Assembly (NCBI RefSeq): GCF_009914755.1
Contig: NC_060926.1
DNA length: 64,000 bases
From: the human T2T-CHM13v2.0 reference genome, Homo sapiens
Direction: 5' to 3' (one strand)
Below, in pieces: positions 1 through 64,000 of the stretch; position 1 is the first letter of the stretch, and each line of letters opens with the position of its first letter. The notes under the pieces were generated by a model, which made no database searches, was not told the DNA's origin, and saw only the letters and a program-made list of their open reading frames with translations. The position numbers and the translations under genes were made by a program.

Positions 1-146
1 ATTTCCAAATAAACTCATATTCTGAGTTTCCAGGTGAACAGAAATTTGGGGGAGACACCCACCCCACATCAACAGGCTCCAACATAATAAAAGTAGACTA
101 TAACGGAAAGAGTTATTTAAGATATTTACGTTATTTAAGAGTTCTT

Positions 147-430
147 GGCTGGGCACAATGGCTGACACCTGTAATCCCAGCACTTTGGGAAGCTGAGGTG
201 GGTGATCACTTGAGGTCAGGCATTCAAGACCAGCCTGTCCAACATGGTGAAACCCTGTCTCTACTAAAAATACAATAGCTGGATATGTTGGTGGGGACCT
301 GTAATCCCAGCTACTCAGGAAAAGCAGGAGAACTGCTTGACCCTGGGAGGCAGAAGTTGCAGTGAGCCAAGATGGCGCCACTGCCCTCCAGCCTGCGCAA
401 CAAGAGCAAAACTCCATCTCAAAAAAAATA
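147..430 (+). mobile_element. Alu (S-type)
   Basis: GGCTGGGCACAATGGCT...two monomers...A tail. Confidence 0.9.
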
Positions 431-666
431 ATAAGAGTTCTCAGGGAAAGTCAAAACAGAAGAGAAAAAAAAATACCTGAAACTAGAGGAAACTAAAGTT
501 TCTGGCACCTACAGCTATAGGAAACATTAAACACGGCCCAGCTACTAGTCAGATTAACATAAAACCTCACACAATAAGGCCGATTTACTTCAGGTCCTAC
601 TATCATATACATCATGTCCAGCTTTCAACCAAAATTTCAAAGATATACTAAAAGACAGTTAAAAAC

Positions 667-2420
667 TGTCAACCTAAATAACAGAGAAAGGCTCTCTAAA
701 AGAAAAAGATATTTATTCAGGAATAGAGCATTGCAGTGGGAATGTGTGTGCCACAGTAAACTGCATATTCAAGGAGGAAGAATGAGGATTATATTGTGTC
801 CAGAATTGGTGGGTTCTTGGTCTCACTGACTTCAAGAATGAAGCCGGTGACCCTTGCAGTGAGGCATGTCCGGAGTTTGTTCCTTCCTTCTGATGTTCGG
901 ACGTGTTTGGAGTTTCTTCCTTCTGGTGGGTTCAGGGTCTCACTGGCCTCGGGAGTGAAACTACAGACTCTCACAGTGAGTGTTACAGCTCATAAAGGCA
1001 GTGCAGACCCAATGACTGAGCAGCAACAAGATTTACTGCAAAGAGTGAAAGAACAAAGTTACCACAGTGGAAACAAAGACCCCAGCGGATTACCACTGCT
1101 GGCTTGGGCAGCCTTCTTTTATTCCATTATCTGGCCCCACCCACATCCTGCTGATAGGTCCATTTTACAGAGAGCTGATTGGTCTGTTTTACAGAGAGCT
1201 GATTGGTCCGTTTTGACAGCATGCTGATTGGTGCATTTACAATGCCTGAGCTAGACAGAAAAATTCTCCAAGTCCCCACTAGATTAGCTAGACATAGAGC
1301 ACTGCTTGGTGCATTTACAAACCTTGAGCTAGACACAGGGTGCTGATTGGTATGTTTACAAACCTTGAGCTAGACACAGAGTGCTGATTGGTGTATTTAC
1401 AATCCCTTAGCTGGACATAAATGTCCCCACTAGATTAGCTAGATACAGAGTGCTGATTGGTGCATTTACAAACCCTGAGCTAGACACAGGGTGCTGATTG
1501 GTGTGTTTACAAACCTTGAGCTAGATACAGAGTGCTGATTGGTGTATTTACAATCCCTTAGCTAGACATAAAGGTTCTCCAAGTCCCCACTAAACCCAGG
1601 AGCCCAGCTGGCTTCACCTAGTGGATCCTGCATCAAGGCCACAGGCGGAGTTGCCCGCCAGTCCCACCGTGCACCCGCACTCCTCAGCACCTTGGGCGGT
1701 GATGGGACCCAGAGCCACGGAGGCTCGGGCGGAGCAGGAGCCCACGGAGGTGGGGAGGCTCGGGCATGGCAGGCTGCAGGTCCTGAGTCCTGCCCTGCGG
1801 GGAGGCAGCTGAGGACCCGCGAGAATTCGAGTGCAACGTGGGCGGGCCGGCACTGCTGGGGGACCCAGCGCACTCTCTGTGGCTACTGGCCCAGGTGCTA
1901 AGCTCGTCACTGCCCAGGACTGGTGGTGGCGGCCGGCCGCTCCTACTGCAGGGCTGCCAAGCCCACACCCACCCGGAACTCGCGCTGGTCCGCCAGCACC
2001 CCGTGCAGCCCCGGTTCCCACCCGCGTCTCTCCTTCCGCGCCTCTCCCTCCACACCTCCCCGCAAGCAGAGGGAGCCGGCTCTGGCCTCAGCCAGCCCAA
2101 AGAGGGGCTCCCACACAGTGCAGCGGGAGGCCGAAGGGCTCCTCAAGCGCGGCCAGAGTGGGCGCAGAGGCCAAGGAGGCGCCGAGAGCGAGCGAGGGCT
2201 GCCAGCACGCTGTCACCTCTCAATATGATTGTTTTGAAATGATTATCCTTGGCTACAAGAGTCAGTAACAAAGGTGATGCCTGTCCAAGGTTGAACATTT
2301 AGCTTTGCTGGGCAGATTTCCTTGCGGAAGTATTTTTTTGTGTAAGGTTACAATGGCTTTTGTGCAAGGTTTTGGTTTTTACAGAGCCTTTTGTGATAGT
2401 TTTGTTATCACACCAGTCAC
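667..2420. mobile_element. Older LTR-like element split by the LTR12 insertion (667-790 and 2227-2420)
   Basis: TGTCAACCTAAATAA start; sequence character continues on both sides of the ATAT TSD; family not assigned. Confidence 0.4.
795..2222 (-). mobile_element. Solo LTR12 (ERV9 LTR, LTR12C-like)
   Basis: Minus strand starts TGAGAGGTGACAGCGTGCTGGCAG and ends ACCAATTCTGGACACA; tandem GCTGATTGGT (CCAAT) units; ATAT target-site duplication at 791-794 and 2223-2226. Confidence 0.92.
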
Positions 2421-3615
2421 ACAAAGACAAATACTGTATGATTTCACTTCTCCAATGTCCTAGAGTAGTCAAATTCACAGAGATGAAAAGTATAATTAGT
2501 TTTTGTTTCATGGCTATAGAATTTCAGTTTTCCCAGGTGAAAGAGTTCTGAGGCACTCTAGTATGGATCGGTCTCCCAGATGAACTCATCGTGGGTGGTG
2601 GTGATGGATGCACAACAATATGACTGCCACTAAACTATACACTTAAAAATAGTTAAGATGGTAATTTTTACGTTATTTATATTTCACCACAATAAGAATG
2701 TCTAACTTTTAAAAAGTAAATAAATGAAAGAAGTAATGGGATGCATCGTACCATACAAACTCTAATCAAAGAAAGGTGGGGCAACTGTATTAATTGCAGA
2801 TAAAGCAGACTTCAGAACAAGGAAAATTATAAGGGAGAAAGAGGAACATTACATAGTGATAAAGGGATCAATTCCCCAAGAAAATAGAATAATTCTTAAC
2901 ATATATGTACCTAACAATGTCAAAATATGTAAGGCAAAAACTAGTAGAATTGCAAGGCAAATTAAAATATCCATTCTTATAGTTGGATACCTCAACATAA
3001 GAGATCAGTAGCTGACATATCCAATAAGGATATAGCTGAACTGAACAGCAGCATCAATCAACAGGACATAATAGACATTTATAAACAAATTCATCCAACA
3101 ACAGTAGAATACACATTCTTCTCATGCTTACCAGAAATATTTACCACAATAGACCACATTCTGTGCCATATATGGAACATAAACATGTTTAAAAGAATTG
3201 AAGATGCAAAAATCCTCAATGAAATGGTAACAAATCTTTCAATAATGTCAGATTTGTCCAACACTGAGATTTATTTCAAGTATGCAAATCTGACTCACAT
3301 TCTTAAATCAATTTACATAATTCATCACATCAACAGGCTCAAAAAGAAAAATCATATGATCACATCAATAAATGGAGAAAAAGCATCTGACAAAATTCAA
3401 TACCCATTCATGATAAAAATACAACCCAAAATCTTCAGCAAACTAGGAATAGAGAAGAACTCCCTCAACCTGATGAGGAACAGCTACAAAAAACCCCTAC
3501 ATTTAACGTTAGACTTAATGGTGTAAAACTAGATGTTTTACCGTAAAATCATGAACAAGTCAAGGATGTTCTCTCTCACCAGTCCTTTCTATATCATACT
3601 GGAATTCCCAGCTAA
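2420..3615 (+). mobile_element. Degenerate L1 (L1M) fragments: 3' end and ORF2 pieces
   Basis: ORF 3185-3526 contains HHINRLKKKNHMITSINGEKASDKIQYPFMIK (L1 ORF2 RT-like); endonuclease-region-like sequence 2750-3180; many stops. Confidence 0.8.
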
Positions 3616-3619
3616 TACA

Positions 3620-4215
3620 CTGCATTGTAAGGCAGTTTCATTGTGTGAACATTGTAGGGTTCCTACAATGGCATAGCCTACTGCACACCTGGGCTATACG
3701 TGTTAGCCTACATGGCATAGCCTACTGCACACCTGGGCTATATGGGTTAGCCTGTTGCTCCTAGGCCACAAGCCTGTGCAGCATGTTTCTGTACTGAATA
3801 CTGTAGGCAATCGCAACACAATGGTGTATCTAAACATAGAAAAATATCGTTCAAAATATGGTAGGAAAAATAAAAATATGGTACACCTGTGTAAGGCGCT
3901 TACCATGAATGGAGCTTGCAGGACTGGAGGTTGCTCTGGGTGAGTCAGTGAGTGGTTGGTGAGTGAACGGTAAGGCCTGGGACATTACCGACCACTGCTG
4001 TAGACTTTGTAAACACTGTACATTTAGGCTACACCACGTTTATGAAAAATTTGTTCTTTCCTCAAGAATAACATAACCTTAGCTTACTGTACTTTTTTTA
4101 TTTTACAAACTTTTCAATTTTTAAAAACATTTGGACTTTTTTATAATAATACTTAGCATAAAACACCAACATATAGAGCTGCACAAAATATTTTCTTTGT
4201 ACCCTTATTCTATGA
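3620..4215. mobile_element. Tigger3/GOLEM (MER7)-type DNA transposon remnant
   Basis: GCCTACTGCACACCTGGGCTATATGG...GCCTGTTGCTCCTAGGCCACAAGCCTGTGCAGCATG motif; small internal tandem duplication 3670-3750. Confidence 0.7.
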
Positions 4216-4224
4216 GCTTTTTTT

Positions 4225-6195
<1,971 letters not shown>

Positions 6196-6653
6196 TGAGG
6201 CTGCAGCTGCTGCAGCACTCTGACAAAAAGAGAAATCCTCACGGATGATGATGGTGGCCTTAGGGCACCTGTTAGCACAAAAGTGCTTTTCATAAGCACT
6301 AGTCATCTTCTCTGGTTTATAAGACAGGGAGTCGCAAGAGGGAGAAGATGGCTCCCATGGTGTGGGAGAGAGAAACTAAATCAAATAGGCCCACGGGTCC
6401 ACCCACGCCCACTCACGACCTGGAGAGCCTGCAGTGGTCCATGCTCTACCACCCAAGGGGTAAAGCTCAAACGCCTCTGCCCGGCATCCTGAGACCCAGC
6501 TCCCAAGCAGCTTTCTGGTGCTCCCTTCCTCTGTTCTTCAGGTGGGCTGCACAGAGCCTACACCACTTTTCAACTTAGCCTCAGCATTCAGGGAAGTCTG
6601 CTTTTCAGCTCCACCTTCTGCCTTGGGAAGGCCCGAGAGCCGACTGGCCACTT

Positions 6654-7190
6654 TGAGGCAGGAGACTAGGGTCTGGAGGCAGGAAACCTAAGGCTGATTC
6701 ACGCTGACTTCCTAGAACCAAATTGAAAGGAAAACCCCAACTTTCCATACCTAAGTAGCAAAAGGACCAGGGGCGACTCCCTTTGAAAACCACCCACCCG
6801 TTTCTGCTGGAAAACTGAAAGTACCTCTGATTGGTTGCTTCCTGCAACCGATCAGATATTTGCATAGGAGTGTAACTTTGTAACTTCACTTCAGTCTCTG
6901 ATGAGTTGCTTTCTGCAACCAATCAGATTGATTTCGGGCCACTACTTTATTTGCATGGGGTGAACACCATGTGGCCAATGGGAAACCTCTAGGGGGTATT
7001 CGGACCCCAGAAGATTCTGCAACTGGGCTCTTGAGTCCCTATGCTCGGGGCGCTCCCACCCTATGGAGTGTGCTTTCATTTTCAATAAATCTCTGCTTTT
7101 GTTGCTTCATTCTTTCCTTGCTTTGTTTGTGGGTTTTGTCCAACTCTTTGTTCAAAATGCCAAGAACCTGGACACCCTCCACTGGTAACA
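6654..7190 (+). mobile_element. Solo ERV1 LTR, MER51-like
   Basis: TGAGGCAGGAGACTAGGGTCTGGAGGCAGG...CTGGTAACA termini, CCAAT boxes, AATAAA at ~7084, near-TSD ACTT/GCTT. Confidence 0.8.
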
Positions 7191-7584
7191 GCTTCACTGC
7201 CTTGAAGTCCATCAGGGACCAGGTGGCCACAGAAATGATCATGATATGGAGCCTGCATATCATCTGGAGTTACTCCAGCAAGGCAGGCCATTCCAATTCG
7301 GTGGTAAGGCTGCATATTCACTTTGAATTATAGTTGAGCATGTGAGATGTAACGAGGAGTGAGAAAATATTATGTGCTTTAGGTTTTGAAGTTCTATCAG
7401 TCCATTGAAGTATAAATGCACCATTATTATTGCTGGAGCAAAATGTGCCAATAATTAGTGATGATTGTGAAAGGTATTTACTTTATGTACCAAAACAGTT
7501 ATTAAGAGCTTCTCAACAGATAAATAGGGAAGTAGATTGATGGTTAAGATAATGTGTTAACTAGATAACTTTAAGAAGAACAAT

Positions 7585-9458
<1,874 letters not shown>

Positions 9459-9507
9459 TCAATGGATGAATGGATAACACATTGTGTTTATCCATTGATA
9501 AATTGCT

Positions 9508-10563
9508 GATATAGTTTTGGATCTGTGTCCCACTCAAATCTCCTGTCTAGTTATAACCCCCAGTGTTGGAGGCGGGACCTGGTGGGAGGTGATTGGATCA
9601 TGAAGGCATAGTTCTCATAAATGGTTCAGCACTATCCCTCCTTGGTACTGTGTAATGAGTGAGTTCTCACAAGATCTGGTTGTTTAAAAAGTGTGCCGCA
9701 CCTCCCCCCTCTCTCTCTTGCTCCTACTCCGGCCACGTGGTAAGTGCTGGCTTCCACTTTGTCTTCTGCAATGATTGTAAGTTTCCTGAGGCCTCCTGGA
9801 AGCCAAGCAGAAGGCCAGCATCATGTTTCCTGTACAGCCTGTGGAATCGAGAGCCAATGAAACCTCTTTTCTTTATAAATTACCCAGTCTCAGGTATTTC
9901 TTTTTTTATTCTTTTTTCCTTTTTTTGAGACAGGGTCTTGCTCTCTTGTCCAGGCTGCAGAACAGTGGCATGACACAGCTCACTGCAGCCTCGACCTCTC
10001 AGGCTCAATCGATCCACCCACCTCAGCCACCTGAGTAGTTGGGACTACAGGTATGGGCCGCTATGCCCAGCTAATTTTTTTTTCTCTTTTTGAGACGGAG
10101 TGAGCTCTGTCGCCCAGGCTGGAGTGCAGTGGCGCAATCTGGGCTTGCTGCAATCTCCGCATCCCGGGTTCACGCCATTCTGCTGCCTCAGCCTTCCGAG
10201 TAACTGGGACTACAGGCGCCCACCACCACGCCCAGCTAATTTTTTGTATTTTTAGTAGAGACGGGGTTTCACCATGTTAGCCAGGATGGTCTCAATCCTC
10301 TGACCTCGTGACCCACCTGCCTTGGCCTCCCAAAGTGCTAGGACTACAGGCATGAGCCACTGCGCCCGGCTTATGCCCAGCTAATTTTTGTATTTTTTGT
10401 AGAGATGGGGTTTCACCATGTTGCACAGGCTGGTCTTGAGCTCCTGGACTTAAGTGATCCTCTCACCTTGGCCTCCCAAAGTGCTGGAATTACAGGCATG
10501 CACCATCGTGACTGGCCCAGTATCAGGTAATTCTTTATAGCAATGCAAGAACAGACGAATACA
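9508..10563 (+). mobile_element. MST (MaLR) LTR interrupted by nested antisense Alus (~9900-10520)
   Basis: TGATATAGTTTTGGATCTGTGTCCC start, GCAATGCAAGAACAGACGAATACA end; a young Alu (10076-10370) sits inside an older Alu. Confidence 0.8.
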
Positions 10564-12147
10564 CACGCAGTGGAGTATTACTCAACATTACAAAGGAAGG
10601 AGATTCTGACCCATGCTCTCATATGGATGAAACTTGGAGACATTATACTAAGTCAAATAAGTCAATCACAAAAAGAAAAATACCGTATGATTCCACTTAA
10701 AGAGGTACCTAGGGTAGTCAAATGCATAGACATAGAAATTAGGATTATGGTTGGTTGCCAGGAGCTGGGGGAAGGGGGGGATGGGGAGTTGGTGGTGGTT
10801 GTACTAGGTGAACATAACTTAATTCCGCTGAACTCAACACTTACAGTGGTTACAATGGTGAATTCTAGGTTATGTCTATTTTACCACAATTTTTAAAAAT
10901 AATTTAAAATCCATGATAAATAGAGTGACCATATAGTTTATTGTCTAAACTGGGACACTTTGGGCAATGAAAGTGGATGCTTTTAATAACTACACCTCGA
11001 TCCTAGGGGTTAAAGAGACTGCCCTAGGTAGCCTGGGGGTTCCCCAAAATAGTCACTTCTCCACTTACTTCAGTTGAAAGTGTCTTCTTCGCCTGGTAAA
11101 TATTCAGTACAGTAGCTATGGAAGAAATGTCACCATGAACGGTGCCAAGATATAATTATTCCTGTTCTGGAATGTCAAACTTTAACATTTTGGCCACAAT
11201 ATTCTCTTTTGATCACATTGTCATAATAATTTTGGGATAAAGTGGATGTATCCAGAAGTCCATTCTATGTTGGGACACTTGGCATTGCTCCATGCTTGTG
11301 TGGGGGTGGCACCTTTACCTCCCTGCCTCAATCCTCCCCTTCCCTCCCACTGTCCCCTTCCACCTATCCTTTCAGGTAGGTCTTACACAAATGGCCCCTC
11401 CTCTGTCCTGTCTTTCCTGATCCACCCTGTGGCATTTCTCCACTTCCAAACTTCTCTGGTGCTTTTACTTGGCGTCAGGTGACATGCGATAAGACCTGGA
11501 TTAATTAGTTAATGTTAATAACATCTGCTTGACTGCCAATCCTGAAAAATACCGTAATTAACATCATCAACCAGCCATAGGGAAACCACCTTGGACCTCC
11601 CCGTGTAAACTACTTTGGGCAGTGCCTTGGGTTTTTCAAGAGTTTGTCAGGCACTTGAGGTTGAGGCTCGAAGAAAGAATATTATTTGATTCTTAGCCAT
11701 GGTGGGAACCGACATTTATCTAAGTGTTTTTCATAGACAGGAAGTGGTAATTCTCACCCTCCCTGATCTGGGCTCTGACTCACTGGGGTGCCCCAGCCTC
11801 TGGGCCTGGGCTCACTAGTGGTAGCCAGCTGACCTGAGCATCAGAGTAAGATGCGTGCCTGAAAAATTCCCCTGGTGGGGCCGGTCATGAAAAGTGCCGT
11901 TCTCCTCATTCATGTGGTTTTGTCAGGATGCCCGGATTCCGCAGGCCCGGGCCAGTTATTTTGAGCACACAAGTCACTTTAAAAGACCCCTAAAGGTCAC
12001 TGGTCCCAAGGATTATTTCACCCCCTCACCACAGTTAATGTCGTCTCCCCACCTCTGTTTTTCTGTATTCCCATAACACATTCTGAGTGTGGCTATGTGA
12101 TGTAAAGAGCTGTTTTCATGCAAATGTTCAGGGTAACATCATGCATA

Positions 12148-12538
12148 GTGTCTTAGTTCATCTCCTGCCGCTATACCAAAATACCACAGACTGGGTAATT
12201 TACAAGGCACAGACGTTTATTTGGCTCATGGTTCTGGAGCTGGGAAGTCCAAGAGCGTGGTGCTGGTATCTAGTGAGGGCCATCCCATGGCGGAAGGCAT
12301 CACGTCGTGAGAGAGAACACACGCGAGAGGAAGGAAAGAGGGGCAGAATTCCCTGATTTTATATCTAAGTCACTCCTGTGACAGCTAATCCAGTACCCCA
12401 ATAATGGCCTGAATCCACTCATGAGAGCTGTGTTCCCATGACCTAATCACCACTTAAACGTGCCACTTCTCAACATTGTTGCACTGGCAATTAAGTTTCC
12501 AACACATGAACTTTGGGGGACACATTCAAACCACAGCA
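12148..12538 (-). mobile_element. MaLR LTR (MST/MLT1A-type)
   Basis: TGTCTTAGTTCAT...AATACCACAGACTGGGTAATTTA...GGGGACACATTCAAACCACAGCA. Confidence 0.75.
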
Positions 12539-12729
12539 CTTAGAATATAACAGGATTGCCCCCCTACAGCCATGAGTCCCTTGGATCACCAAGTTAATGT
12601 AACAATAACAAAGTCTAATATGATTTACAGGAAATTGGAAGCTTTAAGTAGCCTCGTGAAGCCAAAGGGCAGCATTAGAGCATATCTTTTGACACCCGAA
12701 GCTTGTGTCAAAAAGGGTATTAACAGTTG

Positions 12730-14022
<1,293 letters not shown>

Positions 14023-14289
14023 TTACACTTTGAGTGAGGCAAGTGTTTGGCACAGAAACCACTTCTCTCCTGGCAACACTTCATAATCCTCCAGTGGCAA
14101 AGCCCCTCTCCGCAAACCCATCTCTCAAGCCACGCACGTCCCAAGAGACACAAGAACACTAGAGGCCAGACAGGAGGGGACAGCCTGCATTGTGTCCTTC
14201 ACCCTTATTTGGACCTTCGCCCTATTGCCTTCTCACACTCTCAGAATCCAGAGGTCATGCCAGTTCAAAAGGAGCCGGTATCATGGAGA

Positions 14290-14880
14290 CTGGGGCTCAG
14301 AAACCAATACCCCCAAATATGGCTCTATGACATGCTGAACTGAAGAAGAAGCCACAAGATTTCTCTGACCTCCCCCAACCCCCGCCTCTGTCTCAGTCTG
14401 TCTCTCTCAAAGCACAGAATGAGGTTGTTCTCTGAAGTTCCCTTATCTGCCTAAAGCCCAGACTCACTAAAGAAGAAAACAATTACTCCTGGTCCCTTCC
14501 TAAATTTTCATGAACTGAACTCATATCCAGGAAGAAAGACTGACATCTATCAACACAGCTAGGCAGACTTTTGTCACAAACCGTTGTATACTCTGCAGGC
14601 ACAATAGACTTTGTCCCAGGCCATTGTATGTTCTTCAAGCCCATTGAATTTCTCTAAAAATCACTTAAACTAAAATCATCCACACTGCCCCATCTCCCTT
14701 TCCCCTAAGAAGAAGGGTATATAAGCATATGTACCCCGCTGGGTTATCGAATAATCACTCTGCTACAGTTCCCCATGCTTGACACGTTAAAATAAATTCA
14801 TAGTGTTTTATCTAATTAACCTGCCTTTTGTGAGTTGATTTTTGTGCAAACTTTCTGAGAGCGAAGGGGAAGTTTTCACG
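14290..14880 (+). mobile_element. Solo ERV1 LTR, MER39-like
   Basis: GGGGCTCAGAAACCAATACCCCCAAATATGG...GACATGCTGAACTGAAGAAG; related copy at 58326-58962. Confidence 0.65.
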
Positions 14881-15239
14881 GGTATTGCATGGTCTTCTGA
14901 AATAACTAGCATTAATATAGATTAGACAAAAACCAACCCTGAACAGGTTCCATGTGACAGCAGAATGTTCTGAAATGGGAAGGAATGAATGTGAGCATGA
15001 GAGGTCTGTGTGAACGGATAATGAGGTTCGGGGTAAGATGCAAAGGAGGATATATATTATACCATCTTTCATATGGAAAGAAGAGAAAATGAATACGTGT
15101 ATGTGTTATTTTTGTGAAAAGAAATACAGTATTAAACAGACACTAATGGAAGGCATTCACCGTGGAGGTGGGAAGGAATGGGGTAGAAGGGATAGGAACG
15201 GCAGTGAGGCTTCTCTTGTATATCTCATATCATTGTCAC

Positions 15240-15545
15240 TTTTTATTTTTTTATTTTTTCAGAGACGGGGTCTCGCTCTCTCACCAAGGTTGGAGTGCAG
15301 TGGCTCACTGGAGCCTCAGCCTCCTGGGCTCAAGCAATCCTCCTGCTTCAGCCTCCCAGTGGCACACGCCACCGTACCCAGCTATTTATTTATTTATTTA
15401 TTCATTTATTTATTTATTTATTTATTTTTGTAGAAATGAGGTCTTCCTACGTTGCCCAGGCTGGTCTCAAACTCCTGGGCTCAAGCAATTCTCCCACCTC
15501 GGCCTCCCAAAGTGCTGGGATTACAGGTGTGAGCCACTATTCTCA
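15240..15545 (-). mobile_element. Alu (J-type) with internal (TTTA)n
   Basis: Alu motifs; TTTA repeat at 15384-15430. Confidence 0.85.
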
Positions 15546-16576
15546 ACCCATTTTTACTTTTTAACTACATAAATGTTTCACGTATTTTAAAAATAAAATT
15601 AAATGTTAAAAAGGTGGGATAAAGAATACCCTACAATAGAATGCAAAAGAAGGAAATCAAACTGATAACGCCTCAAACTGATACCACAACCACACAGAGC
15701 AAACACTCTGATTGTGGAGAAGGATCTGTTCTAAGAACAGAAGAACTATAGAAAAACTTCTATTTAGTATGTTTACTGTTAGCAGTAATATTGGTCTTGT
15801 AATTCTGAAACTCTTTTGTGCATGTATAGTGGAAAGCAAATAAGCAAATATATATTTTACTGACGGGGAAAAAAGATACTAGTAGTCAGTAAAGAAGTGA
15901 AAGAAAAACTGTAATGTTAAATTTGAGTAGGAAATATATCAGTTTGAACTTGTAATTTTTTTTAAAATGAGTTTTCTAATCCTGTCCACTGAATGACAGC
16001 CGAGTAGCAATGATCGCATATATCACCAGGTTCTTTCTTTCTCTATACCATTCACCACTAAAGGCACCAGGGCTCGTTAGAGAAATGGTAGATTCTAGGT
16101 CAGGGGTGAAAATGTACAACGTGAGCATGGAATCTCTTGTCACACCAGAAAGCAAAACAGTTTTGGAAGATAAATGTGATCATGTCAAAAGGATTCAGGA
16201 GCTGACCTGAGGGCTCCCACTGCTCAAATGTGGGATGATTTGAACATCAAAATGAATAACTGTAGTTTCAATTATAGCATTTTTAAAACTCCACGAACCC
16301 ACAGTGATTAATGTTTTTAATATAGTGGGATTTGGAAATTCTTACAGAAAAAAAGGCCAGCTAGTAAATGTAGCAGGAATAAAAGAATGAAAAACTACCA
16401 TTTTCCAACCTCCAATGTAATGCTTCCTTCAGGTAAGCATCACCAAGAGTTGCCAAAACTGTTTGGTGACTTGGATATTCAGTTAATCCTGTGACCATGT
16501 GAAGATTCTAAAAATTACTTACAAAAGGGGAAGCAGAGTGAGGATTAGTGATCAAACTCAGAATGACCAAGAGTGG

Positions 16577-17572
16577 CTGACATTATGTACTCCAGATGTG
16601 ATGCCTGACATTATTTACTCCAGATGTGATACCTGACATTATTTACTCCAGATGTGATACTGACATTATGTACTCCAGATGTGATACCTGACATTATTTA
16701 CTCCAGATGTGATACCTGACATTACTTACTGCAGAAGTGATACTGACATTATTTACTCCAGATGTGATGCCTGACATTATTAACTCCAGATGTGATGCCT
16801 GACATTATTTACTCCAGTTGCGATACTGACATTATTTACTCCCGATGTGATACCTGATGTTATTTACTCCAGATGTGATACTGATGTTTTTTACTGCAGA
16901 TGTGATACCTGACATTATTTACTCCAGATGTGATACTGACATTATTTACTCCAGATGTGATGCCTGACATTATTTACTCCAGATGTGATAACTGACATTA
17001 TTTACTGCAGATGTGATACTGACATTATTTATTCCAGATGTAATGCCTGACATTATTTACTCCAGGTGTGATACTGACATTATTTACTGCAGATGTGATA
17101 CCTGACATTATTTACTCCAGATGTGATATTGACATTATTTACTCCAGATGTGATACTGACATTATTTACTCCAGATGTGATACCTGACATTATTTACTCC
17201 AGATGTGATGCCTGACATTATTTACTCCAGATGTGATACTGACATTATTTACTCCAGATGTGATACTGACATTATTTACTCCAGATGTGATACTGACATT
17301 ATTTACTCCAGATGTGATACCTGACATTATTTACTCCAGATGTGATAACTGACATTATTTACTCCAGATGTGATAACTGACATTATTTACTCCAGATGTG
17401 ATAACTGACATTATTTACTCCAGATGTGATACTGACATTATTTACTCCAGATGTGATACTGACATTATTTACTCCAGATGTGATACTGACATTATTTACT
17501 CCAGTTGTGATGCCTGACATTATTTACTCCAGATGTGATATTGACATTATTTACTCCAGATGTGATACTTGA
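16577..17572. repeat. VNTR/minisatellite, 29-30 bp unit CTGACATTATTTACTCCAGATGTGATA(C), ~33 copies
   Basis: Head-to-tail array directly visible, no spacers. Confidence 0.97.
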
Positions 17573-19769
17573 CTGAGAAGTCTACAGTGGCACCTATGCA
17601 GTACAGAACTCTGGCCAAAGATATTCAACCTGCATCTAATCTTGTGTAAGCAATCAGATTAACCCACATATGGGACACTCTACAAGACAACTGTCCTGGA
17701 CTCTTTATCAAAAACTAATTTCACATAAACAAAGAACAACAACAACAATAAAAAGGTGAAAGACTGTTTCAGATGAAAAGAGACTGAAGAGCCATAACAA
17801 CCAAATATCATACATGATCTTGATTGGATCCTGGATAGGAAAAAAAAATCCAGCATTAAAAGCTCTTCCGGGGACAACTGTAGAGATTTGAATACAGATA
17901 GTACACTGGGTGCTATTATGGTTGTGATCATGGTATTGTGGTTTTGTGGGAGAATATCCTTATTAGGAGATGCTGAGATATCTAGAAGTGAAGTGTCAAG
18001 ATGTCAGCAACTTGCTTTCAAATTGCTCAGCAAAATAAAAGTATGTGGAAATATACAAAGACAGAGAGAGACCAACAGAGACAAAGCAATTGTGGCAAAA
18101 TGTTAACAGTTGGAGAATCCAGGGTAAGTTCATTGTACTCTTCTTTGAACTTTTCAGAATGTTTGAAAATTTCAAAATAAAATGTGAGGGGGAGGGGAGG
18201 GAGTTGCAGGGTGGATAGAGAAGGTTGGGATAGAGCTAGCTGCCAGACCCAAACCATCTGCCACCAACACAGGGAGTTTAAAATGGCCCTCTAAATTACA
18301 ATAGACTCATCTTCGTTTTGAAATCTTCCTAGGACGGGTGCAGAGGCTCATGTCTGTAATCCCAGCTACTCAGGAGTCTGAGGCACAAGAATCACTTGAA
18401 CCTGGGAGGCGGAGGTTGGAGTGAGCCTCGATCATGCCACTGCACTCCAGCTGGGGTGACAGAGCAAGACTCTGTCTCAAAAAAAAAAAAAAAAAAAGAA
18501 AAAGAAAAACAGAAATCTTCCTAAAAGGAAGAGAAAGCTATACTACACTTTCCTCGAACCTCAAAGCCCCCACTGCTTATAGAAACTTTGAACCCAGTAC
18601 CCACTGGAAAATAATGAATGGGAAACACACCTGGTAAACACAGTCCAGGTAGAGAGGAAGAGCCTCCCGATGCCCCCAGCCCTGGGTAGGAATCACCAAA
18701 CCCTACCCCCCAGTTACCAGGCCTGTGAAGCCTCTGGCTTGTCCCAGCTTTGCACTCTTATGGGGAGGGGTGGGGAGAGCCCATCTACCACGCCCGTGTG
18801 TCTCCTGTCTTATCATCTAGGACATTCTTACATGGACCTCAGGCACTACTGGGGAAGGCTTTATTCCTTTTCAACACCATCCTCACTCAAAACTGCATTC
18901 CTTCATTCATTTGCTTATTTATTCAATGATTTGGCAAGTATTTATTGAACACCAGTGATGCACGAGGCACTGTTTTAGGAACCAGGGACACGACAAGGAA
19001 TAAGCAGCCGTGGCATCTGTCTTCTGCGGAGCTCACAGGCAAATTGCAACTGTGACAAGTACCACAAAGGGGAGGAACAAGGTGCCCATCAAAGCTGGTG
19101 GCATTTGTGTGACAAGCAGGAAATACAATCAACAGGCTTTGGGGATGGGCTGGGTTTGGCGGACGATGAGAAGGAGTGTCAAGAGACACTCCCAGGGTTC
19201 TGACTAGTATAATTGGACAGGCAGTGGTGTTCTTCACCAGGACATCCTGGAAGAGGCCTGCAGTGGAGAAAGAGGCGACTCACACCCATGCAGGCCACGG
19301 GAGCACAGGTCAGGCACGGAAAGGAGAGGCCTGGGATGTGGTGTGGGTGGGTGGATTGCCTGTGGATTGGTGGTTATGGAAGTTATGTGTAGCAGGGGCC
19401 TGTTTTGCGCCTCCACCAGAAACTTCTGCCACTCCCAGGAGGACCACACAGAAGGTCTTCAGTCTCATGCAATTTCCTTTGATTTTGCTCATCTTTGTGC
19501 TCAGGAGCAGATCTGGGTCGCATCCTATCCCCCAGGTGACAAGGCTCATCTGGCCTGCTAGCCAGGAGGGTGCCTTTCCTTTGCCTCCAAAAGCAAAGTG
19601 GTGGGGGTGGGGGAGGGAACAGCTTGGCAACACAGATACACGTGCACACACACACGCACTCATATGCCTGATCTTTTTCTTTTAGGATTTGCTACCCTAG
19701 AGGTGTCTGATTAGCTTTACAAAGGTTAGAGATCATTTTATTTTGCCCAAATTTAGTCAAGGGAAAGCC

Positions 19770-20706
<937 letters not shown>

Positions 20707-20924
20707 ATTGCCCTGGAAAATGGAACCCTTCCCCCAACTCCCATCCCCCACAGTCTCCTAAAAACAAGACATTTTTGGTACAAGTATATTTTATGTGGAA
20801 CGTATCAACAGGATGGAGTCCCACTTCCAAATGGACACAGGGCAATACGGAGCACAACAGGGCATGTGTGGAAGAAGTGTCCTGGGGGTGCAAACCCTCG
20901 GGAATTAAAAATGGGATTGGGAGG

Positions 20925-21820
<896 letters not shown>

Positions 21821-23047
21821 GTATGAGACTTTCACAGACCATGGGGGACAGGAGGCAGCGGTTAAGCTTTGTTTCTTTCTGACTTGGCAATGGCGCCCTG
21901 TGGTGACAGCCACTCATACTGGAACTGTGCTGAGAAACCCATCCCTCCCTCCAGCTCTCACTGCCGAAGAAAATAGGCATTCTGAGAAATGCTAGTGGGC
22001 CCCAACCCCTTCCTAGCCACGCAAGCGACCCCCTCTTCAGGGCCTATTTCCAAGCCCCCTGCTTTGAGGCCCATGCCGGTCATCCCAGATCCCAGCTGCC
22101 TCACTCTCCATTGAGTCCTATGACCTTGAGCCTTGATTTCACTTGTTCAAACCCCTCATAAGCATTTGCTGGCTGTCCAATGTACTTTGGACCCCAGGCT
22201 TATGAGAAAACTCATTTGGCAATTAATCCTACTCTCACCTTGGACCGGTTCTGCAAAGTCCCAGATTCTTGTGGGGAGAGTGGGCGTTTCAAAAGCGTAG
22301 AGAAGCTAACAAGCCTCTCGTCAAAACCACCCTCAAAGATCACCTATAAACCACCAGAAGCCAGGACCTTGAAGCTCAAAAGCAAAAATCCGCTTGTTAC
22401 CTAGCCTTGCAGGGAGAGGATCCCTGGCCCTGGGGCAGGTCTACTTTGGAGATGAAGGGAGGGAGGGAGGAGGGAAATGGATTTGTTACAGAGATTTCAA
22501 TCTTTTCTTCCTTCACCTCCGGATTTTATAAGTGGCTTTCCTGGACTAAGCCACAGTCATGTGTGTGGCAATCTACTGTATGTTATTCTCTTGGATGAGC
22601 TGCCTTGAGAACAAGGCTCCTGAGGGCAGAAAGAAGCTGCCCTATCTCCCTGTGAGTGGGTCACAGGGTAACCTGTGCAAGGCTGGGCAGGGCAGGTGCT
22701 GGATAAAGTCACTGGGGGAGAGGGGAGGAAGGGGGGGGGAGGTCCACACCTGTGGGTCTCACGACTCAGGCGACCCCTTAAGGGACTGCTGCCACCAAGA
22801 GGAATACTGGGGTGAGCTTTCCCACCTCGCCACCCAGATCCGTTGTCCCCTCTGGGCCACGCGTGTGTCCAAAGCCATGACAGGGACAGACAAAGGCCCA
22901 CACCATGTGGGCCCACACTTGGTTCCGGGGCTGAGTCCTGTGCCCAGCGCCTGACACAGCTCCACGCCCAGCTGGTGCTCATTCAATGCTGAATGCCTCA
23001 GAGAATCTTCAGGCCTGCCATCCTCAGCCAGGGCCTTGAGAGTCCCC

Positions 23048-23525
23048 TTATTAGTCAGGTTTCCCCAGAGAAACAGAACCAATGGGATGTGGACAGGGAG
23101 AGAGAGAGAGGGAGAGACAGAGGAAGAGAGAGAGGTTGATTTTAAGGAACCGGCTCACTGATCGTGGAGGCCAGTAAGCCCACATCTGCAGGGTAGGCCT
23201 GGGCGCTGGGGAACCAGGAAGAGCTGATGCTGCAGTTCTAGTCCCAAAGCCTTCTGCTGACAAATCCCCCCTCTCAGGAATGTTTTTCTTTTCCAAGGTG
23301 AGGAAGAGGTGGGAGGTGAAGGGTGAGGGTCAATCTTTGTCTTCAGGTCTTCAACAGAGGGAGCAGGACCCGCCCACCTGGTGAGGTAATTTGCTTTACT
23401 CAGCACTCATCCACTGATTCAGATGTTACTCTTATCAAAAAATACTTTCCCAGATACATCTAGAATAATGGCTGATCAAATATCTGGGTACCGTGGTCCA
23501 GCCAAATTGATGCATAAAATTATCC
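23048..23525 (-). mobile_element. MLT2 (ERVL) LTR
   Basis: TATTAGTCAGGTTTCCCCAGAGAAACAGAACCAATGGG...CCAGCCAAATTGATGCATAAAATTA. Confidence 0.7.
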
Positions 23526-24379
23526 TCCCACTTCCCCACCCCTGGCCCCTCCAAGGCCCTCCGGGGTTCTCCGGGAGTCTGGCTCTCCATCTCCTCCTCT
23601 TTGCCCTCCGGCTTCCAGGCTGTGCGACCCTGAGGCTCTTCCCTGCCCTGTTCTACCCAAAGGGGCCTCAGGGGCTTGAATTCCTCCTTCTTGGACCTTT
23701 TTCTCTTTCCAGTCAGTGGATCCCATCACTTTGAGGGCTCCTGGAATGACATTTTCCCCAAGAAGCCTCTCCTGTATAAAACTGGGGGTTGTTGGCTGTG
23801 CCCAGAGGATGGGGGTGGCTTCCTTGCCCTCTTCACCCCCCACACCCCTGCCCCCTTCCCCCTGCATCACTGCCGGGCTGGACTGGGGGTGGGGGTTGGG
23901 GGAATATAAGCCCTGGATTGGGCGCCCTTATCTTGCTTTAATTTCCTCTAGAGCTCAGCGCCATGTGAGGTTATAGTAGTGGCCGACCTTGTTTACTCTT
24001 TCCTACCGGAGTATAAGCTCCAGGGGGCAGGGACTTCATCCCCAGAGCCTAGCCCAGGACCTGCACACGGAGGCACTCAGGGTGTTTGTTGATTGAATGA
24101 AAAACGTTCACTGAACACCTCTGTTGTGCCGCACACACTGTGCCAGGGCGTGGACGAAAGCTCAGCTGCCCAGGCCATTGACTATTTCTGAGCATTTCCA
24201 CTCTCACGTTGTACACCCCTCATTTCTCTCTTCCTGGAGGGGCTCCCTACCTGAGCGCGGGAATCATCTTCCTTCCTCTCTCCTGGAGTCTGCCTGACTT
24301 GGTGTCCCAAGACAGGGACTGGGTCCCCTTTGAGCCCCTGGAGGAATGTGAACTGAGCCGATGAGGAGATGCCTCCTGT

Positions 24380-24810
24380 CTACTTGGAGGAAAGGGACCG
24401 GGACACACAGAGGCGCAGGGGGCTGAACCCTCGGTTCCAGCCCCGATAACTCATCCGGAGTCACGCGGTTCCGGGACTTTGCAGAGGAAAGGGGCGCGGG
24501 ATGTGCTTTGGGAATAGAATTCCACCTTTGCACTCGGCTCTGCACCTGTCCTGCCCCCCGGAGATTCCTTGAGTCCACGTGGATCCGAGAGGAGAAGCTG
24601 TTGATCATTTCCTGTCCGCTGAGGCTGTGATCCCCGGGCGACCGGACCGGTAGCCCGGCAGCGCCCTCTGGTGGCCGGTGACGCTCAGCCAGCGCCGGGA
24701 ATCGCCGCCCAGGCCCCAAGGACCAGAATCAGGAGCAGGATCAGGGCCAGGGCCAGGGCCAGGGCCAGGGCCAGGGCCAGCGCGGGAGGCAGATTTATCC
24801 CGGTGCACAC
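24380..24810. promoter_or_regulatory. Small CpG-rich patch with (CAGGGC)n hexamer run at 24742-24780
   Basis: Local CpG enrichment in non-repeat sequence; six GGG tracts. Confidence 0.45.
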
Positions 24811-26261
24811 CTCTAACTTATCCCTCCTACACAAGGCAGGACTCCGGCTTCTTTCCCTTTTCTGTGTATTTCAAAAGGAATGCACATTGAGCATAAAAAA
24901 TATATGTAAACAAAAAGAAGCTCCCAGTCAAAGCTGTGATACTGTGTCCTGGCAGGACCAGCCAGGCCTGGGTCTCAATCCCAGACCTGCCATCTACCAG
25001 CTGACTGAATCTGAACAAGACGCTTAACTCTCCGAGCCACAGTTTCTGCATCTGCAGCCTGGGAATGGTGTGCTCTCCATTGCTGGGTTGTGTATAGATG
25101 ACCTATGTACCCAGCACCTAGGACAGCCCCGACTGATGGGGGCAATTCTTATTAGACACAAAGGAGAATCTGTTAAATGTCCTTCAGTTTCTGCTCAGGT
25201 GTTCCCAGGGGGTGAGAGATGTTCCCAAAGATATAACTGCCTGCCTGATCGCCCAAGCAGAGACTGTATTTCCCAGATTTTCTGGCAGCCAGAGTTGGTC
25301 ACAGGGCTAATTCTGGTCCATGGAATGTGGCTGGAAATGATGTGTCCAACTTCCGAGTCACGCCCTGCAAAGGAGGTTGTTTCCCCTCCATTCTGCTTTT
25401 CCATCCTCCTGCTGGCTTGGAAGTGGACGGTCCTGGATCAGCTGCCCTGGAGAAAGGAAAGGAAGCCACATATTGAGGATGGCAGAGCCTTCCTGACACC
25501 CCAGAACCACTGACATCTGCAGAAATAAATATTCCTAACCCAACGTATCTCTGGATCTCTTTGTTACACCAACTTAGATATAATCGTGGTGTTTCAAGTG
25601 CATGCCCAGGAGTCTTGGTATTCATTCTGAACACCAGCTGACAGAGCTTCTGCCTTTAGTGCCACTTCTTACCTTTAGTGTCTCCCCCCACCCCACCATG
25701 CACAAAAAAAAGCCCCTGCAAGGGCTGGACCCAGGGAACCCTAGGGATGGCTTAACTCCAGCCTGGTCATCCCCTCCCTGAGGTCACACTGAGGCTGGCA
25801 GCCCTGCCATCTGGATCATCCCCTCCCTGAGGTCGCACTGAGACTGGTAGTCCCACCACCTCTCTCTGCTCCTCTCCCCGTTCCATGGCTTCAGTGTGCC
25901 AGGGGCTGATTAAAGGTAGTCCAACGTGTCAGACAGTTAGTACAAGGGTTCTTCAATGACTGTCCGACTGCAGGTTGAACTGACAATGAACAAGACAGCA
26001 CACTAGGGCTCCTTTACCCCAGTCAGGAGGGACAGAGTAGCTCAAATCCATGTTTTGGGAGTCTGGAACCTCTATTCCTTCCTGGTACTCCCCAGTTTAG
26101 GATATGTTGATAAAAGCTGGTTTAGAGAAGGCAAAAAGCAAGCCCCAGCCCCAGGTAGGGCCTCCTACCTCCCCTAGTAATCTCAATCTTGAGACTCCCA
26201 CACTAGGGTAAACCTGTGGAAAGGCCAATTCCTGTATGGTGAAGTTGTCAGGTCTAATTTA

Positions 26262-26778
<517 letters not shown>

Positions 26779-27099
26779 ATCCTGGAGTTTTTAGCGGGAT
26801 TCTAGCTCAGAGTTTTCTGTTTGACACCCTGCTTTTCAGAGTTTTTTATGTTTATATTTTTAAAAATAATTTAGCATAACTTGGTAAAGCTCATTTTAAG
26901 AAAAATAACAAAGGGAACAACTTTCCCCACCGTTGGGTTTCCAGTCTCTGTGACCGTCCTTGTTCCCTCCGTACTGCCTCATCATGACACTCTGCTCACC
27001 CCGCGTGCTGGGCAGCAAACGAGTTCTATGCTTTCTGTCTTGTTTTCCTGAGGACCTTTCCTGGCGTTTTGACAGGCCGCTGGTACCCACAGAAGCCTG

Positions 27100-28660
27100 G
27101 AACTGAGGGGGCCCAAAATCATCTCGGGCAACACCACCCGTTTATATCGTAATAGCGCAAGACTCCGGCGCCCGAATCACCCAGAGAGCCGACTGGCCGA
27201 GCCGGGGCCCAGCCACCCAGGCCGCCACTCTTCGCTGATTCTCAAGAGTTGCGGGTGCAATGAGATCTGGTCCACTGCTTTTTAAATGCCCCGGGTGCAT
27301 AAAAATTCGCCTTACTTAGAGCCTTGGGGACGAAGATTTATCCATGGTATAAAAGGATGCACCTTTTGAAACCACAAAAGTAGAAAATGGAGAAACTGAA
27401 CACAGTCGGCGTTATACCAGCGTCCAACAGCAACTTCCTATATATTAGATTTCCAAGGAATAGCGGGGCGGAGGTGCTTGGCCACGACAGGAAAAGGTAG
27501 GGCTCAGGGGTATTGTGACATGCTCCGGAGAAGGGCAGCTTTTCCCTCCCAACGGAAGCCCGAGCCCAGAGGGGCGAGGGTGTCGGGCCGGACATGGAGC
27601 AGCGGCCTGGGGCCCAGCCCTGCAGGGCACCCCAGGAGAGGAAGGCGGAGGCGCAGCCACAGGCCCCGGCCCAGTCTGTCGAGGGCCACGGCCAGGTGCT
27701 GCTGATCAGCGGGCTCTGGAAGCAGGATGAGGACGGCCTGAGCCTGCAGAGCTTTCCAGGAGACACTGCAGCCGATCAGCTCCCCAGGCCCTCGTCCGCC
27801 CGAGCCATGAGCGGCCACACCAGCGCCAGCAACTGCACCGCACGGCGGTCCAAGCGCTGGGGCGACAGCTCCATGAACTGCGACGACTGCCCGGCCACGA
27901 AGTCCAAGCGCTTCACCAAGAAGTCGCGGCGCTCGGAGCCCAAGGCCGAGGACCCGCGCGAGGCGCCAGGGGCTCCTCCTGGGACCCCCACCTCCGCGGC
28001 AGAGGACACAGCGTCTGCACGCGGGGCACCGCAGCACCCGCCTGAGCGGGGCGCGCAGCTGCTCCTGGTGTTGTGCCGCGCGTCTGCGCTCCTCACGCAG
28101 CTGCTGCGGCTGCAGCTGCTCCTGCAACAGCAGCACGCCCGGGACCGACGTCCGCCCGCCGCGCTCGTGGGGATCGTGGTGCAGCCGCAGCAGGAGGAGG
28201 AGGCCGAGGCGCGCCGCCGCATGGAGGCCCTGCTCAGCCGAGTCCTCGCGCCGCACAGCCCAGCCGTGGAGGTGCACACGGCCGTGTTCTGCCCCGGCCG
28301 CCCCGAGGGCACCCTGGACTTCCAAGCGCGCCGCCAGCAAGTGCACAGGGTCTCCCTGATGGATCGGGAGACGCAGACCGATGGTGAGGGGTCGGCGCGG
28401 GGAGGGGGGAGCCCCGGGGCGGAGAACGCTCAAACACGCAGCCCTGGACCCCGACCCTGCCGCCCCGCGGGGTAGAGGACAAAGCCCCGGAGTCACGGCC
28501 TCTCTCCTGGCGCCTCCAGGAGTTTTGGGTACTGTTTTGGGTGGTAAGGAACTAGAGTTCCTCCCGGTGTGCTCACTGGGGCAATCTCAGCGTCAGAGGT
28601 GTTCGAATTAATTCGGAGGGCTACGACCCCCACTCACTGGCCCCACATGCAACTTGGGGC
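27100..28660. promoter_or_regulatory. CpG island / candidate promoter of the C2orf72-like exon
   Basis: Dense CpG, GC-rich, not repeat-derived; TATATATT at 27439, GC box GGGGCGGAG at 27465. Confidence 0.8.
27594..28383 (+). CDS. Candidate first coding exon of a C2orf72 (DUF4630)-like paralog; 263 codons to a phase-1 donor (unspliced ORF 293 aa, to 28475)
   Basis: Strong Kozak GACATGG; open frame; motifs GQVLLISGLW, LLLVLCRAS, AALVGIVV, MEALL, AVFCPG match C2orf72 as recalled; donor ATG|GTGAGG. Confidence 0.65.
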
Positions 28661-29814
28661 ATCGGTTCCCATGACTTGGGGTCACGCTTTTGTAAGGTAT
28701 TGATTTGGGACTTTGTAGAAACGGGGCCCCACTCCCTCCTCTCCACATCCTCCTCTCCCTTGCTTGCTTCTTTAGTCTTCTCCAGGGAAGAATAATAACA
28801 CTAAAAGCACGCCTTTTGTGAGTCAGGCGCTGTTCTAAGGGCTTTTCACCTGGATCCTCATGGCAACCCTCTCAGGTGGAACTCCGCTAGACTAGCTGGC
28901 CGACTTCAGGATTCTCCTTCGCAACTCTTGAGACCCTTTCTGTTATGGAGACCAGGCCTGTGGCCCACGGGATTAATTTGTCAGTCTAAGGTCCCTGGGC
29001 AGTGAGATCTTGAGGGAGCGCCAAGTCCCGCAACCTACCTGCCAGCTCCACCCTGCCAGGGGCAGCAGGAGGGACTGAGGAAGTGCTCTGTGTGGCAGAG
29101 TCCAAAGGTCAGGTACCCAAGGTCTGCCACTCTCCAGCTGGTGACCAGAGCAGGCATCCTCTCTATGGACCAGTGTCCCTCCTGTGTGACGTGAAGGTGA
29201 AGGGCTGGTTGATGTCCAGGGTGCCATCCAGCTCAGAGAAGTCAGCTTCAGGACAAATGGTGACACACTTATTCTAGGTGCCCAGGAAACCAGAACCATC
29301 AGAGACCTTCTGGGAGGAAATTTTCACCCCATCAAGACCTTATTCTGACTATCTAATTTCCAATTCCCTTCCCCTACCTAGTCTACTGCATTTTCACATG
29401 ACTGGCATCCCTAGTTAGGAAACTCCCTTGCCCATGGACTAGTCCAGCTGTGATCCTCAGCCAAGGCCAGAGAAGTCCCAGTCCATTTTTGAAAACACCC
29501 CCTTGGTGATGAAGCCTTGGAGGTGCCTGATCCCACATGCCCACCTGCCCCCATCACAGCTTCCTGCTGTCGCAGCTTCCTGCTTTCTCTGTCCTAACTT
29601 TACCTTTATTCAGTTCCAGCAGCTTGCATTAAGCCCCTACTCTGGACTGTGGCCTTCTGAGGTTTCCACCATCTGGGGTTGGGGAATGAGAGGGAAGGCA
29701 GAGACAGAAATAATTCTAATGCCGTTCAGAATATGACCAGTCTCATACAAAGAGGTGCCCCGGAGCTCAGCAGCAAGGGAAGGATGGCTTCCAGTTGGAG
29801 ATCTCAAGAAAGGC

Positions 29815-32460
<2,646 letters not shown>

Positions 32461-33117
32461 CGAAGCCCTTTTTATCTGCATAGGTCTGCTCTAAACCTTC
32501 CGCTGGGGCAGGAGCTCCTGCGCTTGCCAGTCCCACACTCACCCACCTGTGACACACTGGCGATGAAAGCAGTCTCCTCAGGTGAACACATTTTATGTTG
32601 CAGTCACAGTATGAGCTTCAGATTGTCTTTTAAAAATACTTTTCCTTCTTCCATCCTAAAACAAAAATCACATTTAATGAGCACATTAAATTAATTAATC
32701 TAGAGAAAGATTCAGTCACCTGTTTAACCCAACCAATTGGGGTTTGGGAGATAGTCTGTGGTTGCCATTGCCATGAGTTTGAGACAAATGTTAGTTTTCT
32801 GAACAGCTGTTATGTTCTCAGGGAAAATTATCTGCCAAATGCAAAGGTTCTTATAAAAGTCAAGTCAACCCCCAAACTCCCCTCCCACAGTGCGGGAGGG
32901 CAGGCTTTGGGGGAAGGGGTAAGCTACTCTGAGATGGTAGCAGGCTCTGGGCCATGGTAAAGCCTTCGAAGAAGCTCCAAATCTTCAGGAAGCTGACCTG
33001 AAGATGAATGCGTGGGGAACATGGATTTTTGAGGTGTAGGAGTAGGGGGTATGTGGAAGCCAGTGACAGAGCTGAGCGTCACATCCAGGGTATCTTAGAG
33101 CAAAACAGGTAGCTCAC

Positions 33118-33310
33118 ATGGACCCAGGAACACGCCAGCAGAGAGGTGTCTGAAGGCAGCGCTCAGGTCGCAGAAGCATGAGGATCTGGCTGTCACCAGC
33201 CCCGTAGCCAGGGCTGTGAGGACCAGGGCAGCCGCTGTCCCCTGCCTAGCCTGGCAGCCTGGGATGAAGGAGGACACCAGGCTGGTGTCTGCAGAGAAGA
33301 CTGTCCCTTG
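33118..33310 (-). ncRNA. SPATA3-AS1: Possible first exon of the head-to-head antisense lncRNA
   Basis: Recalled annotation of a divergent lncRNA; minus-strand CATAAAA at 33338-33344 and donor CAT|GTGAGC at 33118/33117; boundaries inferred. Confidence 0.3.
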
Positions 33311-33311
33311 A

Positions 33312-33881
<570 letters not shown>

Positions 33882-34378
33882 TAGGATAGTGATGCATGGT
33901 TAACGTGTATCCTGGAGCTGTGCTGTAGAGTGGGAAGGTTTTTGTTTTTGTTTCTACCCAAGAGACCAGGATTCCTGGGTTTTGTCATTTCTCATCATCC
34001 TGAGTCTCACTGAAGACAGCCACACATACATATAAACATTTAACTTGGTTCCATAGTAATACTTGCTCACTAGGAATCAGCAGTGCCATGCAACTGCTAA
34101 AAAATAAAAACCAAGGATGCATTTATAGAAGTATATGGTTTAGAATAAGGGAGGTGATGATACTGCTTTATTCTGTCCTCATCAAGCTATCCTTTTGGGC
34201 TGTAAAAGATGCCTGACAAACTAGTCCAAGGAAGATAGTCTGGGTTGATGGAGGATGAGAAGGATCAGGGAGACCATTTAGTGTATGACAGTCAATTGAA
34301 GGAATTGGAGGATGTCTGTCTGTCAAGTGGAAGATGTGAATAGACTTGTTCCTTATTGTCCTCAGAGATCTAAGGGTC

Positions 34379-34722
34379 TGATGTGGTTTGGCTGTGTCCC
34401 CACCCAAATCTCTTCTTGAATTCCCAGGTGTTGTAGGAAGGACCCAGTGGGAAGTGATTGAATCACGGGGGAGGGTCTTTTCCGTGGTGTTCTCGTGATA
34501 GTGAATAAGTTTCATGAGATCTAATGGTTTTAAAAAAGGGAGTTTCCCTGCACAAACTCTCTTCTCTTGTCTGCCGCCATGTGAGATGTGCCTTTCACCT
34601 TCCACCATGATTGTGAGGCCTCCCCAGCCACGTGGAACTGTAAGTTCCACAAACCTCTTTCTTTTGTAAATTGCCTAGTCTCAGATATGTCTTTATCAGC
34701 AGTGTGAAAACAGACAAATACA
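34379..34722 (+). mobile_element. THE1 MaLR solo LTR, followed by a MER33-like fragment (~34730-34870)
   Basis: TGATGTGGTTTGGCTGTGTCCCCACCCAAATCTC...GTGAAAACAGACAAATACA. Confidence 0.88.
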
Positions 34723-35939
34723 GGCCCATGGATAGGATAGCCAGACAAAATACAAGACTCTCAGTTAAATTTTAATTTTAGTAAACAACAAATAATATTT
34801 TTAGTATGTGTGTCCCCAGTATTGCATGGGCATCCTATATTTTTATTTGCTAAATTAGCAATCTTACCCATGGAAGACATTAGTGACAGAAAGCCTTCGG
34901 CTCAACATAAAAAACTTCCCAACAATTAGCTCTGTCTGAAAATGGAATGGCTGTCAGGAAAAGTGGTTCCCTGTCTTCTTGGGAGCCAAACAGTGTCTGT
35001 ATAAGCATTGGATTGTGTAGAGGGAATTCAAGTGGAGTTCAGGAGGTGGGCTGGTTTATACTACTAACAATAATGGTGATAGCAAACTAACATTATCACT
35101 AAGCATTTACTGTGTACCTAGCATTCAGATCAGGTGTCTTAATTTTCACACGTGATAATCCTATAAAAGTTCTTCCATATTATCTCCATTTTATAGATGG
35201 GGAAACTGAGGCTCATAGGAGTCAAACAGGTTGCTCCTGAGCAGACGCTGGTAGCCCTGAGAAGGGAAACCCACTCTATTCTGACTCCAGAACCCTCACT
35301 TTAAACCACAGCACTGACCTTTCCATTCCAAGAGGCCTAGGAGTCTCCACAAGAGGAAGAACATCTCTGTCCGAGCATCTCCTGGATCTGCCATGAGCCA
35401 GTGCCCACGACTCCATAGCCTTGAACAGGCCACACTCCCTGGGCCACAGTTTACCCCCCGGGATTGTGTGGGCATAAAATAAATAAGTGATGGAGATGAG
35501 AGTGCTAAATATAAGGCATGCCATGCCAATGATCCTTCCATGGCCAGGAATCAAACCTTTCTTGACATATGATATTGATTTTGAGCACCATACTATATGT
35601 TGTAAAGATTGTGATCATCAGCCAGTGAGAGAAACATTTCTGGGTTATGATCTTCAGAACTGGCATCTTCAGTACTGGTAGAAAGCAAGACTTTCCATTC
35701 CCAAGTCTTTTAATGAACACATGTGACTCATACTCAGAGAAGAATTTGGCCCATTGAACAGGCAAAGCAAGAAAGCAAGAAATGGTGGTGGCTCGCCAGT
35801 GGTTACAGCAGACACCCTATACTTCTTCCAAAGGAATTCTCTGCGTAGAAAGGAATGTTGGAGATGAAGGATGAGGGCCTGCAAGTAAAGCGTGCCATTT
35901 TCTAAAATCCAAGCCTTTTTGTGTGCAGAAATATTGTAG

Positions 35940-36695
35940 CTCAAGAAAATGCCAGTCTTCCACTAGGATGGGTATAATCAGAAGGATGGACAATAACAAG
36001 TGTTGGTGAGGATGTAGAGAAGCTGGAATCCTCATACACTGTAGGCGGGAATGTAAAATGGTGCAGCTGCTGTGGAAACAGTCTGGTGGTTCCTCAGAGG
36101 AACATGAAGTTACCTTATGACCCAGCAATTCCACTTCTCAGTATACATCCAAGAGAATTCGAAGCATCTTATTAAGCATATTAGAAGCACACCAAAACTT
36201 GTACACAAATGCTCAAAGCAGCAGCATTTGTAATAGCCAAAAAGTGGGAACAACCCAAATGTCCATCAGCTGATGAATGGATAAACAAAATGTGGTATGA
36301 AATACCACAGTACAATGAGTATGGTGAAATACTATTTGGCAATAAAAAGAGATAGTGTCCTGATACATGGTACAGCCTGGATGAACCTTATAGACACTTG
36401 GCTAAGTGAAAGAATCCAGTCTCCCAGAAACCCACACATCGAATGATTCTATTTACATGAAATGTTCAGAATAGGCAAATGTATTGCCAGGGACTGGGGG
36501 AAATGGGAGAGTGGGGAGTAACTGCTCATGGAGATGGGGTTTCTTTTTGGGGAAATGAAGACGTTCTGAAATTAGTGGTGATGGCCACAAAACTTTGTGA
36601 ATATACTAAAAACCACTGAGCACTCTAAAAGGGTGAATTTTATTGCCTGGGAATGATATCTCAATTTAAAAACTTTTTTGTAATTAAAAAAAAAG
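35940..36695 (+). mobile_element. L1M (L1MB-like) 3' end
   Basis: TGACCCAGCAATTCCACTTCT...CAACCCAAATGTCCATCA...A-rich end. Confidence 0.85.
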
Positions 36696-37490
36696 ACAAG
36701 TCTTGCCTTTAGAATCCCCTCTCCTCATTCCGGGAAAGTACGTGTCGTGGGCAAGTCTAAGCAGAAAGTGTATTGAATCTGCCAGGTTGACCACCTGTTT
36801 CATGCAGCTTAGGGTCAGAAGAATCTGTAGCTCTGTCAAGAAGACGCAGGGCTACAGATAGGAAACAGGAGGGAATAATCCAGCCAGAAATTATCTTGCC
36901 CAACCACAGAGGGCATCATCTACATTCTGCTGGGATCCATACCAGAGGAGGACAGAAACAGAAAATAGGATCGGGACTGGAAACTAGAGCTGTGGTTGTC
37001 TTCTGGATGGATCAGAATGCTCTAGATCAATGGAACGTGGCAGCTCCAATTCCAGGAATGTCAGTGCAGCCTCTCCTGAGGTGAGCAGTCACCTGAAATT
37101 CCATTTTCACTGAATTAAACGTGAGAAAGCCTGAGTTGAGAAAGCCAACTTCTGTAATCTACTCCCCAAAAGGGCATATCCCTTAAATTAGCTGAGCCTC
37201 AGTTTCCTTATTTGTAAAACAAGACCAGCAGTATCCCCTTTACAGGATTACTGTGAAATTAAATGAGATGAGCATGCTAAGTGCAAAGCATCCTGAAGGT
37301 GTAAGCCATGGCACCATCAGCACCACCTCCATCATCATCATCGTTGTTGTCGTCGCTGTTGCTACTCCCAGGTAGCACCAGTATAAAACAGCCATTTTCC
37401 CATGCGGTCAGTCTTCTCTTCTGTTTGGTTAGAGAACATTTTGTGGGAGAACTGCCTTCCTTAGGTAGTTCAGTCCCAAATCCTCAATGA

Positions 37491-38258
<768 letters not shown>

Positions 38259-39900
38259 TAATGATAAAAAACTACTTGTAACTCATATGCCTCCTCCACA
38301 CAATAGCAAGACGTCAGCCCCCTTCAGACTGTGCTGGGCTCTTTCTGGGGGTCTCCACAGGGAACATCTGCCCCCAGGCTGGTCTGTTGGTGGCGGCCCC
38401 CATGACATCACCCATAGTATCTGTCCTTCCTTCCTCTTCCCAAAAAGCCACCAGGAGCAGTGTCATGGCTGCCACCGCCCTCATAGGAAGACCCCATCCA
38501 TGCAGGGAACAGACTGGAGATGTTCCCACGTTTGGGCGCTGCTAGGTTACATGCATGGGCTGGGAGAGGGGTCGCCATCTGCCCCACCTGAGGGCCTCAC
38601 AGATCTCAATGGAAGAGGCCCTTCCACTTGGCGACCTCACACCCCCACCCCAGGAACTGAGGCCCCCCAACCCCCATCCTTGTCCTGTTCCTCTTCCCAG
38701 CCTCTTCCCTACCCAATCCCCTCTCCTTTCTGGAGCTGAAAAACTCCATCTCTCCTACACATGGAGATAAGTAAATAGATACCGGGGCGTGTGGGGAGAA
38801 CACGCTTGGAGCCAAAAATACTCCACCACCCAGTAAGCTCCGTCAAGGAAAGGTCTGCCTGCCACCGTTAGCCACACCCTGCCCACACGCTTAGTACTTC
38901 CATCCATCCATGGCCAAATCGTGCCATGGGTTCATATCGTTTTAAAACCAGCAAGTGTTATTGAGGGAAACTTACTATGCAGAGGACATGGGGCACTGTG
39001 AGGGAAACCAGAACAGGGAACTTTACCCCTAAAATTGTTGCAGTCGACATGGAGAGCTAAGACCCATGCATTTAGAAACCAAGATGCAAGATGCAAAGAG
39101 CCTTGTGTCCTCTAGGAGAGGCTCCAACAGGAACCTCTGAAAGGTTCCAACAGGAACAGGCTCCAACAGGAACCTCTGAAAGGTTCCTGTCAACAGCATG
39201 TGAGCCGAGTCCAGAAGGATCTTGAAGTCCTCTCTGGCTTAAGATGAAAAGCGGGAGCAATCTGGGTGCAGGAAAAGGCAAGCGTGAGGCTCAGAATCAG
39301 GAAAGTGAGCAGGGAGAGACAGGGTCCATATCTGGCCAGGGCAAGACATGTAGTTTTAATTCTGCTCCAATTTTAGCACTGGCATGCTTTTCTCAATGGA
39401 GTGTAATGTTGGCTCTTGGCTTTCAATCCACATTCACATTAAACAAGAATCCCTATTTTTGTAGGATTTTTATCAAAACGGGTATTGCATTTTTTGAATG
39501 CCCTCCTCACAATTATTGCCTTAGTCATGTTTTCCTTGCCTTTGTGTGGGTGTAATATATTATTTCCCAAGTTCCTTTCTCTCAATGGAGTGAAGTGATA
39601 GAACTTACCTCATAGGGTTGTTGTGAGGCTGGAAGAAGACACTGGGTGTGAGGTATTTAGCACAAGGCCTGGCTCACAGCAGACTTGACCACCTTCCTAA
39701 CCTGGTCCCCTTCTGAGTGTTCAGGGCAGCTAGCATCCCAGGCCAGCTCACCCTCCGATCCTCAGGGGTCTTTCAGTAGGGACTTGTTGGAAGGATGGGA
39801 AGAATTAAATGCTCTCCTAAGAGGAGTTTGGAGAGGGGGAAGATGGGTATTCCTGCAATCCTGAGGGGGCCACATAATTTCCACTTTCTCCTGTTCGTAG

Positions 39901-40069
<169 letters not shown>

Positions 40070-41308
40070 ACAAGCCCCTAGGCCCACAGTCTGGCAGGTA
40101 TGTTGAGCGCTCTGTCCCTTCGAATGGAGGTGGTCTCTTCAGGTGGACCAAGCCCCGGCCTCTCAAGGGAAGCTTGCCAGTGGAGTGACTCCCTCCTGGC
40201 CTCAGGGTCAGCCGGCATGGCCCTCTAGGGAAGACCTGATGCTCTCAGATGACGCTAGACTCATTATTACAATCATCTAAACAGAGCCCCCACCTCCTCT
40301 GCCCCGGGATGGTGTCCCTGGTCATGGACCCTGGACAAGAGGAAATGGGAGGGATGGGGGCAAAGGTTTCTACCCATCTCGGACCTTTCTTGGAACTTTC
40401 TCCCTGCCTGGAAAGCTTGTCTCCTACCCAGTCCTACCAGTCCATCACCCATAAAGCCCCCTTCTTCCATGAAACCTTTCTCCATCTTCCCAACTTCAAT
40501 GACGTCTTCCATCTTCTCAACCCCTGTCCTCTCCACCTGTGCCTCCTGTGTTGTGGATGATCCTGTCGTTTGCCTGTGGCCTGTCTCCCATCTGTCCTGC
40601 AAGACCCCTGAGGGCAAGGGGCATGGCTCATGCAGCCATCTTCCCTCATCCCTGGAAGCAGAGCCTGAGACTGGGGTTGAATGGACAGGTTTATTGAGGA
40701 GGTGCTCTCAGGGAGTGAGGGAGTGAGGGAGGCAAGAAGAGGCAAGGGAAGGAGCTGAGAGGCAGGAGGCCAGACCTCAGCTTGACCCTGTGGGAGCCCT
40801 GGAACAAGAATGATGACACAGAGTTAGTCTCAGCAGAGGGGAGAGACTTGCCCTCTGGTGCTCCTCCTTGTCAGTGCTTTGGCTCTGAGTGTTGGGTAGG
40901 GACTGCATGTCTTTGTGGAAAGAGCAGCTCCCTTTGGGCTGAGGGTGCTTCCCTAGAGGAGGGGCAGCTCTGAGCTATTAGCAGCACATTCACAACTCAC
41001 AGGAGTTGGGCAGTGGATGCACCAGCCCAAAAAGGGGATAATCGTCTGTTTTCCTTGCCTTTGCAGTGGGCGTAATATATTATTTCCCAAGGTTCCTCTC
41101 TCCCAGTGGAGTGAAATGATAGAACCTACCTTGTAGGGTTATTGTGAGGCTTGAAGAAGACATTGGGTGTGAGGTGTGAAGGTCTGGGTGGGGTGCCAAG
41201 AACTGCCACGATGATCCCCTTGCCATGTCCACACTTAGCAAATGCTTAATAAGTGACAGTGGGGATGATAGCATGGGGATAATGAGAAACATTTCAACCC
41301 ACTTCCAG

Positions 41309-41388
41309 ACCTCCACCAGCCCCAGGAGTTGATAGGTGATGGCGCTGGGAGAAGATGTTCAGAATATCTCAAAAGCCAAGTCCAGAAG
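41309..41388 (+). other. SPATA3: Probable SPATA3 3'UTR exon 4 (80 nt)
   Basis: Acceptor CCCACTTCCAG|A and donor AAG|GTAAAC. Confidence 0.55.
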
Positions 41389-42181
41389 GTAAACTCCAGG
41401 GAGAGCTCACTATCCCCTCATGTGCTCTGTGATACCATGTCCCATGTCTGTGGCAGAGGACATAGTAGTTCCTTAGCTGCTATGCTATTTCCTGAGGCGT
41501 TTCCTGAGTGGCAAGAACCTCAGTTTCCTCATCTGTAAATAGGGAAAATGACAGTACCTTCCTCTTGAGCCTGTTGGGAGAGGTGAGATAAGGTGTTAGA
41601 GGACAGAGCTCACTGCTGGGGGGTCCCGTTGCTGTTGTCAACATGGAGGTGGTGGGAAGGATGCCAGCTTTGGAGTTAGAGCTGCCGGCTCCTTTCTTGA
41701 CTCTGCTGCCTGATAGCTGGGTGTTAGAGACACGTTTCTTAATTTCTCTGACAGTGACATGTCTAGTGGGGACAATAATAACTACCTCCACAGGCAATGG
41801 TTTTGAGGATTGACTGAGGGGATGTGTGGAAGTGCTGAGCACAGGACCCAGTGTCAGGGATGGGTGGATGCTGGCCACTGGCAACATGACAAATGCACCC
41901 GAGTTAAAGCATTTTCTCTTCAAAATTCCTTGCAGCAGAACCTACTGGTTGTGAGCTGGAGTTCTGGAGGCAGGCAGGCTTGAGGTCAGAGGCCTCTTCA
42001 ATACCCAGTATTTCTGAGGCCTGGGGCAGGTTCCCTAACTCCTGATGTCTCATTTTCTTTTCGTTAAATGGAGATAATCATAGCACAGATCTCATTGGAT
42101 TGTTGGGGGCATTGAGTGGAAAAAATGCATGTAAAACACTTAGCACAGTTCCTGGCACAGGATAAGCACTCAACATAGCTA

Positions 42182-44178
42182 CATCACCACTACTACCACC
42201 ACTGTCAGCACCATCACCATTATCACCATCATCCTCATCACCATCACCATCCTCATCACCATCCTCACCATCATCACCACCATCATCACCATCACCATCA
42301 TCACCATCATCATCACCACCACCACCATCACCATCATCACCACCACCATCATCACCATCACCATCCTCATCACCATCACCATCATCACCACCACCATCAT
42401 CATCACCACCACCACCATCACCATCACCATCACCATCATCACCATCATCATCACCATCACCATCTTCACCATCACCATCATCACCACCATCATCACCATC
42501 ACCATCACCACCACCATCACCACCATCATCATTACCATCATCACCATCACCATCATCATCACCATCACCACCACCATCACCACCATCATCATCACCATCA
42601 TCACCATCACCATCATCACCATCACCACCACCACCATCATCACCACCATCACCACCACCATCATCACCACCACCACCAGTATCACCATCATCACCACCAC
42701 CACCACAATCACCACCATCACCACCACCACCACCACCACCATCATCACCACCACCACCATCACCACCATCATCACCACCACCACCATCACCACCACCACC
42801 ATCATCACCACCATCATCACCACCACCACCATCACCATCATCATCACCATCACCACCACCACCATCATCACCACCACCATCACCATCATCACCACCACCA
42901 TCATCACCACCACCATCACCATCATCACCACCACCATCACCATCATCATCATCATCACCACCACCACCATCATCACCACCACCACCATCATCACATCACT
43001 ATCATCACCACCACCATCACCATCATCATCACCATCACCATCATCACCATCACCATCACCACCATCAACATCACCATCATCACCATCATCACCACCATCA
43101 TCACCATCACCATCACCACCATCATCATCACCATCACCATCATCATCATCACCACCATCATCACCACCATTACCATCATCATCACTATCACCACCACCAC
43201 CATCACCATCACCACCATCACCATCACCACCACCACCATCACCATCACCACCACCACCATCACCATCATCACCACCACCACCATCACCATCACCACCACC
43301 ACCACCATCATCACTACCACCACCACCATCATCACCACCATCATCACCACCATGACCATCGTCACCACCACCATCATCACCACCATAATCACCACCACCA
43401 TCATCACCGTCACCATCATCACCACTACCATCACCACCACCACCACCATCACCACCACCATCATCACCATCATCATATCACCATCATCATCATCACAACC
43501 ACCATCATCACCACCACCACCATCACCACAACCATCATCATCATCATCACCACCACCACCATCATCACCATCATCATCACCATCACCATCATCATAACCA
43601 TCACTATCACCACCACCACCACCATCACCACCACCATCACCATCATCACTGCCATCATCACCATCACCATCATCATCACCACCACCATCACCACCACCAT
43701 CACCACCACCACCACCACCACCACCATCACCATCACCATCACCACCACCACCATCACCATCATCACCGCCATCATCACCATCACCATCACCACCACCATC
43801 GCCATCATCACCGCCATCATCACCATCACCATCACCACCAGCATCACCATCATCATCACCACCACCATCACCACCACCATCACCATCATCACCGCCATCA
43901 TCACCACAACCACCATCATCACCATCACCATCATCATCACCACCACCATCACCATCATCACCCACCATTACCATCATCACCGCCATCATCACCATCACCA
44001 TCATCACCATCATTACCACCATCACCATCAGCATCGCGATCATCATCACCATTATCACCACCACCATCATCACCATCATCATCACCATCATCATCCTCAC
44101 CATCACCATCATCACCATCATCATCATCACCATCATCACCATCACCATCAACATCACCATCACCATCACCACCACCAC
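42182..44178. repeat. ~2 kb imperfect (CAC/CAT)n trinucleotide tract
   Basis: Directly visible; phase slips near 42993, 43477 and 43961. Confidence 0.98.
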
Positions 44179-44389
44179 CTACCTCTATCACCAGGCCCTG
44201 CACCTGGCAATTCTGCACATCCCTTCAATTAATCTTTACAACCATCACCCTTGGAGGTAGTTGTCATCAACACCATTATCATCATCATGATAATCATTAC
44301 CATTTGTTAAATCAGTGTTCCCCTAATTTTACTGACTTTTGATACCTGTAAAATCACTTAATATTTTTCTTTAAATTTGCTTACTTTTT

Positions 44390-45051
<662 letters not shown>

Positions 45052-45728
45052 TTACTTTTTAACTGGCCAGGGAAGAACTTTAGCCAATGAAAGCTGCCCG
45101 GGCACCTGTATGAGAGTCACTGTAGGGGAGGGCGATGGAGGTGCATCGTGGGGGTACATTAAGTCGTGCTGATCTTGTAGGCTCAGCTCTTAATCAACAG
45201 GCAGTTTGATGTCCTTCCCTGTCCAGAGAGTGAAGAACCATCTGACGACAGTGACATCTTTCCTTTTTGGGGAAAGATGCTTCTAGAATTTTCTTTCCTA
45301 AAGTTTGGTGAACCTCTCCCTTGGCATCTTCCTCAGCTGAAGGTGAGGCCCTAAAAGCAAAGGACTTCTTTCCCAGCCATTTTGGGCGTTGAATGTGGTC
45401 AAACCACTGCAGTGTAGCTTTTGGGGAGTGAGACTCCATCATAGCTGCAGGGGCCCCCGGGGAAGGCGCTGGCACCGATGAGCTGAGCAGGAGCCAAGCC
45501 TGGCCAGGCGCCTGGCAAAAGGCATTACAGCCTGAGGTGTGTGGCTGAAAGAAGGAGTGGGTGCAAGGAATGGAAGAAATTTGAATCCTAAATAATTTAT
45601 TTCTCCACGGAAGGATCACAGCTGCTGAAGCCTCACCTGTGAGGCTGTGAAACTGGAAAGCCACCAGGATTCCAGGTCACACGGGGTATTGTCTAAGCTG
45701 ATTGGCTCTGTCCTTGTTTTTCTTACAG

Positions 45729-45790
45729 ATCCAGTTTCCATCAAAGGGACCTCTCTTGTCACCAAAATTTAAAAAAAGAAAAAAAAAACG
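45729..45790 (+). other. SPATA3: Probable SPATA3 terminal 3'UTR exon (3' end uncertain)
   Basis: Strong acceptor TCCTTGTTTTTCTTACAG|A followed by a genomic A-rich tract. Confidence 0.5.
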
Positions 45791-47239
45791 AGTTCTGTTT
45801 CTTTAGCATGTTTTACTTAGAGACATAAAAGTTGGACTTGGCAAATGACTAGGAAGGGAGGTCTGGGGGCCCCAGTGACCTTTTGGGCCACAGGTCAAGC
45901 AGAACTGGTGCCTGTCATTCCTGTTCAGGGCCACAGACCCCCGGTGGAGCAGCTTTCTCTGCACACACTCACAGAACACAGTGTTTGCTTTAGATTTTCT
46001 CACTCTAAAGGAAGGGATTATAAAGCTTAACTCAATAGCTAACGTAGTTAGTCATCTGCACCTCTGTCCCAGGGTAATCCCAGTTACTGGGAATAGGAGG
46101 AATGTGCCGGTTCGCCTCCAGGCCTGCACCCCAGAGGACAGAGGCCCTGTGCCCAGGAACACTGTCTCTAGAAACAGCTTCTTTTAGGGTCACCTGTGAT
46201 GGGGAGCAGCCTGCCATGCAGCCTTGTGTTTAGTGCTAGTGATGTGGCTACACCCAGCCAGTGCCTGGTGCGATTCTACCTCTAGCTCCTGAACAGGCGA
46301 CTCGAAATCTTAGTTCAAGGTGATCCCAGCAAACACCAATAGGGGAGAGGAGTGTCAACGAGGGAAGGAGGCTGGGCCTGGTGGCTCATGCCTATAATTC
46401 CAAGACTTTGGGAGGCCAAGACAGGAGGATGGCTTAAGCCCAGGAGGTCAAGGCTGCAGTGAGCTATGATTGCACCGCTGCACTCCAGCCTGGACGACAT
46501 AGCAAGACCCTGTCTCAAAAAATAAAAATAAAAAAAAGGAACCACCAAAGAAGGGAGGACAGCCAGTACTAGTGAGTCCTAATGCAGTGGCCATTGAGGG
46601 CAGCTGAAGCCTGATCCTGCTGGGGCGTCGTGGGATGGGAGAATGGAGAACACACACCACACAGCATAGTCATCCCACCTGACAGGGAGCTGAGGCATTT
46701 GTAACCTGTTGGTCTTGGAGAAAGGCTGCGAGGAGGGAGGTGGTTAATTCCTCCACACTTTTGTCCCCTTCTGGAGAGGAAGCCCCCAGGCAAAGAAGTG
46801 CAGATGCGAGGTTTAGGAGTCAGCCCGCATGCACTGGAACGGTGACAGCGGCATATGGTGTAGGGGTGGAGGGAGGACAATGCTGAATGCCTGTGAGGCA
46901 TCCACAGACCCATGCCCAGGTGACCTCCTATGACTCTAAGAATTAGTTAGACCGGGACCCAGCAGGGCAGCCACTGGGAAGGCAGGGAGCTGGTTTACCC
47001 ACAACAGCACTGGTGGGATTGGGCAGGATGGGCCAGGCTGGAGCCCATTCCCCACCCCTCAGTCCCAAGATTTCCTTTCTGAAACAGGTGTGGGAGTTGC
47101 GTGGGGTCGTGTTGTGGTCCTGTCCTGCAGGTCACAATGAAGGGACCTATAGACATGGTGGAAGGGACTGGGGACTCCATGGCTGCAGCTTCTGGACTGA
47201 AGACACTTCCTTTTTCTGGCATATTGAGGTCCCCCTTTG

Positions 47240-47710
47240 TTGTAAATGTTGGACAACCTAACCCAAACTAGGCTTCAGCAAAATGACAATGTATTAGCTC
47301 CTATAAAAGTCAGGAGAGAGTTCTGGTTCAGATGTGGCTTGCTCCAGGGGCACAGGCCATTTCCCTCTCTCTGTAGCAGAGTTAGTTCCATTCTAGCTAC
47401 AGCAGCAACAGCTCCCAGCCTACAGAGATCAAGTCTAGCAGAGAGGGTGAGCCGGCCTGTCTCCCCACAGCAAACGGCATCACAGCTCTGACTAGGTCCT
47501 GTGTCCCTCCTGGTACCCATCACTGTGCCCAGGAAAATGCAGGGGGCTGATTGGCCAGGCTGGAGCTGCACAGCCTCCTTTGGAACATGAGGATAAAATC
47601 CACAGAAACAGTGAGCACTGAGCAGGGAAGAAAATGATTCTCCAACTGCAGTGTGGGTAACCTGTTACCAAAAGAGATGGGAATGGACGCTGGGCAGCTA
47701 AAAACAGCAC
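47240..47710 (-). mobile_element. Old MLT1 (J/K-like) LTR
   Basis: CCCATCACTGTGCCCAGGAAAATG...CTGATTGGCCAGGC motif. Confidence 0.5.
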
Positions 47711-48621
47711 ATGCTCCCTCCAGTTGGCTGTGGGTCTGCATCCAGGACCTGTGCTCTCCCTCTGCTTCTCCCCGTTTTCCTCCACCACCACCACCTCACC
47801 AGAATGAATGCTCAAGTGGCCAGGAGAGAGAACTCCCAGCTGCCTCAAGCGGCAGACTTGCAGCAGATCCTGGCAGTTGGATCCCCCGGGCAGTGGTGAA
47901 AACTAGCCTTCCATCCCCGGGGAAATGTGTGGGGCGCTGCTGGTTGTCACAGTGACGGGGGGATGCTGTGGGCTGTTAGTAGTGAAGGCCAAGAATGCAA
48001 TGCACAAGACAGACCACACAATAAAGAACCATCCCACCAAAACCCCAAGAGCATCCTCCCGGACAGTCACTGTCACCTGGGCTCATCTCTCCCACACTGG
48101 CCTTGCATTGTGGCTCACGTTGCCTGTCGTGGGCCATAGGGATCCCTCTTGAAGAGTGGAAACTGCACATGCTAAACGACCACATGCCGGAGTCCCTGTC
48201 TTCATCCTGCCGAGTGCAGTTCTGTTGACACATCCGCTACTCTGTGGTTAGGTCCTGGAGGCAGAGAGCAGGTTTTTTCTTCTCAAATCCTTCCCAGCAC
48301 ATTGCAGACTCATGAATGAGTAGACCTGTCACCCTCGGGAGCACTTTGGGATACATTAAGATTTGGCTTAGGCCATTGTATTCAGAGTGTGGTATAATGA
48401 GTGAGTGTGATATTCAGAGTGAGTATAAATGTGATCACTGGAGAGGACTATTTTAAGTACAGTCAATTTCAAGCAACAGCCCCTGATAGGGGCTTTCAAG
48501 AGGGAAGTTTAGAGCTGGAAAGAAGAGTGAGCAGGTATATTTCCTATCAATCACCATGCAATAACTAAGACTGCTGTGGCTGTGAGTTTGGGGACAGCCT
48601 GGCTGTAGCTGAGCCTGCAAG

Positions 48622-49225
48622 TTATAGGGGCCAAGGCCCTTTGTCCTCTAAAGGTTCACTGAAAACTCATATGAGGCAAATTGATTAATAGGAGAAAGGC
48701 ATACACATTTATGTGTACACATGGGAGCCTTCAGAATGAAGACCCAGAGGTACAGAGGAAATTGTCTTCATGCTGAGTTTCAACAAAGATGGACAGCCTT
48801 GTAGAAATAGGACTGGACAAAAGGGTCGGATCTAATGCTAATAGACTATGTGGGGAACCCAGCAAGGCCTGTCTGTCTAGATTCTTCTTGGCCTCTCTGA
48901 GCAGCATTCCTTCCTCTGGGGCATGGGGCAAGATCTTCTCTGGAATGGGGGTCTTATGACTGACTGCAAACAAGGTAGGTCAGATCATTTTGTTATGACC
49001 AGTTCTTACACAAGGCTGGGGGAAAATTCAAGTAATACTTTTAGGTTTTCTGACTAGCTCTGGGGAGAATGGGTTCTTGTTTCTATGGCATCTTGGGAAA
49101 GGATTGAGTTTGTATGGCTAGCCTTGGGGGAGATGGGACTGAGAGATAGGAGGGCAGGAGAAGATCACAGAAAACTTTCCCTTCTGAGGCCTTCATTTTG
49201 AGGTATTATTGTCTAAGCTCCAGCG
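48622..49225 (-). mobile_element. ERV1 LTR, MER31-like
   Basis: Minus strand AATAATACCTCAAAATGAAGGCCTCAGAAG start; TTGATTAATAGGAGAAAGGCATAC motif. Confidence 0.6.
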
Positions 49226-49292
49226 GAGTCTAGCATCTTCACCAGGCTGAGCTCAGACCCTGGCTCTGAACATTGTCTCAAGACCATCAACT

Positions 49293-49908
<616 letters not shown>

Positions 49909-51719
49909 CCAGTTGGTTATTCTTGAGATAGGTTGGTCCCTGTATAGTGATCCATCGAAGTGCAGAAGAAAGTCCAGGAAGCCCCATCCTCCTGCAGCTG
50001 CCTGTCTGGTCTGTCCAGTCCACTGTGCCAGGGACACAGGACCAGATGAGAGGTCCTTGGCTTTTCAGATACAACCTGGTCTCCATCCTCCCCACCCCCA
50101 CCCTTGAGGACAGCCACCCTCCCACTGGCCATGAAGCCTGGCACCCAGGCCATCCCGCAGTCACAGAGTAAGTAAATAACCAGGATCCAGGGAACCAAAC
50201 TGCCAGGTAAAGGCAGCCATGAGACTCAGGGGACACCTGCCATGCAGCCTGTCCTGCCAAGGCCCCAGGCTCAGGGCCATGTTGGAGTCAATCAGGCCTG
50301 CAGCCACCAATGACCCATCAGAGGAAGGACAGCACTTCAGGCTGCTATTACAGGCTCTGGCTTCGCTGGGAAACTCAGGAAGCCTCTGCATCCCCAGGCA
50401 GCTCCCCCTCTGTATGTGCAAGCACAGCATATACTTATTACACCTCAGCCAGTCACAGGGGGTCGAAGCAGAGATTTGAACTGGAAAAGTGCCCTTGCCA
50501 ATGTCCCAAGATGCATTCCGGTCCTAAGCCAGGAGGAACTGAGCTGCGAGCTAGCGAATGAGGAGGACAGAGGAGCTGGAGGTGCCTGTTTGTTGGGAGT
50601 CTGGAGGAAAGGAGGTGCCAATCACCAGCGGCAAGAAGGAAAGTGTCCAAGGCAGAGAGCCAGGTTGGTCCCAGCGGCAGGGCTGAGCGAGAGATCCAGG
50701 CTCAGACTCCTCCAGGAGGGGCCTCGAGGTTGAGAATTTAAAAAGAAGAGTTCTGTTCAGGTCTGCGGGTGTCTGATCTCATCTGAGGAGTGCATCAAGG
50801 AGATGAATGGAGAAGCCCACTTGTCTCCCATTGGGGTCAGGATGAAGGGTCTGGGCTGACCAGCTCCAGAAGAAGCTCACCTTTCGAGAATGAGTTCTCC
50901 TTTAAACCTTTCTCCTCCTCTGTTCTGCCCTTCTCCTGCCTGCCACTGCCAGCAGTCAAGAATGGACTGTGTATACCATATTCTGGAGAATCTGATTATA
51001 CCCTGGACACTGGTGTGTGGATTGCAGTCTGCTGCAGGATGACATTAGAGTTTAGTTGTTTTTTTCTAATGGGGCTCCATTCTGTGTGTCTGGTAGGAGG
51101 TGCTTTTAATGTGCTGATAAACCAACCTCAGGAAGGTATTATGTACAGAAGATTCCCAAGGCTGCTGTTGCTGAAAGAGACTTGGGCTACTGCCAGGGAA
51201 CTAGGTGAGTCCCCGTAGCTGAACAGAGCTGCCTAAGAGAAGTGGAATAGAGGATCATGTGGTGTCTGTTTTGTGCCTTTAGTGATCGGTGTTTCATATG
51301 TATTTGGGGATGTTGCTTTCTCTGTGGGAACAAGCAAAAGAATCGTTTTGTTCTGATGAAATTAACAATGAATTTGGTGAAAGAAACTTCCAACTCCCTT
51401 GCCCATCTCCCTTCATCCCATTCATTTGGCAAAACCACAACCCTGGGGCAAATCCAGTTCTCTGCCTCCTGCGCACTTGGACTTGTGCAGCTAAACTTTG
51501 GGAAGCTCAGCCGTGCAGGCCAGACTCGCTTGAAATTCATGACCATGGGCTCCAAGTGGGCCTTGATGCTGCCAGGGATCAAATCACATTTTATTCCCCA
51601 AGACGCTTCTCTTCTGTCCTCAGACTTACCCCTTCTCCTCCCTGCTTCACCAGACCTCCAAGACTCACCACCGAGTCTCCCCACCTACCAGCGCCCTCTT
51701 GAGTATCCATCCCCCTTCC

Positions 51720-52435
<716 letters not shown>

Positions 52436-52496
52436 AGGATCATTTCTTGGTCTAGGCTATAGGCTGGCCTTAGAATCAACTCACCTGGTGTCCTAT

Positions 52497-53039
52497 TGTC
52501 AGGGACATCTTAACCAGGGTGACTGCACCTCGAATAAAGGCCAGATAAAGCCAAACTTGCTGGGTTACATTCCTTGGGGGTTAGACACCCTTCATCACAA
52601 GATGTTTGTAGCTCAAAGAAGGGGTTAATGATGCTAACTAGAGACCCAGAACGTCTGAAAACGTCCTGATATTTAAAGAACAAAGCATCCTTCATTTGAG
52701 AATAAGTTTCACTTTAAAGGTAATAGTACTCTCATAAATTCTTGCTGAAATCAATAGTTACATAGGAAAATAACAATGCTAATAGCCTGTCACAAGCTGA
52801 TCATAAGCCTTTGTTTATAAAGTCTACTATTCTTAGCCTTAACATCCCATGTAAGCAAGTGCTATGTTTCAGTTAGAGGAATTCCTCCTCTTGCTTTCTG
52901 AGGACACCCTATTCTGTAATAGAGTAGTTTCTAATAAACTGTTTTATCTTTGCTATGCACTGCGACTCACCCTCTTTCCCACATGAAATCCAAGAACTCG
53001 CTCTTGGGGTCTGGAGTAAGTCTCCTTTTTCCAGTAACA
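52497..53039 (+). mobile_element. Solo ERV1 LTR, MER41-family
   Basis: TGTCAGGGACATCTTAACCAG...CCAAGAACTCGCTCTTGGGGTCTGG...CCAGTAACA; near-TSD CTAT/CTGT; AATAAA at 52933. Confidence 0.7.
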
Positions 53040-53467
53040 CTGTGTGTGTTCCTGGCTTTGAGGGGCATCCTGGGGGACGGAAGCTGCCCATCTGGACCCC
53101 TCAGCTCTGCAATCCCAGGTGCAAGATTGGGACAGCAACCTGGTGGCATCGTGGGGCTCCTCTGGTACTCTGCTGGTCTCCATCCTTCCAAAAGGACACC
53201 CACCAAGAGGCTGACACAGGCCACAGTGGGAGCACTGGGAGGACTGTGTGTTTGTAGAGGGTGAGAATGGGGGAGAGGTGTTGGCCAAACACTTCCATCT
53301 TTCTCACAGTGACCTCTCAAGGTAGCCCCCTGGGGTAAGCCAAGGACCTTCAGTGGGCTCTTGTAATGGGGGTCAAAGCCTTTTGTAGGTCGGGTGTTAA
53401 GGTGCCCTTCCTTCTCAAGGCTCTCTCTGCCTCTTCAGAGCAAAGATGATCCAGGGATGGGCCAAAG

Positions 53468-53678
53468 GGAGCACCAGCAAACCCTACAGGGAGTCCCAAC
53501 TTGGGAGAGAGGGGAGCACCAGGAAATCCTACAGGGAGTCCCAACTGAGGAGAGAGGGAGCACCAGCAAATCCTACAGGGAGTCCCAACTGAGGAGAGAG
53601 AGAGCACCAGCAAACCCTACAGAGTCCCAACTGAGGAGAGAGGGAGCACCAGCAAACCCTACAGAGTCCCAACTAAGG
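53468..53678. repeat. Minisatellite, 42-45 bp unit, 5 copies
   Basis: GGGAGCACCAGCAAACCCTACAG(GG)AGTCCCAACTGAGGAGAGA. Confidence 0.92.
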
Positions 53679-53706
53679 TGCGAAGGATGGAAAGAAAGGG
53701 AGTCCA

Positions 53707-55191
<1,485 letters not shown>

Positions 55192-56174
55192 TCAAAAGGA
55201 AAATAAAAAACAAAGGCTAGGTCCCTTCCCTGGCTTCTGACTCAAGCCTGCAGCCAGGCCTTCTAGGGGGCCCCTCCCACCCCTGGAGGCTTCCCCTGGA
55301 GGAGCGGGTGCCCTCTCCTCTCTCCTCTCAGGCATCAGATAGGATTCAAGCTGAGATAACCCAGGAAAACAACAGACTCCTTCTCTCCTCTCAATAGCTT
55401 TCCCATTCACCATCAAGACATCACTCAGTTAAAATGTACATTTCCCCACCCTGATGATACAGGATTTTATACTACATATTTGTTGTCTGCTTTTTTTCCC
55501 ACTTCTCAAAGAAATCTTTCTATGTAATATCTCATTTTTAAACAGCTGCATGGCGTTGCATCATATGCCTGTTTCGTAATTGATCAAATGAGATTCTACA
55601 GAGCTTACCTTAGTGCCCATGGTACTGCTCAAAGAATCCTGGCTACGATATTAGTTAGACCCATTTACAGGGAGTGGGGAACCTAGCTCCATCTGGCTTA
55701 GACAATAGGGGAACTTAATGGTTTATGTAACTGTAAAGTCTAAAGATAACACAGGCTTTGGGGAGAGCTTAATCTGACATGCTCTTTTCTTTCCCACTGC
55801 CCCCCTTTGCCTTCCGTGGTATCAGCTTCCCTCCCCTTTGGTTGTAAGATGGCAGAGCCTGGCACAGAGCCAAAAGCACCCACGGGTACAATGGGACTTT
55901 GTCTACATCCGGAGAGAGTGCCCACAAGCCTGTGAATTTCCCAGCATTCTGAGCAAGAGTCCTATAATTCACTCTAATTGGACCAACTCAGTTGACATCC
56001 CCACCAATGACTGGGCCCCGGGGAACTGGGAATGTGTTGACTGGCTGAGGCCATGTGGGGGCCACCTAGGGGCCACCTGTGAGTCAGATTTGGATTAGCT
56101 TCCCTTGAAGTGAGTAGGCTGTGTGAGAGAAGGCAGAATATCCGAATGAAAATTACATTATTTTAGTAAAGAAG

Positions 56175-57132
<958 letters not shown>

Positions 57133-57189
57133 ACCCCAGAATCAAGGAATGCTGAGAAGGCCATCAACACATGTCTGTTTTCAGTATTG

Positions 57190-58130
<941 letters not shown>

Positions 58131-58325
58131 CAATCTCACTTTTATAAGTAGTATTGCAATGAACATCCTTAAACACATATTTTTGCCAAGGATTCCTTCT
58201 CAGTGCCACTCTCCTCTGATTTCCAGACCCCCTCAATATCCTCCTCAGATTTGCCCTGCACTTCTTGTTCCATGCTTGGGGTCCTAAGAACAAGCCATCT
58301 GATGCCTCTACTATCATTACCTCTA

Positions 58326-58962
58326 TTGGGACCCAGAAACCAATACCCCAAAATATGGTGCATGGACATGCTGAACTGAAGAAGATGCCTCAAGGCAAGT
58401 TCTCTCTGGCCTCCCCACTCGACTCCCCACCCCACTCTCTATCGTTTGTCTCTCTCAAAACACAGGATGAAGTTGTTCTCTGAAGTTCCTTTATCTACCT
58501 AAAGTGTGGACATACCAAAGGGGAAAAAAAAAAAAACAGTTACCTCTGGTCCCATCCTTGAGTTTTCATTAACTGAACTCATATCTCAGGAAGAAAGAAT
58601 AAAGTCTGTCAACACACTAGATGGACTTTTTTTTCCCACAAACCATTGTATCTGCTCTGTGGGCCCAACAGACTTGGTCCCAGGCCACAGTATATTCTTC
58701 AAGCACATTGAATTCCCCTAAAAATCATTTGCTATCCCCCTAAAATCATCCACACTTCCCCATCTTCCTTTCCCCTAAAAAGAAGGTTATATAAGCATCT
58801 GCACCCCATTGGGTTAATGGATAATTATTCTCCTGCAATTCCCCTATGCTATGCATATTAAAATAAATTCATATGCCTTTTCTCCAATTAATCTGCCCTC
58901 TGTGAGTTGATTTTTCAGTGAACTTTCAGAGGGCAAAGGGGAAGTTTTTCCCCTGGCCCTTA
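58326..58962 (+). mobile_element. Solo ERV1 LTR, MER39-like (second copy)
   Basis: Colinear similarity to 14290-14880. Confidence 0.65.
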
Positions 58963-59619
58963 CTTTCCATAGCCTGAGTAAGGAAGACAGAAATGAGTTA
59001 GGAGGCCTTCTCTCTTTTTTTTTTTTTTGAATCGGAGTCTTGCTCTGTTGCCCAGGCTGGAGTGCAGTGGTGCAATCTCAACTCACTGCAACCTCCACCA
59101 GGAAGGCCTTCTAAAATTGGGAAATCCAAGGCTCAGTTCTCACTCCACAATGGCCAACTGTGGCAGTAGAGTACTCAACTAGGGCCAGAAATTCTGGTGA
59201 GATACCTTCCTTGGCCCACTTATGTGTCTTTAAACTAATTATTTGCTCTTTCCTTTAAAGCAGGCACAGCCTTCCAAGAGGTTGTCTTGGCATCAAATAA
59301 ATTACTTTTCCTGTGTCCCACCAATGGGAAAATCATGGAAGTCTCCAGAAATATGACTGTAGTGAATGCTGTAGTGTGCTACCCAGATCAAGGCCCTCAT
59401 TTCCCCAGATGCCAGAGTGCTGGCTGTTTGTAGTTATGCCTGTCTCTGGGCATTGCCCTTGGCTAAAGTAAGCTGCCTCACCCCAAGATCACACCGCTTC
59501 CCCAGAGGCAACATGAATCAATGACAGGACCATGTAGGGGTAAAAAGGCCTGGAAAAAGTCTTCTCAAAATTCATGTCTCATTTTGAGAAGACTCTGAAA
59601 GATCATCCCATGATGTTTT

Positions 59620-60410
59620 TTATGTGTTTCAGTTACCTACCGTCACATAACAAATCACGCCAAAATTTAGTGGCTTAAAACAAAATGATTTGTTATTTTT
59701 CATGATTCTATGGATTGATGGGGCTCAACTGGCTGGGTCTTCTGCTCTAAGCGGTAGAGATGAAGTTACTCATGCAAATGCATTCAGTTGGGAGTTTGGT
59801 GGGAACTACAGCACCCAAGATTAATTGCCTCTCATCCTCTAGAGTCTCTCTCTACATTGCCTTCATTGTTCAGTAGTCTAATATGGGCTGCTTTATGTGT
59901 CACAGCTGAATTCTGAAGAGTGTTTCAAGAGGACAAGCCCCACTGGGGGGCACTTATCAAATCTCTGCTTGCATCATTCTAGCTGATGTCCTGTTGGCCA
60001 CACCCTGAGTTAACACAGAATTATATACCGGAAGGGATAGTTCACTGGGGCTACTAATGTAACAACCTACCATTGTCTGCCCTCTGACTCTTAATAATTC
60101 ATATCTGCTTGCAAAATAGGGTCATCCCTAAAGGCAAAAACAGAACTTCCAAAGTATCTTTCTGTGACAACATTAGGTTCAGGCTTGAAGTCCCTGATTT
60201 CGCCATCAAAGTCAGATCCAGGGGGGACGATGCTATTCAGGTAAGGTTCCCCAAGTGTTGTTCCTAGGAGCAGAGACCTATGAACTAAAAAGACCAGTTA
60301 TCTACTCCTCCAACACCTGAAAAATACTGTAGAGCCAGGAAAACTGCAATACTCTCATTCAAAAAGTTGAGGAGACAGGGAGGCACATAATAATCACCAG
60401 TCCATAGCTA
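59620..60410 (-). mobile_element. Old MLT1 LTR plus internal fragment
   Basis: AAATTTAGTGGCTTAAAACAA...TTTTCATGATTCTATGG motif. Confidence 0.5.
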
Positions 60411-60517
60411 TTTTTAAGAAAAATATTTTTGTGTACTAATGTAATTGCATCACACAAATTTTGGACCTTTATTTTTACTTTTATTCAACTAAACATATTC
60501 CATAATGTCACTTGTGA

Positions 60518-64000
<3,483 letters not shown>

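What the first reader, a model, noticed from the sequence alone, without database searches (positions are those of the whole stretch)
27594..28475. Apparently unannotated C2orf72 (DUF4630)-like coding exon upstream of SPATA3
Seen: strong-Kozak ATG in a CpG island, 293-codon open frame and a good phase-1 donor (ATG|GTGAGG) after codon 263. From recall of C2orf72, colinear blocks match: GHGQVLLISGLW~GRGQVLLVGELW, LLLVLCRASAL~LVFVLCRASSL, AALVGIVV~AALVGVLV, RMEALLSRVL~LLEALLRAVF, AVFCPGRP~AAYCPGLP. C2orf72 is the next gene downstream (recall), so this looks like a tandem paralog in a region I recall only as SPATA3-AS1.
Basis: partly seen in the sequence, partly recalled or inferred. Interest (0 to 1): 0.85.

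Follow-up and report, generated by a model that had tools for sequence, protein, structure and literature searches.

The report
SPATA3 exon 1bis, a C2orf72 paralog
The open frame is the human copy of an already published alternative first coding exon of the testis gene SPATA3, and it is a fast-evolving duplicate of the first exon of the neighbouring, uncharacterised gene C2orf72.

Summary
ATG 27594 has a strong Kozak context in a CpG island, the frame stays open for 293 codons, and a phase-1 donor follows codon 263 (28383|28384).

The exon is not new. It is SPATA3 "exon 1 bis" (Girault 2021, PMC7920483). Spliced to SPATA3 exons 2 and 3 it gives an open 355-aa frame. That length matches a published 355-aa variant, and the frame aligns without gaps to a 355-aa colobus model. 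Only the RefSeq table supplied with the finding lacks it.

The C2orf72 likeness is real homology: profile comparison gives probability 99%, E 7e-18, and the intron phase is the same. It covers exon 1 only, and the human sequence itself scores below the Pfam DUF4630 cut-off (21 against 25 bits). Seventy-four mammalian homologues keep the frame.

New here:
- 13 of 74 homologues join the exon directly to SPATA3 exon 3, read in the other frame. This gives a hydrophobic C-terminal tail.
- The human version of that product is 301 aa.
- That frame is better conserved than the canonical SPATA3 frame (77% against 58%).
- A similar tail ends two monotreme C2orf72-like proteins.

I could not test human transcription or translation, and no fold could be predicted. 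Function is unknown.

The parts
27450..28650 (.). CpG island that holds the exon; probable alternative promoter region
   Evidence: GC 0.68-0.74 in 300-base windows. GC 0.695 and CpG o/e 0.75 over 1201 bases. That it acts as a promoter is inferred, not tested.
27512..27532 (+). Human counterpart of the mouse CRISPR guide site that Girault 2021 placed 'upstream exon 1 bis'
   Evidence: Single match in the window with 3 mismatches; 0 of 100 shuffles give a match. Guide sequence taken from PMC7920483 section 12.
27520..27705 (+). Upstream ATG and 61-codon ORF, out of frame with the main ATG and overlapping it
   Evidence: ORF list. In the mouse and gerbil models the matching ATG is in frame and gives a 25-aa N-terminal extension (P0052, P0069).
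27594..28383 (+). SPATA3 exon 1bis, coding part: 263 codons plus 1 base; C2orf72-like domain
28158..28331 (+). Stretch matched by Pfam DUF4630 (profile positions 2-60), 21 bits, below the 25-bit cut-off
   Evidence: Six-frame genome search with PF15443.
28326..28343 (+). Probable compensated +1/-1 frameshift on the human lineage (residues 245-250)
   Evidence: The neighbouring frame of the human DNA reads the four residues that the mammalian consensus has at this spot. Inferred from proteins; no primate DNA was available.
28384..28389 (+). Splice donor GTGAGG, phase 1
   Evidence: The exon-end residues T260, Q261 and D263 are nearly invariant.
28384..28475 (+). Intronic read-through tail of the 293-codon ORF; not coding-like
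   Evidence: GC by codon position 0.80/0.87/0.73. No conservation beyond the donor.
37636..37807 (+). SPATA3 exon 2 (172 bases, phase 1 in, phase 2 out), joined to exon 1bis in the 355-aa isoform
   Evidence: Hub table. An open 1068-base frame results. 13 of 74 homologues show this junction.
39954..40069 (+). SPATA3 exon 3, read in two frames: the canonical SPATA3 frame (stop ends at 40059) and the exon-2-skipped frame that encodes a hydrophobic C-terminal tail (stop 40067-40069)
   Evidence: Exon 1 + exon 3 gives 138 aa, as for the cloned human isoform cited in PMC7920483.

Best explanation
Window 27594-28383 is the human ortholog of SPATA3 'exon 1 bis'. This is an alternative first coding exon, probably driven by its own CpG-island promoter, and it lies 5.8 kb upstream of the classic SPATA3 start. 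Its phase-1 donor fits the phase-1 acceptors of SPATA3 exon 2 and exon 3. Two long products are therefore possible. Exon 1bis-2-3 gives 355 aa and ends in the Cys-rich SPATA3 C-terminus. Exon 1bis-3 gives 301 aa; because exon 2 (172 bases) is skipped, exon 3 is read in the other frame and ends in a hydrophobic, tail-anchor-like segment. The 263 residues of exon 1bis are a diverged duplicate of C2orf72 exon 1. They keep four hydrophobic strand-like blocks with helix-like segments between them, so I infer an alpha/beta domain. They also carry a basic, Ser-rich insert of about 100 residues where C2orf72 has an Ala/Gly-rich linker. The most likely working model is a spermatid protein whose C2orf72-like domain faces the cytosol. 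It would be held on an internal membrane by the tail (301-aa form) or be soluble or nuclear (355-aa form). Shown here: the exon, its phase, the open spliced frames, the homology and the conservation. Inferred: promoter use, splicing and translation in man, the fold, membrane anchoring, and any biochemical activity.
For: Identity with the published exon:
- The spliced frame 27594-28383 + 37636-37807 + 39954-40059 is 1068 bases, or 355 aa. It aligns without gaps to the 355-aa Piliocolobus model at 314 of 355 identities.
- It shares its last 92 aa with canonical SPATA3, as Girault 2021 states for isoform 3.
- PMC12284469 mentions a 355-aa variant that uses an upstream exon.
- The mouse guide placed 'upstream exon 1 bis' matches uniquely at 27512-27532.

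Coding and conserved:
- 74 homologues at E<=1e-3; every one that carries a source name is from a placental mammal.
- Human keeps the consensus residue at 60 of 63 columns that are at least 90% conserved.
- Coding-type GC periodicity stops at the donor.
- Human-macaque differences avoid conserved columns: 6 of 99 against 32 of 164, one-sided p 0.0016.

Paralogy with C2orf72:
- BLASTP E 9e-6 and 7e-5, colinear.
- hhalign of 73 orthologues against C2orf72 exon 1: probability 99.0%, E 6.6e-18, 185 columns.
- Family against family: 99.1% and 99.2%.
- 45 of 73 orthologues hit DUF4630 at E<=0.01.
- Both exons end in phase 1, 15-19 residues after the last aligned block.
- The two groups separate with 100% SH-aLRT.

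Tail form:
- 13 of 74 homologues join the exon to exon 3 in the tail frame: 10 NCBI models and 3 ORFs on contigs of 1.07-2.9 kb, which must be spliced.
- The human tail frame is open and 84% identical to the badger tail, E 5.7e-17.
- The human 301-aa product aligns nearly end to end with the 304-315-aa models.
Against: - No human transcript, ribosome or peptide data could be examined. The supplied RefSeq table has 13 SPATA3 transcripts and none starts upstream of 33391.
- The human sequence fails the Pfam cut-off.
- ORF length alone is unremarkable for this GC content: 60 of 2000 shuffles reach it.
- Exon 1bis evolves fast. It is 226 of 263 (86%) identical to colobus, against 88 of 92 (96%) for exons 2-3. 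Mean pairwise tree distance is 1.03 against 0.35 for C2orf72.
- On the human branch, replacements are not depleted in conserved columns: 5 of 99 against 13 of 164, p 0.26. On the macaque branch the figures are 1 of 99 against 13 of 164, p 0.011. The two branches do not differ significantly (p 0.20), and one of the five human changes returns to the consensus.
- Human-specific P171L, L180Q and the scrambled residues 245-250 hit conserved positions.
- The upstream ATG at 27520 is out of frame in man.
- 40 of 74 homologues are read-through ORFs that say nothing about splicing.
- No structure could be predicted, so the fold and the mechanism are inference.
Confidence: 0.85

Rival explanations
1. 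The exon is a real, conserved coding exon in other mammals, but the human copy is a relic. It is open by luck, little or not transcribed from the + strand or not translated, and is drifting.
For: - No RefSeq transcript covers it (hub table).
- The Pfam score is below the cut-off, and lower than in monkeys: 21 bits against 23-25.6.
- Human-branch changes are not depleted at conserved columns: 5 of 99 against 13 of 164.
- Human-specific P171L, L180Q and a local frameshift pair.
- The upstream ATG is out of frame.
- An ORF this long arises in 3% of shuffles.
Against: - The frame is intact over 263 codons, with the donor and both acceptors intact.
- 60 of 63 highly conserved columns are kept.
- The frameshift pair restores the frame within 18 bases, which fits selection for the frame.
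- The human and macaque branches have similar numbers of changes, 18 against 14, and do not differ in where they fall, p 0.20.
- Girault 2021 states that isoform 3 is present in humans.
Confidence: 0.12
2. It is an independent gene, a stand-alone tandem paralog of C2orf72, with its own 3' end. The joins to SPATA3 exons would then be artefacts of gene prediction.
For: - 40 of 74 homologues are unspliced read-through ORFs, among them a mouse protein listed from six sources.
- In echidna a related protein is annotated as a locus of its own.
- Rabbit's copy is named C2orf72 by NCBI.
Against: - The read-through tail is neither conserved nor coding-like.
- 26 of 74 homologues splice to SPATA3 exon 2 or 3, with conserved junctions.
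- 3 tail-type ORFs sit on contigs of 1.07-2.9 kb, too short to hold the intron.
- The phase matches both acceptors.
- No C2orf72-like exons 2 or 3 are in the window.
- The join is published.
Confidence: 0.03
3. It is a chance open frame in a GC-rich island, and its likeness to C2orf72 comes from shared Ala/Leu/Arg-rich composition.
For: - 3% of shuffles reach the ORF length.
- Long ORFs also lie on the other strand.
- Both proteins are compositionally biased.
Against: - 74 homologues with conserved blocks.
- hhalign probability 99%.
- Codon-position GC periodicity.
- The other weak DUF4630 genome hits give no tblastn match at all, whereas this one does.
Confidence: 0.005

Closest known systems
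SPATA3 'exon 1 bis' / isoform 3 (Girault et al. 2021, PMC7920483); the 355-aa human variant mentioned in PMC12284469
   Same: Same place relative to SPATA3, same phase, same 92-aa shared C-terminus and same 355-aa length. The mouse guide site maps just upstream of it.
   Different: Nothing differs; it is the same object. [quoted passage not shown] They do not mention C2orf72 or a direct exon 1bis-to-exon 3 product.
C2orf72 (Pfam DUF4630, PF15443), the next gene downstream
   Same: Colinear homology over C2orf72 residues 14-198. The intron has the same phase at the matching position. Same strand and adjacent. C2orf72 is itself uncharacterised and is listed among proteins co-precipitating with CD81 (table in PMC6053247).
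   Different: About 30% identity. The human exon is below the Pfam cut-off. There is no match to the part of DUF4630 encoded by C2orf72 exons 2-3. The linker is basic and Ser-rich rather than Ala/Gly-rich. It evolves about three times faster. The C-termini differ: 0 of 120 placental C2orf72 proteins have a hydrophobic tail.
Monotreme C2orf72-like proteins: echidna LOC119928654 isoform X2, and platypus 'C2orf72 homolog isoform X1'
   Same: A C2orf72-like domain followed by a C-terminal hydrophobic tail. The tail's best match in the 64-kb window is exon 3 in the tail frame: 65-70% over 23 aa, E 4e-6 to 1e-5 without composition correction.
   Different: The match is not significant once composition is corrected (E 2.5). 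Domain identity to the human exon is low, and the deep branching is unresolved (support 32).
Shared exons read in two frames, such as CDKN2A (p16INK4a/ARF) exon 2. Recalled from general knowledge; no call.
   Same: One downstream exon yields two unrelated C-termini, depending on upstream splicing.
   Different: Here the frame is set by inclusion or skipping of exon 2, not by the choice of first exon. Selection on both frames has not been shown at the DNA level.

Membership tests
DUF4630 / C2orf72 family (Pfam PF15443) | Score at or above the curated cut-off of 25 bits | tested here: not met
   Human: no hit at E<=10 in hmmscan, and 21 bits, E 0.6, in the six-frame genome search. Orthologues: 45 of 73 hit at E<=0.01. 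Of the 18 scanned singly, 13 reach 25 bits or more, 4 score 21.5-24.2 bits, and 1 has no hit at E<=0.01.
DUF4630 / C2orf72 family (Pfam PF15443) | Homology to the C2orf72 exon-1 domain by profile comparison | tested here: met
   hhalign probability 99.0-99.2%, E 7e-18 to 1e-19, over 176-185 columns. BLASTP gives two colinear segments.
DUF4630 / C2orf72 family (Pfam PF15443) | C-terminal half of the model (positions about 74-155; C2orf72 exons 2 and 3) | tested here: not met
   No convincing tblastn match in the window. Pfam matches of orthologues stop at profile position 64-70. hhalign alignments end at C2orf72 residue 196-198. The 3 models with full coverage are chimeras that use C2orf72's own exons.
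DUF4630 / C2orf72 family (Pfam PF15443) | Same intron phase and position after the domain | tested here: met
   Both exons end one base into a codon, 15-19 residues after the last aligned block.
SPATA3 gene (alternative first exon 'exon 1 bis') | [quoted passage not shown] | tested here: met
   1068-base open frame; 355 aa; no gaps against the 355-aa colobus model. Text of PMC7920483 and PMC12284469.
SPATA3 gene (alternative first exon 'exon 1 bis') | Match to Pfam SPATA3 (PF15662) | tested here: inconclusive
   The exon itself has no match. Long orthologous isoforms match profile positions 96-191 through exons 2-3 only: 13 of 73.
SPATA3 gene (alternative first exon 'exon 1 bis') | Human mRNA that joins the exon to SPATA3 exons | not testable with these tools
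   No human transcript data are on hand. Girault 2021 says isoform 3 is present in humans, citing databases. The RefSeq table supplied lacks it.
Tail-anchored membrane proteins | One hydrophobic segment at the extreme C-terminus | tested here: met
   Human tail frame: the best 19-residue Kyte-Doolittle mean is 1.78, with 11 residues after it. 13 of 74 homologues pass the same kind of test. TMHMM predicts a helix in the cloned exon 1 + exon 3 isoforms, which share this tail (PMC12284469).
Tail-anchored membrane proteins | Post-translational insertion into a membrane, with the N-terminal domain in the cytosol | not testable with these tools
   PMC12284469 reports that GFP fusions of the exon 1 + exon 3 isoforms shift towards the cytoplasm. 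No membrane assay exists.
Dual-coding (overprinted) exon | Both frames open and used in mRNAs | tested here: met
   Both frames of exon 3 are open. Exon 1 + exon 3 gives 138 aa, as for the cloned isoform. 13 tail-frame and 13 SPATA3-frame long models exist.
Dual-coding (overprinted) exon | Purifying selection on each frame | tested here: inconclusive
   Human against non-primates: tail frame 314 of 407 (77%), SPATA3 frame 176 of 306 (58%). The species sets differ and only proteins were compared; no codon-level test was possible.

The most novel reading that the evidence does not exclude
The oldest and most constrained product of the SPATA3 locus is not the textbook 192-aa SPATA3. It is a tail-anchored C2orf72-like protein made of exon 1bis plus exon 3 in the exon-2-skipped frame, and its domain-plus-tail layout predates the split between monotremes and therians. 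The classic SPATA3 exon 1 and exon 2 would then be later additions that overprint the tail exon in another frame. The phenotypes of the full-locus mouse deletion (detached acrosomes, retained lipid droplets) would then owe much to loss of this membrane-anchored form.
Probability: 0.4. Interest if true: 0.55.

Novelty: already known. Interest (0 to 1): 0.3.

Why it matters
- Annotation. The supplied human RefSeq set omits 263 codons that NCBI and Ensembl models carry in many other mammals and that are in print as part of SPATA3. Girault 2021 proposes screening infertile men for SPATA3 variants. A screen based on that RefSeq set would miss this exon.
- Knock-out design. Deleting the classic exon 1 leaves the exon 1bis products intact, as Girault found.
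- Biology. SPATA3 was said to have no recognisable domain. Exon 1bis gives it one, a paralog (C2orf72, itself uncharacterised) and a likely membrane-anchored isoform. Findings on either gene can therefore inform the other.
- Exon 3 read in two frames is a small, tidy case of overprinting.

None of this would surprise a specialist much.

Tried and rejected
- C2orf72 exons 2 and 3 searched against the window by tblastn: only chance-level hits. The best was E 0.008, on the wrong strand.
- A tail-like or SPATA3-exon-2-like exon near C2orf72: no hit at E<=5 in 35 kb, from the window's end to 10 kb past C2orf72. A duplication of a whole domain-plus-tail gene is therefore not supported in man.
- Homology of SPATA3 exons 2-3 to C2orf72 exons 2-3: the profile alignments stop at the end of exon 1. 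A shared start of the two third exons, seen by eye, was not borne out.
- The other weak DUF4630 hits in the genome (chr14, 16, 11, 5): no tblastn match to either protein, so they are spurious.
- A wider family link: a profile search of 1.84 billion representatives found 172 proteins. Of the 134 new ones, 87 carry DUF4630, 3 carry SPATA3 and 1 has a marginal BPS1 hit.
- Solved structures by sequence: 0 hits for the exon 1bis profile and one chance hit (E 0.7) for the C2orf72 profile.
- Atlas search: only C2orf72 clusters.
- Relaxed constraint in man: suggestive at most.
- Structure prediction: not accepted at four tries, so there was no fold and no fold search.
- Zhou 2019 is not held.
- The bacterial promoter scan is irrelevant to a human locus.
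- Sperm proteomics papers name SPATA3 but do not separate isoforms.
- Literature checks: SPATA3 + C2orf72 gave 1 paper, a dog GWAS seen only as a search listing. DUF4630 gave 0. SPATA3 + tail-anchored gave 0. SPATA3-AS1 gave 5, none relevant judging by listing.
Full report
**Observation**

The + strand ORF 27594..28475 (293 aa) is present as described. The ATG has G at -3 and G at +4. It sits in a 1.2-kb island with GC 0.695 and CpG observed/expected 0.75. After codon 263 the sequence reads GAT G|GTGAGG, so the exon ends at 28383 in phase 1.

Length alone is weak evidence: 60 of 2000 dinucleotide-preserving shuffles of the island give an ATG-ORF at least as long. The codon-position GC content is more telling. 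It is 0.74/0.55/0.87, the same shape as in C2orf72 exon 1 (0.88/0.64/0.94). It changes to 0.80/0.87/0.73 in the 90 bases after the donor.

**Likeness to C2orf72**

I took C2orf72 from the same genome at the place the hub table gives.
- BLASTP of the ORF against C2orf72 exon 1 gives two colinear segments: 40% over 93 aa (E 9e-6) and 38% over 32 aa (E 7e-5).
- The direct Pfam test fails for the human sequence. There is no DUF4630 hit at E<=10. In a six-frame search of the genome with PF15443 the exon scores 21 bits (E 0.6) against a 25-bit cut-off. It ranks fifth, after the three C2orf72 exons and a chr14 hit.
- That chr14 hit and three other weak hits show no tblastn likeness to either protein, so they are spurious.
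- C2orf72 exon 1 also ends in phase 1, 15 residues after the last aligned block; here it is 19 residues.

**What it is**

A search of 5.8 billion proteins found 74 homologues. Every one that carries a source name is from a placental mammal, and many are named 'spermatogenesis-associated protein 3'.

I sorted them by what follows the conserved exon end (with for two tails that the pattern missed):

| What follows the exon end | Homologues (of 74) |
|---|---|
| SPATA3 exon 2 | 13 |
| SPATA3 exon 3, read in another frame | 13 |
| Read-through into the intron | 40 |
| C2orf72 exons 2-3 (Ensembl chimeras) | 3 |
| Ends before the exon end | 2 |
| Other | 3 |

In the human window, 27594-28383 + 37636-37807 + 39954-40059 is an open 1068-base frame of 355 aa. 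It aligns without a gap to the 355-aa Piliocolobus model at 314 of 355 identities.

This is already in print.
- Girault et al. [quoted passage not shown] - 355 minus 263 is 92.
- One of their guides 'targeting upstream exon 1 bis' matches the window once, at 27512-27532, with 3 mismatches; 0 of 100 shuffles give a match.
- PMC12284469 (passages and reference list read) mentions a reported 355-amino-acid variant that uses an upstream exon and skips exon 1. The reference it gives is the 2001 genome paper, which points to a database entry.

So the exon is 'unannotated' only in the RefSeq table supplied with the finding.

**Homology at family level**

- A profile of 73 orthologues against C2orf72 exon 1 gives hhalign probability 99.0%, E 6.6e-18, over 185 columns.
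- Twelve tail-type and 13 exon-2-type long isoforms against 35 full-length C2orf72 proteins give 99.1% and 99.2%. The alignments cover C2orf72 residues 14-198 only and stop at the end of exon 1.
- 45 of 73 orthologues hit DUF4630 at E<=0.01, and 13 of 73 hit Pfam SPATA3. The SPATA3 hits come through exons 2-3.
- In a tree of 20 + 20 sequences the two groups separate with 100% SH-aLRT. The exon 1bis group is about three times more divergent, with mean pairwise distance 1.03 against 0.35.
- The window holds no counterparts of C2orf72 exons 2 and 3.

Girault et al. wrote that no functional domain could be predicted. I found no paper that links the two genes:
- SPATA3 + C2orf72: 1 paper, a dog GWAS seen as a listing only.
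- DUF4630: 0 papers.

The link is implicit in database labels: one beaver long isoform is named 'C2orf72-like C-terminal domain-containing protein'.

**Second product and a two-frame exon**

The 13 tail-type homologues end in a conserved hydrophobic stretch. They comprise 10 NCBI models from carnivores, rodents, bats and a dugong, and 3 ORFs on contigs of 1.07-2.9 kb. Those contigs are too short to hold the intron, so I take them to be transcripts.

- The tail maps to window 39953-40066, which is SPATA3 exon 3 read one base out of the canonical frame. It is 84% identical to the badger tail, E 5.7e-17.
- Exon 2 is 172 bases long, so skipping it shifts the frame.
- Human exon 1bis + exon 3 gives 301 aa and aligns nearly end to end with the 304-315-aa models.
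- Classic exon 1 + exon 3 gives 138 aa. That is the length of the cloned human exon-2-skipped isoform cited by Girault, for which PMC12284469 reports a TMHMM helix.
- The best 19-residue hydropathy mean of the human tail is 1.78, with 11 residues after it.
- Over the same DNA, the human tail frame is 68-86% identical to 11 non-primate tails (314 of 407 pooled). The human SPATA3 frame is 47-68% identical to 9 non-primate sequences (176 of 306 pooled). The species sets differ and only proteins were compared, so this is an indication, not a test.

**Older relatives**

A profile search of 1.84 billion representatives found 172 proteins at E<=1e-3.
- Of the 134 new ones, 87 carry DUF4630 and 3 carry SPATA3. 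The only other family hit is one marginal BPS1 match at E about 1e-3.
- Seven of the 134 have a hydrophobic C-terminal segment, against 0 of 120 placental C2orf72 proteins.
- Two named monotreme proteins, echidna LOC119928654 isoform X2 and platypus 'C2orf72 homolog isoform X1', end in a tail of the same kind.
- Within each monotreme species, two different N-terminal domains carry a letter-identical tail.
- Searched against the window, these tails hit exon 3 in the tail frame first: 65-70% over 23 aa, E 4e-6 to 1e-5. With composition correction the E-value is 2.5.
- Deep branching in the tree is unresolved, with support 32.
- No tail-like exon lies in the 35 kb around human C2orf72.

**Is the human copy still under constraint?**

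For:
- Human keeps the consensus at 60 of 63 columns that are at least 90% conserved. The exceptions are P171L, F218L (shared with the two Old World monkeys) and A246R.
- Human-macaque differences avoid columns conserved in 67 non-primate homologues: 6 of 99 against 32 of 164, p 0.0016.
- Residues 245-250 differ from all other species. The neighbouring frame of the human DNA reads the consensus residues there, which fits a +1/-1 indel pair that restored the frame within 18 bases.

Against or neutral:
- On the human branch, 5 of 99 conserved columns changed against 13 of 164 others (p 0.26). On the macaque branch it is 1 of 99 against 13 of 164 (p 0.011).
- The two branches do not differ significantly (p 0.20), and one human change returns to the consensus.
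- Branch totals are 18 (human) and 14 (macaque).
- Exon 1bis is 86% identical to colobus, against 96% for exons 2-3.
- The upstream ATG at 27520 is out of frame in man but in frame in the mouse and gerbil models.

No human expression data could be examined.

**Mechanism**

Shown: an alternative first exon whose phase fits two downstream acceptors, two open long products, a C2orf72-type domain, and a tail-anchor-like end in one product.

Inferred:
- The island acts as a second promoter.
- The domain is alpha/beta, judging from four hydrophobic strand-like blocks separated by helix-like segments.
- The 301-aa form sits on an internal membrane of spermatids with the domain in the cytosol.

Girault's full-locus deletion, which removes exon 1bis to exon 3, gives detached acrosomes, retained lipid droplets and poor IVF. 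Their knock-out of classic exon 1 alone was fertile in vivo. This is compatible with a role for the exon 1bis products, but it does not single them out.

C2orf72 itself is uncharacterised and is listed among proteins co-precipitating with CD81.

**Verdict**

The exon is real and coding, but it is already known as SPATA3 exon 1bis. The C2orf72 paralogy is correct and, by my searches, not in print, though it is modest news. The most interesting leads are the tail-anchored product and the better conservation of the tail frame of exon 3.

Noticed in passing
window 27520-27705 (+): An upstream ATG opens a 61-codon ORF that overlaps the main ATG out of frame. In the mouse and gerbil models the matching ATG is in frame and adds 25 residues. 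If the human transcript starts upstream of it, it would act as an overlapping uORF.
   Followed up: partly
window 28326-28343 (+): Human residues 245-250 differ from all 73 other sequences. The adjacent frame of the human DNA reads the mammalian consensus, which suggests a compensated +1/-1 frameshift on the lineage to man.
   Followed up: partly
window 39954-40069 (+): SPATA3 exon 3 is open in two frames. The non-canonical, hydrophobic-tail frame is the better conserved at protein level: 77% against 58% to non-primates.
   Followed up: partly
window 42205-44179: A 2-kb minisatellite in a SPATA3 intron, period 12/15/27 and about 134 copies of a 15-base unit. Its reverse strand reads as Gly/Asp runs and produced spurious tblastn hits.
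   Followed up: no
window 33588-33691 (+): A 27-base repeat, 3.9 copies, in classic SPATA3 exon 1. This is the repeat that Girault 2021 describes as a 2- or 3-copy polymorphism rather than alternative splicing.
   Followed up: no
proteins P0027, P0070, P0071: Three Ensembl-derived models (marmot, ground squirrel, mink) join exon 1bis to C2orf72 exons 2-3 across the whole SPATA3 gene. They are probably chimeric predictions, and they inflate DUF4630 scores for 'SPATA3'.
   Followed up: partly
protein P0032: NCBI names the rabbit exon 1bis read-through protein 'uncharacterized protein C2orf72', although it belongs to the exon 1bis group. This is a naming mix-up between the paralogs.
   Followed up: no
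window 27852-27911 (+), residues 87-106: In the otherwise variable linker, a Lys-Arg pair and a Lys-Ser-Lys-Arg cluster 14 residues apart are nearly invariant across 73 orthologues. They resemble a bipartite nuclear localisation signal. C2orf72 lacks them.
   Followed up: no
proteins P0267, P0297, P0331, P0332: In each monotreme species, two different C2orf72-like N-terminal domains carry a letter-identical hydrophobic tail. This would be expected from alternative first exons spliced to one shared last exon.
   Followed up: partly
L007 (chr14), L009 (chr16), L010 (chr11), L011 (chr5): Weak six-frame hits to Pfam DUF4630. One, at 26 bits, is nominally over the cut-off but contains a stop. None shows any tblastn likeness to C2orf72 or exon 1bis, so they are spurious GC-rich matches.
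   Followed up: yes
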